A stretch of 64,000 nucleotides of DNA from an uncultured Candidatus Saccharibacteria bacterium. GTDB taxonomy: Bacteria; Patescibacteriota; Dojkabacteria; B142; OLB20. Below the pieces are notes generated by a model. The model had not been told where the DNA came from, did not search any database, and saw only the letters and a list, made by a program, of their open reading frames with translations. This document shows positions 1 through 64,000 of the stretch, one piece after another (within the stretch, counting starts at the first letter, position 1; every line of letters begins with the position of its first letter). The DNA lies in assembly GCA_964461915.1 (NCBI GenBank), contig CAYWVD010000001.1, positions 156,671 through 220,670 on the forward strand. Direction: 5' to 3'. Position numbers and translations under genes: made by a program.

Positions 1-2
1 AA

Positions 3-272
3 ATCTTAAAAGATGAGTCATATATTGAAGATTATAAAGTTGATGGCAAAGTAATATTAATCACTTTAAAATTCATTAATAAGAAATCTGCAATAACTAC
101 ATTAGAACAAGTTTCGAAACCTGGAATAAGAGTTTACTCAAGTTACCAGGATATACCTAAAGTCATTAGTGGTTTGGGTATCAATATTTTTAGCACTTCC
201 AAAGGAATATTGACCGGTAAAAAGGCAAAATTAGAAAAAGTTGGAGGTGAATATCTTTGTAATATTTGGTAA
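3..272 (+). CDS. rpsH: 30S ribosomal protein S8, C-terminal part (5' end outside window)
   Basis: Frame-3 translation ends ...STSKGILTGKKAKLEKVGGEYLCNIW*, matching the S8 C-terminus (GGEvLCyVW). Sits immediately upstream of rplF as in the spc operon. Confidence 0.85.
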   Translation: MLKDESYIEDYKVDGKVILITLKFINKKSAITTLEQVSKPGIRVYSSYQDIPKVISGLGINIFSTSKGILTGKKAKLEKVGGEYLCNIW

Positions 273-276
273 TAAC

Positions 277-837
277 ATGTCTAAGATCGGAAAAAAACTC
301 ATAACAATTCCAGAAAAAGTAACTATAACAGTTGCTGATGGCGGATTGTATAATAATCAAATAATAACAGTCACTGGTCCACAAGGTGAATTAAAACTTG
401 ATACAAGAGAAGGTATTAAGGTTAGCGTTGAAGGATCAGAACTAAAAGTAACAAGAGAATCAGATGATAAACAAGTAAAAGCTTATCACGGTCTTTTTAG
501 AAGTTTAATTGCCAATATGGTACAAGGAGTTGTAACTCCTTTTGAAAAGAAATTAGAAATTCAAGGAGTTGGTTATCGTGGAGCTCAAAAGGGCAATGCT
601 ATCGAATTAGCTTTAGGTTTTTCTCATAAAATTACCTATACAGCACCAGAGGGTATAACAATTAAAATGGCTGATGATACAAATATTTCTATTACCGGAT
701 GTGATAAACAAATGGTAGGTCAAGTAGCATCAGAAATTCGCGCCTTAAGAAAACCAGAGCCTTACAAAGGTAAAGGAATTAGATATTTAGGCGAAGAAGT
801 TAAGAGAAAAGCAGGAAAAACTGCAGCATCTAAATAA
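277..837 (+). CDS. rplF: 50S ribosomal protein L6
   Basis: MSKIGKKLITIPEKVTITV... shows the typical L6 pattern. ATG at 277 preferred over the track start at 241, which would overlap the rpsH stop. Confidence 0.9.
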   Translation: MSKIGKKLITIPEKVTITVADGGLYNNQIITVTGPQGELKLDTREGIKVSVEGSELKVTRESDDKQVKAYHGLFRSLIANMVQGVVTPFEKKLEIQGVGYRGAQKGNAIELALGFSHKITYTAPEGITIKMADDTNISITGCDKQMVGQVASEIRALRKPEPYKGKGIRYLGEEVKRKAGKTAASK

Positions 838-851
838 TTGAAAAAATAAAA

Positions 852-1193
852 ATGGAAACAAAAGAATTTAAAAGACAAAGAAGAAAAAACAGAATTAGAG
901 GTAAAATTAGCGGAACCGCAAAAATGCCAAGATTATCTGTTTACAGATCAAATGCTCATATATACGGTCAATTGATCGATGATGAAAAGGGTGTAACCAT
1001 CTGTAGTATTTGCGATATAGATTTTAAAGATGGAACAAATGTTGAGAAATCTACTAAGGCTGGAAAATCTATTGCGGAATTAGCTCAAAAATCAAAAATT
1101 AAAAAAATCGTCTTCGATAGAAATGGCTACAAATATCACGGAAGAATAAAGGCTTTCGCAGATGGAGCAAGAGAAGGTGGTTTAGAATTTTAA
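852..1193 (+). CDS. rplR: 50S ribosomal protein L18
   Basis: RLSVYRSNAHIYGQLIDDEKG...FDRNGYKYHGRIKAFADGAREGGLEF is the L18 signature. Order follows L6 then L18. Confidence 0.9.
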   Translation: METKEFKRQRRKNRIRGKISGTAKMPRLSVYRSNAHIYGQLIDDEKGVTICSICDIDFKDGTNVEKSTKAGKSIAELAQKSKIKKIVFDRNGYKYHGRIKAFADGAREGGLEF

Positions 1194-1215
1194 TCATAAA
1201 ATTATTATTTATAAA

Positions 1216-1812
1216 ATGTCTGAAGTAAAAGAAACAACAAAAACAGAAAATAAAGTAGCTACAAAAGTTGAAGCTACTAGTGAACAAGCTCAACAAAGAC
1301 AACCATTTGGACAACAAAGAAGAGGACAAAGACCAGGTGGTAGAGAAAGAAAACCATTTAATAAAAAAGATAGACAAGATGGTGATTTAGAAAAGAAAAT
1401 AGTTTCAATTCGAAGAGTTTCTAGAACCTATAGTGGTGGTAAAAGAATGAGATTAAGTGTCTGTTTAGTTGTTGGTGATAAAAAAGGTAAAGTTGGTATA
1501 GCAATCGGTAAAGGAGCAGATGTTGTAAGTGCAGAAGCAAAAGCATATAACAAAGCAAAAAAGAACATGGTTCATATCGATTTGAAAGGCAAAACAATCG
1601 CACATCAAATCTTTTACAAAAAAGCTGCCGCCAGAATTATGTTAAAACCTGCAAGTCCTGGAACTGGAGTTATTGCTGGTTCATCTCTTAGAGCTGTTTT
1701 AGAAGTTATTGGAGTTGAAGATATTTTAACAAAAGTAATCGGATCAAATAATGCTATTAATAATGCTTATGCATGTATTGAAGCTTTACAAAATTTAAAG
1801 AAAATAAATTAA
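1216..1812 (+). CDS. rpsE: 30S ribosomal protein S5 with ~60 aa Lys/Gln/Arg-rich N-terminal extension
   Basis: [41 protein letters not shown]... is the S5 core. Confidence 0.9.
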
Positions 1813-1822
1813 AGAAATAGCT

Positions 1823-2266
1823 ATGTTAAACACATTACCAAAAATAAAATTACATGATGGGAAAAGAGTTGGAAGAGGCTACGGCACAGGTAAAGGTAGT
1901 CACACAACTGGAAGAGGTACAAAAGGACATAAATCAAGATCAGGATATTCAAATCCAAGACCAGGTTTTGAAGGAGGTTCAATGCCCTTATCTAGAAGGC
2001 TTCCAAAGTTGAAAGGTTTTTCTAGAAGGTATTTTAGGACAGAAAAAACAAATGCCACAGTAACAACTTCTTCACTAAATATTTTTGATAATGATTCAAT
2101 AATCGACATCAAAACACTCAAAGAAAAGAATGTAATTGCAAATTCAGTGAATAGTGTAAAAGTTGTTTTAAAAGGCGATCTACAAAAGAAATTACAGTTT
2201 AAAGATATTGCTTTTTCAAAATCTGCAAAAGAAGCAGTAGAAAAAGGCGGTTCAAAAATTAACTAA
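1823..2266 (+). CDS. rplO: 50S ribosomal protein L15
   Basis: [32 protein letters not shown] matches L15. It directly follows rpsE with no rpmD between them. Confidence 0.9.
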
Positions 2267-2271
2267 ACTTA

Positions 2272-3762
2272 ATGGCAAAGATTAATCTTAATACATCCCT
2301 TTCTAATTTAAAGGACAGGATTAAAAATACTGTTACACCTTTGAAAAACAAGGTTAAATTGCCTATTACTAAGTTTAATCCAAATTCATTTATCTCTGCT
2401 TTAAAGACTAAAGAAGTCAAAAAAAAGATTTTGGTCACTATCGGAATAATTTTAGTGTACAGGATCCTTGCCGCAGTACCTTTACCAGGTATTGATATTA
2501 AACTTTTCAATGAAGTCTTTGGTAATAATCCATTAAATAATATTTTCACAATAGTTACCGGTGGTAGGTTAGATAATCCATCTGTAGTTGCTATCGGCTT
2601 AGGTGCATATATTAATGCCTCAATTATTCTTCAATTATTAGGCACTATTATTCCAAAACTTGAAGAACTTCAAAAAGAAGGTGAAAGAGGCAGACGAGTT
2701 ATCAATATGTATACTAGGATACTTGCAGTTCCACTCAATATTGTTCAAGCCATTGTAATTTATACCGTGATGAAGAATGTAGCTCAAACAATACCTTCAT
2801 TGGCAGGGTTACTAGATGGCATTACTACACTTGATATTGTTAGCATGGTTGCAGCTTTAACAGCCGGATCTATGGTTTTAATGTGGCTTGGTGAATTAAT
2901 TACTGAACATGGAATTGGGAATGGTTCTTCAATAATAATTACAATTGGTATTTTAAGCACTATCCCTGGATTAATAGTTAGGGACTTTGCTTTTGTTCAA
3001 AATGATTTAAATTTGTTGTTTCAAAATGGAAACTTTAATGTATTGGTAAGTCCCAATATGATAACTGTGTATTTATCAATATTAGCGCTCATTGTTTTGA
3101 TTTTTGGGATTACCTTTATTACTGAAGCTGTTCGTAAAATTACAATTCAATATGCGAGTAGGGTAAGAGCAACACAAGCTGGACAAAGTAGCTTTTTACC
3201 TCTAAAAATTAATCAAGCAGGAGTTATGCCTGTTATATTTGCATCGGCACTGTTAACATTCCCACAAGTCTTTGCTCAAATTATGACTAGTATTGCTGGA
3301 GCAGATTCAGTACTTTATAAAATCGGAACAGCTATCAGTAATTCGTTCTTGGGTTCTGGTTATTCAAGCACAAATACAGGTAACTTTATTGCTTATGAAG
3401 GTGTTTATCTATTATTAATTATTGCTTTTACATTTTTTTACACACTAGTCACATTCAAGCCATCCGAAACTGCTGATAATCTAAAGAAGAGCGGTGGATT
3501 TATTCCAGGGATTAGGCCAGGTAAAGAAACTGAAAAATTTATATTATCTATATTGTTAAGATTGACTTTTTGGGGTGCATTATTCTTGGGCATTGTTAGT
3601 TTAATACCAACATTATTGAGGTTGTTACCTAATGGAAGCAATCTTTCATTATTCAGTGGAATTGGTGGAACAAGTCTTTTGATTGTTGTAGGGGTAGTAA
3701 TTGATACTTTGAGGCAGATTAAGTCGGTTGCTGTAACTAGAAGTTACGATCAGTTTAAATAA
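2272..3762 (+). CDS. secY: preprotein translocase subunit SecY (496 aa, ~45 aa N-terminal extension)
   Basis: Ten-TM protein with SecY motifs (GIQPYI-like 'LPGIDIKLF', plug region, C-terminal RQIKS...) at the canonical position after rplO. Confidence 0.9.
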   Translation: MAKINLNTSLSNLKDRIKNTVTPLKNKVKLPITKFNPNSFISALKTKEVKKKILVTIGIILVYRILAAVPLPGIDIKLFNEVFGNNPLNNIFTIVTGGRLDNPSVVAIGLGAYINASIILQLLGTIIPKLEELQKEGERGRRVINMYTRILAVPLNIVQAIVIYTVMKNVAQTIPSLAGLLDGITTLDIVSMVAALTAGSMVLMWLGELITEHGIGNGSSIIITIGILSTIPGLIVRDFAFVQNDLNLLFQNGNFNVLVSPNMITVYLSILALIVLIFGITFITEAVRKITIQYASRVRATQAGQSSFLPLKINQAGVMPVIFASALLTFPQVFAQIMTSIAGADSVLYKIGTAISNSFLGSGYSSTNTGNFIAYEGVYLLLIIAFTFFYTLVTFKPSETADNLKKSGGFIPGIRPGKETEKFILSILLRLTFWGALFLGIVSLIPTLLRLLPNGSNLSLFSGIGGTSLLIVVGVVIDTLRQIKSVAVTRSYDQFK

Positions 3763-3796
3763 GAATAGGTAATAACAAGAATCTACAGAGATTCTA

Positions 3797-3825
3797 TTGA
3801 ATCAAAGTAATTCATTTGTTATAAT
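3797..3825 (+). promoter_or_regulatory. sigma70-like promoter TTGAAT-17-TATAAT upstream of infA
   Basis: TTGAAT at 3797-3802, a 17-nt spacer, then TATAAT at 3820-3825. Confidence 0.35.
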
Positions 3826-3891
3826 GACACAATCAGAATTTTTCTGTTGTTGTTGTATTGCTCTTTTATTATTATTTTTAATCAAGGGTTT

Positions 3892-4122
3892 ATGATTGTA
3901 GATCCCAGAAAAACTATTAAGGTTAAAGGTACAGTATTAGAAACTCTGCCTGGGACTAAGTTTAAAGTAAATATAAATATTGGCGGTAAAGATCATATGA
4001 TTTTTGCCTATATTTCAGGAAAAATGCGAATGCATTATATTAAATTACTAGTTGGAGATCAGGTTGATGTTGAAATATCACCTTATGATCTTACAAAAGG
4101 TAGGATAATTTATCGATACTAA
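3892..4122 (+). CDS. infA: translation initiation factor IF-1
   Basis: [69 protein letters not shown] at 3892 (MIVDPRK) preferred over the track start at 3847. Confidence 0.9.
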
Positions 4123-4124
4123 TT

Positions 4125-4256
4125 ATGAAAGTAAAAGCAAGTTTAAAAAAACGATGTGAGCATTGTTACTTTGTTCGAAGACGAAACAAAGCTGGAACCA
4201 AAGTACTTTATGTTTATTGTAAACGAAACCCTCGTCATAAACAAAGACAGGGTTAA
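4125..4256 (+). CDS. rpmJ: 50S ribosomal protein L36 (43 aa; absent from ORF track)
   Basis: Manual translation gives [43 protein letters not shown], with the L36 zinc-ribbon Cys/His pattern and the canonical ...NPKHKQRQG ending. Lies between infA and rpsM. Confidence 0.85.
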
Positions 4257-4280
4257 TTATTTATATATTAATTAATTATA

Positions 4281-4661
4281 ATGGCTAGAATTGCTGGAGT
4301 TGAATTACCAAATGAAAAAAGAGCCGAAGTTGGCTTAACATATATTTTTGGCGTTGGTCCACATACCGCTGCTAAAATTTTAAAACTTGCAAATGTTTCT
4401 GGAGATACCAGAATTAAAGATTTATCTGAGGCAGAAGTACAAAGAGTTGCTAACCAAATAAAAACCATCCTAGTCGAAGGAGACTTAAGACAAAAGTATT
4501 TCCGAGACATTAAAAGACTTAAAGATATCAAATGTTATCGAGGTATCAGACATAAATTGGGTTTACCTGTGCGCGGACAAAGGACTAGATCTAATGCTGT
4601 TACCAGAAAAGGTAAAAATATTGCTGTCGGTGGTCTAAAGAGAAAACTTGAAAAGACATAG
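4281..4661 (+). CDS. rpsM: 30S ribosomal protein S13
   Basis: [34 protein letters not shown]... is a classic S13 N-terminus. Confidence 0.95.
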
Positions 4662-4701
4662 TCTTTAATTAAAATAAATATTTTTTATTAAATAAATAGT
4701 A

Positions 4702-5124
4702 GTGGCTGCAAAAGTACAAAAACAAACAACAAAAGCAAAACAACAGAAAACTGTTGAAAAAAAGAAAAAGAAAGTACAAGTTCCAAAGGTTAAAATCTTT
4801 GTTCATTCTAGCTATAACAATACTATTGTTACAGTAGCCGATTACGATGGAAATGTTTTGGTTCAAAGCAGTTCCGGTGTAGTTGGATTTTCAGGTTCAA
4901 AAAAGAGTACAGCTTATGCTGCTACTAAAGCTGCAGAAGATGCTGTTAGTAAAGCACAGAAATTCGGAATTAAAGAAGCAATGGTTATTATCAAAGGCGC
5001 AGGAATGGGTAGACAAGCAGCTGTAAAGGGCTTAAGAACCGCTGGCTTAAATATTATTTCTTTATCAGATTTCACACCTGTTCCACATGGTGGCGAATCA
5101 CCTAGGAAGTTACCTAGACAATAA
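4702..5124 (+). CDS. rpsK: 30S ribosomal protein S11
   Basis: VHSSYNNTIVTVADYDGNVLVQSSSGVVGFSGSKKSTAYAATKAAE matches S11. Confidence 0.9.
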   Translation: MAAKVQKQTTKAKQQKTVEKKKKKVQVPKVKIFVHSSYNNTIVTVADYDGNVLVQSSSGVVGFSGSKKSTAYAATKAAEDAVSKAQKFGIKEAMVIIKGAGMGRQAAVKGLRTAGLNIISLSDFTPVPHGGESPRKLPRQ

Positions 5125-5141
5125 CATTATAATTTGAAACT

Positions 5142-5735
5142 ATGGCAAGATATACTGGATCAAAATGGAAACAATCAAGAAGAGAAAATTATGATCTTTT
5201 TGGTAATTCTAAATGGCGAAAACGCCCAACTTTACCTGGACAACATCCTGTTTCCAAAGGTAGACCTTCTAACTATGCAATTCAATTCAGAGAAAAGCAA
5301 AAAGTAAAAAGAATGTTTGGTATGTTAGAAAAGCAATTTCATAAAACCTATGAACTTGCTATTAAATCAACTGGTAATACAGGTTTAAGATTATTACAAC
5401 TTCTAGAATTAAGATTAGATAATGTTGTATACAAATTAGGAATGGCTAATAGTATTTTCCAATCCAGACAATTTGTAACACATGGTCATATTTTGGTAAA
5501 TGGAAAGAAACTCGATATCCCATCATATACAGTTAAGGTAAATGATGTTATTGAATATTCTCCTAAGTTTGCTAAAGGTTCAATAGTTCAAATAATTCAA
5601 ACCGATAATAAAGCAAAAAAGGTTATTGTTCCTGCCTGGTTAGAAAATAATAAAGTTGTTTCTCTACCAACTAGAGAAATGATGGACCAAGGTATCAAAG
5701 AACAGTTGATAATTGAGCTTTATTCAAGACAATAA
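5142..5735 (+). CDS. rpsD: 30S ribosomal protein S4
   Basis: MARYTGSKWKQSRRENYDLFG... with a C-terminal S4 RNA-binding domain. Confidence 0.9.
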   Translation: MARYTGSKWKQSRRENYDLFGNSKWRKRPTLPGQHPVSKGRPSNYAIQFREKQKVKRMFGMLEKQFHKTYELAIKSTGNTGLRLLQLLELRLDNVVYKLGMANSIFQSRQFVTHGHILVNGKKLDIPSYTVKVNDVIEYSPKFAKGSIVQIIQTDNKAKKVIVPAWLENNKVVSLPTREMMDQGIKEQLIIELYSRQ

Positions 5736-5759
5736 TATTTTTTACATTTATTAGCAATC

Positions 5760-6704
5760 ATGATCGGCTTAGATTTATTTAAAATTACAAAAGAGAAAGA
5801 GGATTCGAAATTTGCTCACTACAAAATCGGACCTTTACCAAAAGGATACGGAGTCACTCTTTCAAATACTTTAAGAAGATTATTACTATCTTCTATTCCT
5901 GGTGCAGCAATCACTGGAGTTAAAATCGATGGTGTAAAGCATGAATATGCTTCATTAAATGGTTTACAAGAAGACATCCTTACTTTTCTCTTAAAACTAA
6001 AGGATCTTTCAATTAAAATGGATGGGGAAGATAAAAAAGTTTTGAAATTAAATTTAAAAGGCAAGAAAGATAAAGTCGTTGAAATCAAAGCTTCTGATTT
6101 TGAATTACCAAGTGGAATTGAAATTATTAACTCTGATTTAGTTTTAGGTCATTTAACAGCTGAAGTTGAATTTAAAATGGAAGCAACAGTCGAACCTGGT
6201 GTCGGTTATGCTTATCCAAATGAAGAATTAAGAGAAGAATTAGGCACTATTCCAGTAGATTCAATTTTTTCTCCTGTTAAACAGGTACAAGTTGAATTAA
6301 GTAAAACTAGAGTCGGAAAAAACACAAATTACGATCAAATCGATCTTTTCATTACAACTAATGGAACAATTTCTCCATTTGATGCAATGTTAAAAGCTGC
6401 AGAAATCTATGATTCTGTTGCAAACAGATTAGTTGATCTATTAGGTGGAGATTCCGATATGCTTAAAGAAATGACTAAAGTTGATGATCTAAGTGACTTA
6501 AAAGAAGAAAAGAAGATTTTGATCGGTGAATTAAATCTTTCAACTAGATTAAGTAATGCCTTATTAAATGCCGGTATCACAAATTTGAATGATTTATCAA
6601 AATATAGAATGGATGAAGTTGCAAACTTCAGAGGTATGGGTAAAAAATCTTTGACTGAACTTATAGAAGTGATGTCTGTAAATAATCTTAGTTTAATGGA
6701 TTAA
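5760..6704 (+). CDS. rpoA: DNA-directed RNA polymerase subunit alpha
   Basis: LPKGYGVTLSNTLRRLLLSSIPGAAITGVKIDGVKHEY is the alpha N-terminal domain. The C-terminal domain shows the ELNLSTRLSNAL HhH motif. Confidence 0.9.
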   Translation: MIGLDLFKITKEKEDSKFAHYKIGPLPKGYGVTLSNTLRRLLLSSIPGAAITGVKIDGVKHEYASLNGLQEDILTFLLKLKDLSIKMDGEDKKVLKLNLKGKKDKVVEIKASDFELPSGIEIINSDLVLGHLTAEVEFKMEATVEPGVGYAYPNEELREELGTIPVDSIFSPVKQVQVELSKTRVGKNTNYDQIDLFITTNGTISPFDAMLKAAEIYDSVANRLVDLLGGDSDMLKEMTKVDDLSDLKEEKKILIGELNLSTRLSNALLNAGITNLNDLSKYRMDEVANFRGMGKKSLTELIEVMSVNNLSLMD

Positions 6705-6708
6705 GGTA

Positions 6709-7242
6709 ATGAATAGTAAAACAATGATTTCAAAAGTAGGTATAAAGGCTTCACACAGAAGATCATTACAAAAGAATCTTCTAAGTGATCTTATTATCTA
6801 CGAATACCTAACTACTACCAAGCAAAAAGCTAAATTAGTAGTAGGTGATTTTGACAAATTAGTTAAAATCGCAAAAAGTAAGAAAGATGCAGTTTCTAAA
6901 GATAGACTTTTAAAATTAAAAGTCGGTAATGAAAATGCAGTAAAAAAACTTATCGAAGTTTATGCAAAAAGATTCGAAAAAGAAGCAAGCGGATTAGTAA
7001 AAGTATATAAACTTGGACAAAGAAAAGGTGACTCATCTGATGTAGTAAAATTGATGGTCAAAGGTTACGAATACAAAGAAATCGGTAAAAAAGTAAGCCA
7101 ATCCAAAAAGAAGGCTGAAAAAGAAGCAGAACAAAAAGAAGTCGCTAAAAAAGATTTCAATATTTCAAAAGACCAAAAAGGTCATGCTCAAGTTGCAGGT
7201 AATGTATCTGGAGCAAAAATTAAAACTAGATCAGGAATTTAA
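6709..7242 (+). CDS. rplQ: 50S ribosomal protein L17 with Lys-rich C-terminal extension
   Basis: HRRSLQKNLLSDLIIYEYLTTTKQKAKL is the L17 core. Position after rpoA is conserved. Confidence 0.85.
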   Translation: MNSKTMISKVGIKASHRRSLQKNLLSDLIIYEYLTTTKQKAKLVVGDFDKLVKIAKSKKDAVSKDRLLKLKVGNENAVKKLIEVYAKRFEKEASGLVKVYKLGQRKGDSSDVVKLMVKGYEYKEIGKKVSQSKKKAEKEAEQKEVAKKDFNISKDQKGHAQVAGNVSGAKIKTRSGI

Positions 7243-7248
7243 AAAACT

Positions 7249-7683
7249 ATGAACAATACTACAAGAGCAATTAAAGAAAAAGAAGTTGTAAACAAATGGG
7301 TTTTAATCGATGCAAAAGGTGTTAGATTTGGTAAACTTACTGTTAAAATTGCCAAACTTTTAATGGGCAAAGATAAAGTAGGTCAAGCAGATCATTTATT
7401 TATTGGAGATCGAGTCTGCATAATTAATGCAAGTAAAGTTGATTTAAACAAGACTACTGAGTCTAAAAAAACTTATTCATGGCATTCTGATTACCCAGGT
7501 GGTTTAACAACAAAACCAATTACTGAACTTTTAGCTTCTAGACCAGACTTCGTTATTAGAAAAGCAGTTTGGGGAATGTTGCCAAAGAATAAAATGGGTA
7601 GAAGGATGTTAAAGAATTTAAGGGTATTTGCTAACGATCAGCATGATTTAGATGCGCAAAAACCTGAAATTGTAAAAATATAA
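7249..7683 (+). CDS. rplM: 50S ribosomal protein L13
   Basis: KWVLIDAKGVRFGKLTVKIAKLLMGKDK matches L13. Confidence 0.9.
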   Translation: MNNTTRAIKEKEVVNKWVLIDAKGVRFGKLTVKIAKLLMGKDKVGQADHLFIGDRVCIINASKVDLNKTTESKKTYSWHSDYPGGLTTKPITELLASRPDFVIRKAVWGMLPKNKMGRRMLKNLRVFANDQHDLDAQKPEIVKI

Positions 7684-7705
7684 TATTTATCTTAATAATT
7701 AACTA

Positions 7706-8107
7706 ATGGAAAAGCAGAGTAAAAAATATTATTACGCAAAAGGAAGAAGAAAAACTTCAATTGCTGGCGTTAGAATTTACGAAGGTAAAGGTGTTAACTC
7801 AATTAATAAAAAATCATTCGAAGAATACTTTAAATGGGAAAATGACAGAAGAGAAATCTTAGCTCCATTAAAAGCATTAGAACTCCAAGATAAAGTCTAT
7901 TTTACTGCTAGAGCAATCGGTGGTGGAGTAAATGGCCAAAAAGGAGCTGTAATACATGGTATTGCAAGAGCTTTAGTAAATATGGATAAAGAGTACAAAA
8001 CTGTTCTTAAGAAGCTTGGATTCATCTCTAGAGACGATAGAATGGTTGAAAGAAAACATACTGGTCTTAGAAAAGCAAGAAAAGGTCCACAGTACAGCAA
8101 ACGTTAA
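7706..8107 (+). CDS. rpsI: 30S ribosomal protein S9
   Basis: YYAKGRRKTSIAGVRIYEG...GLRKARKGPQYSKR shows the S9 C-terminal signature. Confidence 0.9.
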   Translation: MEKQSKKYYYAKGRRKTSIAGVRIYEGKGVNSINKKSFEEYFKWENDRREILAPLKALELQDKVYFTARAIGGGVNGQKGAVIHGIARALVNMDKEYKTVLKKLGFISRDDRMVERKHTGLRKARKGPQYSKR

Positions 8108-8131
8108 ACTTATAAAATATTTAAGAATTTT

Positions 8132-8162
8132 AATCCCGGCTTTAAGAGTCGGGATTTTTTTT
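8132..8162 (+). terminator. rho-independent terminator after rpsI
   Basis: AATCCCGGC - TTTAAGA - GTCGGGATT stem-loop followed by a T8 run. Confidence 0.6.
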
Positions 8163-8268
8163 GGCTTCTAGTTTTTGATAGACAATTTAACTTTTATCAT
8201 GCAATAATAAAAAGATATTAATCAGCTAAGTGTTTTTTCAAAATTTTTAACTTCTTAGAAGAATTTTT

Positions 8269-9843
8269 ATGAATGAGGAATTTTTTAAAGAATTTCATAT
8301 AGCTTCAATTAATGGTGATAAAAAGTGGCATAGCTTAAAAGTTAATGTACTGTTACAGAATACTGAGGCTAAGCAGCCATCGATAAATGCATTCCTTGGC
8401 GCAAGATATTCAAGATCGGCAGATTCAATTGTCGATATTGCGAAAGAAATTTATGAATCCGGTAAAGATGCTTCAAAGAAATTAGAAGCTATTTTTTATA
8501 ATTATGGACATAAATCCGTAGGTGATATGGCAGATGTTTTTCTTACTTTAGAAAATATTCCAATTTTTGTAGCACAAAGATTCTTCTATTCTAATCCTGT
8601 TCATGCAGGTCAAGAAAGATCGACAAGATATCAAGATTTTTCAAAACCAAAATTTGTGAGATTTCCAGATAGTATTAAAGTAAGTAGGAAAGTGCAAGAT
8701 GGATATGAGGATCTCATGCATTTGGCTTTGAAATATTACTCTGATTTAAAGGATGAGACTGAAAAAGCTTTCATTTCATATTTTAAGGTAACTAATGATG
8801 TTAATGAAAAATCGGCCCTTAAGGCAAGGGTTTTCGACACTGTTAGATATTTCCTACCTATAGGTCTTCAAACTTCAATGGGAGTCTTGATGTCAGCAAG
8901 GGCATGGGCAGAAAGGATTTCTTATTATAGAGCTAGTAAGTTTGAAATAGAAAGAGAACTTGGCGAATTAATTTATAATTTGTTGATGGGGACTGAAAAC
9001 TTGAAGAATCAGGGATATATTCCTGAAGCAGATGGATTAATAAGGCATACTGAAGCCGATACAACTAGGAAAGCAAGTACCGAGGCTATTTTAAAGATAA
9101 TCAGTAAATATAGAACTTCAGATATCCCTTTCGAGTTATTTGTAAGCCCAAATCGAGATCCTTCGGCGGAACTTATAGAAAATTACAGTCTTTTAATTAA
9201 TCCATATTCAAAATTGATTTTGGGCGAAGATGAGTTTGAAAATGTAAAAAAGAAAGTCAGCGAAATTATTTTCCAAAACCACAATCATCACCATCAACTT
9301 GGGAATGTAGGTCAGTCGGGTTCATACTTAATTAGTGGAATCGCAGATTATGGAGCAATTAAAGATCTCATAAGGCATAGAAGTTTCGAAAAATTCATTC
9401 CGCTATTTGAAGAAGAACTAGATTTTGATAAAGAAATGGAAAGAGAAGCTAAAGATATGTTCAGACTTTGCGATTACCTCGAAATCCCTGAATTTCAGGC
9501 ATTGAGAGAAAAATATTCGAAGAATATGTTGGATTATTATTCACGTGTTAAAAAATGGTATAAATTGCTTCAAAAAGAAGCTAGTAAGGATATTGCAAAT
9601 GAATATGGAAGATATGTTTTAAATCATGGCTATAGAGTTTTTTATAAGTTTTATGGATCATTTGACGATATTGCATATACAATTTCGTTAAGGACTCGAA
9701 ATGGCGGACATATTGCATATAGAAAACTTACTAGGGACTGGTTAAAGGCATTGAATATTTTAGATCCAATTTGGAGTGGGTTTGACGCAAAACTTCCTGA
9801 AGTCATTATTAATGATCGACATCAATTTGTAGATAGGTCGTAA
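8269..9843 (+). CDS. thyX: flavin-dependent thymidylate synthase ThyX, long tandem-fused form (524 aa)
   Basis: N-terminal half retains the ThyX SxRY element (AQRFFYSNPVHAGQERSTRY, compare ARQWFRHRIASYNELSGRY) but lacks RHR. C-terminal half has IRHRSFEKF but lacks SxRY. This is consistent with a pseudo-dimeric fused ThyX (the Chlamydia form is similarly ~530 aa). Confidence 0.55.
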   Translation: MNEEFFKEFHIASINGDKKWHSLKVNVLLQNTEAKQPSINAFLGARYSRSADSIVDIAKEIYESGKDASKKLEAIFYNYGHKSVGDMADVFLTLENIPIFVAQRFFYSNPVHAGQERSTRYQDFSKPKFVRFPDSIKVSRKVQDGYEDLMHLALKYYSDLKDETEKAFISYFKVTNDVNEKSALKARVFDTVRYFLPIGLQTSMGVLMSARAWAERISYYRASKFEIERELGELIYNLLMGTENLKNQGYIPEADGLIRHTEADTTRKASTEAILKIISKYRTSDIPFELFVSPNRDPSAELIENYSLLINPYSKLILGEDEFENVKKKVSEIIFQNHNHHHQLGNVGQSGSYLISGIADYGAIKDLIRHRSFEKFIPLFEEELDFDKEMEREAKDMFRLCDYLEIPEFQALREKYSKNMLDYYSRVKKWYKLLQKEASKDIANEYGRYVLNHGYRVFYKFYGSFDDIAYTISLRTRNGGHIAYRKLTRDWLKALNILDPIWSGFDAKLPEVIINDRHQFVDRS

Positions 9844-9847
9844 AAAA

Positions 9848-11038
9848 TTAGATCTTTTGCTTAAAAAGATCCTGCTTTTTAAGTAGATTGATAAAGGAGA
9901 AAATGCCAACAATTAATGCTATCCCAAATAGTAATTGTGAAAAATACCCCTGGTCTATTAAATATCCAGAAATCCATGCTGTTAAAATGTAGGGTATCTT
10001 TAATAGCATAGCAATTGTAGATAGAATTGTGGATCGATTTGAAGATTGTATTTTTTCATTGATAATAATACTAATCCATGTGGTTGTTAATCCGCCTATG
10101 GCACCAATAAGTAACATTGGAATAAATCCCCAGCTACCAAGGTTAAGACCGAATAAGAATAAGGCTAACACTAAAAGGAAGTTTAATATCGAAATTGCTG
10201 TATAATCATTAATCCATTTTCTAAGCTTTGGAATAGTTGGTAGAAGTATTGCGATAAGTAAATAGGAAAGAGAAAATATCAACCCCATCTGTTCGCTATC
10301 ATAACCAAGATTCACTGAAATCGCAGGCTTAATCATGCCCCATTCATACCAATAGGAAATTCCTAGTATTGAAATTATGAAGAATACAAATGGTTTTATC
10401 GAAGGAAGTCTTAAGTCCCTAATACTACTTTTTATGAGATCGAAATAATTTTTTACAGTCATTTTAACAGAATCAATATGTGGTTCAGTCAAGCTAAAGC
10501 TAAAAATAAATCCCAAAAAGTAGAAAATTGCCATTAAAAGGAATGGGTAACGAATATTTATTGTAGCTAGTAGGCCTCCAAGAAGAACGGCTATAATGTT
10601 TGCTAGTGAGTTCAGCGATCTTCCAATTGAAGCTATCTTTTCATAATTATTTTCATCTTTGTTTTTGACTAAGGTATCAAAGGTGAGGGCTTCCATTGAT
10701 CCAGAGTAAAAAGCATTTCCAATAAAGAAAATAATATTTCCAATAAAAATTGCTATTTGATCTGAAGCAAAAAATTGTGTCAATAGGCCGATGGACAATA
10801 GTAACATTGCCATAATAACGGTTTTCTTCCTGCCTATGACATCGGCAATTGCTCCCGAAGGTATCTCTAAAAGAAGACCAATGGAAAAAGCTATAGTATC
10901 AATAAAACCAAGCATTTCATAATTGAAATATATTAGGTAAAGAAATATCCAATTACTTTCAATAAAAAATGCCCCTTGGATTATTGAGAGAATGTAGAAA
11001 ATTATGATATTCCTTTTGACCTGTTTAGCTTTCATCAA
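9848..11038 (-). CDS. MFS transporter
   Basis: Twelve predicted TM segments with the MFS loop motif GAIADVIGRKKTV between TM2 and TM3. Confidence 0.7.
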   Translation of the reverse strand: MMKAKQVKRNIIIFYILSIIQGAFFIESNWIFLYLIYFNYEMLGFIDTIAFSIGLLLEIPSGAIADVIGRKKTVIMAMLLLSIGLLTQFFASDQIAIFIGNIIFFIGNAFYSGSMEALTFDTLVKNKDENNYEKIASIGRSLNSLANIIAVLLGGLLATINIRYPFLLMAIFYFLGFIFSFSLTEPHIDSVKMTVKNYFDLIKSSIRDLRLPSIKPFVFFIISILGISYWYEWGMIKPAISVNLGYDSEQMGLIFSLSYLLIAILLPTIPKLRKWINDYTAISILNFLLVLALFLFGLNLGSWGFIPMLLIGAIGGLTTTWISIIINEKIQSSNRSTILSTIAMLLKIPYILTAWISGYLIDQGYFSQLLFGIALIVGIFSFINLLKKQDLFKQKI

Positions 11039-11096
11039 ATTTCATTTTACTTTAAACAATATATAATATTTAAAGGGTTTTTGATAGAATTAACTC

Positions 11097-12371
11097 ATGG
11101 GAAAAATGACAAATACTGAGATATTGATTATTGGTGGAGGTTACTCTGGAATAGTTGCCGCTCTTTCTGCAGCCAGAAAGTTTCCGAATAAATCCATTAC
11201 TATATTAGAAGGTTCGCATTCTATCGGTAGGAAGATACTTGTTAGTGGCGCTGGAAGATGTAATTTCACTAATTCCAGACTTCAAAATTCACCAGAAAAT
11301 TATTTTTATAATTCAGATAAAAAGCTATTAAGATCAATATTTAATCAATGCGGTTTCCAAGACATCATCAATTATTATGAAGATATTGGCATTCTTTGGT
11401 ATGAAGAATCGAAAACTGAAATGGGGAAGATCTTCCCAATCAGTGATTCGGCGAAAAATATTCTTAAAATATTTGAAAGCCAGTTAGCGTTTTTTAATAT
11501 TCAGGCTTTAACCGGACACAAAGTTGTTGATGTTGAAAAAGAAGGTGAGAAATTTTTTGTTTCTGCAAAAGTGGATGAAAAAACAAATGCATATTTTTAT
11601 GCAGATAAGGTGATCTTAACGACAGGAGGCAGGTCATATCCTGGATTGGGTTCGGATGGCAGTGGATATGCATTAGCGCGAAAATTTGGCCATAATATTG
11701 TTGAGCCAGTACCTGCCGGTTGTCCACTACTAAGTAAAAATCCGATCTGTTCTAACTTGGCAGGCACCAAAATTAAAGCCAACTTGAGATTGATAAATAA
11801 AAATTCAATTTTAGGGGATGTTACTGGAGATTTACTTTTCACAAAAAAAGGCATTAGCGGGAATACAATTTTTGCTTTGAGTCGAGTTGTTTCAGTCGGA
11901 ATTCACAGAGAAAAATCCAATGATTATAGGGTTTTAATAAATTTTACTGAAATGGAATCTTTTAGATTGATCAAGCATTTTGAGGTTGTTTCTAAAAAAA
12001 ATCCTAAGTTACCCATAATAGACATACTTTACGGAATAGTTAATTTCAAATTAGCAAATTATTTAATTGATAGGTTGAAAATTCCACAAAATGCAAAATT
12101 CTTTGAAATTGAAAAGGAGAAAATTCATGAACTGGTAAAAACTCTTACTGAATTTGAAATCAGTATAATTGGCACTGGCAATTGGAATGAAGCCGAATTT
12201 ACTAGTGGTGGAGTCGAAACTAGTGAGGTCAATAGCGTGACTTTAGAATCTTTAAAGGTTAAGGGTTTATATTTATCTGGTGAGATATTAAATATCGATG
12301 GCGAGATTGGTGGATTCAATATGTCTTGGGCTTTTGCATCAGGATACATTGCGGGGAAACTAAATAATTGA
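11097..12371 (+). CDS. HI0933/BaiN-like FAD-dependent flavoprotein (aminoacetone oxidase family)
   Basis: ILIIGGGYSGIVAALSAA (FAD Rossmann) and KILVSGAGRCNFTNS, the HI0933-family signature. Confidence 0.75.
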   Translation: MGKMTNTEILIIGGGYSGIVAALSAARKFPNKSITILEGSHSIGRKILVSGAGRCNFTNSRLQNSPENYFYNSDKKLLRSIFNQCGFQDIINYYEDIGILWYEESKTEMGKIFPISDSAKNILKIFESQLAFFNIQALTGHKVVDVEKEGEKFFVSAKVDEKTNAYFYADKVILTTGGRSYPGLGSDGSGYALARKFGHNIVEPVPAGCPLLSKNPICSNLAGTKIKANLRLINKNSILGDVTGDLLFTKKGISGNTIFALSRVVSVGIHREKSNDYRVLINFTEMESFRLIKHFEVVSKKNPKLPIIDILYGIVNFKLANYLIDRLKIPQNAKFFEIEKEKIHELVKTLTEFEISIIGTGNWNEAEFTSGGVETSEVNSVTLESLKVKGLYLSGEILNIDGEIGGFNMSWAFASGYIAGKLNN

Positions 12372-12374
12372 TTA

Positions 12375-12403
12375 TTGTTAAGAGATATTCTCCAGAGTAT
12401 AAT
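12375..12403 (+). promoter_or_regulatory. sigma70-like promoter TTGTTA-17-TATAAT upstream of lemA
   Basis: TTGTTA at 12375-12380, a 17-nt spacer, then TATAAT at 12398-12403. Confidence 0.3.
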
Positions 12404-12435
12404 TTATTATTAATTTTATTTATTAAATTTTTTTA

Positions 12436-13044
12436 ATGGAAATAGCATCAATCCTAATTCTATTAGTTTGTGGTGTAGTTGTGGCAATACTTATTTTTGG
12501 TATAGCTCTCTACAATAGTTTGGTTCAGGCTAAAATATTGGTCGATGAAGCATGGAGTGGCATAGATGTTCAATTAAAAAGGAGATACGATTTAATTCCA
12601 AATATTGTCGAAACGGTAAAGGGATATGCCAAACACGAAAGTTCTACTTTCGAGAAGATTGCCCAGTTAAGATCTGCTGCAATGAATACCACTAGCATTA
12701 ATGAGAAGGGTAAAATTGAGCAGGAATTATCAGGCACTTTAAAATCCCTTTTTGCTATTGCTGAAGCATATCCAGAATTAAAGGCAAACGAGAATTTCAT
12801 AAAATTACAAGATTCTCTATCAGAGATCGAAAATGAATTACAAGGTGCAAGACGCTATTACAATGGGACAGTTAGAGATTTCAACACAAAAATTATGGTT
12901 TTCCCAAATAACTTATTAGCAGGGATATTGGGCTTTAAAGCTAGAGAATTCTTTGCTGCTGAAGAATCTGAAAAGGCCAATGTTAAAGTTGATTTTTCAG
13001 ATAATAAGCCTGAAGCTCCAACAGAAGTTAAATCTGCTGAGTAA
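12436..13044 (+). CDS. lemA: LemA family protein
   Basis: N-terminal TM, then YNSLVQAKILVDEAWSGIDVQLKRRYDLIPNIVETVKGYAKHE is the LemA core. Confidence 0.8.
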   Translation: MEIASILILLVCGVVVAILIFGIALYNSLVQAKILVDEAWSGIDVQLKRRYDLIPNIVETVKGYAKHESSTFEKIAQLRSAAMNTTSINEKGKIEQELSGTLKSLFAIAEAYPELKANENFIKLQDSLSEIENELQGARRYYNGTVRDFNTKIMVFPNNLLAGILGFKAREFFAAEESEKANVKVDFSDNKPEAPTEVKSAE

Positions 13045-13065
13045 AAAATTTAAAACATTCATAAG

Positions 13066-15117
13066 ATGTTAAAAAACCTGGTAAAGAATCGGAAAAGTAT
13101 ATTGATTAATTTCTTAATATTCTTTTTGATCCTTTTATTTCCAGCCTTTGCCAGCGCCGATTCAGGTTATTACGAATCTTATAATGTTAATGTTGATTTT
13201 AACAATGATTCAACATATACCGTTACCGAATCTGTTTCGATAAATTTTTCCGGAACATTCAGAAAAGTCTTCAGAGGAATCACTTTAGTTGATGAAGATA
13301 TTGAGAAGTTGTGTATTGAATCAAATCTCCTCCAATGTGGTGGTTTTGAATACATGGAATTCCTTGGTGTTTTTGATGAAGCAGGCAATCGTGTTCCCGA
13401 CTCGGAAATTGAGATTGAAAAAGTATATGAAAGTGGCGAAGATAGATTTAAAATTACTTGGTATTTTGATGATGATGGGCGAGTATTTAATAATGAATAT
13501 TTCAATTACTCAATTAAGTATAAGGTTTATGGGGGACTAGGTTTCTTCGAAGATTATGATCTATTTTACTGGGATATGTTACCTCCTGAAAGACCTTCTG
13601 GGATAAACAATTCCTTAATAACCCTAAATTTCCCTCAAGGATTTGTATTTGATGATAATGGCTGGAAGGTTTTAACAGATTTAGGATATTCATATTTAGA
13701 TTATGATATTTCTAACGAAGGCTCTGTAGTAAAAATTAAATCCAAGGATATTAAAGTTGATCAAAATTTGACAGTCGCTTTAAAAATAAATAAAGGTCTA
13801 ATCCAAAAGCCAGGGAAAATCATTCTTGAATCGAAGCCAGATCCAATAAATTTGAAAATTAATGGAGTTCAATTGGATGCGGTATCAAAAGAGCTTGGTG
13901 GTATACCAGCAGGCAATTATGAACTGGAATTCTTCTATACTGGATATGATTCCCAAAAAATGAACATTACAATGGCCCAGGGTGAAGAGAAATCTATAAA
14001 AGTAGAATTAGAAGAAAGTTTAATTACTAAAATCCTTTTTTGGGGAAATATAATATGTGGGATTCTTTCATGCTTAATATTCCCGGTGGGAGTTTTGTGG
14101 ATATTTATGAAATGGAGAAAAAGTGGTAGAGATGAGTTTTACAGAGATACGATAGTCCCAGAATATACGCCACCAGATGATATTAAGCCATATTTACTTG
14201 GCGCTGTGAAAGACGAAAAAGTTGATATGATTGATATAACGGCAACTTTGATTGATGTCGCAAGAATGGGGTATATAAAAATAAGAGAATTTAAAAATCA
14301 AGGATTCCTTGGCATTGGTGGCTCTACAGATTATGAACTTGTAAAATTAAAAGATTTTTCATCCCTCGATGAAAATGAAAAGTTAATCATGGACTCCATG
14401 TTCTCAGGAAAAGAAAAATTAATAATGTCTATCGATTTAACTAATCTCTTCTATCTAAAAGTCCCAAGTATAAATAAATCCATCGATAAAGAAATGGTTA
14501 AAAGGAAATATTACAAAGAAAGTCCTGAAGATGTTAGAAATAAATATATAGGTATTGGAGCTGCAGGAGCATTCATTTCTGGTGGCGTTCTCTTTTTTGG
14601 ATTTGCATTCTTATTAATTATTCCTGGATTATTTATTACTGTAATTAGCATATTCTTATTGAGCATAGGTTTATCTATTGTTGGTAATTATATGCCCGCT
14701 AAGACAAAAGAGGGGGCAAAGATTTTAAATCGCATAAAGGGTTTTAGAATGTATTTGTATACTGCTGAAAGATTTAGAGTACAAGATTTAACTCCAGAAA
14801 CTTTTGAAAAATTCCTACCTTATGCAATGGTTTTTGGGATCGAAAAACAATGGGGAGAAAGGTTTAAAGACATCTATAAAAAAGCCCCTGATTGGTACGA
14901 AACATCTAGCTGGAACACGTTTAATACTATTTATATGATAAATTCTCTATCGAACTTCTCAACATATTCTTCAAGAACCCTAAGTTCAAGGCCTCAAAGT
15001 TCATCTTCGGGAGGCTCAAGGGGTGGATCGATTGGCGGAGGTTGGAGTGGTGGCGGTGGTTTTAGTGGATCATTTAGTGGTGGCGGTGGTGGCGGGGGAT
15101 CATCGGGCTGGGGCTAG
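13066..15117 (+). CDS. DUF2207-like membrane protein with Gly/Ser-rich C-terminal tail
   Basis: Signal peptide, large extracytoplasmic domain, several TMs, and a ...SGGSRGGSIGGGWSGGGGFSGSFSGGGGGGGSSGWG tail. This is the typical LemA partner arrangement. Confidence 0.6.
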   Translation: MLKNLVKNRKSILINFLIFFLILLFPAFASADSGYYESYNVNVDFNNDSTYTVTESVSINFSGTFRKVFRGITLVDEDIEKLCIESNLLQCGGFEYMEFLGVFDEAGNRVPDSEIEIEKVYESGEDRFKITWYFDDDGRVFNNEYFNYSIKYKVYGGLGFFEDYDLFYWDMLPPERPSGINNSLITLNFPQGFVFDDNGWKVLTDLGYSYLDYDISNEGSVVKIKSKDIKVDQNLTVALKINKGLIQKPGKIILESKPDPINLKINGVQLDAVSKELGGIPAGNYELEFFYTGYDSQKMNITMAQGEEKSIKVELEESLITKILFWGNIICGILSCLIFPVGVLWIFMKWRKSGRDEFYRDTIVPEYTPPDDIKPYLLGAVKDEKVDMIDITATLIDVARMGYIKIREFKNQGFLGIGGSTDYELVKLKDFSSLDENEKLIMDSMFSGKEKLIMSIDLTNLFYLKVPSINKSIDKEMVKRKYYKESPEDVRNKYIGIGAAGAFISGGVLFFGFAFLLIIPGLFITVISIFLLSIGLSIVGNYMPAKTKEGAKILNRIKGFRMYLYTAERFRVQDLTPETFEKFLPYAMVFGIEKQWGERFKDIYKKAPDWYETSSWNTFNTIYMINSLSNFSTYSSRTLSSRPQSSSSGGSRGGSIGGGWSGGGGFSGSFSGGGGGGGSSGWG

Positions 15118-15188
15118 GTTTTTAATTCTTCGTTGAATAAACTCTCTAGTCCTGCTAGAATAACAAAATAATTCATTGCGTTTTCAAT

Positions 15189-16580
15189 GTGAAAAAATCA
15201 ATCATTAACACTTTTTTAATGGGCATCTTTGTGGTTTTTGCATTAACTATTGCAATACCAACATTTATCGTAAATATAAACAATCAAAACTATAAGATTC
15301 GAGGGTGGGACCCAATCGATTTTAATCCAAATTTTTTACTTTCAGAATTTAAGTTCTTACCTTCTCTAGATCTATATGGTGGCTCAATTTCAACGATTTC
15401 TGTTGATATGAAAGATGTTCCAGAGGAGCAAAAACTTACTGTTTTAGAAAATACTAAGAATTTACTTTATAGAAGACTTTTAAAAACAAATCCTGGGTAC
15501 TTCGAGATCAATAGTATGGTGAATAAAGAGAAGAATGAATACAATTTGATTTTAAAATTATCAGAAAAAATCAGCGGAGACTATTTATCTATATTAATTT
15601 CTCCAGCAAATATTTCGTTTTGGGTAGAAGACACACAAACTTCTTCAACTGTAACACCAGAAGAGGCCCAGAATAACCCATTAGCAGGTAGAAAAGCTTC
15701 AGCTTTAACAAATGAAGATATTGAATCTGTTTCAGTAATTTCGGATTCTACTTGTTATATTAATGACCCTCAAGCTCCTAGAAATTATTGTTTGAAAATA
15801 ATCTTTAAAGAAGCTTCTAAAAATGAATTTGTAGCAGCACTTTATCAAAGCACAAGTGGTCAATATCCAATGATGATGCTTTTAGATGGTTATCCTATTG
15901 CTGTCCAATCGATGGGGCAATTTTATTCCGGTGTTACTCCAGATAGAGAATTGGTTATTTATCCTGGGATTATCGATACTTGGCTCGCAAATTCTGTATT
16001 GGGAGCAATTGTGAGCGATCAGCCGATTGATAAAACTTTAACTATAGCGAATACAAATACTGTTGAGGCCAGTCTTGGGGCAAATGCTATGATCAATATT
16101 AAGATTGCTTGTGCCTTATCATTAATCGCGGTTATTGCCCTTATTGTTTTCTATTTTAGAAAAAGAAGTACATTAGCAATTTCTTCGATTTTTATTTATG
16201 GAATTATAGTTGTTGCCATAATGAAAGTTTTTAACTTGGTTTTAGACTTAGCCACTATTCTTGGAGCTGTGGCTGGTTTTGTTATGTTCCTGTCTTTGGT
16301 TATTTATTTATTATATAGACTTAGGACTGCTTCAAAATCTGGATTAATTGCGTCTGAAATCGAATCTGAATTCAATTATATTAAAATAGCTTATCGGAAT
16401 ATAACCATAGCATTCATAATCACTACCTTTATTGTGTCTTTGTTTTCTCCGATATTTATTATTAACTTTTATAATAGTTTAGGATTTGGCGTGATCTTGG
16501 GTTATTTTATATTTGCGAATTTTGTTAAAAATTTATTACCAATCTTATTTTTACCTAAAGAAAAATGGCAAACTTTTTAA
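15189..16580 (+). CDS. secD: protein-export membrane protein SecD (divergent)
   Basis: N-terminal TM, then LPSLDLYGGSISTISVDM matches the SecD/SecF 'LGLDLrGG...VD' periplasmic-domain motif. The C-terminal 6-TM block is RND-like (GAVAGFVMFLSLVIYLLYRLR). Size 463 aa. Confidence 0.6.
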   Translation: MKKSIINTFLMGIFVVFALTIAIPTFIVNINNQNYKIRGWDPIDFNPNFLLSEFKFLPSLDLYGGSISTISVDMKDVPEEQKLTVLENTKNLLYRRLLKTNPGYFEINSMVNKEKNEYNLILKLSEKISGDYLSILISPANISFWVEDTQTSSTVTPEEAQNNPLAGRKASALTNEDIESVSVISDSTCYINDPQAPRNYCLKIIFKEASKNEFVAALYQSTSGQYPMMMLLDGYPIAVQSMGQFYSGVTPDRELVIYPGIIDTWLANSVLGAIVSDQPIDKTLTIANTNTVEASLGANAMINIKIACALSLIAVIALIVFYFRKRSTLAISSIFIYGIIVVAIMKVFNLVLDLATILGAVAGFVMFLSLVIYLLYRLRTASKSGLIASEIESEFNYIKIAYRNITIAFIITTFIVSLFSPIFIINFYNSLGFGVILGYFIFANFVKNLLPILFLPKEKWQTF

Positions 16581-17482
16581 GATCAAAAAAAGGAGTAGTC
16601 CTATCAGCGCTTCTTTTATTAGTAATTTCTATTGTTTCAATAGTTTATTTTAAATTAAACATCGGTCCATTTTTTAATGACTCTACTGTTCTTTTAATTC
16701 AGGTCGATCATGAAGTGGAAACTGATAACATAGCAAATGAGTTATATAGTTTCTCAAAACCCTCAAGGATTGAAAAAGAAAGTACTTCAAAATTTTATAT
16801 TCATTATCAACAAATCACCGAAGAAGAAAAATCTGTTGTCTTAAATACAATCGATTCGAAGATTCCGGGCTTAGTTACAAAAACTTTTTATAATTATTAC
16901 CCCGCCAAGGAAATCCTTTTAGCTGAAAGAGCTGGGATTGTCGCGGGGTCCATACTACTAGTCGCAATAGTGTATATGTTTGTTGAATTTAGGAAGACGG
17001 GTTTATTATTAAAAGAAGTTCTTAATCTATTATTAAAAGAGTTATTGATGACAGTCTATTTGATTTTGGTATTGCTCGGGTTTGTATCCATTGTGGGTGC
17101 TTTAGGCGTTGTCATGGAATCAACATTCTTTATTCTAACTATTACTAGTGTCTTTATAATAGTATTGTTTAATATTTATTATGTTTTTCGCTTTAAGCAT
17201 TTGAAAATCTTAAATGAAAAAATGAAAATTTCTGAAATTTCACAAAAAATTTCAAAAGACTATTGGCCTGAATTCGTTTTCTTATTAGCTGTAGTACTAG
17301 TCATTTTTGTTTTACCATGGTTAGTTGTGTCTAGAGATGTTACATTTGGGGTTGTTCAAATACTTTTTGCTATGCTCTTAATTGCTTACAACTTCTTTAT
17401 TTTAAGAGAAAATCTATTGCCATCGAATTTGTTTCAAAATAAAATCTTTAGAGATAGCAAATTATTAAATAAAAAATGGTAA
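16565..17482 (+). CDS. secF: protein-export membrane protein SecF-like (divergent)
   Basis: 305 aa, overlaps secD by 16 nt. N-terminal TM plus a small periplasmic domain, then RAGIVAGSILLVAIVYMFVEFRK resembles the start of the SecF TM bundle. Confidence 0.45.
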   Translation: MANFLRSKKGVVLSALLLLVISIVSIVYFKLNIGPFFNDSTVLLIQVDHEVETDNIANELYSFSKPSRIEKESTSKFYIHYQQITEEEKSVVLNTIDSKIPGLVTKTFYNYYPAKEILLAERAGIVAGSILLVAIVYMFVEFRKTGLLLKEVLNLLLKELLMTVYLILVLLGFVSIVGALGVVMESTFFILTITSVFIIVLFNIYYVFRFKHLKILNEKMKISEISQKISKDYWPEFVFLLAVVLVIFVLPWLVVSRDVTFGVVQILFAMLLIAYNFFILRENLLPSNLFQNKIFRDSKLLNKKW

Positions 17483-17985
17483 TAGAGGAGCTAGGGTTTA
17501 ATAACCTGGATTCATTTTATAAATGTTTCTCGTCTATAATGAATGAGGGCTATGGCCAATTCCCACCAGTTCTTTCAGAATATTTCTTACTCACAGACTA
17601 TACTATTGAAAACTTTAGACTTTGGATCGATCGAAATTTTAGAAAGGTTTATTTAGCATTAGATGATAATTCGAATGTAATAGGATTTGTAATTGGGGAT
17701 CACACTTATGGAGGGGTTGGGTTTGTAAGTTGGTTGGGAGTATACCCAGAATACCGAAATAAAGGTATTGGCGGAGTTTTATTAGATAAATACACTGAAT
17801 ATATTAGGCAAATCAAAGGGCATTTAATTGAGCTTTACACATACGATAGAGCAAGGCCCTTTTACGAAAGACATGGATTTGTGTTGATTGGCAAAAGGCC
17901 AGAAGGATATTTTGGACGCAAGAACCTAATTATGAACTTAACATTAAAGCCCTTTGATATTAATGACTTATTGAAACGCTCTTAA
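17476..17985 (+). CDS. GNAT family N-acetyltransferase
   Basis: Acetyl-CoA motif A WLGVYPEYRNKGIGGVLL and a C-terminal RPFYERHGF. Confidence 0.75.
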   Translation: MVIEELGFNNLDSFYKCFSSIMNEGYGQFPPVLSEYFLLTDYTIENFRLWIDRNFRKVYLALDDNSNVIGFVIGDHTYGGVGFVSWLGVYPEYRNKGIGGVLLDKYTEYIRQIKGHLIELYTYDRARPFYERHGFVLIGKRPEGYFGRKNLIMNLTLKPFDINDLLKRS

Positions 17986-19168
17986 GTGCTTCAATAAGTT
18001 TGTTGATGTCTTCTTCGTCATTATAGATCCCTAAACTTATTCGTACGCTTGAGGGAATATTTAAAACTTCTCTATGCAATATTTGTGTGCAGTGATGGCC
18101 GGCCCTAACAGCAATGTCCTTATAATCCAATTTTTGGGCGATATCGTGCGGGTGAATGCCTTTATGAGTAAAGCTAATTATTGGGCCGTGAACTTTAGAA
18201 TTAAATTCTTTAACAATGAGTTCAATATTAGGGATCTCTTGCAATCTATTATGAAGTAATTGAGCAAGATTAGATTCCATCTCTTGGATTTTCTCGATAC
18301 CAATTGAGTTTACATATTCGATAGCTTTAGCAAGGCCAATTACTTCGGCAATTGGGGGTGTTCCAGCCTCAAATTTTTGGGGATGGTTAATAAGGGTGAA
18401 TGAGTCTCTTGTAACAATTTCGACTATTCCTCCGCCTACAAATAGATTGTCAATTTTTTGCAAAGCCTCGGATTTTCCCCATATAACTCCTAAGCCAGTT
18501 GGGCCATATACTTTGTGAGCAGAAAAAACAATAAAATCTGCGCCTAGATCTTTTACATCGATTTTCATATGCGCTATGGCTTGGGCTGCATCAAGTAATA
18601 GGAGTGTGTTTGGGGAATATTGATTAATTAATTCTTTGATTCTTTTGATTGGTGGGATATATCCTGTTACATTACTCATTAAGGTAATTGAGACAAGACT
18701 GACCGATCTAGTTTTTAGGGCTTTTTCGATTTGATTCAGATCAAAATATAAATTTTCGTCTAAATGAATATATTCAAGATTAAGTTCTTTTTCTTTTAAT
18801 ATGCATTGCCAAGGTAGGATGTTGCTATGATGCTCAAGATCACTTAAAAGAATTGTTGAATTTTGGGGTAAGAATTTCCTAAAAAAATATTCTGCTAATA
18901 AGTTGATTGATGCAGTTGTTCCGGATGTGAATATGATTTGGTCTTTTTCGGCCCCAATAAAATCGGCTACGGTTTGTCTACCAGTCTCATACATACTAGT
19001 AGCGAGTTCCGAAAGTTTGTATATACCCCTATGTACATTTGAATTTTGTTCGTTATAAAAATTCCCCAGTGATTGGATTACAGAGATCGGTTTTTGAGTG
19101 GTGGCCGAATTATCCAGATAAACTAATTCTTGGAATTTTTGGAAAATTGTAAAGTCGGATTTATTCAT
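17960..19168 (-). CDS. sufS: cysteine desulfurase SufS (class V aminotransferase)
   Basis: PLP-Lys motif FSAHKVYGPTGLGVIWG and the SufS active-site loop RAGHHCTQ. Confidence 0.85.
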   Translation of the reverse strand: MNKSDFTIFQKFQELVYLDNSATTQKPISVIQSLGNFYNEQNSNVHRGIYKLSELATSMYETGRQTVADFIGAEKDQIIFTSGTTASINLLAEYFFRKFLPQNSTILLSDLEHHSNILPWQCILKEKELNLEYIHLDENLYFDLNQIEKALKTRSVSLVSITLMSNVTGYIPPIKRIKELINQYSPNTLLLLDAAQAIAHMKIDVKDLGADFIVFSAHKVYGPTGLGVIWGKSEALQKIDNLFVGGGIVEIVTRDSFTLINHPQKFEAGTPPIAEVIGLAKAIEYVNSIGIEKIQEMESNLAQLLHNRLQEIPNIELIVKEFNSKVHGPIISFTHKGIHPHDIAQKLDYKDIAVRAGHHCTQILHREVLNIPSSVRISLGIYNDEEDINKLIEALKSVSISH

Positions 19169-19617
19169 AGATCATTTATAAAGGCCTGAATTAAAAGTTT
19201 CTCGGTTTGTTTTAAAGTTAAGCCTCGACTCATCAAATATTTTATCTCATTTTGATCAAGTTGTCGTATTGTTAAGCTATGCGATGCTTCGATATCATTA
19301 TCGAGGATTTCCATATTGGGGCTTATTAAAACATGAGGATTTTTTGCTAGGTTCAGGACTTCGATTCTTAAAACACTTTTTACGCCTCTAGCCCCCTTCA
19401 TGATAACTATTGTCGGAGCATAGTCGACAGGGTCTTTAGAATTCACAACAATTTTTATTCTGATTTCAGATTTAATATCCTTTTTTTTGTGAATGAATTT
19501 AATTTTATTAGAAAGTTTTCCAAATAATCTTGTTTGTATAATAGCTTTGAACAAAGTATCTTTGTTTACCTCAATGGCTTCTAATTTTTTAGATAGTAGT
19601 AATTCAAATATTTCCAT
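19165..19617 (-). CDS. sufD: minimal SufD-like protein (SufBD family, 150 aa)
   Basis: C-terminus HSLTIRQLDQNEIKYLMSRGLTLKQTEKLLIQAF matches the SufB/SufD terminal motif (...QLFYLMSRGi...). Lies between sufB and sufS, coupled by 1-nt and 4-nt overlaps. Confidence 0.6.
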   Translation of the reverse strand: MEIFELLLSKKLEAIEVNKDTLFKAIIQTRLFGKLSNKIKFIHKKKDIKSEIRIKIVVNSKDPVDYAPTIVIMKGARGVKSVLRIEVLNLAKNPHVLISPNMEILDNDIEASHSLTIRQLDQNEIKYLMSRGLTLKQTEKLLIQAFINDL

Positions 19618-21053
19618 TAAAGAACGCTTCCTTCCATGCTAAGGTTGATTAAAGTATTAAGTTCTGCGGCATATTCCATAGGTAATTCTTTAACAATTGG
19701 TTCAATAAAACCGGATACTATTAAAGCTGATGCTTGTGCTTCGTTGAGTCCTCGGGACATTAAATAACTTAATTGTTTTTTATTAAGTTTACTAACACTA
19801 GCTTCGTGAGATATTTCTGTACTATTGTTGAGAACTAAATTTGTAGGGTAGGTATCAGTTTGAGAAATATTATCAAGGATGAGAGCTTCGCAATTTACCT
19901 TAGATTTGGCTTTTAACGCAAAAGTATCAGATTTAACAAATCCTCTAAAAGAACTTCTGCCACCCCTTAAACAAATCGACTTAGAATTAATAATACTGGA
20001 AGTGTTCTTCCCGATATGGATGGCTTTGCCGCCGGCGTCGATGATTTGACCCTTACCTGCTAAAGCTATTGAAAGGATTTCTCCATGTGAATTATCACCT
20101 TCAAGGATCATTGCGGGGTATTTCATTGTGATTTTGGATCCTAGATTACAATCGACCCATTCCATAACGCCATTTTCAAAGACCTTAGACCTTTTTGTTA
20201 CAAGATTCAAAACATTTGTCGACCAATTTTGAATTGTGGTGTAGCGAACCCTAGCATTTTTCATGACTATTACTTCGACGACGGCGGCATGAAGCGAATC
20301 AGCGCTATATGTTGGAGCAGTACAGCCTTCGATATAGTGAACTTCACTGCCTTCATCGGCAATAATAAGAGTCCTTTCAAACTGGCCCATACTCTTTGTA
20401 TTAATTCGGAAGTATGTCTGAAGAGGAATTTTAAGTTTTATATGTTTTGGTATATAGATAAATGATCCACCGCTATAAACAGCCGAGTTTAGGGCCGCGA
20501 ATTTATTATCTGTAAAAGGGACGACAGAATTAAAGTATTTTTTAAAAAGATCTGGATATTTTTTATATCCTTCGGAAATATCTAAAAAAATTACGCCTTG
20601 TTTTGCCCATTTTTCTTTAAGATTTTTATAGATTATCTCAGATTCATATTGTGTGGCAATGCCAGCTAGGTATTTTTTTTCGGCTTCAGGTATCCCCAAT
20701 TTCTCAAAGGTTTCTTGAATTTTTGCGGGGACAGAATCCCAAGTTTTTTCTTTTGAATCTGAAGCCTGAACAAAATATTTTATATTGTCAAAATCTAGGG
20801 CTTTTAAATCGGGGCCAAATTCAGGCCATTTATGTTTTAAAAATTCTTTATAAGCTTTTAAACGGAAGTTTAGCATCCATTTGTCCTCATCCTTAATTTT
20901 GGCAATATTTTTTACAACATCTTTTGAAAGGCCTTTTTTAAATTCAATTTTATTCTGCAAATCGGTATGAAAGCCGTATTTCTCGTCGTAATCGTTTTTT
21001 GTATATATTTTTTTTACTTCGCAGTTTTCAGCTTCTGAATTTTTCATAACCAA
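19617..21053 (-). CDS. sufB: Fe-S cluster assembly protein SufB
   Basis: SufB beta-helix region and C-terminal QLSYLMSRGLNEAQASALIVSGF. 478 aa. Confidence 0.9.
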   Translation of the reverse strand: MVMKNSEAENCEVKKIYTKNDYDEKYGFHTDLQNKIEFKKGLSKDVVKNIAKIKDEDKWMLNFRLKAYKEFLKHKWPEFGPDLKALDFDNIKYFVQASDSKEKTWDSVPAKIQETFEKLGIPEAEKKYLAGIATQYESEIIYKNLKEKWAKQGVIFLDISEGYKKYPDLFKKYFNSVVPFTDNKFAALNSAVYSGGSFIYIPKHIKLKIPLQTYFRINTKSMGQFERTLIIADEGSEVHYIEGCTAPTYSADSLHAAVVEVIVMKNARVRYTTIQNWSTNVLNLVTKRSKVFENGVMEWVDCNLGSKITMKYPAMILEGDNSHGEILSIALAGKGQIIDAGGKAIHIGKNTSSIINSKSICLRGGRSSFRGFVKSDTFALKAKSKVNCEALILDNISQTDTYPTNLVLNNSTEISHEASVSKLNKKQLSYLMSRGLNEAQASALIVSGFIEPIVKELPMEYAAELNTLINLSMEGSVL

Positions 21054-21771
21054 ATTTTTCGATTGTTTGTAAGATGCTTGAATCTCTAGTCTTAACTATT
21101 TTTCCATCAATCATAATGTGGATTTTATCTGGTATAAGATCTTCGAAGATCTTGTGATAGTGCGTGATCACTAAAATTGTTAGATTTGGATTTGTATCCC
21201 TTAAATTCTTTATATAGCTAAAGATCGTCTTTAATGCTTCAATATCAAGACCGGAATCTGTTTCATCAAGGATGGCAAGTTTTGGACTTCTTAGGGCCAT
21301 CTGAAGTATCTCCAGCTTCTTTTTTTCACCACCAGAAAGACCTTCATTCAGATTCCTTTCTATTAAAGAATCAGGAATATTTAATGTCCTTGCAAGAGAA
21401 AGTAAATACTCCTTAAATTTAAACACGGGAAGTTGTTGGTCCTTAGGTTTTTGATTATTGTAAATTAGTCGAGCAAAGCTTCTAAAGTTTAAGCCCGGGA
21501 CTTCAATAGGAGTTTGATAAGCCATAAAGATACCTTTATTAGCCCGTTCTGTAATTGTTAAATCGGTAATATTATGGCCTTCAAAGTATATTTTGCCTGA
21601 AGAAATCTTACAATCGGGATCTGCTACAATTGCTTTCGCTAAGGTAGATTTGCCTGATCCGTTTGGGCCCATAATGACATGAACTTCACCTTCTGAGATT
21701 TGTAAAGAAATGTCAGACAAAATCTTTTTTGAATTAATTTCGCAACTGAGATCTTTTAATTCTAATATCAT
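21028..21771 (-). CDS. sufC: Fe-S cluster assembly ATPase SufC
   Basis: Walker A GPNGSGKSTL, ABC signature LSGGEKKKLEIL, Walker B LAILDETDSGLD. Confidence 0.9.
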   Translation of the reverse strand: MILELKDLSCEINSKKILSDISLQISEGEVHVIMGPNGSGKSTLAKAIVADPDCKISSGKIYFEGHNITDLTITERANKGIFMAYQTPIEVPGLNFRSFARLIYNNQKPKDQQLPVFKFKEYLLSLARTLNIPDSLIERNLNEGLSGGEKKKLEILQMALRSPKLAILDETDSGLDIEALKTIFSYIKNLRDTNPNLTILVITHYHKIFEDLIPDKIHIMIDGKIVKTRDSSILQTIEKFGYEKFRS

Positions 21772-21772
21772 T

Positions 21773-23560
21773 TTAGATAAAAATTGGTGAAATTAATTTA
21801 ATTACATCGGCTGGCTTCATTTTAATTGATTCGGTATTTAAACCATCGTTGAATGCCGAAACAGCTTTGCTTTCAATCTCTCTTGAAAAATAGGTTGTCA
21901 TCCCTAAAAGATTTCCAAAAGGTGGGATTGAGCCTAGTTCTAGTCCAAATTTGTCTTTGATGATTTGAGGATTCTCAAATTCAAACTTCTCAGTTTCAAA
22001 GTTGGCAAGTAAGTTCATATCCAGCTTTTGATCGGCTGGAATACAAACCATAATATTCTTACCTGTTTTTTTCCCTCTTAATATAATGGCCTTAATTCCT
22101 TCATCGAGCTTGGTGTTTCTTAGTGTGGCTGATTCTTCAGAGGTTTTTGCAGGCTCATGGGTTACTGTTTCGAATTTGATTTTATTTTTGTTAAGTTGAG
22201 ATAATATTTCTGTATTTAATTCTTTGCCAAAGAAAATCTTAGGAGCTATTCTTACTCCTCCAATAAGTTTTGGATCTGATGGGAATAATTCGGCTTCTTT
22301 GATATTATCTAGACCAATCATTTTTTGGACAAATCTTGCAATTCCTAAGCCAAAACCGCCTTCCTCAGGCATGCCGTATTTAAAACCATCTAAATATTGT
22401 TTTAAACCTGGGTTATTTGAATCAATCCCTTTGGATTGGATTTGCGAAACTAACTTCTCATAATTTACTTCACGCCTAGTAATGGTAGCAAGTTCTACAC
22501 CTCGGAATATCAAATCAGCTCTATCTGCAAATTCTAGGTTTTTCTCATTTTGATGATGATAAAATTTTGCATCGGCCCAAGGGAAGTCAACAATAAATAA
22601 GGCTTCACTATTCCAGTTCTTAATGGAATATTCAGTAATGAACTTTTCCTCAGAGGGTGCAACATCCATTTCGCCTGTGTGATCTTCACCTGTCTCTTTT
22701 TTCATAAGCTCATGAAGATCTTTAACACTTATTCGAGGAAGTTTTTCAGAAATGATTGGCTTTTTTGCTCCAAGTTCTTCTAAAAGAGTCTTTGATTCAT
22801 TCCAGGTATTTTCGGTTATGTATTTGATAAAGGTCTCGGATACATTAAGAATATCTTCAAAGGAATTAATAAATCCCATCTCCATGTCCAACATTAAGAT
22901 CTCGGAGACATGTCTGCTGGTATTACTTTTTTCGGCTCTATAGGCTCTTCCGATTTCATAAACTTTTTCAAAAACTCCTACCATGATTTGTTTATAAAAC
23001 TGAGGGCTTTGCGCCATATAGGCTTTTTTATCAAAATAATTAACTTCGAAAACTTCTGCGCCACCTTCAGTTGGGAAGGCGATCATTTTTGGTGAATTAA
23101 TTTGAGTGAAATCATTTTGGTTGAAAAAGTCCCTAATAATCCTTTCTGCATTACTCGCTATTTTAAAAATTGATGATTGCTTGGGGTGTCGTAAAGTTAC
23201 AACTCGATTCTCAAGCATAGTATCAAATTCGACATTAAGATCATTCTTAGAAATATCGACCGGACTAGGAAATTTGACAGGCTGAATTATTTCAATATTG
23301 CCTTTTTGAACTTCCACGCCATATTGTGATTTTTCCGAAAGTATTGCATTACCTTTTATTCTTAAAACTGACCCAGTGTATAAACCGTCTAGTTTTTTAA
23401 TCTCTTCTTCAGATTCTAAAACAATTTGGCTTAAACCTTTTCTGTCTCTAAGGATCAAGAACGCAAGCTTTCCCATTGTTCTTAAATTATGGAGCCAGCC
23501 TTCAAGTAGGATTTCTTCGCCAATGTGATTTTTAAGATCATTCGATAATATTCTTTGCAT
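21773..23560 (-). CDS. aspS: aspartate--tRNA ligase, archaeal/eukaryal type, fused to C-terminal YbaK/ProX-like aminoacyl-tRNA deacylase domain
   Basis: N-terminal OB-fold anticodon domain, class II motifs (FTQINSP; GGAEVFEVNYFDKKAYMAQSPQFYKQ; GRAYRAE; GGFGLGIARFV). The last ~150 aa align end to end with E. coli YbaK (LNKNKIKFETVTHEP vs LEKNKISFQIHTYEHDP; KAII vs KTLL; GSIPPFG vs GGISPLG). Confidence 0.8.
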   Translation of the reverse strand: MQRILSNDLKNHIGEEILLEGWLHNLRTMGKLAFLILRDRKGLSQIVLESEEEIKKLDGLYTGSVLRIKGNAILSEKSQYGVEVQKGNIEIIQPVKFPSPVDISKNDLNVEFDTMLENRVVTLRHPKQSSIFKIASNAERIIRDFFNQNDFTQINSPKMIAFPTEGGAEVFEVNYFDKKAYMAQSPQFYKQIMVGVFEKVYEIGRAYRAEKSNTSRHVSEILMLDMEMGFINSFEDILNVSETFIKYITENTWNESKTLLEELGAKKPIISEKLPRISVKDLHELMKKETGEDHTGEMDVAPSEEKFITEYSIKNWNSEALFIVDFPWADAKFYHHQNEKNLEFADRADLIFRGVELATITRREVNYEKLVSQIQSKGIDSNNPGLKQYLDGFKYGMPEEGGFGLGIARFVQKMIGLDNIKEAELFPSDPKLIGGVRIAPKIFFGKELNTEILSQLNKNKIKFETVTHEPAKTSEESATLRNTKLDEGIKAIILRGKKTGKNIMVCIPADQKLDMNLLANFETEKFEFENPQIIKDKFGLELGSIPPFGNLLGMTTYFSREIESKAVSAFNDGLNTESIKMKPADVIKLISPIFI

Positions 23561-23592
23561 TTAAAAAAATTTAATAAATATAAATAAAAAAA

Positions 23593-23638
23593 GAGCCGTT
23601 TTAGATTATATAAAAAAATTTACAATCTAAAAGGGCCC
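23593..23638. promoter_or_regulatory. strong hairpin in aspS 5' leader (terminator-like on minus strand)
   Basis: GAGCCGTTTTAGATT ... AATCTAAAAGGGCCC pairs 12 of 13. On the minus strand it is followed by a U-rich tract ending at the aspS ATG. Confidence 0.3.
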
Positions 23639-23856
23639 TTCATTTTTAAAAAATATCGGGTGGTGCCACCTTTGTTCTACAAATGCAATCGCTTGATTTA
23701 TAGCACTTTATGAAGATATTTAGTTTTAATCACTTAATTTTTAAGGCTTACACCAAACCCTTAATCGCTTATGTTTATTTTAACATATATCTTAAATTTA
23801 AAAAGTAGAGGTCCTTCAATTTTATTGCTATAATTTTTGAAAATAGTTTTGCAAAA

Positions 23857-24540
23857 TTGAAAAACTTCGGTCGTATAGTTTTACTGTTAATAGTACTTAT
23901 TCTTATTGGGATTTGGTCCCCTTGGCATAATTGGGATTTTTCCTTCCTATCAATGATAGGTATAGAAAATGATAATAGCTATTCTACACTTAAAGTTAAA
24001 TCATTATCTGGAAGCATAGATATTTATATCGATGACAAACTTGAAGGTAGTGTTGTTGCTGATGAATCTTTTGCAGAAATAAATACCATAAAAGAGGGCA
24101 TGCACTTAGTAAAACTTAAAAGGCAATCCGAAAATGGAGACATCTATTTTGAACTTAATAAAGAAATTAACTTTATTTCTGGAGTTGAAGTAGTTATGGC
24201 TTATGATCTTGGGCCATCTGAGGCTTTTTCAGAAGGTCATATTCTTTTCACTTCAAAAAATTACAAGAAAAACCAAAACCCTGTTGTTAATATAATTTCT
24301 TCACCAGAAGATCTAAATGTTTTTATTGATGATGAGCAAATTGGTACGACCCCAATAAGTGAATTAGAATTAGATTTGTCAAGACAACATAAGATCAGAT
24401 TTGAGAAAACCGGTTACGATTCTTTAGAATTTATGATTTTACCCGAAGATCAAGAGAGTAGGGATAAATTGAAAGATTTAACGATCAATCTTGAGGTAAA
24501 TTTATTTTTACAGCCGGTTAAAATAATTAAAAATACCTAA
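23857..24540 (+). CDS. membrane-anchored PEGA-domain protein (TTG start as given by track)
   Basis: N-terminal TM and two PEGA-like repeats (IDIYIDDKLEGS...; NVFIDDEQIGTTPIS...GYDSLEFMI). Confidence 0.45.
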   Translation: MKNFGRIVLLLIVLILIGIWSPWHNWDFSFLSMIGIENDNSYSTLKVKSLSGSIDIYIDDKLEGSVVADESFAEINTIKEGMHLVKLKRQSENGDIYFELNKEINFISGVEVVMAYDLGPSEAFSEGHILFTSKNYKKNQNPVVNIISSPEDLNVFIDDEQIGTTPISELELDLSRQHKIRFEKTGYDSLEFMILPEDQESRDKLKDLTINLEVNLFLQPVKIIKNT

Positions 24541-27500
24541 TGGTCACTGCCAATCAATTAAAAAACGCAATAAAATTTCCGACCTCGATTATTGTAAGGG
24601 GACAAGATCTTCTTGGGATTGAACTAGCAAAATCTCTATTAGAACAAGGTGGATTTGTAATTATTATCGATAAAGGCAGTCGAGAAGTTGAAAAATATTT
24701 ACCACTTATAGATTCCTATAAGAATTTAGTTTTAATGGATTATAGCGGCATAAGTTCGCTCCAAAGGGATCTAAGAAGGCTTGATTATGTTTTTTATCTT
24801 GATCATCAATATTCAGATTATTCGGAGAAAATTTCTACACAAGAATTTTTACAAGCATCAAATTATTTAGACACTGTACTTGATTTGACTGCAAAATTTG
24901 ATGCGAAATTCTTACTTACAACCTCAATTAAAGCGCATCAAGCGATTGTTGGAAATAAAGTCATCGATTTAAATTATGAAATGCAGGCTGCAGAAAAATA
25001 CTCTGCATATTCTGAGCTTGAAATTCAGAGATATTCTGAAAGTCTTGTTCGTGAATACCAGGAGAAGGTGGGTATTAATACTCGAATCGTTAGATTGGGG
25101 ACATTACTTGGCAGAGGTATGGAAATCAACCTTGATTCCATAGTAGTAAAATTGATAATTCAAGCCTTACAAAACGAGAGACTATTAATCCCCGGCGATG
25201 GTCTTGATACAGATTATTACATCCATTACCTTGATGCCGCTTATGGAATAATTAAGGCACAATTTTCACCAAATACAAAAGGTCAAATTTTTACATTATC
25301 AAATGAAGAGGAGATTTCTGTATTAGGCATAGCATATAAATTGATAGAACTCATTCCATCGGCTAAAGAAATTCAATTTGATCAAAATGATAATTCTCTT
25401 CCTCCAATTAAATTGTACAAACCAGCTGCTAATCTTACATCTATTGGCTGGTCACCAAGAATATCCTTCGATAGGGGTTTATCTCAGACTATTGATTTTA
25501 TAAAAGCGAGACTAAGTGAAGTGAATGGTAATGTGCAAAATTTAGAAAAAGAACTTATTCCCATATCAGGGAAAAAGGAACCGAAAGAAATCAAAAAGAA
25601 ATTTCTAGACTTCTTTTTCATTGCATCTAAAGAAGATGATCCATCTGCTACAGCCAATTTGAATACTCAAAACCTTAACAGCGAAGGAGCTTTAGCTAGG
25701 CTTATAGCGGAAAGAAAAAATCAAGAAAGAGCTAGAAAGGGGAGCATAATTTTAGCGAATAATAATTTACGAGAAGCTCTTCAGAAAAGGCCCGATCGAA
25801 CTCCTTTAGAAAGGTTTGATGATTGGCTAAATGATTTATTTGTGAGAATAAAACAAAGATTAAATGTCTTTAAAAATTTGACTCTCAAAGAATTTGCACT
25901 ATGGATGGCCGGACTGACTGCTTTTTTTATCATCTATTTCATATTTATTTCTCCATTGCTAAGTCTGTCAAAGGATATCCTCCTTTTTAGAAAAAATATT
26001 AAAGATTTATCAAATTCAGCAGAAATTTATAATTTCAATGAAATAAATGTAAAAACAAATGAAATTCTTGAAAACATCAATAATATTGAATCCAGATTAA
26101 AAGATCTTGAATTTGCATTTGTTTTAGTCAACCAAAATGATATTTATGCAAATACCAGATTGTTTATAACACAAGTAGAACAGTATTTTTTTGGGTTAGA
26201 TAATTATTCAAAATCTCTTATCCCATTAGATAATTTTCAAAAGATCTATTCACCGGGATTTGTCCAAAGATTAGATGAACAATTAATAATCGCAGATAAT
26301 AAGTCGAATTATATTGATAATCTTAACGAGCTATATAAAAACAGGTCGCTACTATCTTTAGGTCAAAAAGCAATGGAAGAAAATCAAGGTAGGATAATTG
26401 AAGGATTAAAATCTTTTCCAGATTGGGCAAAAACTTTTTTTGGCAATGATTTAGAAAGTTCTTTAACTTTTTATGAAGATGGCAAAGATATTGTAGAAAC
26501 TGTTAATAATTTGAATGTTCTTGTTGGCAAGGACAAAATGAGGCATTACTTAATAATCTTGCAAGACAATGAAAGATTTTATGCAAATGGTGGAAAGCTA
26601 GTGGGTTATTATCTATTAGGTGTTCAAAATGCTGAAATTAAAAATGTTAAATTTGTAAATATTTCTGAATTTCAAAATATTAATCCTAATTTATCAACAG
26701 CAGCAGTTAAAGATATAACTTTAGTGAGTAAGAAGATGCTCACACTTAACAATGTGGTTTTTAATGATATAAATTTTATTTCTGATCCCGACCTATTCTA
26801 CGATGAAGTTGAAGAAGTTGTTGAAGCAAAAGAACTAGTTCCCATTGATATGGGAATAATTGTAAATATGAATGCAATTGCTAATATAACCGGTGAAAGT
26901 GGGGATTTAATATTCAAACAAAAAAACATTTCGACAAACAACTTTTACGAATCGTTCAATGGTTTTCTAGCAAGTGATGCTACAGATAAACAAAGAAATG
27001 ATTTGATAATTTCGTATTTTTCTACGCTTTTAGAGAAAAAGGTTAACAATGTTTTTATTGATAAATCAATTAGCGATGCAGTCTTTAAATCAATATCATC
27101 TAATGATATTAGGGTATTTACAAATGAACCAATAATTCAAAAATATTTATCAAGTATTTTTACAGATATTAAAGTTAAAGATGAAGTGTTCATAGGAATG
27201 AACTATGACGGTATGTCAGCAAAATTTTCAAATTTAAATGATATTGAAATCTCGGGCAATATCCTAGTTAAAAAAGATTTTACTACAACAAAGAATTTTA
27301 AAATTAAATTCAATGCAAATGGAGTGCTGAATACATATTTTTGTATGCCAAGCAGTGTTTCAGAACTCGATATTAACGAAACTGCTACCGAAAACTATTC
27401 TCAAGCCTTTGATGTAACCAATCTCCAGAAGCTTTGCGTAATAATGCTTCCTGATGACGATCTAAAATATGGAATAAATTATAAAACTGGAGTTTTTGAA

Positions 27501-27707
27501 AAAACTACTGATTCAAGCTATAATTATTTATTCAAGATAAATTCCATCTCAGGCACTCAAGTAAATTATGATTTAGAGTTTTTGTTTGAAGATACACTGG
27601 ATCATGTGATTCCGATAACTGAAAACTCAATTAATCAATCTGATGGATATTTATTTAAAGGACAGTTTGTAAATTCAAAAACTTTTAATTTTAAAATTAA
27701 CCGATAA
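24540..27707 (+). CDS. large membrane protein: degenerate NAD-epimerase-like N-domain + TM + DUF4012-like extracytoplasmic domain
   Basis: N-terminal ~330 aa have an SDR/epimerase fold but the Gly motif is degenerate (VRGQDLLG) and YxxxK is missing. TM at ~aa 455-478. C-terminal region contains HYLIILQDNERFYANGGKLVGYY, resembling the DUF4012 LLxQNnaElRxtGG motif. Confidence 0.4.
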   Translation: MVTANQLKNAIKFPTSIIVRGQDLLGIELAKSLLEQGGFVIIIDKGSREVEKYLPLIDSYKNLVLMDYSGISSLQRDLRRLDYVFYLDHQYSDYSEKISTQEFLQASNYLDTVLDLTAKFDAKFLLTTSIKAHQAIVGNKVIDLNYEMQAAEKYSAYSELEIQRYSESLVREYQEKVGINTRIVRLGTLLGRGMEINLDSIVVKLIIQALQNERLLIPGDGLDTDYYIHYLDAAYGIIKAQFSPNTKGQIFTLSNEEEISVLGIAYKLIELIPSAKEIQFDQNDNSLPPIKLYKPAANLTSIGWSPRISFDRGLSQTIDFIKARLSEVNGNVQNLEKELIPISGKKEPKEIKKKFLDFFFIASKEDDPSATANLNTQNLNSEGALARLIAERKNQERARKGSIILANNNLREALQKRPDRTPLERFDDWLNDLFVRIKQRLNVFKNLTLKEFALWMAGLTAFFIIYFIFISPLLSLSKDILLFRKNIKDLSNSAEIYNFNEINVKTNEILENINNIESRLKDLEFAFVLVNQNDIYANTRLFITQVEQYFFGLDNYSKSLIPLDNFQKIYSPGFVQRLDEQLIIADNKSNYIDNLNELYKNRSLLSLGQKAMEENQGRIIEGLKSFPDWAKTFFGNDLESSLTFYEDGKDIVETVNNLNVLVGKDKMRHYLIILQDNERFYANGGKLVGYYLLGVQNAEIKNVKFVNISEFQNINPNLSTAAVKDITLVSKKMLTLNNVVFNDINFISDPDLFYDEVEEVVEAKELVPIDMGIIVNMNAIANITGESGDLIFKQKNISTNNFYESFNGFLASDATDKQRNDLIISYFSTLLEKKVNNVFIDKSISDAVFKSISSNDIRVFTNEPIIQKYLSSIFTDIKVKDEVFIGMNYDGMSAKFSNLNDIEISGNILVKKDFTTTKNFKIKFNANGVLNTYFCMPSSVSELDINETATENYSQAFDVTNLQKLCVIMLPDDDLKYGINYKTGVFEKTTDSSYNYLFKINSISGTQVNYDLEFLFEDTLDHVIPITENSINQSDGYLFKGQFVNSKTFNFKINR

Positions 27708-28174
27708 TGGATAATAAAACTCAAATCACAAAAGAAGGTTTAGCTGATTTAGAAAAAGAACTTGCTGATAGAATAAATGTAGTAAGGAAAAAGATAGCTG
27801 ATGAAATTGAAACAGCTAGGGAGCAAGGAGATCTCTCTGAAAATGCAGCATATAAAGCAGCAATGGATGAAAAAGAATTCAATGAAAAGAAGATAGAAGA
27901 ATTACAGGATCTTATAAAAAATGCTGTTATTATTGAAGAAAATCATAAAACCTCTAATGCTGTAATTGGTAAAACAGTTGTCGTCTTGAACAAAACTACG
28001 AATTCTAAATCTACATTTGAGTTGGTCGGTGCAAGTGAAGCTGATCCGACCAATGGCAAGATTTCAATCGAATCGCCTTTAGGAATGTCGATTGTTGGTA
28101 AAAAGAAGGATCAATCTTTTAAATTCGCTACTCCAGTTGGAGAATATGAATATGTGGTCCTAGAAATTAAATAA
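27707..28174 (+). CDS. greA: transcription elongation factor GreA
   Basis: N-terminal coiled coil with the acidic tip AREQGDLSENAAYKAAMDE and a C-terminal FKBP-like domain. Confidence 0.85.
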   Translation: MDNKTQITKEGLADLEKELADRINVVRKKIADEIETAREQGDLSENAAYKAAMDEKEFNEKKIEELQDLIKNAVIIEENHKTSNAVIGKTVVVLNKTTNSKSTFELVGASEADPTNGKISIESPLGMSIVGKKKDQSFKFATPVGEYEYVVLEIK

Positions 28175-28196
28175 GTTTATTATTGTTAAAATTTAA

Positions 28197-29204
28197 ATGG
28201 AAAGACATCCAGTGCCCCATAATTTTATGGATGTTGAATTTAAGCTTTTCGGTTTTTTTACTGTAAAGCAATTTGGATATTTGGCTGTTGGCTTTATTCT
28301 CTCATTGCTTATTTATTACTCGACTTTCCCTGATATTCTCAAGTTAATTTTCATTGGAGTTTCAATGGGTAGTGGGCTTGTTTTAGCGCTTGTTAAAATA
28401 AATGGCCAACCATCGGTAATTTATGTCCAAAACTTTATTACTAGTTTATTTGAACCCCAAGAAAGGCTCTGGAAAAAGACTCCTGTTGTTCCAGACATTT
28501 TACAAGAATCAAAGAACAATACAAAAGTTGAATCTAATAAAGAACTAGATAGCGCGCTTTCTAGAATAAAAGTTGCAAATATACCAGATCAGCCTTTAGC
28601 AAAATTATCTGAAGAAGAAGAAAAACTCGATAAATTCGAAAATGAAAATCTCAACAAAATTGACGAACATTTTGATTTCCTTTTTAATCAAGTCCCTGAA
28701 ATACAAGGCGAAAAATCTCAAACGCCATCTCACGATCGGGCCGTAAATACTCCACCAATAAACGAAACTATGTTTAAAAAGCCATCGACGATTGCTGATT
28801 CGATTAATCAAAATCTTCCGGGTGAAAAACTTTATGAAGGATCAAATTACGCTGTTTCGTTTAAACCTATGACGAGTAGGGTTAATAGACCGATTAATTT
28901 TAATGTTGCAAATCCTACCATGGCCGTTGTTAAAAATAATAATGCAAAATTGTACTTAACGGGAATAGTCGTTGATAGTGCTAATCAACCTATAAAATCA
29001 ACTAGAGTGGATATCATTGATCTTTCGGGCAAATTAGTTAGGTCACTAGCTACGAATAATGAGGGCAGATTTGAATTGATAAACCAATTACCAAGTGGCG
29101 ATTACTATTTAGATATTACAAAACCTGACTTCAACTTTGATCGCATAAGCGTTAATATAGAGGAAGGAAAATTATCAGACATTATTATTAAAGCGAAAAA
29201 CTAA
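28197..29204 (+). CDS. PrgI/VirB3-like membrane protein with C-terminal carboxypeptidase-regulatory-like beta-sandwich domain
   Basis: MERHPVPHNFMDVEFKLFGFFTVKQFGYLAVGFILSLLIYY matches the PrgI family N-terminus (VPQ..D.EDKI.G.LTLRQF.YL), with two TMs. C-terminus YLTGIVVDSANQPIKSTRVDIIDLSGKLV...GDYYLDITKPDFNF. Confidence 0.5.
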   Translation: MERHPVPHNFMDVEFKLFGFFTVKQFGYLAVGFILSLLIYYSTFPDILKLIFIGVSMGSGLVLALVKINGQPSVIYVQNFITSLFEPQERLWKKTPVVPDILQESKNNTKVESNKELDSALSRIKVANIPDQPLAKLSEEEEKLDKFENENLNKIDEHFDFLFNQVPEIQGEKSQTPSHDRAVNTPPINETMFKKPSTIADSINQNLPGEKLYEGSNYAVSFKPMTSRVNRPINFNVANPTMAVVKNNNAKLYLTGIVVDSANQPIKSTRVDIIDLSGKLVRSLATNNEGRFELINQLPSGDYYLDITKPDFNFDRISVNIEEGKLSDIIIKAKN

Positions 29205-29869
29205 TGGGATTATTCGGGTCATCTACAACACCAAGTACACAACAACATCTAGCGATTGAAGATATCAGGGACGATCTTGTAATCCTTAAAAATGGAATGA
29301 TTTCGTTAGTTCTCGAAGTAAATGCTTTGAATTTCGATTTGTTATCAGAGAAAGAGCAAGACATTAAAATCATGAGTTTTGCAGGTCTTTTAAATTCTTT
29401 GGAATTTCCTTTCCAAATCGTTATTCGTACAGAAAGAACAGATATTAGTACATATTTAGATAGATTAAGAATCTATAGAGAGAAACAAATATCCGATGCC
29501 CTAAAAAGACAAATAGATATTTATATGCAATTTATTCAGAATTTAACTGCGAATAAAGATATTCTTGATAAAACCTTTTATGTCGTAATTCCTGAGACAG
29601 GTAGTGTAGTCCAAAAAACTAGTAGTGTTAAACAATTTTTTGGCAAAAAAGAAAAGATTATTAATGTTAATTCAATTATGGACGAAATTAAGCCTAGGCT
29701 TTACCCTAAAAGAGATAATTTTATAAAACAATTTAAAAATATTGGTTTAACAGCATTTCAACTTGATAATGATCGACTCATCAAGCTTTATTATTCAATG
29801 TACGATCCAGATAAATTAGGAGTTTCTAAATTACAATTAAAAACAACACAATACACATCTAGTAAATAA
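29204..29869 (+). CDS. VirB4/TrsE/PrgJ N-terminal domain protein (separate ORF)
   Basis: HLAIEDIRDDLVILKNGMISLVLEVNALNFDLLSEKEQDIKIMSFAGLLNSLEFPFQIVIRTER matches the Gram-positive VirB4 N-domain. Stop overlaps the next start (TAATG). Confidence 0.55.
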   Translation: MGLFGSSTTPSTQQHLAIEDIRDDLVILKNGMISLVLEVNALNFDLLSEKEQDIKIMSFAGLLNSLEFPFQIVIRTERTDISTYLDRLRIYREKQISDALKRQIDIYMQFIQNLTANKDILDKTFYVVIPETGSVVQKTSSVKQFFGKKEKIINVNSIMDEIKPRLYPKRDNFIKQFKNIGLTAFQLDNDRLIKLYYSMYDPDKLGVSKLQLKTTQYTSSK

Positions 29870-31929
29870 TGAATATACTTGACGCAATATTAGGCAGAAA
29901 ACCAACTCAAAACGCCCCTCAAATTCAAGGACAAAAGTCTGTTGCCGATCATCAGACTAATCAATCACAAGTATCTAAAACAACTCCTGTAGCTTCAAAT
30001 AAAGCCGATGTCAAAGAAAATAAAAAAGAAAGCATTGGAATTAAACAAGTTTTAGAGGCTGTTATGGGTAAGCCAGAGGTAAAAGTAACGGAAGAAAAAA
30101 CTGAACAGCAATTAGAAGAAGAGGCTATTAAGAATTTTTCCGAAGGTATAGTTGATGTTAAAGATATCATTGCTCCGCCAGCTATTGAGATAGACTTTAA
30201 TAACATGCAAATAGGTAGTAAATATTTTAGGACCTTTTTTGCGACAGGATTCCCAACTTGGGTAGGCGCTAATTGGCTGTCCCCCCTTATAAATTTTGAA
30301 AAACCGATCACGATTTCAACTTTTTATTATCCAACAGATTCTGGACTTGTTTTACAGAGACTAAAAAGGAAGATAACTGAATTCCAAGCTACTTTGAACT
30401 TGGATTTAGAAGCAGGGAAACTTCCTGATCCAAATGTAAAGGTCGCATTAAGATCAGCGGAAGAACTTCAAGACCAGATTGCTTCTGGTAATCAAAAATT
30501 TTTTCACTTTGCTTTATATGTAACAATTCGTTCAACAAATCTAAAAGAGCTTGAGGAGATATCAAGAAATGTAGAATCAACCCTTTCAGCAATTGGAGTT
30601 ATTGTAAAAGTTGCTTCTCTTCAACAAGAGCAAGGCTTTATCTCAAGTCTGCCATTAGGATATGACAAAATCTATCTTAATAGGAATATGGACACAACTT
30701 CACTTGCGACTACATTCCCATTCGTATCTTCTGAGCTTACTATGGACGATGGAATTATGTATGGAATCAATAAGCATAATAAGAGTTTGATCATTTTTGA
30801 TAGATTTCAAATGCCTAACCCCAATATGGTAATTTTTGCCACATCTGGAGCAGGTAAATCATACTTCGTAAAACTCGAAGCTATGAGAAGTTTAATGCTT
30901 GGAACGCATATTCTTATTATTGATCCTGAAAAGGAATACGAAAAACTTACAAATGCGATTGGGGGAGAATATATTACATTCTCTCAAGATTCGAGAGCAA
31001 AATTAAATCCCTTCGAGCTGTCTGGAATTTTTGAAAAAGATGAGGATGAGCTTCGATTCAAGATACTTTTTCTTCAAGGTTTAATTAGAATCATGGTAGG
31101 GGGTTCTTTAACTCCAATCGAAACTGCTATACTTGATAGAGCCTTGATCCTTACTTATAAAGAAAAGGGCATTACTCCTGACCCATCAACGCAAAGACGA
31201 CCTCCACCACTACTGGAAGATCTTTATAAGATTTTAAATGCAATGGCAGAAGACGAAGCTCATTTACTTGCAAGTAAAATTGAAAGGTTTATAAAAGGTA
31301 GCGCAGCTGGAGTTTTCGATCAAGCCACAAATGTAAAAATTAACAATACATTTACTGCTTTTAGTATTAGGGATTTATCTGATGAACTTAGGCCTGTCGC
31401 AATGTATATCATGTTGGATTATATCTGGACGCTTGTTAAAAAAGATAAAAGACAAAGGATTCTAATTATTGACGAGGCTTGGTGGATGATGCAATATCCT
31501 GACGCTGCTCGTTTTGTGTATTCTATTGTAAAAAGATCTAGAAAATATGGACTAGGAGTAACCACAATCACACAGGATGTTAATGACTTTTTGAATTCTG
31601 ATTATGGAAAGGCTGTAGTTAATAACTCTTCGATCCAACTTCTACTAAAGCAAAATGCTGCTGCAGTCGATCAGATACAAAAAGTTTTCTATTTGTCTGA
31701 TGGAGAGAAAGATTATTTATTATCGGCTGGCATTGGAGAAGGTTTGTTTTTTGCTGATTATAATCATGTTGCTATTCAAGTTTTAGCTAGTGAAAATGAG
31801 CATAACCTTATAACAACAAACTTAAGAGAACTACTTGCGATGGAAACTAAGGCCAAAGATGAAGCTGCTGCGGTAAAAGATGTTAGACCTCAAAAAAGTG
31901 TAGTTAAGACGAATTTATCAGTAGAATAA
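29869..31929 (+). CDS. virB4: VirB4-like type IV secretion ATPase (ATPase domain)
   Basis: Walker A FATSGAGKSYF, Walker B ILIIDEAWWMM, and a C-terminal CagE/TrbE/VirB architecture. Confidence 0.8.
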   Translation: MNILDAILGRKPTQNAPQIQGQKSVADHQTNQSQVSKTTPVASNKADVKENKKESIGIKQVLEAVMGKPEVKVTEEKTEQQLEEEAIKNFSEGIVDVKDIIAPPAIEIDFNNMQIGSKYFRTFFATGFPTWVGANWLSPLINFEKPITISTFYYPTDSGLVLQRLKRKITEFQATLNLDLEAGKLPDPNVKVALRSAEELQDQIASGNQKFFHFALYVTIRSTNLKELEEISRNVESTLSAIGVIVKVASLQQEQGFISSLPLGYDKIYLNRNMDTTSLATTFPFVSSELTMDDGIMYGINKHNKSLIIFDRFQMPNPNMVIFATSGAGKSYFVKLEAMRSLMLGTHILIIDPEKEYEKLTNAIGGEYITFSQDSRAKLNPFELSGIFEKDEDELRFKILFLQGLIRIMVGGSLTPIETAILDRALILTYKEKGITPDPSTQRRPPPLLEDLYKILNAMAEDEAHLLASKIERFIKGSAAGVFDQATNVKINNTFTAFSIRDLSDELRPVAMYIMLDYIWTLVKKDKRQRILIIDEAWWMMQYPDAARFVYSIVKRSRKYGLGVTTITQDVNDFLNSDYGKAVVNNSSIQLLLKQNAAAVDQIQKVFYLSDGEKDYLLSAGIGEGLFFADYNHVAIQVLASENEHNLITTNLRELLAMETKAKDEAAAVKDVRPQKSVVKTNLSVE

Positions 31930-31934
31930 GATAT

Positions 31935-32507
31935 ATGGACCTATTTCAACAACAAATTTCAATAAATTTGAATAGCTTATTTTTTATTGCTTTGATATTA
32001 TTATCTTTAATATTACTAATAATTGTATTTTTTCAATTAAGAATTAAAAAGCTAACCATGGAAAACGAAAATAAAACCAATACAGGCTTTTTAGGGAAGT
32101 CTCTCTACGCTTTACTGGGTCTTTTTGTAATCGGCGCCGGAATTGTCTTTGCTGTTTTAGCTTTAAACAAACAAGAAATATTTAATATTGAAGCAAAAAG
32201 GACTGTTACCGCCGACATTTATACACAGGTTTTAATGGTCGATGGTGATCATTCCTATGTAGACTTTAAAGTTACCCCTAGTGTTGAGGGGGTAGTATGG
32301 GGTGAAACCGGTTCTGAATTTGAAATATATTGGTCCTTTGTAAAGATGGATGATTCTTCTGTAAATTATTCTTTTATTGAAAAATCAAAAGATATTAATA
32401 ATCGAAGTGGTCTTCAAGATTATTTCGAAAATGGTTCATACAATTTAAATGTAACTATCCTCTTCGAAGATGAATCATATACATTTACGAAAGTAGTTGA
32501 TTTCTAG
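31935..32507 (+). CDS. hypothetical two-TM membrane protein (last gene of T4SS-like operon)
   Basis: Two N-terminal TM helices and a beta-rich C-terminal region. No recognisable family. Confidence 0.3.
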   Translation: MDLFQQQISINLNSLFFIALILLSLILLIIVFFQLRIKKLTMENENKTNTGFLGKSLYALLGLFVIGAGIVFAVLALNKQEIFNIEAKRTVTADIYTQVLMVDGDHSYVDFKVTPSVEGVVWGETGSEFEIYWSFVKMDDSSVNYSFIEKSKDINNRSGLQDYFENGSYNLNVTILFEDESYTFTKVVDF

Positions 32508-32518
32508 TATAATTATCC

Positions 32519-32843
32519 CAACTGATCAAGATAGTAGCCCCTAAAATAATATTTATGGGGAGGAAAGTCCGGACTCTAAGCTAAGTAAAAATTAGCAAAA
32601 AGTACCATGGAAACATGGATAGGTGTGAGCTTATAGAACAGGGCCACAGAAAGCAAAATCCCAAGTCTAATCGATTTGGAGATTGTGAAAAGGTGGTGTA
32701 AAAGACCACCGGTTTCAACTGTAAAGTTGAAATGCTGGGTAACCCTTACTTTAGAGCAACTAGAAAGTCTCTAGGCATAGATAAATTACTATCTGAATCC
32801 AAAACTAATTGGAAGATACAGAATCTGGCTTATTGATCAGTTA
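32519..32843 (+). ncRNA. rnpB: RNase P RNA (bacterial type)
   Basis: P4 strands GGAGGAAAGTCCGG (32559-32572) and ACAGAATCTGGCTTA (32817-32831). P1 pairs AACTGATCAA with TTGATCAGTT. Internal ACAGAAAGCAAA and GGTGGTGTAAAAGACCACC (GGUAA-type P15/16 region). Confidence 0.85.
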
Positions 32844-32846
32844 AAA

Positions 32847-33548
32847 TTATTCTTCTCTGGTTCGAGATAATCCTTGGATCCTAAAAACGAAGTACAATAG
32901 TTGACCTAGTGACTGAAAAAGTCCAGCAACATAGGTAAGAGAAGCAGCTACAAGTACCGATTTTATCGCAGGCTTTTCAGATGGGAAGATCAATTGATTT
33001 CTCTCCAAAATTTTTATTGCTCTATCACTTGCATCAAATTCCAATGGGACTGTCACTAGTGCAAAAACAGTTGCAAGCGAAAAGAAAATAACACCTAACC
33101 ATGCTAGACTTGAGAATTCAAGTACGAACCCTATTATGAGTAAAATGTAACCAAAATTCGTGCCAAAATTAACAAGGGGTACTATTCCTGTCCTAATCCT
33201 GAACAAAAAATTATTCTTTTGATGTTGAACTATATGACCAAGTTCATGGGCGGTAATTGCTGTGGAAGTAATAGTGCGTCCGTGTGCGCTATCAATCGAT
33301 AAATTTAATGTGTGACTTGAAGGATCATATGATTCACTCAGCAAATCGGGTAGTAGATTAATTTGGAATTTTATATTTTCACTTCTGCCGATTTGTTCGG
33401 CAACTTCTATTCCAGTTAACTTCCTTTTAGTTTCGATTTGGTTATATTTTTTTACCGAATAATTTAAAAATAAAGTAGCACCTAATCCTAAAATCAATGC
33501 AGGAAGGGCGAAAAGAAGATATATCGGATCAAAAGTCGGGAAGAACAT
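32847..33548 (-). CDS. Zn_peptidase_2 family putative neutral zinc metallopeptidase (membrane)
   Basis: ITAHELGHIVQHQKNNFLFRIRTGIVPLVNFGTN (HExxH) and TLPVEFDASrRA-like VTVPLEFDASDRAIKIL. Confidence 0.8.
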   Translation of the reverse strand: MFFPTFDPIYLLFALPALILGLGATLFLNYSVKKYNQIETKRKLTGIEVAEQIGRSENIKFQINLLPDLLSESYDPSSHTLNLSIDSAHGRTITSTAITAHELGHIVQHQKNNFLFRIRTGIVPLVNFGTNFGYILLIIGFVLEFSSLAWLGVIFFSLATVFALVTVPLEFDASDRAIKILERNQLIFPSEKPAIKSVLVAASLTYVAGLFQSLGQLLYFVFRIQGLSRTREE

Positions 33549-33628
33549 ACAACAAAAAATACAAATTTTAGTTCAAAAATAGTATAGCATATTCAAATCT
33601 TTTAACGATTCGGCTATTATTTAATAAT

Positions 33629-34003
33629 ATGAATGTTTATAAACCTGGACAAATTAATATTGGGGAGAAAGGTCTCGAGAAACATCGGGACATGGCCATT
33701 GGAGCTGGAATGATAACTATGGGCTGGACTTTTTTAAGCTATGTTTGGGTATTCTCTACGGTATTACAACTTTTTGTATTCATACCGGCGCTTTTTTGCA
33801 TTTTAGGGATAATTCAGTACAGAAATAAGTTCAATATAATTTTTGGTTTAACTCAAAAATACAATGTGGACGATTCCCCAGAACCACACAATGTTTTGGA
33901 TAGTGTCTCAATTGATAAAGATCGTGAAAGGGCTGTGTTTTTATTATTGCTCTCAATTTTTTTGGCACTTTTATACAGTGTGATAATCATCCTGATTTTT
34001 TAA
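33629..34003 (+). CDS. hypothetical small membrane protein
   Basis: 124 aa with 3-4 hydrophobic helices. No family recognised. Confidence 0.3.
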   Translation: MNVYKPGQINIGEKGLEKHRDMAIGAGMITMGWTFLSYVWVFSTVLQLFVFIPALFCILGIIQYRNKFNIIFGLTQKYNVDDSPEPHNVLDSVSIDKDRERAVFLLLLSIFLALLYSVIIILIF

Positions 34004-34065
34004 TTTCCTTAAATCCCCAATAATCATTAGCATTTATTGCTGATATTACATATTAAAGAAACCTC

Positions 34066-34094
34066 TTGACAAAAAAATCCCTTTTGAGTTACAC
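34066..34094 (+). promoter_or_regulatory. sigma70-like promoter TTGACA-17-TACACT for hsp20
   Basis: TTGACA at 34066-34071. The -10-like hexamer lies immediately upstream of the CIRCE-like element. Confidence 0.3.
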
Positions 34095-34096
34095 TT

Positions 34097-34123
34097 TTAG
34101 CAGAAGAGTGGTTGGAGTGCTAA
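34097..34123 (+). promoter_or_regulatory. CIRCE-like inverted repeat (HrcA operator candidate)
   Basis: TTAGCAGAA-N9-GAGTGCTAA compared with the CIRCE consensus TTAGCACTC-N9-GAGTGCTAA. Right half-site perfect, left 6 of 9, spacing exact. Confidence 0.4.
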
Positions 34124-34161
34124 CTCTCTTCAAAATTATTTTATTTTTTATTTTTTTTAAA

Positions 34162-34584
34162 ATGAATGACAGAAGAATAACTCTAATGGATCCAACGAGA
34201 TTCTGGACAGCTAATTGGATGGACGATGTTATGAAAGATTTCGTTCCTGTTAGTACCGGCGAACTTGAAATGTACGAAGATGATGACAAAGTTGTTGTAA
34301 AAATAAAAGCGGCTGGCTTTACACCTGAACAAATCGAAATTAGTATCGAAGGTAAAGTTCTTACGATTACCGGTAAATATGAACTAGAAAAAGAAGAAGA
34401 GGATAAAAAGAGGAAATATTACTACAAAGAAATGCGAAACGAATCTTTTACAAAATCCATTAGTCTACCCACATCAGTTAAGTCTGATAAAGTAGAAGCA
34501 GAAATGAAAAATGGTATTTTAAAAGTTGTTTTACCTAAGGTTGAAGAAGTAAAACCTAAAAAAATTGCTATTTCAGTTAAATAA
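34162..34584 (+). CDS. Hsp20/alpha-crystallin family small heat-shock protein
   Basis: Alpha-crystallin domain DDDKVVVKIKAAGFTPEQIEISIEGKVLTITGK...AEMKNGILKVVLPK. ATG at 34162 chosen, since the track start at 34066 sits on the promoter/CIRCE. Confidence 0.8.
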   Translation: MNDRRITLMDPTRFWTANWMDDVMKDFVPVSTGELEMYEDDDKVVVKIKAAGFTPEQIEISIEGKVLTITGKYELEKEEEDKKRKYYYKEMRNESFTKSISLPTSVKSDKVEAEMKNGILKVVLPKVEEVKPKKIAISVK

Positions 34585-34610
34585 AATCAATTTAGTTAAT
34601 TAAAAGTTAA

Positions 34611-34651
34611 GATCTCGGGCTACTAAAAGTAGCCCGAGATTTTGTTTTATT
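34611..34651 (+). terminator. rho-independent terminator after hsp20
   Basis: ATCTCGGGCTACT-AAAA-GTAGCCCGAGAT perfect stem followed by TTTGTTTTATT. Confidence 0.7.
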
Positions 34652-34665
34652 GATATAATATTCTC

Positions 34666-35121
34666 ATGAGAGATGATGATTGGTTACAAGAACAACTTTA
34701 TGATATTTGGGAAAGCTATTTTGCTGATGTACCTCGATTAAATATTGTTTTGATTAAGTTTAGTAAAAAATCCAAACGACAATTAGGGGCTATTTCATGG
34801 CTTGGCAACAAAACCAAAAAAATTGAAAAGATGCTTGAAGTTGAAGGTCCTGCAGACGAATCTCGAGTCTCTTTAATAACTATTACATCCTTTTTTAAAG
34901 ATCCATTAATACCCGATTATGTTGTTTTAGGCACAATTGCTCATGAGTTATGTCATTATTCACATGGATTTAGTTCTCCATTGAATCAAATTTTTGAACA
35001 TCCTCATAAGGGCGGAGTAATTCGCAAAGAAATGCAAAAGAGGGGACTACTGGATCTTTATAAAACTTCAAAAAAATGGTTAAAAACCAATTGGCGCAAT
35101 TATCTAATTAAAGCGAGATAA
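34666..35121 (+). CDS. SprT/DUF45-like HExxH zinc metallopeptidase-domain protein
   Basis: YFADVPRLNIVLIKFSKKSKRQLGAIS... and AHELCHYSHGF (HExxH followed by His). Confidence 0.5.
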   Translation: MRDDDWLQEQLYDIWESYFADVPRLNIVLIKFSKKSKRQLGAISWLGNKTKKIEKMLEVEGPADESRVSLITITSFFKDPLIPDYVVLGTIAHELCHYSHGFSSPLNQIFEHPHKGGVIRKEMQKRGLLDLYKTSKKWLKTNWRNYLIKAR

Positions 35122-35881
35122 TATTTTTATAGCGTCTTAAAAACTGCATATTTGGATAAAACTCAACTACCGAAAATCTAGGATTCTTCTCTAATGATTC
35201 GTTTGAATAATGCATTTTTATAGGATGCTCTTTAGTCCCAAACACTATTTGCCTTTTATTGATTGGGATTGAATGAAAAGCAGTATCTTGAATGACGATT
35301 TCATGCCAGAGTTTATTTGCCTCTTCATTAGATCGAATTGTTTCAATTATTTTATTAAAATATTTATCATCGACCATAAAACCCATCCTATTTTTAACTC
35401 TAATAAGGATTTGCTGTAAATTACTTATAAATTCAGATCCCAAAAAACGATTGAATGAATTATCCCCAGAAATTAATAGTTCCGGCAGGGTCTTTAATTT
35501 TAGGGTTGAATTAAATTCGGTATCATTAATTCCAATAATTTGTTTATATGTTTTCGACATTTCAATAAGTCTAAATCTATCATCGATTAAAAGCGCCAAT
35601 ACTAAAGGTTTTTGGAAATAGTATTCAATTTCTTTTAAAGCTTCTAGAATTTCATTGTCATTGGCTGGATTAGCTGTAGAACCAACGAGATAATCAAGTT
35701 CGGCATTAGAGAGATTTAAAATCTCAGAAATTTTATAGATACTTTCCTTGGTGGGATTAGTTTTTCCGGATTCAAATCTACTAACACAACCAAAAGCAAG
35801 GTCGGTAGAAATTTCAATGTCCATCTGACTGATTCCTTTTGAATTCCTGAAATAGCGTAGTTTTTGTCCTAGATTTGCCAT
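35108..35881 (-). CDS. XRE-family helix-turn-helix transcriptional regulator with C-terminal sensor-like domain
   Basis: N-terminus LRYFRNSKGISQMDIEISTDLAFGCVSRFESGKTNPTKESIYKISEILNLS is an HTH_XRE fold. Confidence 0.6.
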   Translation of the reverse strand: MANLGQKLRYFRNSKGISQMDIEISTDLAFGCVSRFESGKTNPTKESIYKISEILNLSNAELDYLVGSTANPANDNEILEALKEIEYYFQKPLVLALLIDDRFRLIEMSKTYKQIIGINDTEFNSTLKLKTLPELLISGDNSFNRFLGSEFISNLQQILIRVKNRMGFMVDDKYFNKIIETIRSNEEANKLWHEIVIQDTAFHSIPINKRQIVFGTKEHPIKMHYSNESLEKNPRFSVVEFYPNMQFLRRYKNIISL

Positions 35882-35967
35882 AGTAGTTATTTATATATGG
35901 ATTATATTATATATCTAGCTTTTATCAAACTATCTATGGATAAATCTATGTATTTTAATACAAATGT

Positions 35968-36612
35968 TTAAATTTTCTCTCCACATTCTGCACAAAATTT
36001 CATACCGGGTTTTAAATCAGCAGAACATTTTGGACATTTTGTTTTGGGTTTTAAGTTGGTACCACATTCAGGACAAAATTTTGCATTTTTAGCTAAAGGT
36101 TTTTCGCAATTGGGACAAGAACCAATTATGCCTTCTCTCCAATATTCTGTACCTAATTTTTTGTCCTCTTCGGCCATAGCTGCATGTGCGTAAACTTCTT
36201 CAACAGATTTTTGAGATTGTGCTCTTGCCATTTCAACTCCTAAATCAGGAGAACATTCCTTACAAAGGCCTTTATTTGAGTTCCAACAGCGTTCTCTACA
36301 TATCCATTTATTGCAACTTGGGCATTGTATAAATTTGGGGGAAATTTCTTTTCCGGCATTTTCTAGAGCTTTTTCATGTGCTTGTTCCCATGTGGCTGAT
36401 TTAACATTCTGAGATATGTCAGATGCATTTGAAAATATTCCACCTAGGATTCCACTTGCGCTGTCTAAAATTTTTGAAACAGTTCCTGTAGCAGAAGTTT
36501 CAAATTTGCTTTTATATCCATTGCCACATCTATCGCAAAAGAATTCAAATTGAAAACCAGTATCGGTACTTTTATCTTCGTAATTTCTTGTGAATTTAAT
36601 TGGGTCTGACAT
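35968..36612 (-). CDS. multi-zinc-ribbon protein (hypothetical)
   Basis: Several CxxC pairs (CDRCG, CPSCNKWIC, CKEC, CPNCEK...CPECG, CPKC...CAECG). Confidence 0.4.
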   Translation of the reverse strand: MSDPIKFTRNYEDKSTDTGFQFEFFCDRCGNGYKSKFETSATGTVSKILDSASGILGGIFSNASDISQNVKSATWEQAHEKALENAGKEISPKFIQCPSCNKWICRERCWNSNKGLCKECSPDLGVEMARAQSQKSVEEVYAHAAMAEEDKKLGTEYWREGIIGSCPNCEKPLAKNAKFCPECGTNLKPKTKCPKCSADLKPGMKFCAECGEKI

Positions 36613-36646
36613 TTTTTAAATTTTTATAAATTAAAAATATATACAA

Positions 36647-37042
36647 TTATTTTGAACATTCATTGTTAAAGAATGCCCATTCTTCGCATTCTTTGCCATC
36701 TTCAAAAACACAATATCCAACTTCTCCTTGCAAATCTTTTCGGATCTCAATTTTACCACCATTTTCAATACAGTATTCAGATGCAGGATTAGCTATTTGA
36801 GATGTAGTTTGAGTGAAAATTTTGCCATCAGAAGTCACGCATTTAGGTGGGTAGCCTTCGATAACAGGGAAACCTTTTTCTACACACGCATCAAAAGATT
36901 TAATGTCGCTTTCGTTTTGGGTGTCTGTTTCGCCAGTAAATGGAAGATTTTTCATTGAAAAAAAAGAAGTTGCACTACCGACAATGACAATAATCAGGGC
37001 AAAAATACCAATTACGGTAAATAAGGTTTTTTTCTCCATCAT
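36647..37042 (-). CDS. secreted DUF333 (putative hemolysin-like) domain protein
   Basis: Signal/TM N-terminus. C-terminus ANPASEYCIENGGKIEI...GYCVFEDGKECEEWAFFNNEC matches DUF333 (NPAS.YC..GG...C.F.DG..CEEWA). Confidence 0.55.
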   Translation of the reverse strand: MMEKKTLFTVIGIFALIIVIVGSATSFFSMKNLPFTGETDTQNESDIKSFDACVEKGFPVIEGYPPKCVTSDGKIFTQTTSQIANPASEYCIENGGKIEIRKDLQGEVGYCVFEDGKECEEWAFFNNECSK

Positions 37043-37070
37043 TAGGATTTTAATATATAAATATATTACA

Positions 37071-38774
37071 CTAAGAATCTTTTAATTTAAAAGCCTTTTT
37101 AACTAGTTTATATGTTTCCTCTCCATTAAGTTCTGTGCTATCAATAATTGTGCCTTTAAAATTTGTAGGGAGTTTATTGGGTTCTGGATAATCAACTAAA
37201 TTATATCTCCTAATATAGTCTTGACGATCAGCAATTTGCCTCTTTGATAGATTTAACATCTCGTTACGAATTAAATCTTCGGTCAGATTTTCTTTTGAGA
37301 GTGTTTTTAATAGTGATCTTTTTGCTCGAACTTCTAAGTTTGTGTGCAACCAAACGGCTTTTGAATTTTCAAAAATAAAATTATAATACGATTCAAATAG
37401 ATCTGCTTTATTTTGTGAAGTTAATTCCTCAAGCAAAAACTTTTTAAAAGAATTTGAAAACATAAATAAAGGAAGTATTTTGGAATCTATTAAAATCTTA
37501 GATTTGTCATCAATTGCTTTGATAATTCTTTTAATCATGTAAGAATCTAATTCCTTATCAACATCACGGCCAATCAAAACACAATTATCTCTAAATCCTT
37601 TTATGTCTGCTTTATCTAAATCAAAATCATCAGGATCTTCTGGTATTTTATAACCACTCTTAACAAATCCGGCTTGTATTGATTTTTGTTTTAAAATCGA
37701 GCCAATATATAAAAATTCGAATTTATTGTCTTTAAGTATTCTATGGGAGATGTAACTAGTTCCGGTCTTCCCTGGGCCACTTAAGATGTAAATTTGAGCC
37801 TTTTTAGATTGTTTAAGTATAAAGAAAATAAAATAAGTGAAAATACCTAGTGGAATAGAGATATAAAGACATCTTAAAAAAAGTTCGTAACTAATTATCG
37901 GCTGAACTGCAATAGTAGGAGTAATTGTAGGGTATTCAGTAGGTTTTTGTGTAGGGATATAAGTAATAATAGATGGTTCAAAAGTAATATCTGGAGTGTC
38001 GCTAGGATATTCTATTGTAACAGTAAACCCCGGGGATGTTGTGATTGAGACTGAGGGAGTAATAGTCACACTAGGTGTAATATAAACACCGTTAATAGTA
38101 AAAAACAATACTTGGCTTTGAGTAGAATTATCAATAATTCCATTAATAAACAAATTTGCATAAGTTGAATAATTCAGGTTCGGGAAATTAGACGATGGTA
38201 GCGAAATTATATAGTTTCCATTTTCATCAGCATTAATAGTATATCTATAAAAAGAATCCCCAATAATTGTTATCTGCAACACAGCGTTAGGATATGTATA
38301 CCCGGATATTTCTATGATTTCGTTCTCAACGAAGTAATTTTGATTAATTGAAATAGTTGGGGGTAAAAAAATATTTGTAAATACAGTCGTTTGTTTAGGT
38401 AATAAAAGTGCAGGAATATTTATAGTATTTGAAACATTATTAAGGGGATCAGTTGAATAGATTTCGACATGATGGACTCCTGGAGTTAATGCAAAAAGTT
38501 CCTTAACGAATAGCCCATTTGTCCCATCGCTATTAACGCTCCAGTTGTATCCAGGGGAAACACTATCTAAACCGACAGTTCCATACCATGAGCCAACATT
38601 ACCTGAAGTACTTCCTGAGTTTATTGCCGCCTCAGTACCAACAACAAGAGTGCCACTAGTTGCAGTATATCTATGAGAAGCATCTACTTTAATTGGGTTA
38701 ATTAATAAAAAAGATAGCACCAGAAAGGTACAGGAAAAAATGAATTTTGTACTTAAAAAATACAATTTAAACAA
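37071..38774 (-). CDS. membrane protein: extracellular Ig-like/TP-rich region + TM + cytoplasmic archaeal-type cytidylate-kinase-like P-loop domain
   Basis: Signal peptide, TPSVTITPSVSITTSPG linker, TM. Then YILSGPGKTGTSYISHRIL (P-loop), AVWLHTNLEVRAKRSLL and IRRYNLVDY resemble archaeal CMP kinase (IWLKAPLEVRAERI; RYkeyYGID). Confidence 0.5.
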   Translation of the reverse strand: MFKLYFLSTKFIFSCTFLVLSFLLINPIKVDASHRYTATSGTLVVGTEAAINSGSTSGNVGSWYGTVGLDSVSPGYNWSVNSDGTNGLFVKELFALTPGVHHVEIYSTDPLNNVSNTINIPALLLPKQTTVFTNIFLPPTISINQNYFVENEIIEISGYTYPNAVLQITIIGDSFYRYTINADENGNYIISLPSSNFPNLNYSTYANLFINGIIDNSTQSQVLFFTINGVYITPSVTITPSVSITTSPGFTVTIEYPSDTPDITFEPSIITYIPTQKPTEYPTITPTIAVQPIISYELFLRCLYISIPLGIFTYFIFFILKQSKKAQIYILSGPGKTGTSYISHRILKDNKFEFLYIGSILKQKSIQAGFVKSGYKIPEDPDDFDLDKADIKGFRDNCVLIGRDVDKELDSYMIKRIIKAIDDKSKILIDSKILPLFMFSNSFKKFLLEELTSQNKADLFESYYNFIFENSKAVWLHTNLEVRAKRSLLKTLSKENLTEDLIRNEMLNLSKRQIADRQDYIRRYNLVDYPEPNKLPTNFKGTIIDSTELNGEETYKLVKKAFKLKDS

Positions 38775-38877
38775 AATATATACTTTGACTAATAATAATA
38801 TACATAAAATTAAAATCTAAAAAAAGTCCATATAAAAATGCTATAATTTTTCGTTGTTAACTTTTTATTTTCTAAAA

Positions 38878-39864
38878 ATGAACTTAATCACAGGAGCAAA
38901 CGGAAGAATAGGTAATGTAGTTGTTCGTAAATTACTTGAAAAAGGTGAAAAAGTAAGGATATTTGCAAGAAATACTTCAAATTTATCATCCCTTAAAGGA
39001 CTTGAATATGAAGTTGCAAATGGTGATATTAATGACTTGCAAAGTGTTTTGATGGCGATGGATGGCTGTGATCAAGTTTATCATTTAGCTGCAGACATCA
39101 ATATTAATAATAAAAATGCCGATAAAACTTTTAAAATCAATATTCTAGGTACTGAAAATATCCTACAAGCCTGTATTGAAAAGAAAGTAAAACGACTAGT
39201 TTATGTAAGTTCAATTCATGCTTTCTCTTTACCACCTAAGGGGCAACAAATAAACGAAGAAACTCCATTATGTGATGAAGATGACAAAAGGGGAGTATAT
39301 GATAGATCAAAAGCTAAAGCTACAAGAAAGGTCTTAAATACAAAAGCAGAAGGCTTTGAGGCTGTTGTTGTTTGTCCAACAGGTGTTGTCGGGCCTTATG
39401 ATTTTGAGCCATCATTTTTTGGCAAAGGAATGATCGAATCAATCCAAAGTGGACTAAAAATCACAGTGCCAGGTGGTTTTGATTATGTAGATGTAAGAGA
39501 TGTTGCAGATGGAATAATTTCCGCAATGAAAAATGGTAAACCTTATCAAATTTATTTACTTGGTAACGAATACATAACAATGAAGGAATATTTTGGCTAC
39601 CTTGCTGAACTTAGCGGAATTAAAGTGAAAACAAAAGTTTTGCCTTTCTGGCTTGCTAAAACAATGGGATATGTTTTGAATCTCTTTTCTGATAATTCAT
39701 CCATTACTGATTATTCTGTTGATACTTTAATGGGAAATGCAGACATTTCTCATGAAAAAGCATCAAAGGAATTAGGCTACAAGCCAAGATCAATGAAAGA
39801 ATCAATCACTGATCAATACAATTGGTTTAAAGATAATGGATACTTTAAAACTAAAGAGAAATAA
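38878..39864 (+). CDS. NAD-dependent epimerase/dehydratase family (SDR) protein
   Basis: ITGANGRIGNVVVRKLLEKGEKV Rossmann motif. ATG at 38878 preferred over the track's TTG at 38854. Confidence 0.8.
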   Translation: MNLITGANGRIGNVVVRKLLEKGEKVRIFARNTSNLSSLKGLEYEVANGDINDLQSVLMAMDGCDQVYHLAADININNKNADKTFKINILGTENILQACIEKKVKRLVYVSSIHAFSLPPKGQQINEETPLCDEDDKRGVYDRSKAKATRKVLNTKAEGFEAVVVCPTGVVGPYDFEPSFFGKGMIESIQSGLKITVPGGFDYVDVRDVADGIISAMKNGKPYQIYLLGNEYITMKEYFGYLAELSGIKVKTKVLPFWLAKTMGYVLNLFSDNSSITDYSVDTLMGNADISHEKASKELGYKPRSMKESITDQYNWFKDNGYFKTKEK

Positions 39865-39884
39865 GCATTGGTTTGATCGAATTA

Positions 39885-40307
39885 TTAATTAGACATTGCA
39901 AATTTATCTGAAATCCTTTTATATTCTTCGGAAGATTTCCTTCTTGATTGATCATCTTGCATCGATCCAATTTTTGATAGGGCTTCCTTCCACTCAGGAT
40001 TATCTTCATTATGTGGAATCAAATGAATATGGGCATGAGGTACACCTCTACCTAAAACAAAAATATCAACGAATTTATACCCTAGATCTTTTTTAAAATG
40101 TCTTGCAACTTTTGTGGCAAATTCAAAATAATCATCGACATCATCAACATCTGTAAATGTCTCAAAATGCTTTTTAGGAATAACAATTGTATGACCTTCA
40201 ACAATTTGTGAGATATCAATAATTGCTAAAAAGTTTTCATCTTCAGCAATTTTGAAGCAGGGGATTTCATTATTAATGATTTTGCAGAAAGCACAATTAT
40301 TTATCAT
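39885..40307 (-). CDS. HIT family (histidine triad) protein
   Basis: CAFCKIINNEIP...VEGHTIVIPKKH...HAHIHLIPH. Start at MINN (40307) so that it does not overlap the divergent promoter. Confidence 0.8.
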   Translation of the reverse strand: MINNCAFCKIINNEIPCFKIAEDENFLAIIDISQIVEGHTIVIPKKHFETFTDVDDVDDYFEFATKVARHFKKDLGYKFVDIFVLGRGVPHAHIHLIPHNEDNPEWKEALSKIGSMQDDQSRRKSSEEYKRISDKFAMSN

Positions 40308-40360
40308 CTTACTTAAATATAAAAAAGTTTTTAAATTATACAATAATTTTAATAATTTAT

Positions 40361-40388
40361 TTGACATAAGAAAAATTTATTATACAAT
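40361..40388 (+). promoter_or_regulatory. sigma70-like promoter TTGACA-16-TACAAT for the DUF5320 gene
   Basis: TTGACA at 40361-40366, then TACAAT at 40383-40388. Confidence 0.4.
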
Positions 40389-40391
40389 TTA

Positions 40392-40407
40392 ATGGGTATA
40401 TACCCAT
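40392..40407. promoter_or_regulatory. perfect 16-bp palindrome ATGGGTATATACCCAT (operator candidate)
   Basis: Self-complementary 16-mer located 4 nt after the -10 and 28 nt before the start codon at 40436. Confidence 0.4.
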
Positions 40408-40435
40408 TTGTGTTCTATTTTTTATTATTAAAAAC

Positions 40436-40672
40436 ATGCCAAGATTAGATGGAACTGGTCCTTTAGGACAGGGACCAATGACTGGACGAGGAAGAGGTAA
40501 AGGTATGGGACGTGGTAGAGGAAAAGGAATGGGAGGTCGTGGACAGGGAGGAAGTAAAGAGTGCACATGTCCTAAATGTGGTTATAAAGAACCACATACA
40601 AGAGGAATTCCTTGTTCAGAGAAAAAATGCCCTGAATGCGGAACACTTATGAAAGGTGCTTTTTGCTTATAG
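40436..40672 (+). CDS. DUF5320-like small Gly/Arg-rich, Cys-cluster protein
   Basis: MPRLDGTGPLGQGPMTGRGRGKG... (compare the DUF5320 N-terminus MPRGDGTGPMGmGPmTGRG) followed by a CxxC...CxxC zinc ribbon. Confidence 0.45.
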   Translation: MPRLDGTGPLGQGPMTGRGRGKGMGRGRGKGMGGRGQGGSKECTCPKCGYKEPHTRGIPCSEKKCPECGTLMKGAFCL

Positions 40673-40688
40673 GATTTTTATGAGGGGT

Positions 40689-40735
40689 AGCAATAGAAAA
40701 TTATTACTGCCCCTCTTTCTTATTTATTATCTATA
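40689..40735 (+). terminator. terminator-like hairpin after the DUF5320 gene
   Basis: GAGGGGTAGCAAT-N8-ATTACTGCCCCTC (13-bp stem, two G.U positions) followed by a T-rich tract. Confidence 0.45.
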
Positions 40736-40740
40736 AATTT

Positions 40741-41019
40741 ATGCGACAACGATGTAGAAGAAGACTCGGAAGAGATTTTAGTGAAATTTACTTTAAACCA
40801 AGAGGAATTCCTTTAAGGGAACTTAATGAAGTTACAATAACAGATGAGGAACTTGAAACAATAAGACTAAGATATTTAGAAAAAATGGATCAGGATGAAG
40901 CTTCAAAGAAAATGGGTATTTCTCAGAGTCAATATCAAAGAGATTTAACCTCAGTACTAGAAAAAATTACAAAAGCCCTCATTGAGGGATATGCTATCAA
41001 TATAGCCAAAACGAAGTAA
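40741..41019 (+). CDS. DUF134 (UPF0251) putative DNA-binding protein
   Basis: RRRLGRDFSEIYFKPRGIPLRELNEVTITDEELETIRLRYLEKMDQDEASKKMGISQSQYQRDL aligns with the DUF134 consensus (CRRV...YFKP.GVPlreLeEV.Lt.DElEAlRLaDleGlsqeEAAe.MgvSrpTf.R.l). Confidence 0.7.
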   Translation: MRQRCRRRLGRDFSEIYFKPRGIPLRELNEVTITDEELETIRLRYLEKMDQDEASKKMGISQSQYQRDLTSVLEKITKALIEGYAINIAKTK

Positions 41020-41027
41020 TTTTTTAT

Positions 41028-41083
41028 ATTTCAATCTTGACTGAAATTTTCTGCTATTGTATATTTCAATGTACGTTGAAATA
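41028..41083. promoter_or_regulatory. two inverted repeats (ATTTCA-N8-TGAAAT; TATTTCAA-N6-TTGAAATA) overlapping a TTGACT-17-TATATT promoter upstream of the ArsR-family gene
   Basis: IR1 at 41028-41047 and IR2 at 41062-41083. -35 TTGACT at 41037-41042, -10 TATATT at 41060-41065. Could be an operator and/or terminator hairpins for the DUF134 gene. Confidence 0.35.
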
Positions 41084-41099
41084 ACTTTTTAATATTTTC

Positions 41100-41378
41100 T
41101 TGATGAATGGAACAGTAAAGAAAAAAATAGAGGATTTACAGAAATTATTAGTATTAAACAGAATAAAAATACTTGATTTACTATATAAAGAGGATACCTG
41201 TGTTTGCCAAATGGTAGAAAAGCTTAGTATGAAACACAATCTGATATCACATCACCTAAAGACACTGTTAGATATGGGTTATTTAAAAAGCAACAGAAAT
41301 GGTCAGCATATTATGTATAACCTTGTAGATGATAAAAAAGAGATTGTAGGTGAATTATTAACACTTATAAATAAATAA
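41100..41378 (+). CDS. ArsR/SmtB family transcriptional regulator
   Basis: LNRIKILDLLYKEDTCVCQMVEKLSMKHNLISHHLKTLLDMGYL is a winged HTH with Cys residues in the alpha3 position. Confidence 0.7.
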   Translation: MMNGTVKKKIEDLQKLLVLNRIKILDLLYKEDTCVCQMVEKLSMKHNLISHHLKTLLDMGYLKSNRNGQHIMYNLVDDKKEIVGELLTLINK

Positions 41379-41382
41379 CATT

Positions 41383-41649
41383 ATGAAAGTACTTAAATTT
41401 GGTGCAATTTGGTGTTCGGGATGTTTAGTAATGAAGCCTAGATGGGCTGAAATTGAAAGAGAATTAACTTGGCTTATTACTGAGTACCACGATGCAGATA
41501 CTGAAAAAGAACTAGTAAAAAAATATTCGGTTAAGTATTATCCATGTTTTATTTTTTTTGATAAAGAAGGTAATGAAATACATCGAGAGTATGGTGAAAT
41601 AGAAAAAGAAAAATTAATTGAGATTATTAATACTTATAAAGATAAATAA
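41383..41649 (+). CDS. thioredoxin-like protein (WCSGC)
   Basis: KFGAIWCSGCLVMKP has a CxxC in thioredoxin-fold context. 88 aa. Confidence 0.6.
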   Translation: MKVLKFGAIWCSGCLVMKPRWAEIERELTWLITEYHDADTEKELVKKYSVKYYPCFIFFDKEGNEIHREYGEIEKEKLIEIINTYKDK

Positions 41650-41650
41650 T

Positions 41651-42898
41651 ATGATTGGTAGACTGCTCAAAATAACATTGTCATTAGCAATCCTATTTGG
41701 TGTTTTTTTTGCAGGCACTATTAACGAAGTTAGCGCAGAAGTTAATGAACCCATTAATGTTTATCTTTTTTATGGGCAAGGTTGTCCTCATTGTGCAAAA
41801 GAACGAGAATATTTAACGACTCTAAAAGATACCTATGGTAATAAAATAAACATTTATGAATATGAGGTCTATTACAATCAGGAAAATGTCAAACTATTTA
41901 CTAAAACCTCGGAGTTTTTAAATATTGATGTCGGAGGAGTTCCTTTTCTTGTTATTGGAGAGAAGTACTTTGTTGGTTACGAGAGTAATGAAACGACTGG
42001 AACAGAAATTTCAAATGAAATCGAACGATGTATCGAGCATGGCTGTATAGATAATCTATCTGAGTTGCTTCTTGGAGAAAAAAAGTTAAATACTACCAGT
42101 ACTCCCAAAGGTGTAATCATTTCGAGTGGTACTAATTCTGAAAATAATTCTCCACTGTACTTAGAGACATATATTTTTGGAAAAATTAACATTAAAGACA
42201 TCTCTCTCCCTCTTGCAACCATATTAATTGCATTAGTTGACGGATTTAATCCTTGTGCGATGTGGATTCTTATCTTTCTAATTACCATGTTAATAAACAT
42301 GAAAGATAAAAGGAAACTGTATATTTTAGGATCAACTTTTATCTTTACCTCTGGGATTGTTTATTTCTTCTTCCTTTCTGCTTGGTTTAATTTTTTTAAA
42401 CTTGTAGGTTATGTATATTGGATAAAAGTTATTATTGGAATTATCGCAATAGTTAGCGGAATCTTACACATTAAAAGTGCATTGTTTTCAAAAGGAGGAT
42501 GTCATGCAACCAACGAGAAACAAAGAGAAAGCATCATAGAAAGAATTAAAAAGGTTTTAGGAGAGAAAAGCTTTGTATTGGCAATATTTGGAATTGTAAC
42601 ACTAGCCATTTCAGTAAATTTAATCGAAGTTGTATGCTCTGCTGGACTTCCAGCTGTTTATACCAACCTTTTATCATCAATAAAATTATCTCCTTTTGAA
42701 TACTATTTCTACTTGTTCCTTTATGTGATTATTTTTATGTTGGATGATCTAATTATATTTTTCATTGCAGTAAAAACTTTTGAAGTAACAGGAATAACAA
42801 AGAAATACACAAAATGGTCAAGTCTTATAGGAGGCATAATTATTTTAATTATTGGAATAATTTTAATAATAAAACCTGAACTTTTGATGTTCGGGTAA
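41651..42898 (+). CDS. thioredoxin-like (CPHC) domain fused to CcdA/DsbD-type thiol:disulfide-transfer membrane domain
   Basis: Signal peptide, then YLFYGQGCPHCAKEREYL. TM domain has ALVDGFNPCAMWILIFL (compare the CcdA LSPCvLPl motif) and a second Cys (VVCSAGLPAV). ATG at 41651 avoids overlap with the trx gene. Confidence 0.65.
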   Translation: MIGRLLKITLSLAILFGVFFAGTINEVSAEVNEPINVYLFYGQGCPHCAKEREYLTTLKDTYGNKINIYEYEVYYNQENVKLFTKTSEFLNIDVGGVPFLVIGEKYFVGYESNETTGTEISNEIERCIEHGCIDNLSELLLGEKKLNTTSTPKGVIISSGTNSENNSPLYLETYIFGKINIKDISLPLATILIALVDGFNPCAMWILIFLITMLINMKDKRKLYILGSTFIFTSGIVYFFFLSAWFNFFKLVGYVYWIKVIIGIIAIVSGILHIKSALFSKGGCHATNEKQRESIIERIKKVLGEKSFVLAIFGIVTLAISVNLIEVVCSAGLPAVYTNLLSSIKLSPFEYYFYLFLYVIIFMLDDLIIFFIAVKTFEVTGITKKYTKWSSLIGGIIILIIGIILIIKPELLMFG

Positions 42899-42923
42899 TT
42901 ATTTAATTTATTAATTTAAAATT

Positions 42924-44177
42924 ATGAGCAAAAAACTGCCAATAATTCTAGGAGTTCTTTTAGGACTTGGGATTCTTATAGGATGTGAATTTTTACTAGT
43001 GAGAAATTTTGGATGTCCTAAAACAACTGAAAAAACAGAGACAAAAGAATCGGAAGTTATGTCTAAACCCAAAGCGATGATGCTTCTAATAGAATTTAAG
43101 AACACAGAGGGATTAGTAAATATGGTAAATGACATGAAGGAAAGAAATATCAAGGGATTATTAATGGTAAACGCTGATTTCGTTGATAAAAATAAAGATG
43201 CAATTAAGGAAATTTTAGCAACAGGAAATGTTGAGATTGCAGCCTCATATGATCCAAAGCCCTATTGGGAAATGACCTACGATGAACAATATGCCACTAT
43301 TACGGATATGATTACAAGAATTGAAAGTGCCCTTAATGTTAAGGTTAGAATTATCAGCTCAAGATATATGGCTTCTGATGAAAATACAGTAAAAATTGCT
43401 GATAAATTAGGTATTGAATATATTACTGCTAGAGGAACAACAGAACTTGCTACTACTGTTTATAAACCTGAAGAATACAATGTAAAAATTATTTCTGTTT
43501 CGAATATTGATGTGCCTGAATTCAAATATGGAAGTTTTTGTGATTACAGTTTCTATGAAAGAAGCGGAAGCCCTGAAGACATGGAGAAGGAATATAAAAG
43601 AGCGATACAGGAAGAGAAATTTATCGGTGTCTCTCACACATATATTGGAGGATACAAAGAAAGATGGAATGATATGTGGCATAACTTTTGGGACAATTAT
43701 GAAGTGGATTGGGTTGATTTAGACACATTAGGGACTGTTGATAAGGTAATGCCAATGTGGCAGATCCCTATTAACAAAAATGCTCCATATACCCCAGAAA
43801 AAATTAGACCAGCTATTCCTTATGATGAGGAAGAAAATGTTGTTAATCCATGTGCGGTAGATGATTTAAATGAATCAAAAGATAGTAATGGAGCGAAAAT
43901 TCAAGAAAATACTCTAGTAATTTTCCATAACAATACGGGGCCAATGTGTATAGAGGCCTTAGAATTTCTTAGAAATTCAAATATTGAATTTAAAGAGTAT
44001 TTAACTACTGATGATAATTATTATTCGAATTTAATTCGATATAAAAATGTTTTTACAGGTAGTGAAGGTGTTTCTGAAGATTTTGATTATTATCCTTTTA
44101 TTTTTTATAAAAACCATGCTTTTTCTGGGTTTAATGAAAATATTAAAAATGATATAAATAAGTTAATTCTTAATTAA
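42924..44177 (+). CDS. lipoprotein with C-terminal monothiol glutaredoxin-like domain (hypothetical)
   Basis: Lipobox LLGLGILIGC. C-terminus LVIFHNNTGPMCIEALEFLRNSNIEFKEY...YPFIFYKNHAFSGF has a Grx-like topology. Confidence 0.35.
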   Translation: MSKKLPIILGVLLGLGILIGCEFLLVRNFGCPKTTEKTETKESEVMSKPKAMMLLIEFKNTEGLVNMVNDMKERNIKGLLMVNADFVDKNKDAIKEILATGNVEIAASYDPKPYWEMTYDEQYATITDMITRIESALNVKVRIISSRYMASDENTVKIADKLGIEYITARGTTELATTVYKPEEYNVKIISVSNIDVPEFKYGSFCDYSFYERSGSPEDMEKEYKRAIQEEKFIGVSHTYIGGYKERWNDMWHNFWDNYEVDWVDLDTLGTVDKVMPMWQIPINKNAPYTPEKIRPAIPYDEEENVVNPCAVDDLNESKDSNGAKIQENTLVIFHNNTGPMCIEALEFLRNSNIEFKEYLTTDDNYYSNLIRYKNVFTGSEGVSEDFDYYPFIFYKNHAFSGFNENIKNDINKLILN

Positions 44178-44194
44178 TTTTTTACAAAACAAAT

Positions 44195-44905
44195 ATGGAA
44201 AACGAGTCAATTACTCCTATGCCTAGAATAGGCGAGAAGGCTCCTTCATTTCATGCAGTTACTACACAAGGAGAAATTAATTTTCCTGAACAGTATAAGG
44301 GTAAATGGGTAATTTTATTTAGTCATCCAGCAGATTTCACTCCTGTTTGTACTTCAGAGTTTATGACGTTTGCCAATTTAGAAAAAGATTTTTCTCAACT
44401 TAATTGTAAATTAGTGGGTTTATCGGTTGATGGATTATATAGCCACATTGCTTGGTTAAGAACGATCAAAGAGAAAATTGAGTATAAAGGGATGAAGAAT
44501 ATTGAAGTTAAGTTCCCACTAATTGAAGATATTACAATGGATGTCGCAAAAAAATACGGGATGATTCAACCTGGAGAAAGTAATACAAAAGCTGTTCGAG
44601 CAGTATTCTTTATTGATCCTAAGGGCATAATTAGAACAATTCTTTATTATCCATTAAGTTTAGGTAGAAATTTTTCAGAATTATTAAGGATTTTAATGGG
44701 ACTTCAAACTGCAGATGAATTTTCAATTGCAACTCCTGCAGATTGGATGCCTGGAGATGATGTAATTGTTCCAACTGCAGGATCATGCGGTGTTGCTAAA
44801 GAAAGGATGGAAAGTAAAGATGAAATGAAATGTTATGATTGGTTCTTTTGCACGAAAAAACTTAAGAAAGAGGATATTGTAAAAAAATTAAAAAAATCTA
44901 AATAA
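44195..44905 (+). CDS. peroxiredoxin (1-Cys/Prx6-like)
   Basis: WVILFSHPADFTPVCTSEF is the peroxidatic Cys motif. Confidence 0.9.
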   Translation: MENESITPMPRIGEKAPSFHAVTTQGEINFPEQYKGKWVILFSHPADFTPVCTSEFMTFANLEKDFSQLNCKLVGLSVDGLYSHIAWLRTIKEKIEYKGMKNIEVKFPLIEDITMDVAKKYGMIQPGESNTKAVRAVFFIDPKGIIRTILYYPLSLGRNFSELLRILMGLQTADEFSIATPADWMPGDDVIVPTAGSCGVAKERMESKDEMKCYDWFFCTKKLKKEDIVKKLKKSK

Positions 44906-44912
44906 AGTTTAA

Positions 44913-46103
44913 TTGCTGGTTATGTTTAAATTGATGAAATTATTTTCAGTATTTGTTATTTTGATTTTTTCATTTTTTCTGAATAGAACTTATGCGGAAG
45001 AAATTCTTATAGAAGATTTAGAGTTAAATCAATTAGATAATTCTATAATATTGAATGAAGATAAGGCTCCATTAGAAGCTCCTGAAGAAACTGAATACTT
45101 AAATGCTAAGGTGGTTGAAATTATCGATGAAGACTCTATAGAAATTGAGGGTAAGATACAAATTCATCAAAAGATTAAAATATCTTTGTTAGAAGGAAAT
45201 GAAATTGGAAAGGAAGTTATTGTTGAAAATGGAGCTACGAATACTACTCAATTAATTCAGTATAAAAAGGGAGACGAAGTAATTGTTTCGTTTGTTAAGA
45301 ATTTGAATGGTGAAGAAATTTTTTATATCACAGATATTGTTCGTACAAATGCAATACTTGTACTTTTTATACTATTCGTTATTTTAGCAATTTTGGTCGG
45401 TGGGAAAAAGGGATTCAGTTCCCTTTTAGCAATGGTAGCTTCGTTTGTGATCCTTTTTTTGTTCATTTTGCCTCAAATTCAATCAGGTAAAGATCCAGTA
45501 ATAACTGCAATTTTCGCTTCAATAATAATTATCCCCATTACATTTTATTTGTCCCATGGATTCAATAGGAAAACAACAATTGCTATGATAGGAAGTTTTG
45601 GATCATTGATAATAACTGGGATTTTAGCTAGTTTATTTGTCGAATTTAGCCATCTAACAGGAACTGCATCCGAAGAAGCAATATTCTTACAAATGTCCAA
45701 TGAAATTCAATATAATCTTAAGGGGTTATTATTGGCGGGGATTATAATTGGCACTCTCGGTGTAATGGATGATATAACTATTTCACAAACGTCAATTTGT
45801 TTTCAACTATATGACTTAAAAAATGATTTGTCTTTTAAAGAACTTTTTACCAGGTCAATAAAAATTGGGAAGGATCATATAGCATCAATGATCAATACGT
45901 TGATTTTGGTATATACTGGAGCTTCAATGCCTCTTTTACTTCTTTTTATGAACAATCCAAGGCCATTTGATGAAATATTAAACTATGAAATGATAAGTAC
46001 TGAAATCGTTAGGACTCTTGTGGGTAGTATAGGACTTATTTTAGCTGTTCCAATTACAACATATTTAGCTTGCTATTTTGTAAAAAAGCAAAAAAGAAAT
46101 TAA
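44913..46103 (+). CDS. YibE/F-like membrane protein
   Basis: Signal peptide, soluble N-domain, then GKKGFSSLLAMVASFVILFLFILPQIQSGKDPVITAIF...LTGT multi-TM pattern typical of YibE/F. Confidence 0.55.
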   Translation: MLVMFKLMKLFSVFVILIFSFFLNRTYAEEILIEDLELNQLDNSIILNEDKAPLEAPEETEYLNAKVVEIIDEDSIEIEGKIQIHQKIKISLLEGNEIGKEVIVENGATNTTQLIQYKKGDEVIVSFVKNLNGEEIFYITDIVRTNAILVLFILFVILAILVGGKKGFSSLLAMVASFVILFLFILPQIQSGKDPVITAIFASIIIIPITFYLSHGFNRKTTIAMIGSFGSLIITGILASLFVEFSHLTGTASEEAIFLQMSNEIQYNLKGLLLAGIIIGTLGVMDDITISQTSICFQLYDLKNDLSFKELFTRSIKIGKDHIASMINTLILVYTGASMPLLLLFMNNPRPFDEILNYEMISTEIVRTLVGSIGLILAVPITTYLACYFVKKQKRN

Positions 46104-46112
46104 TTTAAAAAT

Positions 46113-46655
46113 TTAATCTATAATTAGTTTTTTTAGCAAGGGGAATTCTTTGTATGATTGATTAAATCGCATAGACCCCATATGACCTTCACCTTTAATA
46201 ATTATTTGAATGCCGCCTGCTAAGTCAAGCATCTTGCGACCCTGCTTGTCATCACAACCCCATGGATCGTTTTCGGAATTAATAAAAATCAATTTTTCAG
46301 AAGTGCCTTTTGAGATTTTATCCCAGTTATAATCTTCTTTGAGAATCGAATCTAAGATACCATAATCCACAAAACCCGAGACCAAAACTGCTTGTTTGAT
46401 CTTTACATCAATCTTATCTAATAAGGCCAAAATTAAAGTCGCTCCGGCGGAATGGCCAATAATTATTGTATCGTTATTGAATTTGCCATTCTCCATAACA
46501 AATGGCAACCATTTATTGATATCCGGATTGTCGGCATCAGGAAGGAGAGGTGCCCAAACTTCATAACCATGCTTTTCAAGTTCGCTTTTGAGCCATGGTA
46601 TCCAAAAACTTTCAGGAGAATCTCCAGAACCGTGTAATATAATTGCGTTTTTCAT
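46113..46655 (-). CDS. alpha/beta hydrolase, RBBP9/YdeN-like serine hydrolase
   Basis: AIILHGSGDSPESFWIPWL and the nucleophile elbow IIIGHSAGATLIL. Confidence 0.65.
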   Translation of the reverse strand: MKNAIILHGSGDSPESFWIPWLKSELEKHGYEVWAPLLPDADNPDINKWLPFVMENGKFNNDTIIIGHSAGATLILALLDKIDVKIKQAVLVSGFVDYGILDSILKEDYNWDKISKGTSEKLIFINSENDPWGCDDKQGRKMLDLAGGIQIIIKGEGHMGSMRFNQSYKEFPLLKKLIID

Positions 46656-46673
46656 GATTTATTTATAAAGAAA

Positions 46674-46913
46674 TTATCTTTCTGAAATATATTTAAATCT
46701 TTTCACTTTTTTTCCATCTTCGAAAACTTTGTATCCCATAAAATCCTCAACAGATCTTATCCAGGCCCTAGTATTGCTTTCAGGTTTATAATATAAAGGA
46801 ATGTATACAACGAAATCATTTAAAGTCTCAGAATCTTTGGCAAGCATTATTGCATAATATAATCCTCCTTTAAAATGCTTATATACTCCCGGTTTAAAAT
46901 TGTTTTTTTTCAT
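46674..46913 (-). CDS. DUF1653 domain protein
   Basis: YKHFKGGLYYAIMLAKDSETLNDFVVY matches DUF1653 (YrHyKGgLYqvl..A.hSEt.e..VvY). Confidence 0.65.
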   Translation of the reverse strand: MKKNNFKPGVYKHFKGGLYYAIMLAKDSETLNDFVVYIPLYYKPESNTRAWIRSVEDFMGYKVFEDGKKVKRFKYISER

Positions 46914-46918
46914 TTTTT

Positions 46919-47554
46919 TTATAAATACTGAATTATTTCCGCAAGGTTTTTAACATAATCAGCATTATTCTCTTCAAATTCTTTTTCTCTTTTGTCGAAC
47001 CGGGCAACACCCAAAAAATCGATATCAGCATTCTTTGCTGCGATATAGTCATCTAAAGAATCTCCTATATAGATCGCTTCTGAGTATTTTATGCCTTTTT
47101 TATTCAGGAAGTTTTTTAATGAATCGAAAACCTTTCCGTCAGGCTTGTGGTGATCAGAATCTTCTGATGCTTGAATATATGCAAATATGTCATAAGAGAT
47201 ACCGACATCCATAAAACCACGCTTAATTAATTCCTTTGTACTAGAACTAACCATAGTTAAAATATATTTATTGCTTAATCTTTCTAGTGTCGCTACAGCA
47301 TCATCAAACTTTTTTAGAGGGAAAAGATGAATAATCTCTTTGTAATGCTGTGCAATATTTTCAAAAGAATCTACATCATTGAACAAAGCTTTTATAAGAT
47401 CCCTAAAAGGAAGCCCCCAATATTTATCTATTGTTGAATCTGATATCTTGAGGTTATAAAAATGTTTAGCAGTATATTTAGCTGCTTCATATCGAATTGC
47501 TCTAGTTTGAACTAGCGTATCATCAAAATCGAAAACTATTACTTTGTATGGCAT
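46919..47554 (-). CDS. HAD-family hydrolase/phosphatase
   Basis: Motif I VIVFDFDDTLVQT immediately after the start, motif IV IYIGDSLDD. ATG at 47554 (MPYK) preferred. Confidence 0.8.
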   Translation of the reverse strand: MPYKVIVFDFDDTLVQTRAIRYEAAKYTAKHFYNLKISDSTIDKYWGLPFRDLIKALFNDVDSFENIAQHYKEIIHLFPLKKFDDAVATLERLSNKYILTMVSSSTKELIKRGFMDVGISYDIFAYIQASEDSDHHKPDGKVFDSLKNFLNKKGIKYSEAIYIGDSLDDYIAAKNADIDFLGVARFDKREKEFEENNADYVKNLAEIIQYL

Positions 47555-47582
47555 ATTAATTGTAAAAAGAATCAATTAAGAA

Positions 47583-47656
47583 TCGGGATGGTGAGACTTG
47601 AACTCACAACCTTGCGCCCCCGAAGCGCACATTCTAGCCAATTGAACTACATCCCG
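47583..47656 (-). tRNA. tRNA-Pro (anticodon CGG)
   Basis: Manual fold gives acceptor CGGGATG/CATCCCG, D-arm GTTC-AATTGGCTA-GAAT, anticodon arm TGCGC-TTCGGGG-GCGCA (anticodon CGG, G37), T-arm GTGAG-TTCAAGT-CTCAC, discriminator A, no encoded CCA. 74 nt. Confidence 0.85.
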
Positions 47657-47744
47657 TAATTGTGTTAATTCAACTAGACCATTATATCTTATTGCGTATA
47701 TTTCTAAAACATAGCATAATTAGTATGATTTTTATAATAAAAAA

Positions 47745-48746
47745 ATGGAAAACAAAATTGAGCCTGATAAGCAATTCGAAAGAATTACTTCAGCTTTATC
47801 TTTGATAGTTGTCGGGTTTGTTCTATTGTTGAATACATCGGGAGTCCTCCCTTGGACGGTCTGGATCGAGCTTTTAAAGTTTTGGCCTGTATTTATAATT
47901 TCGGCGGGCTTAAGCTTAATTTTGAGCTTTAATAACACATCAAAAATTATTGCGCATATACTAACTTTTTTAATATTCATATTTATATTATTCTACGCAG
48001 CTGTAAATACAGGATTATCTTCATTAAGCGGGTTCAATACAATTTTACCTAAATTGGGTTGGATTGGGTTCACGGAAGATTCAAATAATGTTTATTTAAA
48101 TCAAGAATATAAATCTATTCCAATTTCCGTAAATGAAAACCTCAAGGGAGCAAATATGGAAGTAGTATTAGGGGCAGGTAAGTTCGAATTAAATTCCATA
48201 AAAACTGATAATATAATAGCTTCCGTGAATGCTATCAATAATAACCAAGAATTTTCTTTGGAGTCAACAAATAGAGGTGAGGTTACAGATATCAAATTTG
48301 AAAATAAACCTGTAAATAATTTTATGGATTTTGATAATAAGCAGGAATATTACCTAGATCTTAATAGCGGTATATATTTTGATAATTTTGATATGAAAGT
48401 AGGAGCAAGTGATGCTACATTAAACTTTGAAAATAATATTTCTGTTAATAAAATAAATCTTGAAAGCGGTGCAAGCAGTGTAACTATGAATTTTACTGAA
48501 GGATCCTTGCCTTCTGTATTGAATGTAAAAGTCGGAGCTGGTAAGACTTTGATCGTGTTACCTGAAAATGCTGGCATTAATGTTGAATATAGTGTGGGAG
48601 TTGGTAGTTTAAAAATTGAGGGAGAGAGGGATATTAATGGATTAGGTGCTAAAGGAAAGTTTATTTCGAAAACAGTTAACCCAAATGGGAATACCAATAT
48701 CACTTTAGATATTGGAGTGGGCGAATGCGAAGTTCTTTTCAAATAA
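47745..48746 (+). CDS. membrane protein with LiaF-like N-terminal TM region and DUF4097/'toastrack' beta-repeat C-domain
   Basis: 4 TM helices, then repetitive beta-strand modules (...LNFENNISVNKINLESGASSVTMNF...IGVGECEVLF). Confidence 0.45.
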   Translation: MENKIEPDKQFERITSALSLIVVGFVLLLNTSGVLPWTVWIELLKFWPVFIISAGLSLILSFNNTSKIIAHILTFLIFIFILFYAAVNTGLSSLSGFNTILPKLGWIGFTEDSNNVYLNQEYKSIPISVNENLKGANMEVVLGAGKFELNSIKTDNIIASVNAINNNQEFSLESTNRGEVTDIKFENKPVNNFMDFDNKQEYYLDLNSGIYFDNFDMKVGASDATLNFENNISVNKINLESGASSVTMNFTEGSLPSVLNVKVGAGKTLIVLPENAGINVEYSVGVGSLKIEGERDINGLGAKGKFISKTVNPNGNTNITLDIGVGECEVLFK

Positions 48747-48772
48747 ATAATTAATTATTAAAAAATTTAAAA

Positions 48773-49435
48773 ATGGCAAAAATAATTACCGGATCATTTT
48801 TAGTTCTATTAGGACTAAGTATTCTTTTTCAGCAAAGTCCCTTTTCTATGCTTGGTATAGGTTTTGGAAATATATTTTCACTTTTTTGGTTAGTGATAGG
48901 GATAATTTTATTAACAAGAAAGAACTATTTTTGGGGGTTTTTATTTTCTGCCATAGGTTTTGTGGGTTTTGTTTCGGGAATATTTAAGATTGATTTTGGC
49001 GCATGGATATTCCCATTAATAATAATTGCCATAGGCTTTAGTATACTTTTTAAAAAACAAAAAGTTTATAACGAAGAGGGTAAAGAACAATCCACATCAA
49101 CTGAAGATCTGTTAAATGAATCAATTGTTTTTAGCGGTTTAGAAAAGCGAGTTAATAGTACAAATTTTAAAGGAGGCAAGGTAGATTCAGTTTTTTCCGG
49201 AATTAAAATCGACCTTACAAATGCTGAAATCTCAAAAGAAGGTGCTGAATTAGAAATCAATTCTGTTTTTGGTGGAGTCGAAGTAATTTCCGGAAAAGAC
49301 CAAAATATAATTTCAAATGGCACAGGTATTTTTGGTGCTTGGACAAATAAATTTTCCTCAAGTAGTAATGCATCTAGTCCAAAGATTTTAATAAAGGGTG
49401 CTGCTGTATTTGGTAGTGTAGAAATAAAAAACTAA
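48773..49435 (+). CDS. LiaF-like cell-envelope stress membrane protein (toastrack domain)
   Basis: 4 TM helices, then VFSGIKIDLTNAEISKEGAELEINSVFGGVEVIS...GAAVFGSVEIKN, a LiaF C-domain pattern. Confidence 0.5.
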   Translation: MAKIITGSFLVLLGLSILFQQSPFSMLGIGFGNIFSLFWLVIGIILLTRKNYFWGFLFSAIGFVGFVSGIFKIDFGAWIFPLIIIAIGFSILFKKQKVYNEEGKEQSTSTEDLLNESIVFSGLEKRVNSTNFKGGKVDSVFSGIKIDLTNAEISKEGAELEINSVFGGVEVISGKDQNIISNGTGIFGAWTNKFSSSSNASSPKILIKGAAVFGSVEIKN

Positions 49436-50019
49436 TGTCAAAAAAAAGAAAGTTTTTATTAATTTTAATATTAATTTTCTTATCTGTCTGTTTTGTCTTT
49501 TTTGTTTTACCAGGCAAAACAAGTGATGATTTTAGTTCTAATCAAATTCAAACAACCATGAAAATTTCTATTGATGATTTTGTTGATGGAGAAAGAATGC
49601 CCACAAAGTATACTTGCCAGGGTCAAAACATTGCTCCGATAATCAATATTTCCGAAGTACCAAGTGAAGCTAAAAGTCTTCTCCTATTGGTTGAAGATCC
49701 TGATGCTCCGGGTGATATTTGGAATCATATGATCATTTGGGGAATTAAGCCTATTGATCAGGTCCTTGATCTGAATAACCTTCCTGATAATGTTATTGTC
49801 GGTAAAAATAGCTGGGGTAAGAATAATTATGGTGGACCATGTCCTCCATCAGGAACTCATAGATATTTTTTCAATCTATATGCACTTGATTATGATTTAA
49901 AATTAGATAAAAACGCATATTCATCTTTAATTAAAGATGAAATTTCAGGGCATGTCCTTCAGTATGCAAAACACATGGGAACTTTTAGTAAAGTATCAAA
50001 TCCTACTGAATCTCCTTAA
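49435..50019 (+). CDS. YbhB/YbcL family PEBP (Raf-kinase-inhibitor-like) protein, secreted
   Basis: Signal peptide. DPDAP...CPPSGTHRYFFNLYALD are PEBP motifs. Confidence 0.8.
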   Translation: MSKKRKFLLILILIFLSVCFVFFVLPGKTSDDFSSNQIQTTMKISIDDFVDGERMPTKYTCQGQNIAPIINISEVPSEAKSLLLLVEDPDAPGDIWNHMIIWGIKPIDQVLDLNNLPDNVIVGKNSWGKNNYGGPCPPSGTHRYFFNLYALDYDLKLDKNAYSSLIKDEISGHVLQYAKHMGTFSKVSNPTESP

Positions 50020-50653
50020 TTAAATCTCTGGTGTTATTTTGTGGTGAATTAACAAGCGGAGAAACTTTATAATTCGTGATTTCTTCGGAAGGTGTAAATG
50101 TCTTTAAACTATCAAGCATGCTTTTATCAAAGTCTTTTGATAGCCAGAGATTTTCAAGTTCTTTATTCAAAATTAGAGGCATACGGTCATGAATCGATTC
50201 AATCGTCGTATTGGGCTTAGTGGTCACAATAGTAAAACCTAAATAGTTTTTATTGGTTTTAGGGTCAAAAAATTCATCAAAAAGTCCCGCAAAAGCAAAG
50301 TAGTTGTCATCATTTGGTTTAATATAAATTGGTTCTTTTTTCCCATTTTCGGTACCTTTCCATTCATAAAATCCGCTGGCTGGGATTATGCATCTTTTTG
50401 AATCAATTAATTTTTTGAAGAAAAATTTCTCATCTAGTGTTTCAACCTTTGCATTGATAATTTGAAATTTTTCGCTTGGGGCAAGTCCCCATTTCATAAT
50501 TACTGGCTTGTTTTTGTTTTCATCACCTAAAATGACGACGCTAGATTGGCCTGGAGCTATATTGTAACTTGATGGGAACTCAATTAAAACTCTATCTAAA
50601 TTAAAACGAGGATAAAATCTTTCATCAATATCGAGTGTAAATCTTCCGCACAT
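50003..50653 (-). CDS. SOS-response-associated peptidase (SRAP/YedK, abasic-site processing protein)
   Basis: MCGRFTLD N-terminus (catalytic Cys2) and an SRAP fold. Confidence 0.85.
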   Translation of the reverse strand: MCGRFTLDIDERFYPRFNLDRVLIEFPSSYNIAPGQSSVVILGDENKNKPVIMKWGLAPSEKFQIINAKVETLDEKFFFKKLIDSKRCIIPASGFYEWKGTENGKKEPIYIKPNDDNYFAFAGLFDEFFDPKTNKNYLGFTIVTTKPNTTIESIHDRMPLILNKELENLWLSKDFDKSMLDSLKTFTPSEEITNYKVSPLVNSPQNNTRDLIKEIQ

Positions 50654-51093
50654 TATTTACTTAGATTCTTAATTACATAAGTAACGATTCCCCAAATCTT
50701 GAAATCCATATCTGATGTGATTTTAATCGGTTTGTATTTTGGATTTTCAGGGATAAGGAAAACTCCTTTTTTATCTTTTGAAAGCCTTTTAACTACAAAT
50801 TCTCCATCCAAGAACGCTATTACAATTGAATCTTTTTGAATATTTAAAGCTCGATCAACAACTAAAATGTCACCATCTGAAATAGATGCGTTCATCATTG
50901 AGTCGCCTTTGACTTTGACAAAGAATGTTGCGGCAGGATGATCGATCATCATTTTATTAAGATCGAGTTCGTTTTCGACATAATCTTCTGCAGGCGAAGG
51001 AAATCCTGCCGAAATTGTTGAAGTGAATAATTGCAACTTTACATTAGTTGTTGTGTCGGGTTTGAATATAGTGAGCTTAGTTTTTTGTTTCAA
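50653..51093 (-). CDS. umuD: UmuD-like S24 peptidase (LexA-like C-domain only; TTG start)
   Basis: Ala-Gly cleavage site (ISAGFP), Ser nucleophile VKVKGDSMMN, Lys FVVKRL. No HTH domain, 146 aa. Confidence 0.7.
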   Translation of the reverse strand: MKQKTKLTIFKPDTTTNVKLQLFTSTISAGFPSPAEDYVENELDLNKMMIDHPAATFFVKVKGDSMMNASISDGDILVVDRALNIQKDSIVIAFLDGEFVVKRLSKDKKGVFLIPENPKYKPIKITSDMDFKIWGIVTYVIKNLSK

Positions 51094-51110
51094 TATTGTA
51101 TACTTAAAAT

Positions 51111-52397
51111 ATGAATTCTAGAATTTTTGCATTAGTAGATTGTAACAACTTTTATGTCAGTTGCGAAAGGGTTTTTAATCCGAAACTCGAAAATAAGCCG
51201 ACAGTAGTGCTATCAAATAACGATGGATGCGTGATTGCTAGGTCACAAGAAGTAAAAGATCTTGGTGTAACTATGGGCGCTCCAATTTTCAAACTAAAAG
51301 AGTTGGTTGAAAGGGAGAAGATAAATGTATATTCGGCAAACTTCCCTTTGTACGGCGATATGTCACATAGGGTGATGGCAACAATTTCAGAGTTCGTGCC
51401 TGATGTAGAAATATATTCCATAGATGAGGCCTTTTTAGATTTAACTAATTTAAGGGTTCCCGATCTAACGAAATTTTGCATAAAACTCCGAAAAACAATC
51501 TATAAGTGGACAGGAATCCCTGTCAGTATTGGTGTTGCCCCAACAAAGACCTTAGCAAAAGCCGCAAATAAACTAGCCAAAAAACAATTTCGTGATATTG
51601 GTGTGTTTAATTTTTTTGAACATTTAGGTAACGAGGAAGAATTCCTAAAACTAATACCTGTAGGTGATTTGTGGGGGGTGGGCAGAGCCTATACAAAGTT
51701 TTTAAATCAACATAATATTAATAATGCATTTGAACTTAAAAGTCTTGACATCGGATATGTAAAACAGGTTATGACAGTTGCCGGTGAAAGATTGGTTATG
51801 GAATTAAATGGTGAACCTTGTTATTTGCTCGAGAAAAACCCAAAGCTTAAAAAAAATATTGCTTTTACAAGATCATTTGGTGAATATCAAACAAAACTAA
51901 ATCAAGTTGAAGAAGCTGTTGCTTACTTCTCTAGAAAAATCGGTGAAAAACTAAGAAAAGAAAAGGAATTAGCTCAGTTTTTGCAGGTATTTATTCTTAC
52001 GAACTTCCACAATAAAAATCTCCCTCAATATCATAATTCCGTGATAATAAAATTAGAAAGGCCTACTAATAATTCGATTACATTAATAAAAGAGGCATTA
52101 AGAGGACTAAAATATATTTTCAAAGATGGTTATCAATACAAAAAAGCGGGTGTTATATCACTGGGTTTGATACCTGAAAGCCATAGACAATATGACTTCT
52201 TTTGTGATCCAAATGATGAAAAGTATCTACAAAAAGACTTAATGGCAACTCTTGACAAGATAAATTTTGAAGTTAATTCAGATTCTGTGAAATTTGCCGC
52301 TGAAGGTGTAAGTAGAAAGTGGTGGATGAACCAAACAAAGAAATCCCAAAGATATACTACAAATTGGAAAGAATTGCCTAAAGCTATTGCTGAATAG
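51111..52397 (+). CDS. umuC: Y-family translesion DNA polymerase UmuC
   Basis: [19 protein letters not shown] (UmuC: MFALcDvNaFYASCE), plus palm/fingers and little-finger domains. 428 aa. Confidence 0.85.
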
Positions 52398-52539
52398 GTT
52401 AAAAGATCGATCCCCCGTATAATTAAAGGATGAAAACATTTGACATCTCTGAAAGAACTTTCTAGACTTGTAATGAAATAAATTAAATAACTTATTTTAA
52501 TTTATTTTCACTTTTATTTATTTTTTATTTATCAACCAT

Positions 52540-53025
52540 ATGGCAAAAGCCAAAAATTTCAAGGGTTTTACCCTTATTGAAATTCTAGTGGTTGTGGCCT
52601 TAATTGCAATTTTAACTGCAATTACTTTTATTGCCATCAACCCAGCAAAGAATTTCGCAGATACAAGGAATGCACAAAGAAGTTCTGATGTAGGTCAGAT
52701 TCTAAATGCAATGACTCAGTACACTTCTGATTCAGGAAGAACAACAGCAGCTCTAGAAACAGAATTTGCTGTAACAATTCCTTCATGCGATGCAGTAGCA
52801 CCTTCACCAACAGCAATTCAAATTGGATCAGGTGTCGGATTATTAAACTTGGGTGATGCAACAAAAGCATTAGTTGATGAATATATTGTTGGTATCCCTT
52901 TTGATCCAAGCACAGGTACAGCAGCTGCTACAAATTACTGGGTATGTCAAACTACAGGTGGAAGACTACAAGTTAGTGCTCCAGGTGTAGAAAATGGTAA
53001 ACCAGTCATCGTAGTAAAGAGATAA
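52540..53025 (+). CDS. pilA: type IV pilin (prepilin N-methylation motif)
   Basis: KGFTLIEILVVVALIAILTAI is the class III signal with the Glu5 motif. Confidence 0.85.
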   Translation: MAKAKNFKGFTLIEILVVVALIAILTAITFIAINPAKNFADTRNAQRSSDVGQILNAMTQYTSDSGRTTAALETEFAVTIPSCDAVAPSPTAIQIGSGVGLLNLGDATKALVDEYIVGIPFDPSTGTAAATNYWVCQTTGGRLQVSAPGVENGKPVIVVKR

Positions 53026-53042
53026 AATTTTATTAAAATTTT

Positions 53043-53077
53043 AAATCCCGGCTAGTAGTAGTCGGGATTTTTTTTGC
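53043..53077 (+). terminator. rho-independent terminator after pilin gene
   Basis: AATCCCGGCTA-GTAG-TAGTCGGGATT followed by T9. The stem is nearly identical to the rpsI terminator at 8132-8162. Confidence 0.65.
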
Positions 53078-53113
53078 CTTTATTTTTCCCTTCAAAACCT
53101 GTAAATTATTACT

Positions 53114-54388
53114 ATGGATTCCGGAAAAAGTAAAAAAGTAGATTCTTCTAAAGAGGAATCGACAGAAACTCAAGCGGCTGCTCCCCGTAATGCTGGGGAA
53201 TCTTCTAATATTGGCAGTCTTCTTGAAAATATTGTATTTACTGCGCTTGATCAAAAAGCGTCAGATATTCATATTGAACCAACCGAAAAAGATGTTCTTG
53301 TTAGGTATAGGATCGACGGTATGTTAAAGGATATTCTCTTAATTGATAAATCATTTGAGGATGAACTTATTTTTAAAATTAAAATTTCTGCAAGGCTTAG
53401 GACTGATGAACATTTTTCGCCGCAAGATGGTCGTATTTCGTTTAAAGTCCCTGAATATGGTAAGTTAGATACTCGTATATCAATCCTACCTACTACAAAG
53501 GGTGAAAAAATTGTAATTAGACTTTTAACTAAAGATGCAAAACAATTGGGCCTTGATAAACTTGGAATTACAGGAAAAGGACTCGAAACTGTTGAAAAGA
53601 ACTATGAAAAGCCTTGGGGCATGGTTTTAGCGGTAGGGCCTACTGGATCGGGTAAAACTACAACTTTATATTCGATATTACAAATTATAAATTCTCGCGA
53701 AAAAAATGTTACTACCATTGAAGATCCGGTAGAATTTGACATTGATGGAATCAACCATATACAGGTTAATCCTAATGGAAACTTAACCTTTGCCAATGGG
53801 TTAAGATCTATTTTGAGGCAGGATCCTGATATTGTTATGGTTGGTGAAATTAGAGATACCGAAACTGCTAGGATTGCTATCAATGCTGCAATGACTGGGC
53901 ACTTGGTTTTATCAACCTTACATACAAATGATGCTGTAACTACGATTCCGCGTTTGATTGATATGGGGGTAGAGCCTTATCTTGTTGCATCTACAGTTAA
54001 CTTAGTAATTGCTCAAAGGCTTGCCAGACTTTTATGTCCAAAGTGTAAAGAAGAATATAAGTTAACTAAAGAAGAAGAGGACGATTTAGAAATGGCAAGG
54101 CCTGATATTTCCAGGAAAATTAATAAAGGGCAAAAATTCTTTAGGCATAAAGGATGTAAAGAATGCGGAGATTCTGGATATAAAGGTAGGATTGGACTTT
54201 ACGAAATCATGGAAATTACTAAAGAAATGCGTGCCATCATTAATAATGAAGAGTTTTCTGTCGATGATCTTTATAAAGAAACTGATAAATCTGGTCTTGT
54301 GACATTGTTGCAAGATGGGATCAATAAATTAACTGAAGGTTTAATTGATATCCCCGAACTTATAAGAGTTACTGCTTTAAATGAATAA
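53114..54388 (+). CDS. pilB: type IV pilus assembly ATPase PilB/GspE family
   Basis: Walker A LAVGPTGSGKTTTL, Asp/His boxes, and a tetracysteine CPKC...CKEC zinc motif typical of PilB/GspE. Confidence 0.85.
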   Translation: MDSGKSKKVDSSKEESTETQAAAPRNAGESSNIGSLLENIVFTALDQKASDIHIEPTEKDVLVRYRIDGMLKDILLIDKSFEDELIFKIKISARLRTDEHFSPQDGRISFKVPEYGKLDTRISILPTTKGEKIVIRLLTKDAKQLGLDKLGITGKGLETVEKNYEKPWGMVLAVGPTGSGKTTTLYSILQIINSREKNVTTIEDPVEFDIDGINHIQVNPNGNLTFANGLRSILRQDPDIVMVGEIRDTETARIAINAAMTGHLVLSTLHTNDAVTTIPRLIDMGVEPYLVASTVNLVIAQRLARLLCPKCKEEYKLTKEEEDDLEMARPDISRKINKGQKFFRHKGCKECGDSGYKGRIGLYEIMEITKEMRAIINNEEFSVDDLYKETDKSGLVTLLQDGINKLTEGLIDIPELIRVTALNE

Positions 54389-54403
54389 TATTAAATAAAT
54401 AAA

Positions 54404-55567
54404 ATGGAGAAAATTAAACAAGAGAATAAACCCGAAGTTAAAATCGAAGAAAAGAAGGCGCTTAAAACAAGCACTGTAGTTGCTTCGAAATATATCAAAA
54501 AGAAAAGCGGTAGTGTTTATTTCGGTAAAATTAGTCCCCTAAAAATGGCTTTTGCATTTAGGCATATGGGGATTATGTTAAAGTCGGGGCTTTCACTAGA
54601 GGCTGCAATTAAGGTGCTTTCCGAGCAGTTAGATGATGCAAGGCTAAGAGAAATTTTTGCAGAAATTTTATTCGGAATAAACGAAGGTGTTTCGATTGCT
54701 GAAACAATGCGTAATCATCGAGATATTTTTTCTAACCTTGTAATTTCTTTGATCAGTTCGGGAGAACAAGGTGGAACACTTGAAAAGAATTTATTCATTT
54801 TAGCTGACTATTTAAAGAAGGCTCATGAACTTCAACAAAAGGTTAAAGGTGCAATGATTTATCCTTTGATTGTTTTGGGTATGACAAGTGTTGAAGTACT
54901 AGGTGTAGTATATTTTCTTTTACCAAGGCTTGATTCAATGTTTTCAACATTTGGTGAATTGCCAGCTTTTACGAAAGTAATATTAGATGCTGCAAAGTTT
55001 ATTCGTGACAATACAGTCTCCTTATTACTCATATTAATAGTATTCATAATTACTTTATCTTTGTTTTTAAATAAGACAAAAATTGGCAAAAGGATAAAGA
55101 ATTGGTTTGCTTTAAACTTCCCTGTATTTAAAAATCTTAATAAAAACACAATTTTATCTAATTTTTCGCAAACTTTTGCACTTTTACTTGAAAACGGAAT
55201 TCCGATTACAAAAGCTTTAGAAATAGCGGCAGAAACAAGCGATAATGTTTATTATCAAGAGTCTTTAGCCAAAATTAATGAAAGTGTTCAAGGGGGACTA
55301 AGTATGGCTCAATCGATGGAAAAATTCCCCAAGTATTTTCCCCCCACTTATTCAAAAATGGTTGAAATCGGAGAACAGACGGGTTCTTTGTCTGAAACAC
55401 TTTTATATGTTCACGAATTTTATGCCGAAGAAGCTGCTGAAGTCAGTAATAATCTTGCGACTTTACTTGAACCAATTCTTTTGATTTTTATTGGTGTCAT
55501 GATCGGAGGATTAGCAATGATTATTATAGGTCCAATTTATCAGCTAATGGGTACTATCAATGGTTAA
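54404..55567 (+). CDS. pilC: type IV pilus platform protein PilC/GspF family
   Basis: Two GspF repeats and 3 TM segments. 387 aa. Confidence 0.8.
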   Translation: MEKIKQENKPEVKIEEKKALKTSTVVASKYIKKKSGSVYFGKISPLKMAFAFRHMGIMLKSGLSLEAAIKVLSEQLDDARLREIFAEILFGINEGVSIAETMRNHRDIFSNLVISLISSGEQGGTLEKNLFILADYLKKAHELQQKVKGAMIYPLIVLGMTSVEVLGVVYFLLPRLDSMFSTFGELPAFTKVILDAAKFIRDNTVSLLLILIVFIITLSLFLNKTKIGKRIKNWFALNFPVFKNLNKNTILSNFSQTFALLLENGIPITKALEIAAETSDNVYYQESLAKINESVQGGLSMAQSMEKFPKYFPPTYSKMVEIGEQTGSLSETLLYVHEFYAEEAAEVSNNLATLLEPILLIFIGVMIGGLAMIIIGPIYQLMGTING

Positions 55568-56024
55568 TCATAGTCGAATCAAAGCCTTTACTCTCATCGA
55601 GATATTAATCGTCTTAGGTATGTTCTTGGGAATTTTAGTTATAGTTTTGCCAATAGGAATAAGGGAATTACAGTTTAATAAAGCCCAAAACACTGCTTAT
55701 GACATTGAATCATCAATACATTTAGCTCAGAGTAATAGTTTTAGTGGACTTGATTCAAGTAGCTATGGTGTAGCTATTTTTAATGATCATTATATTTATT
55801 TTAAAGGGGATTCTTTAAGTACGGCTATTAGCCAAGATGAGTTCCGATACAACAACGGTGTGAGTATTAAAAATAATTTATTAAATCCCTCTACTACAGA
55901 AATTGTTTTTCAAGCTGGAGATTTAAAAGCAAATTGCGAGGGTTCTTTTGACATCGGAAGTGATGTTGATAATTATCGAATAACTATAAATAAAATAGGA
56001 TTAATCAGTTTGTTAAAATTATGA
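55560..56024 (+). CDS. prepilin-type minor pilin/pseudopilin
   Basis: KAFTLIEILIVLGMFLGIL N-terminal methylation motif. Confidence 0.7.
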   Translation: MVNHSRIKAFTLIEILIVLGMFLGILVIVLPIGIRELQFNKAQNTAYDIESSIHLAQSNSFSGLDSSSYGVAIFNDHYIYFKGDSLSTAISQDEFRYNNGVSIKNNLLNPSTTEIVFQAGDLKANCEGSFDIGSDVDNYRITINKIGLISLLKL

Positions 56025-57973
56025 CGAATAAAAAAAATAAAAATTTAAAGGGATTTACATTGGTTGAGATTATGCTCGCCATAACACTTTTTGTAATGAT
56101 AATTTTTGTTGTTGCTAATTTCTCGATAGATTCATTGACTGGGAGTAGAAATGCTTCAATAAGAACAACTGCTGTAAGTAAAGTTAAAGAGATCCAAAAT
56201 GCAATTAATATTATTAAAAATGATAAGTGGAGTACTGTTGTTCTAAATACTGATGTAGGGCCTATGCATATTGAGTTCACTGATGGAACATATACTTTAG
56301 AAGCAGGAGAACTTGTTGAAAATGGTGTTACATATTCTATAAACATCAAATCAATTCAAAGAGATATCAATGGTGATATTGTTGAATCTGGGGGGACTGT
56401 TGATCCTCATACTAGATCAATCGAAATCAATGCGTCTTGGCAGGGCACAGGGGAAAATCCTATGCAAATTGATTCAGAATTCTTTGTAAACGATTGGAGC
56501 ACTTTAGAACTTCTTAGTACAACAAAATCCGATTTCGATTTGGGGACTTTCTTTCAAGCAAGATCGACTTCTGTTGCAGATGGTGAAATTTCATTACAAC
56601 AAATAATTTATCCCGATTGGTGTAAACCTGCATTGAGTCTTAATGAGTATGATATTCCAGGTGCGGCAACTGCTAAAACATTGTTTTCATATATTGGCGA
56701 AACATATTTAGGAACTGGTGGAAATTCTACTGGTGTAGCTTTTACAAAATTGACAATTGAAGGCATTGATAATCCGACTATAAATGTTGAAGGAGAATTT
56801 AATGGGTATTTAACTAATAATATTTTTGTTCTTGGTGATTATGCATTTTTAGGTACAACAAATGATTCTAAAGAAGTGGTCATTTTAGATATTTCTGCAA
56901 CTCCATATACTGAGGTGGGTTATTTTAATACTTCAAGGACTGATGATGCTAATTCAGTTTATGTGGTGGGTAATATTGGATATGTAGCTGCCGGCAAATA
57001 TGTTTATACTTTTGATGTTACTTCAAAAACAGGTTCAAGAACTGCTCTAGGGTCGATTAAAGTTTCCCTTAATCAAAATTGGGGGAAATTATCAGCAGTT
57101 AGTCAAATCGTCGTTAAAAATAATTATTTATTTGCCTCATTAGATGAGGATTGGTATGAATTAGCAATTGTTAATGTTGCAAATCCTGCAAGCATGAATA
57201 TTACTTCTCAAACTAGCGTAAATAATCAACAGACATTTGATATTTATGTTAGTGAAAATTCAAATCGAACTTATTTTGGTACCGGAAATTCTTCTAGTGA
57301 AAGAGAATTTTTTATTCTCGATACAACATCAAAATCCGGAGCAAGACCAATTATAGGAAGATATGATACAAACGGAATGAGCGTTAACGGAATTGCTATT
57401 ATCGAAAAAGATAAAAGGGCGGTACTAGTTGGTAAAAATGGAGAAGAATACCAGGCCGTGAATATTTCAAATGAGGCTTCACCAGTAAGATGTGGCGGAA
57501 TGCAACTAGATAGCGGCATTAATGATATTGATTCTGTTTCTGATGTCCAAACTAACTCTTTTTCCTACATTTTAACAGCCAATACAACGAAAGATTTTCT
57601 GGTATTAAGAGGGGGGCCTGGACTTGGTGGAGACGATCAAGGTTATGGGTATCCAACAAATGGTGAATTTGAATCTCGAGTATATGATACGGGGTCGGCT
57701 TCTACCTACTTTTATTTATTGGATGCTTATGGTTTAAAGCCAAGTGGCACAGATATAAAAATTCAGATTAGAACAGGCACGACTAGTGATCTTTCTTCGG
57801 AATCCTATCGAGGGCCAGATGGCACAACTGGAACATATTTTAATATAAATTCATCTAATCCTATGAGTACTTATTTTAATAATAAACAATATTTTCAATA
57901 TAAAGTGATACTTGAATCGGATACTATTTCAACTCCAAGATTAGATGAAATTAAATTAACTTATCAAAAATAA
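56021..57973 (+). CDS. large (650 aa) pilin-like protein with prepilin N-terminus
   Basis: KGFTLVEIMLAITLFVMIIFVV followed by a ~600 aa beta-rich domain. Possible tip or adhesin subunit. Confidence 0.6.
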   Translation: MTNKKNKNLKGFTLVEIMLAITLFVMIIFVVANFSIDSLTGSRNASIRTTAVSKVKEIQNAINIIKNDKWSTVVLNTDVGPMHIEFTDGTYTLEAGELVENGVTYSINIKSIQRDINGDIVESGGTVDPHTRSIEINASWQGTGENPMQIDSEFFVNDWSTLELLSTTKSDFDLGTFFQARSTSVADGEISLQQIIYPDWCKPALSLNEYDIPGAATAKTLFSYIGETYLGTGGNSTGVAFTKLTIEGIDNPTINVEGEFNGYLTNNIFVLGDYAFLGTTNDSKEVVILDISATPYTEVGYFNTSRTDDANSVYVVGNIGYVAAGKYVYTFDVTSKTGSRTALGSIKVSLNQNWGKLSAVSQIVVKNNYLFASLDEDWYELAIVNVANPASMNITSQTSVNNQQTFDIYVSENSNRTYFGTGNSSSEREFFILDTTSKSGARPIIGRYDTNGMSVNGIAIIEKDKRAVLVGKNGEEYQAVNISNEASPVRCGGMQLDSGINDIDSVSDVQTNSFSYILTANTTKDFLVLRGGPGLGGDDQGYGYPTNGEFESRVYDTGSASTYFYLLDAYGLKPSGTDIKIQIRTGTTSDLSSESYRGPDGTTGTYFNINSSNPMSTYFNNKQYFQYKVILESDTISTPRLDEIKLTYQK

Positions 57974-58458
57974 TGCAAAAGAAGAGCTTTAAAGCAATGT
58001 CTTTAATAGAAGTGGTTGTTTACCTCGCATTATTTGGTGTGATTTTTTTATTAATTATTCAATTTGTTATCGATACTAATAAAAACAATAATTTTGCCAG
58101 GCACAGGAATATTATTGAGAAAACAAGCCTTTTTGTATTAAGACAGCTTGATCTGAATGTTAAGCCGGGTATAGTTCTAAATGAAACTGAATCTGTTTTT
58201 GATTCTAACCAAGGGAAACTTGTTTTCTCAAAAGATTCAATTGTTTACCAATACTACATTCAAAATGATAGACTCTTTTTTAATGAGGGAACTAATAATA
58301 GCGAAATGCTTGATCCTAATATGAAAATTAATGCTTTTTTAATTGAAAAGGTGATTAATAATGACCAGACAGTTGGACTTCGAATTACTTTGGAGTTGGA
58401 ATCCATTTCTCTGGATACTGTTAACAAAAATGTAACTACAATGTATTTGATTAAATAG
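57973..58458 (+). CDS. prepilin-type minor pilin
   Basis: KAMSLIEVVVYLALFGVIFLLI. Confidence 0.6.
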   Translation: MQKKSFKAMSLIEVVVYLALFGVIFLLIIQFVIDTNKNNNFARHRNIIEKTSLFVLRQLDLNVKPGIVLNETESVFDSNQGKLVFSKDSIVYQYYIQNDRLFFNEGTNNSEMLDPNMKINAFLIEKVINNDQTVGLRITLELESISLDTVNKNVTTMYLIK

Positions 58459-58460
58459 AC

Positions 58461-58838
58461 ATGAGAACATTCAAAGCCAATATTAGTTTAACTTTGGTAT
58501 TAATTACTGGAGCAGTGTTATTAGTTAGCGGTTTAACACTTTTATATGTTTCGATGGATTCCGCAAGGATATCAAGGGATAGCTATAATTATAATCTGGC
58601 CATAATTAATTCAAAAAGTTGCTTTGAAGAAGCTTTGCATCAAATCAAATTAGATAGTTCATATACAGGCACTTTAGAATTAACTTTTGACATGGGAACT
58701 TGCTCGGTAATAACTTCAAATGATCCAATGAATCCAAATTATAAAATATTAGCAATAGAATCTGATGTAAATGGATATACAAAACAGGTTACAAATACTG
58801 TAGATATTTCTACTTCACCATATTCCACAATAAATTAG
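58461..58838 (+). CDS. pilin-like small protein (PilX-like, hypothetical)
   Basis: Hydrophobic N-terminal helix without the canonical G-F-T-L-E motif. Last gene of the pilus operon. Confidence 0.35.
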   Translation: MRTFKANISLTLVLITGAVLLVSGLTLLYVSMDSARISRDSYNYNLAIINSKSCFEEALHQIKLDSSYTGTLELTFDMGTCSVITSNDPMNPNYKILAIESDVNGYTKQVTNTVDISTSPYSTIN

Positions 58839-58865
58839 GTATCAATCGGGATCGCCTTAAAGAGA

Positions 58866-60263
58866 CTAAAAGAGATTCTTTTCCAAAATATACTTTAATA
58901 GATATTCATCATTAGATTCCGTATATTTTCGATTAAAAAGTTCAGTGGCATAATCAATTCCAATATATCTAATATGCCAAAGTTCCGTATTGTAGCCGGT
59001 TCTATCTTTTTTACCTTCCGGATAAGAAATTACAAAGCCATATTTATGAGCATTATTTTTTAGGAAGTTATACATCTTTATATTTGCGGGTGAATTGTCA
59101 AAATTCCCGCAAGTAGAGCATTTTAAATCGACAGTTGTTCCCAATTGGTGTTCAGATTGACCCGCCTTAGCTGAATAATTATTGGCATTTGCATAAGCTT
59201 GTTGCTTTGATGCTCCATTAATAACTTCTCTTTGAACCCAATACAGGAATGTGCTTTGTTGTGTTGAATACGATCTGAAAGCTGAAATTATTGTAATATT
59301 AATACCTTCTTTTTTAGCATCATTTATTAATAATTTAAGATTATCAACAGTAGTAGATGTTAATTCGCCACCTCCATTAAGGCCTGTAGCTTTTACATTC
59401 GGATAATAATTGCTTGGTAGAGAAAATTGTTTTGATGCTGGAGCAAGCGAACAGTCAGAACAATCCAAATTCAAAGAAAGACCTTTTGATTTAGCCGTAT
59501 TATTAATTAATAAATTTAACTCGGAAATTGAAAATTTAATTTTGTCTAATAGTAAGTCATAATATATATTTACATTATTTGATTTTCCTATTAAATATAC
59601 ATTGGTGTCTACAGGATTGATGGAGTCTGCTTTTTTAAAATCATTTAATTTTGATTCCTTGAGTAAATTTCGTCCAGTCTCTAGTATTTTTGTATTTTGG
59701 GTAGCAACATTTGAGGGGAAGTAAATTGATTCGGTAGAAAGTTCTGACCATTTGTTTTTTAGTAAATTCATGAAAGCATCATTAGATAAAGTGCCTGTTA
59801 TTGTGGTTTTAAAAGGTTCAGCTGTAGTTTCTATATCAAAAACACATTCAAATGTAGTATTAGTATTTGTGAGTTTTAAGGGTATGCTAACTACTTTTTT
59901 ATTGGTTTTTTGATCTTCAAGATTTTGGATCTCAACGCCAAAAGGCAATTCCATAGAATCTATAGTTACTTCAGGAATAGTAACCTTTATTTCTCCGTTT
60001 AACTCAATTGAATGAATTATATTAAATGGGTTAATAGGTGTATTAATGGAATTTAGAATATTCTCGATTTGTTCAGTATTATCTGTGGAATTGATCTTTG
60101 AATAGGATTTTGATTCCAACCATTTATTTAAAGAATCTAAATCACAATTTTTTGAAAGATTATCTGTAAAAGTATTTTGAGTATTAACAAAATCTAAGAA
60201 GATAAGAAAAGATGAGCCAATAAGGATAATCGGGACTAAAACTATTAATAATAATTTTTTCAT
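58866..60263 (-). CDS. membrane-anchored peptidase M15B (VanY-like D-Ala-D-Ala carboxypeptidase) with large N-terminal domain
   Basis: C-terminal motifs SAFRSYSTQ, SEHQLGTTVDL and ELWHIRYIG (SxYRSyxxQ / SEHqxGxAvDl / EpWHxRYvG). Confidence 0.75.
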   Translation of the reverse strand: MKKLLLIVLVPIILIGSSFLIFLDFVNTQNTFTDNLSKNCDLDSLNKWLESKSYSKINSTDNTEQIENILNSINTPINPFNIIHSIELNGEIKVTIPEVTIDSMELPFGVEIQNLEDQKTNKKVVSIPLKLTNTNTTFECVFDIETTAEPFKTTITGTLSNDAFMNLLKNKWSELSTESIYFPSNVATQNTKILETGRNLLKESKLNDFKKADSINPVDTNVYLIGKSNNVNIYYDLLLDKIKFSISELNLLINNTAKSKGLSLNLDCSDCSLAPASKQFSLPSNYYPNVKATGLNGGGELTSTTVDNLKLLINDAKKEGINITIISAFRSYSTQQSTFLYWVQREVINGASKQQAYANANNYSAKAGQSEHQLGTTVDLKCSTCGNFDNSPANIKMYNFLKNNAHKYGFVISYPEGKKDRTGYNTELWHIRYIGIDYATELFNRKYTESNDEYLLKYILEKNLF

Positions 60264-60269
60264 AATGGA

Positions 60270-63200
60270 TTATAGTATCTGAGAATAGATTTTCTCAAGG
60301 TATTCGCGAACCATTCTATCAGTTGAGAAGTCTTTTAGTGCCATCTGCATTGAATTCAACATCATATCTAACCAATCAGAATTATATTCCCCCTCATTAA
60401 TATTATAATAAAGAGGTAGTATCTCATTTTCTAAAATCTCGTACATTTTTTGAGCAGAATCATCTTCTGGGATTTCCCAACCGATTTTGTACCAATTTAC
60501 TTCATCTGTCCAACCATCTCTAGTAGTAAACTGAATAAGTCCATTGGCGGCTGCTTTCATTCCGCTAGTACCAGATGCTTCCTCATAACGATAAGGTGTA
60601 TTTAACCAAATATCAGCGCCACTTACCATTCTTCTTGCGAGTTGCCAATTATATCCGGGAATAATTTCAATTTTATTATGAAATTCTTCTGAAGCAAAGC
60701 ACTGGTTCATTCTTTTTAGAATTTCCTTGCCAATATTATCTTTAGGATGAGATTTCCCGGCAATTAGAATCTGAATAGGTCTTGATGAATTGTTAATTAT
60801 TCTTTTTAGTCTTTCAATATCAGTAATGAGTAGGTCGGGTCGTTTATAAGCAGCCAGTCTTCGCGACCATGCGATAGTTAAAACATCATCTCTAAGATTT
60901 AATCCTAGTTCGGTATTTAGTGAATGAATTAGTTTTTGCTTACGAATTTTATGAGCATTCCAAAGTCTAGCTTTAGGAATCTTTTTAATATTTTCATAAT
61001 TTACGAAAGGACAACCTAAATGCCAGTTTTCACCTAAAAATTCATCATAAAGTTCATGAATTTCAGTACTAACCCAAGTAGGCATATGAACTCCATTAGT
61101 TACAGGAACTAAATTGTATTGAGGCCAAATCTTTTTTGCAGCGACAGAATGAATTTTACTAACTGCATTTGAAACTTTAGCATTTCTCATCCCGAAAATG
61201 GTCATCGAAAAACCTCCAGATGAATAAGTTTTATCGTCTCCAAGTTCAAAAAGTTTAGCAATATCTACTCCAAGTTCTTTAGCTGTTGAACTAAGATATT
61301 TTTCAAATAATAAAAAGTCGAAAATGTCATTACCAGCTTGCTTTAGTGTGTGGTTTGTAAATACAAGCTTATCTTGGGCCTTTTTAAGTGCTGTTTCAAA
61401 ATCTAACTTTTCATCATGCATTAATGATAATGTGTATTCAAAGATGATAAAACCAGAATGGCCTTCGTTCATATGCAAAATTGAAGGATTAATATTTAAA
61501 GCATGCATCAAACGCATACCGCCATAGGCTAAAACCAATTCTTGTCTTATTCGATTTTCTATATCGCCACCATATAAATAACCAGTGATAAGTCGATCTT
61601 CCCATTCTTCATTATCCTCGAAATTTGTATCCAACAAGTAGAGATTGTTCATGCCTACTCTTTGTTTCCAAGCTCGAACCTTTACGATATGGTCAAACAG
61701 CAGTACAGGAATCGTAAGCTGTGTTCCATCGGGATTTTTTACAAGCTCAAGATTAAAATCCATTGGATCCTGATGGATATAGTCTTCAATTTGTTTTCCA
61801 TCCGGAGAAAAGTCTTGATGAAGATAACCTTGATGATAAAAAAGACCAATTGCAACTAAAGGTATTCCGTAATCTGATGTTTGTTTTACAAAATCACCGG
61901 CAAGTATTCCCAAGCCACCTGAATAAATTTGCATCCAGTCTATTAGACCGAATTCCATGCAGAAATACGCAATAGGATTTTCGATTAATTTCTCGAATTT
62001 TTGATTTTTATTAACAAAATTTTCAAAAAAGCAGGTTCGTTTGAAATAGTTATAATAAAGCCTGAGGCTTTGTTCTAATTCCCATTGTTTACTTTCTAAA
62101 ATTTGATTGAGTTTTTCTTTTCCATAATTAGCAATGATTGCCTCTGGCGGAATGTTTTTTCTCCAACCATCACCATACATGTCAATTATTGGCAAAATAT
62201 AATGAGGATTCCAGGTAAACCACAAGTTATTAAGTAATGTTTCAAATTTATCACGATTAGAAGATGTCAAAATCTCTACATCGACTTCTTCGTGTTGAGC
62301 TCCAATAAAAACACCGAAATTTAATAATTTCGAGTAGATTTTGTTTTCGATCTCATGTAAAAGAATATCGCCCTGAGCTTCAATATAAACTTGAATAAAA
62401 TGTTTTCTGTATAAAGAACAATATATTGCAAAGCCTTCTTGAGTCAAAGTGATACCGTCTTTAGTATCGGGAGTGGCATCGGGGAAAATATCCATCAATG
62501 CATAAGTAATATCATCCCAGCTTACAAATTCATTCAATAAGAAATTGTTTTGCCAAGACAATGAGGTCGATAGGTTTAAATTTGAAATCTCTTGAGAAAG
62601 TTTATTATTAGTTTCATTTAACAACTCTAGGATTAAGAAAAGTGTATAGATAGGACTGCTTGAAAAATTGCAGTCACTATAATAATAAGTGCCATTCGAT
62701 TCTGAAGCATATTTAAGTTCTAAATCTCTCAGGCTCCTATTAATAAGTTTAAAACTTGAGGATAATTTTATTCCAACCAGTCCAAATTCTTCTGTTTTTT
62801 TATTGAGTCCTATGGATTGTTTAAGATCAAATCCGACCTTAGAACCTGGATATTTTTTGCTAATTATTTTTAATAAAAGCGCAGATAAATGATTAGGATT
62901 AATTATGATTCCAGTTTCATCAATAAATACTAAACTGTTCCCATCTTGATCAAGACTTATTGCTAGGTCTGCTTTTTCTTCTCTAAGTTTTTCAATTAAT
63001 TTTAAACTGTTATTGGGTACTAAGGGGTTTGGTATATGGTGAGGGAATTGTTCGTTAGGTTCAGTATTTATAGTAATTACATTTACCTTTGTAAACTGTG
63101 ACAAGAATTTTTTAAAAATTATTCCACCAAGTCCATTACCTCCGTCAATGACTATTTTGAAATTTTTCCAATTATTCGGATCGAAAAATTTCATTATGTG

Positions 63201-63680
63201 TAAGAAGTAATCTTTTTCGAGATTTAGTTTGTGATAGAAAAGATTAGAAACTTCATCATTTGGATTGTAATCGGCAACTTCAGAAGCAATTAGAGATTTT
63301 AAAGACTCATATTCAATTTCAAAATTATCTCTTTTGAAAATTTTAAATCCAGACCAGCTGGCATCTCCATGTTGAGGAGAAATAAAAATAGCTGCATCAT
63401 ATAAACCGAGAGTATTTTGGAATTGGAAAATATCGTAGCTGATTTCACCAGCATAATAGATCTCTTTATGTAAGTGTGAAGCTGCAAGGCAAATGATGTT
63501 AAATAATTCTTTTGAATAGTTTCGGAAATCAGTTCCGATAAGGAATTTATCGCCGGGGATAGTTTTTGAAATGGCATAAAATAACTTATAAGCAAAGCTC
63601 TTTGTTATTTGTGTTCGAGCAATACCTTTAATGCCATCGGCATAGAAAATATCCTGTTTTTTTAAATCGGGCAGTGACAT
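60270..63680 (-). CDS. fusion: phosphoglucomutase/phosphomannomutase-like N-domain (~520 aa) + GT35 alpha-glucan (maltodextrin/glycogen) phosphorylase (~600 aa)
   Basis: N-terminal region has DGIKGIA, FISPQHGDASWSGFKIF (compare TASHNPaeyNGiKff) and SLDQDGNSLVFIDETG (compare DGDGDR metal loop). C-terminal region has FCMEFGL...YSGGLGILAGDFVKQ and the PLP-site EASGTSGMKAAANG. Confidence 0.75.
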   Translation of the reverse strand: MSLPDLKKQDIFYADGIKGIARTQITKSFAYKLFYAISKTIPGDKFLIGTDFRNYSKELFNIICLAASHLHKEIYYAGEISYDIFQFQNTLGLYDAAIFISPQHGDASWSGFKIFKRDNFEIEYESLKSLIASEVADYNPNDEVSNLFYHKLNLEKDYFLHIMKFFDPNNWKNFKIVIDGGNGLGGIIFKKFLSQFTKVNVITINTEPNEQFPHHIPNPLVPNNSLKLIEKLREEKADLAISLDQDGNSLVFIDETGIIINPNHLSALLLKIISKKYPGSKVGFDLKQSIGLNKKTEEFGLVGIKLSSSFKLINRSLRDLELKYASESNGTYYYSDCNFSSSPIYTLFLILELLNETNNKLSQEISNLNLSTSLSWQNNFLLNEFVSWDDITYALMDIFPDATPDTKDGITLTQEGFAIYCSLYRKHFIQVYIEAQGDILLHEIENKIYSKLLNFGVFIGAQHEEVDVEILTSSNRDKFETLLNNLWFTWNPHYILPIIDMYGDGWRKNIPPEAIIANYGKEKLNQILESKQWELEQSLRLYYNYFKRTCFFENFVNKNQKFEKLIENPIAYFCMEFGLIDWMQIYSGGLGILAGDFVKQTSDYGIPLVAIGLFYHQGYLHQDFSPDGKQIEDYIHQDPMDFNLELVKNPDGTQLTIPVLLFDHIVKVRAWKQRVGMNNLYLLDTNFEDNEEWEDRLITGYLYGGDIENRIRQELVLAYGGMRLMHALNINPSILHMNEGHSGFIIFEYTLSLMHDEKLDFETALKKAQDKLVFTNHTLKQAGNDIFDFLLFEKYLSSTAKELGVDIAKLFELGDDKTYSSGGFSMTIFGMRNAKVSNAVSKIHSVAAKKIWPQYNLVPVTNGVHMPTWVSTEIHELYDEFLGENWHLGCPFVNYENIKKIPKARLWNAHKIRKQKLIHSLNTELGLNLRDDVLTIAWSRRLAAYKRPDLLITDIERLKRIINNSSRPIQILIAGKSHPKDNIGKEILKRMNQCFASEEFHNKIEIIPGYNWQLARRMVSGADIWLNTPYRYEEASGTSGMKAAANGLIQFTTRDGWTDEVNWYKIGWEIPEDDSAQKMYEILENEILPLYYNINEGEYNSDWLDMMLNSMQMALKDFSTDRMVREYLEKIYSQIL

Positions 63681-63808
63681 AAATTCGAATTTATACTCAA
63701 ATCTATATTACAATTTAGGCTTAACGAGTGCAATTAAAAAATTTTGCTCGAAAGCTTAATACCTAATTAATATAATAAACTTATTCCCAAGTTTTTAAAA
63801 AGCTATAT

Positions 63809-64000
63809 ATGTCCAACAAAAACTATGATGTTTTGGTTCTAGGAGCGGGTCCTGCAGGAATATTTGCTACTTTAGAATTATTAAAGCAATCTAAAAATAA
63901 TCTTAAGATTGGTTTAATTGATATGGGTAAAAGGATTGAAAATAGAGCGCCACACGAAGTGATGATGGGGTTTGGAGGAGCAGGTACATATTCTGATGGA
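63809..64000 (+). CDS. FAD-dependent oxidoreductase (N-terminal part; 3' end outside window)
   Basis: YDVLVLGAGPAGIFATLEL Rossmann FAD motif. Truncated by the window end. Confidence 0.6.
   Translation, partial: MSNKNYDVLVLGAGPAGIFATLELLKQSKNNLKIGLIDMGKRIENRAPHEVMMGFGGAGTYSDG

Follow-up and report, generated by a model that had tools for sequence, protein, structure and literature searches.

Among described systems, Segatella copri GP (ScGP; PDB 9l6i) represents the TIGR02094-type or "clade 2" phosphorylases, and its assembly into a pentamer is mediated by the alpha-helical domain. Roles have been assigned to its substrate and phosphate residues H316, R507, R508 and K513 and to the PLP-Lys609, and clade 2 GPs carry an extra C-terminal beta-sheet domain (PMC12912991). 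Among phosphohexomutases, PGM5/aciculin, a vertebrate paralogue of PGM1, is inactive with substrate binding intact (PMC7761743). In addition, fusions are known from prokaryotic alpha-glucan metabolism, including TreS-Mak, GlgB-MalQ and the chlamydial GlgA-GlgB, in which the GlgB half is inactive (PMC11046441, Chem Rev 2024). The searchable text of PMC11046441 makes no mention of a fusion of PGM to a phosphorylase, and no paper describing one was found in the literature searched on the fusion, on DUF3417 and on Dojkabacteria phosphorylases.

Such a fusion is encoded in the window, that is, the whole stretch of 64,000 nucleotides analysed here. The gene occupies 60270..63680 on the minus strand, as do all of its parts described below, and consists of a single ORF of 1136 aa running from ATG to stop without interruption. 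The encoded protein is built of PGM_PMM domains I-IV (aa ~10-455), a linker of ~20 aa, DUF3417 and a GT35 phosphorylase. It is best explained, with a probability of roughly 70%, as a TIGR02094-type phosphorylase joined to a catalytically dead mutase module whose retention reflects a non-catalytic role, probably in structure or oligomerisation. The first-pass annotation had proposed that a phosphohexomutase module is joined to a GT35 phosphorylase, and Pfam, NCBIfam and alignment to PDB entries all agree with it; the motifs it quoted, SPQHGD, DQDGNS and EASGTSGMK, lie where it placed them. Its total length was likewise correct, but the mutase part measures about 455-465 aa instead of ~520, and the phosphorylase part, counted with DUF3417, ~660 instead of ~600.

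The integrity of the gene is further documented by its homologues. One of them, P0001, shares 99% identity over 100% of the window protein, and seven others (P0002-P0008; 43-66% identity) are colinear over the full length, including the junction (aa 455-480, 62241..62318) at which mutase domain IV meets the alpha-helical domain of the phosphorylase. Within this short linker, E464 and E465 are invariant in class B, the degenerate group of fusions to which the window protein belongs. A frameshift or split gene near nt 62100, raised earlier as a possible objection, is ruled out by the continuous ORF and by homologues that run colinearly through the junction. A separate phosphorylase transcript, with a TTGACT/TATATT match at 62447-62420 as its candidate internal promoter, is not supported; promoter-like matches in the region occur at chance level (26 observed, 27.3 expected), and the fusion gene holds no conserved internal start codon.

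The phosphorylase half begins with DUF3417 (aa 478-580, 61941..62249), which typically forms the alpha-helical N-terminal region of TIGR02094-type phosphorylases; it was recognized by Pfam (PF11897, 32 bits against a cut-off of 25, E 1.5e-7) and aligns with ScGP from residue 32. It is followed by the GT35 alpha-glucan phosphorylase catalytic core (aa 570-1133, 60282..61973), which matches TIGR02094 with 613 bits against a cut-off of 191.7 over model positions 1-599 of 600, and the Pfam Phosphorylase model at aa 734-1058 (E 4e-26). The PLP site EASGTSGMK lies at aa 1034-1042 (60555..60581, coordinates checked), and its K1042 takes the position of the Schiff-base lysine, aligned to ScGP Lys609 and invariant in all fusions aligned. 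Furthermore, ScGP H316, R507, R508 and K513 align to H777, R940, R941 and K946, and all five residues, K1042 included, are invariant in the fusion alignment. With every catalytic residue kept, the phosphorylase half apparently works. To judge from these residues, the gene product would be a cytoplasmic PLP-dependent alpha-1,4-glucan (glycogen/maltodextrin) phosphorylase of a "clade 2-like" kind, which would convert glucan and phosphate to glucose-1-phosphate (G1P).

The N-terminal module (aa 1-465, 62286..63680) scores clearly as an alpha-D-phosphohexomutase, as was established by Pfam, alignment to X. citri PGM, AF2 modelling and Foldseek. Domain I (63294-63650) matches PGM_PMM_I at aa 11-129 (E 4e-11), domain II (62910-63212) matches PGM_PMM_II at aa 157-257 (E 5e-16), and domain III (62586-62900) matches PGM_PMM_III at aa 261-365 (E 2e-6). 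The Pfam PGM_PMM_IV model gave no score on the window protein; domain IV (about 62316-62570) is nevertheless present, because the alignment to X. citri PGM runs to aa 453. In that sequence comparison with the PDB, aa 12-453 align with X. citri PGM residues 25-465, almost the whole protein, at E 8e-27. The AF2 model of the N half reached a pLDDT of about 85-94 and a TM score of 0.87-0.88 to 5bmn/5bmp (X. citri PGM), normalised to those structures. By its four-domain fold and its sequence homology the module thus belongs to the PMM/PGM-type superfamily. In the full-length AF2 model, built on an alignment of eight sequences, the C half was poor (pLDDT often below 50, pTM 0.61), so that this model gives no reliable interdomain geometry.

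While the fold is kept, the active site has been dismantled. The former phosphoserine loop reads SPQHGD (aa 101-106, 63363..63380) where X. citri PGM and the intact fusions have TASHNP, so that the T(A/G)SHNP pattern is absent and Gln103 occupies the position of the catalytic Ser. In the former Mg2+ loop, DQDGNS (aa 244-249, 62934..62951) is aligned to DGDFDR or DGDGDR; two Asp stay, the third is replaced by Asn and the Arg by Ser, which breaks the DxDxDR pattern. The former sugar-binding loop ASESNGT (aa 325-331, 62688..62708) is aligned to GGEMSAH or GGESSAH and has become SESNGT in place of GExxxH. Its Glu alone is kept, and within class B this residue occurs only in the window protein, L004, P0002/L005 and P0003. 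The former phosphate-binding loop CSLYRKH (aa 421-427, 62400..62420) stands in place of RSSNTEP or RPSNTEP, and the change from RxSNTEP to SLYRKH accompanies a loss of this loop in all class B members. In addition, YDxRG has become DGIKG, with the Arg position varying between K, R and L across class B. The DxxNGxxG and FPxxxPNP motifs are conserved. The degeneration that had been noted for two loops therefore extends to four functional loops, and the mutase half is most likely catalytically dead, its inactivity being predicted from the lost residues.

These losses weigh on the possibility that the window protein is truly bifunctional, taking glucan to G6P by way of non-canonical catalytic residues. 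Relatives of the same architecture have the canonical residues, and the window protein itself retains His104 along with two of the three Asp of the metal loop. However, Gln has replaced the nucleophilic Ser, class B shares no Ser or Thr in or around that position that could act as an alternative nucleophile, and the phosphate loop has gone together with the Arg of the metal loop and that of YDxRG; such bifunctionality is thus highly improbable. The channelling of glucan breakdown to G6P that had been proposed for this protein is accordingly not upheld, the catalytic loops being lost. On motif content, only those fusions whose motifs are intact (L007, L052, L058, L011/P0008, P0011 and P0013) are plausible candidates for channelling. 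The earlier suggestion that the N-domain is regulatory or substrate-binding rather than catalytic holds in one respect: a non-catalytic domain is the supported reading because all four functional loops are lost. Its substrate-binding part is not supported, as the contact residues are changed in the window protein and unconserved in class B. The same residues bear on a role as an allosteric sensor, in which a sugar phosphate (G1P, G6P or glucose-1,6-bisphosphate) bound in the old cleft would tune the phosphorylase. The retained fold and cleft-forming domains, the class-B-invariant G105, Q245, G247 and S328 within the former loops, and the example of PGM5, inactive yet able to bind substrate (PMC7761743), would fit a sensor, but the canonical ligand contacts (phosphate loop, sugar-loop Glu and YDxRG Arg) are not conserved in class B, and this explanation is regarded as improbable.

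The fusion is very rare, with six 50%-identity clusters among 1.84 billion (1.84e9) representatives. All fusion loci with a named organism come from CPR MAGs (Dojkabacteria/WS6 and relatives) except L008, a probable binning contaminant. Fusions of the intact class A, namely L007, L052, L058, L011/P0008, P0011, P0013 and L062, keep all five mutase motifs, and the N-domain of L052 reaches 393 bits to the PMM/PGM model NF007088. The window protein has the domain order of class A, but with all five motifs absent it falls outside this class. In a phylogeny built on the phosphorylase half, the fusions form a clade with 100% bootstrap, in which class B is monophyletic with 100% support and separate from class A, while two further degenerate groups, class C (96%) and class D (87%), arise separately among the intact forms. 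Motif loss in classes C and D is apparently independent of that in class B, giving three inactivations. Domains III-IV are deleted in class D (P0012, L009 and L010), and one closely related phosphorylase, P0016, has neither a mutase module nor a mutase gene upstream. The three apparent inactivations, the class D deletion and the unfused P0016 would also fit a slow, ongoing loss of the module. The degenerate N-domain was not found free-standing or with other partners in a word-limited profile search, which returned only ordinary PMM/PGMs of ~450 aa and two PGM-family proteins of 774 aa; as this search did not recover even the fusions, it constitutes weak negative evidence.

The evolutionary pattern across the N half was used to judge whether the module is a functionless relic on its way out, kept only because its loss or unfolding would destabilise the phosphorylase. 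Such a relic would be suggested by the loss of motifs in three separate clades, by the absence of domains III-IV in class D and of the whole module in P0016, and by the raised relative rate of the N half, whose pace is about 2.2 times that of the C half in class B, against about 1.5 times in the intact class. Against it stands the strong purifying selection to which the N half is subject. In the comparison of the window with L004, pN is 0.099 at a pS of about 0.76; synonymous sites are saturated (pS 0.6-1.0), so that one can rely on the low pN and on pN/pS but not on dN/dS. In the near-identical pair of the window and L067, 12 synonymous changes face 4 nonsynonymous ones, both small counts. 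Moreover, 56 positions of the N-domain never vary within class B; roughly two thirds of these, with Q245, W171, W388 and an N-terminal MxLPD among them, are class-B-specific. None of the eight full-length class B sequences (1125-1140 aa) has the module appreciably shortened, and the fold of the N half is predicted with high confidence. The dead mutase domain is still under purifying selection, and a mere relic is considered unlikely.

Under the preferred reading of a retained non-catalytic module, the phosphorylase-mutase fusion would have arisen in CPR bacteria (Dojkabacteria/WS6 and neighbours), and the intact form, presumably bifunctional, would persist in sister lineages. The lineage of the window would then have lost the mutase chemistry and kept the folded domain by purifying selection. 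Attached to the alpha-helical assembly domain of the phosphorylase, this appendage may contribute to structure or oligomerisation and possibly modulates substrate access. Two features only, the attachment point of the domain and its conservation, suggest this structural or regulatory role. A bolder version can be offered only tentatively, the balance being somewhat against it. Here, the PGM-phosphorylase fusions of CPR bacteria would constitute the first natural case of a single polypeptide that takes glucan to G6P, and the mutase half of the window lineage would have turned into a dedicated non-catalytic module for regulation or assembly, controlling oligomeric state or glucan access, a pseudoenzyme made within the fusion, and apparently repeatedly in independent lineages.

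The genomic context was considered as well. A VanY-type D,D-carboxypeptidase gene (58866..60263, minus strand) lies 6 nt downstream of the fusion gene on the same strand, and the pair recurs in L001 and L004; in L067, an unannotated partial gene of 280 aa is found 6 nt downstream of the fusion. The VanY-type gene is a conserved neighbour that is possibly co-transcribed with the fusion, and a functional link between the two is putative. On the other side, the divergent start of a gene for a FAD-dependent protein (63809..64000, plus strand) is cut by the end of the window. In L001 and L004 the FAD-dependent gene stands between the fusion and genes for DUF218, Aldedh, GH57 and GlgA-like proteins, the GlgA-like and GH57 genes being located 4-6 kb upstream of the fusion, which indicates a glycogen context. 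By tblastn, neither the window nor the flanking sequences of related loci yielded a second, compensating PGM gene; these stretches cover only small parts of the genomes, so that its absence from them says little.

Altogether, both halves of the protein are textbook families in an extremely rare combination, and one genome-reduced group offers a natural series of intact and presumably bifunctional, active-site-dead and truncated (domains III-IV deleted) forms, to which an unfused phosphorylase may have to be added. Such a series lends itself to studies of the origin and persistence of pseudoenzyme domains and to tests of G1P channelling by a phosphorylase-PGM fusion, and it bears on the use of stored or scavenged glycogen by CPR bacteria of minimal metabolism. 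Annotation pipelines are likely to call the window protein "phosphomannomutase/phosphoglucomutase" or bifunctional, and a metabolic reconstruction that counts it as the PGM of the organism would probably be wrong.

Compared with known systems, the C half of the fusion aligns with S. copri GP over 653 residues (~31% identity, E 5e-110), and DUF3417, the alpha-helical region at the N-terminus, is found in both, as are the PLP lysine and the residues for substrate and phosphate. S. copri GP is devoid of an N-terminal mutase-like module, whereas the window protein has one of 465 aa. At its other end, the window protein stops at the position aligned to about residue 712 of the 852 of ScGP; it therefore lacks the extra C-terminal beta-sheet domain and falls outside clade 2 (Bacteroidota-type). 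X. citri PGM (5bmn) and P. aeruginosa PMM/PGM (1k35) have the same four-domain fold as the N-terminal module and align with it end to end, but they are free-standing and possess their catalytic loops, while the window module is fused to a phosphorylase and its loops are replaced. Also close are the intact fusions of Dojkabacteria/WS6 and Doudnabacteria MAGs (CP129475.1 = L052, JYNZ01000002.1 = L058, L007 and L011/P0008), with the same domain order and linker, the same phosphorylase subclade and 43-45% overall identity. These keep YDxRG, TASHNP, DGDGDR, GExxxH and RxSNTEP, all five of which the window protein has lost, and because they are kept, the intact fusions are plausible as true bifunctional enzymes. 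A precedent for a "pseudo-PGM" is provided by PGM5, in which the mutase fold is used non-catalytically and whose structures are among the fold matches of the window module. PGM5, a free-standing eukaryotic member of the PGM1 subgroup, has kept its substrate site largely intact; the window module has its site dismantled, and its fusion partner acts in the same pathway. PGM5 also shows that motif state is not always a guide to activity, a caveat for an inactivity predicted from lost motifs, although the mismatch there is of the opposite kind, the site being intact and the protein inactive. Finally, TreS-Mak, GlgB-MalQ and GlgA-GlgB likewise join consecutive or related enzymes of glucan pathways, with partners other than those of the window fusion, and in the chlamydial GlgA-GlgB, as in the window fusion, one of the two halves has been inactivated.

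The fusion gene occupies 60270–63680 on the minus strand as one uninterrupted open reading frame of 1136 aa. Pfam assigns PGM_PMM_I to aa 11–129, PGM_PMM_II to aa 157–257 and PGM_PMM_III to aa 261–365, followed by DUF3417 (aa 478–580) and Phosphorylase (aa 734–1058), and aa 570–1133 match the NCBIfam family TIGR02094, 'alpha-glucan family phosphorylase', with 613 bits (cut-off 191.7). The Pfam model for PGM_PMM domain IV gave no score on the protein; the domain is nevertheless taken to be present, since aa 12–453 matched nearly the entire Xanthomonas citri phosphoglucomutase (PGM) in a search of solved structures (E 8e-27). In a full-length AlphaFold2 model, aa 1–460 were confidently predicted (pLDDT about 85–94) and superposed on X. 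citri PGM with a target-normalised TM-score of 0.87–0.88; Bacillus GlmM, bound to CdaA, was among the fold matches. A linker of ~20 aa joins this N-module straight to the alpha-helical region of the phosphorylase. The mutase–phosphorylase architecture proposed in the first-pass annotation is thus borne out far beyond chance by Pfam, NCBIfam, structure alignment and model, and there is no frameshift near the junction: seven homologues (43–66% identity) are colinear across it, and the protein P0001, 99% identical, spans the whole fusion.

Comparison with X. citri PGM and intact relatives indicated that the mutase half has lost its catalytic apparatus. The Arg motif (canonical YDxRG) reads DGIKG, the phosphoserine loop (TASHNP) reads SPQHGD with the catalytic Ser replaced by Gln103, the metal loop (DGDxDR) reads DQDGNS, the sugar loop (GExxxH) reads SESNGT, and the phosphate loop (RxSNTEP) reads SLYRKH. 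Judged by these residues, every functional alpha-D-phosphohexomutase loop is gone, and the structural motifs DGGNGLGG and FPHHxPNP are retained. By its sequence, the phosphorylase half seems fully competent. About 650 of its residues align with Segatella copri glycogen phosphorylase (ScGP, PDB 9l6i; E 5e-110), whose catalytic residues H316, R507, R508, K513 and the PLP-binding Lys609 (PMC12912991) correspond to H777, R940, R941, K946 and K1042, all five invariant in the fusion-protein alignment. Unlike ScGP, the protein lacks an extra C-terminal beta-sheet domain, the alignment stopping at ScGP residue 712 of 852. These facts support a predicted activity in which alpha-1,4-glucans would be phosphorolysed to glucose-1-phosphate (G1P), with no conversion of G1P to glucose-6-phosphate by the protein itself.

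The fusion is very rare. When 1.84 billion representative proteins (clustered at 50%) were searched exhaustively with a profile, the architecture turned up in only six clusters (P0002 and P0011–P0015), the next-ranking match being P0016, a phosphorylase without a mutase module. In a scan of one genome per GTDB species, with full-length or fragmentary fusions counted, carriers comprised four MAGs labelled Candidatus Dojkabacteria or WS6 (L007, L009, L052 and L058, of which L052 is the complete genome CP129475.1), one Doudnabacteria MAG (L011), two 'Saccharibacteria'-labelled MAGs (L062 and L004, the latter sharing 87% identity with the window protein) and unclassified MAGs; the closest phosphorylases without the fusion, at about 35% identity, belong to Desulfomonile-like bacteria. 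A further gene fragment, with 76% identity to the window protein and almost the same sequence as P0002/L005, lies on a 1690-bp contig (L008, LNGD01000243.1) that was binned with a 'Candidatus Methanofastidiosum' archaeon, probably as a contaminant from a CPR bacterium.

Sorted by mutase motif state, the fusions fall into four classes. Class A (L007, L052, L058, L011/P0008, P0011, P0013 and L062) has all five motifs canonical, and the L052 N-domain scores 393 bits with the PMM/PGM model NF007088. Class B (the window protein, L004, P0002/L005, P0003, P0004, P0005–P0007 and L006) has motifs that are degenerate in varied ways: the Ser loop reads SPQHGD, SPGNGD, SPLTGS or GAASGA, the metal loop is mostly LDQDG(N/D/S)S (NQAGDA in P0004), and the phosphate loop is missing throughout. 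The phosphorylase half of the L008 fragment, which stops short of the mutase loops, clusters with P0002/L005 in this class. Class C (P0014 and P0015) shows a distinct degeneration (NNDSND, GVEGTR). Class D (L009:9995–12955, L010:7574–10531 and P0012), with a length of about 985 aa, combines degenerate motifs with deletion of domains III–IV, so that in P0012 domains I and II alone precede DUF3417 in Pfam.

A neighbour-joining tree built on the phosphorylase half (200 bootstraps) groups the fusions and P0016 in one clade (100%). Within it, class B is monophyletic (100%), class C (96%) is a separate branch, and class D (87%) has the Dojkabacteria group of class A (86%) as its sister, which leaves class A paraphyletic. 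Read most simply, this distance tree suggests that the ancestral fusion had a working mutase and that at least three independent inactivations followed. The position of class D beside intact Dojkabacteria fusions suggests a further stage in the erosion of the module. No mutase gene was found upstream of P0016, which is truly unfused; its placement is weakly supported, and it may represent a secondary loss or an outgroup.

Several lines of sequence evidence indicate that the dead domain is maintained. Between the window gene and L004, pN is 0.099 in the N half, whose synonymous sites have reached saturation (pS about 0.76), and 0.077 in the GT35 core. Against L067 (L067:221–3631), a metagenomic copy 97.7% identical to the window gene, codon differences number 12 synonymous and 4 nonsynonymous in the N half and 55 and 3 in the C part, giving rough ratios of about 0.08 and 0.014 from small counts, computed with the site counts of the L004 comparison. 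The synonymous differences are unevenly spread (12 in codons 1–465, 55 in the remaining 671), which may reflect recombination or differing local mutation or codon-usage selection. Furthermore, the class B N half holds 56 invariant positions, about two-thirds of them absent from class A; those peculiar to class B include the MxLPD N-terminus, W171, Q245 and W388. Most of the 56 invariant positions lie in domains I–II, the part that survives in class D. Constraint on the domain is nevertheless relaxed: divergence of the N half is about 2.2-fold that of the C half in class B, compared with about 1.5-fold in class A. That the module is purely vestigial is possible, since it has decayed repeatedly and is truncated in class D, but purifying selection and clade-specific invariant residues speak against it. 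A role as sugar-phosphate sensor is less likely, given that the canonical ligand contacts are unconserved across class B. The most economical hypothesis is that the retained N-module acts in assembly, stability or access control, because it is joined directly to the alpha-helical region, whose counterpart in ScGP, the closest characterised homologue, builds the pentamer; in ScGP, oligomeric state governs substrate access (PMC12912991). Glucan would then be phosphorolysed to G1P by the C half, with the N-module in such a non-mutase role.

Upstream, the window end truncates a divergently oriented FAD-dependent gene whose start is at 63809. The class B relatives L001 (58% identity) and L004 (87%) share this gene order, continuing past the FAD gene with DUF218, aldehyde dehydrogenase, GH57-enzyme and GlgA-like glycogen synthase genes (the last two at L001:3695–6192 and L004:3650–5990, 4–6 kb upstream of the fusion), so glycogen synthesis and remodelling genes probably lie just beyond the window end, in keeping with a role in glycogen turnover. 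The GlgA-like frame spans 407 aa in L001 versus 332 aa in L004, where it may be truncated. No second phosphohexomutase gene was found in the 64-kb window or the relatives' available flanks, too little sequence to speak for the whole genome. Downstream by 6 nt lies a VanY-type D,D-carboxypeptidase gene with a hydrophobic N-terminal segment (58866–60263, minus strand), possibly co-transcribed with the fusion; the pair recurs in L001 and L004, and L067 has an unannotated partial gene at the same position. The VanY-type gene shows no evident functional link to glucan metabolism.

Convergent with these genes is a plus-strand type IV pilus-like cluster (52540–58838), syntenic with L001, encoding a prepilin-type N_methyl protein (52540–53025), a T2SSE ATPase (53114–54388), a T2SSF platform protein (54404–55567) and a 650-aa N_methyl/LVIVD protein (56021–57973). 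It also holds three small frames without Pfam match, one of which (57973–58458) has a pilin-like hydrophobic N-terminus. Beyond it, a Y-family (ImpB/MucB/UmuC-like) DNA polymerase gene (51111–52397, plus strand) diverges from an SOS-response-associated peptidase (SRAP) gene (50003–50653, minus strand); a Y-family polymerase likewise flanks the L001 cluster. GC is 28–37% across the profiled 8 kb (56000–64000); this and the pilus-like genes fit a CPR/Patescibacteria genome, most likely, judging from the closest hits, one related to Dojkabacteria. The window's only Rfam matches at gathering score are a bacterial class A RNase P RNA (32518–32848, plus strand; 143.8 bits) and a tRNA (47583–47656, minus strand).

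The same phosphorylase subfamily also occurs behind an N-terminal GlgA-like glycogen synthase (Glyco_transf_5/Glycogen_syn, DUF3417, Phosphorylase) in proteins of about 1150–1430 aa (P0009, P0036, P0042, P0044, P0045, P0052–P0054 and P0072, none in the window), their domains checked for P0009 (precomputed Pfam), P0072 and P0053 and otherwise assigned from length and phosphorylase match position. This fusion, much commoner in our census than that with PGM, places synthesis and degradation enzymes in a single polypeptide. Among known fusions, a review from 2024 on alpha-glucan enzymes in prokaryotes names TreS-Mak, GlgB-MalQ and GlgA-GlgB, in which the GlgB half is inactive, and its searchable text makes no mention of a PGM–phosphorylase fusion (PMC11046441); targeted literature searches found no description either. 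The nearest known entities are the TIGR02094/clade-2-like glycogen phosphorylases and the PMM/PGM-type mutases. For the inactive N-module, a functional analogy is offered by PGM5, a vertebrate phosphohexomutase without activity (PMC7761743), and Bacillus GlmM, also a phosphohexomutase, has a protein-binding role in its complex with CdaA. Altogether, the fusion is rated as an undescribed and very rare domain architecture rather than a new kind of system, and its family offers an instructive pseudoenzyme trajectory.
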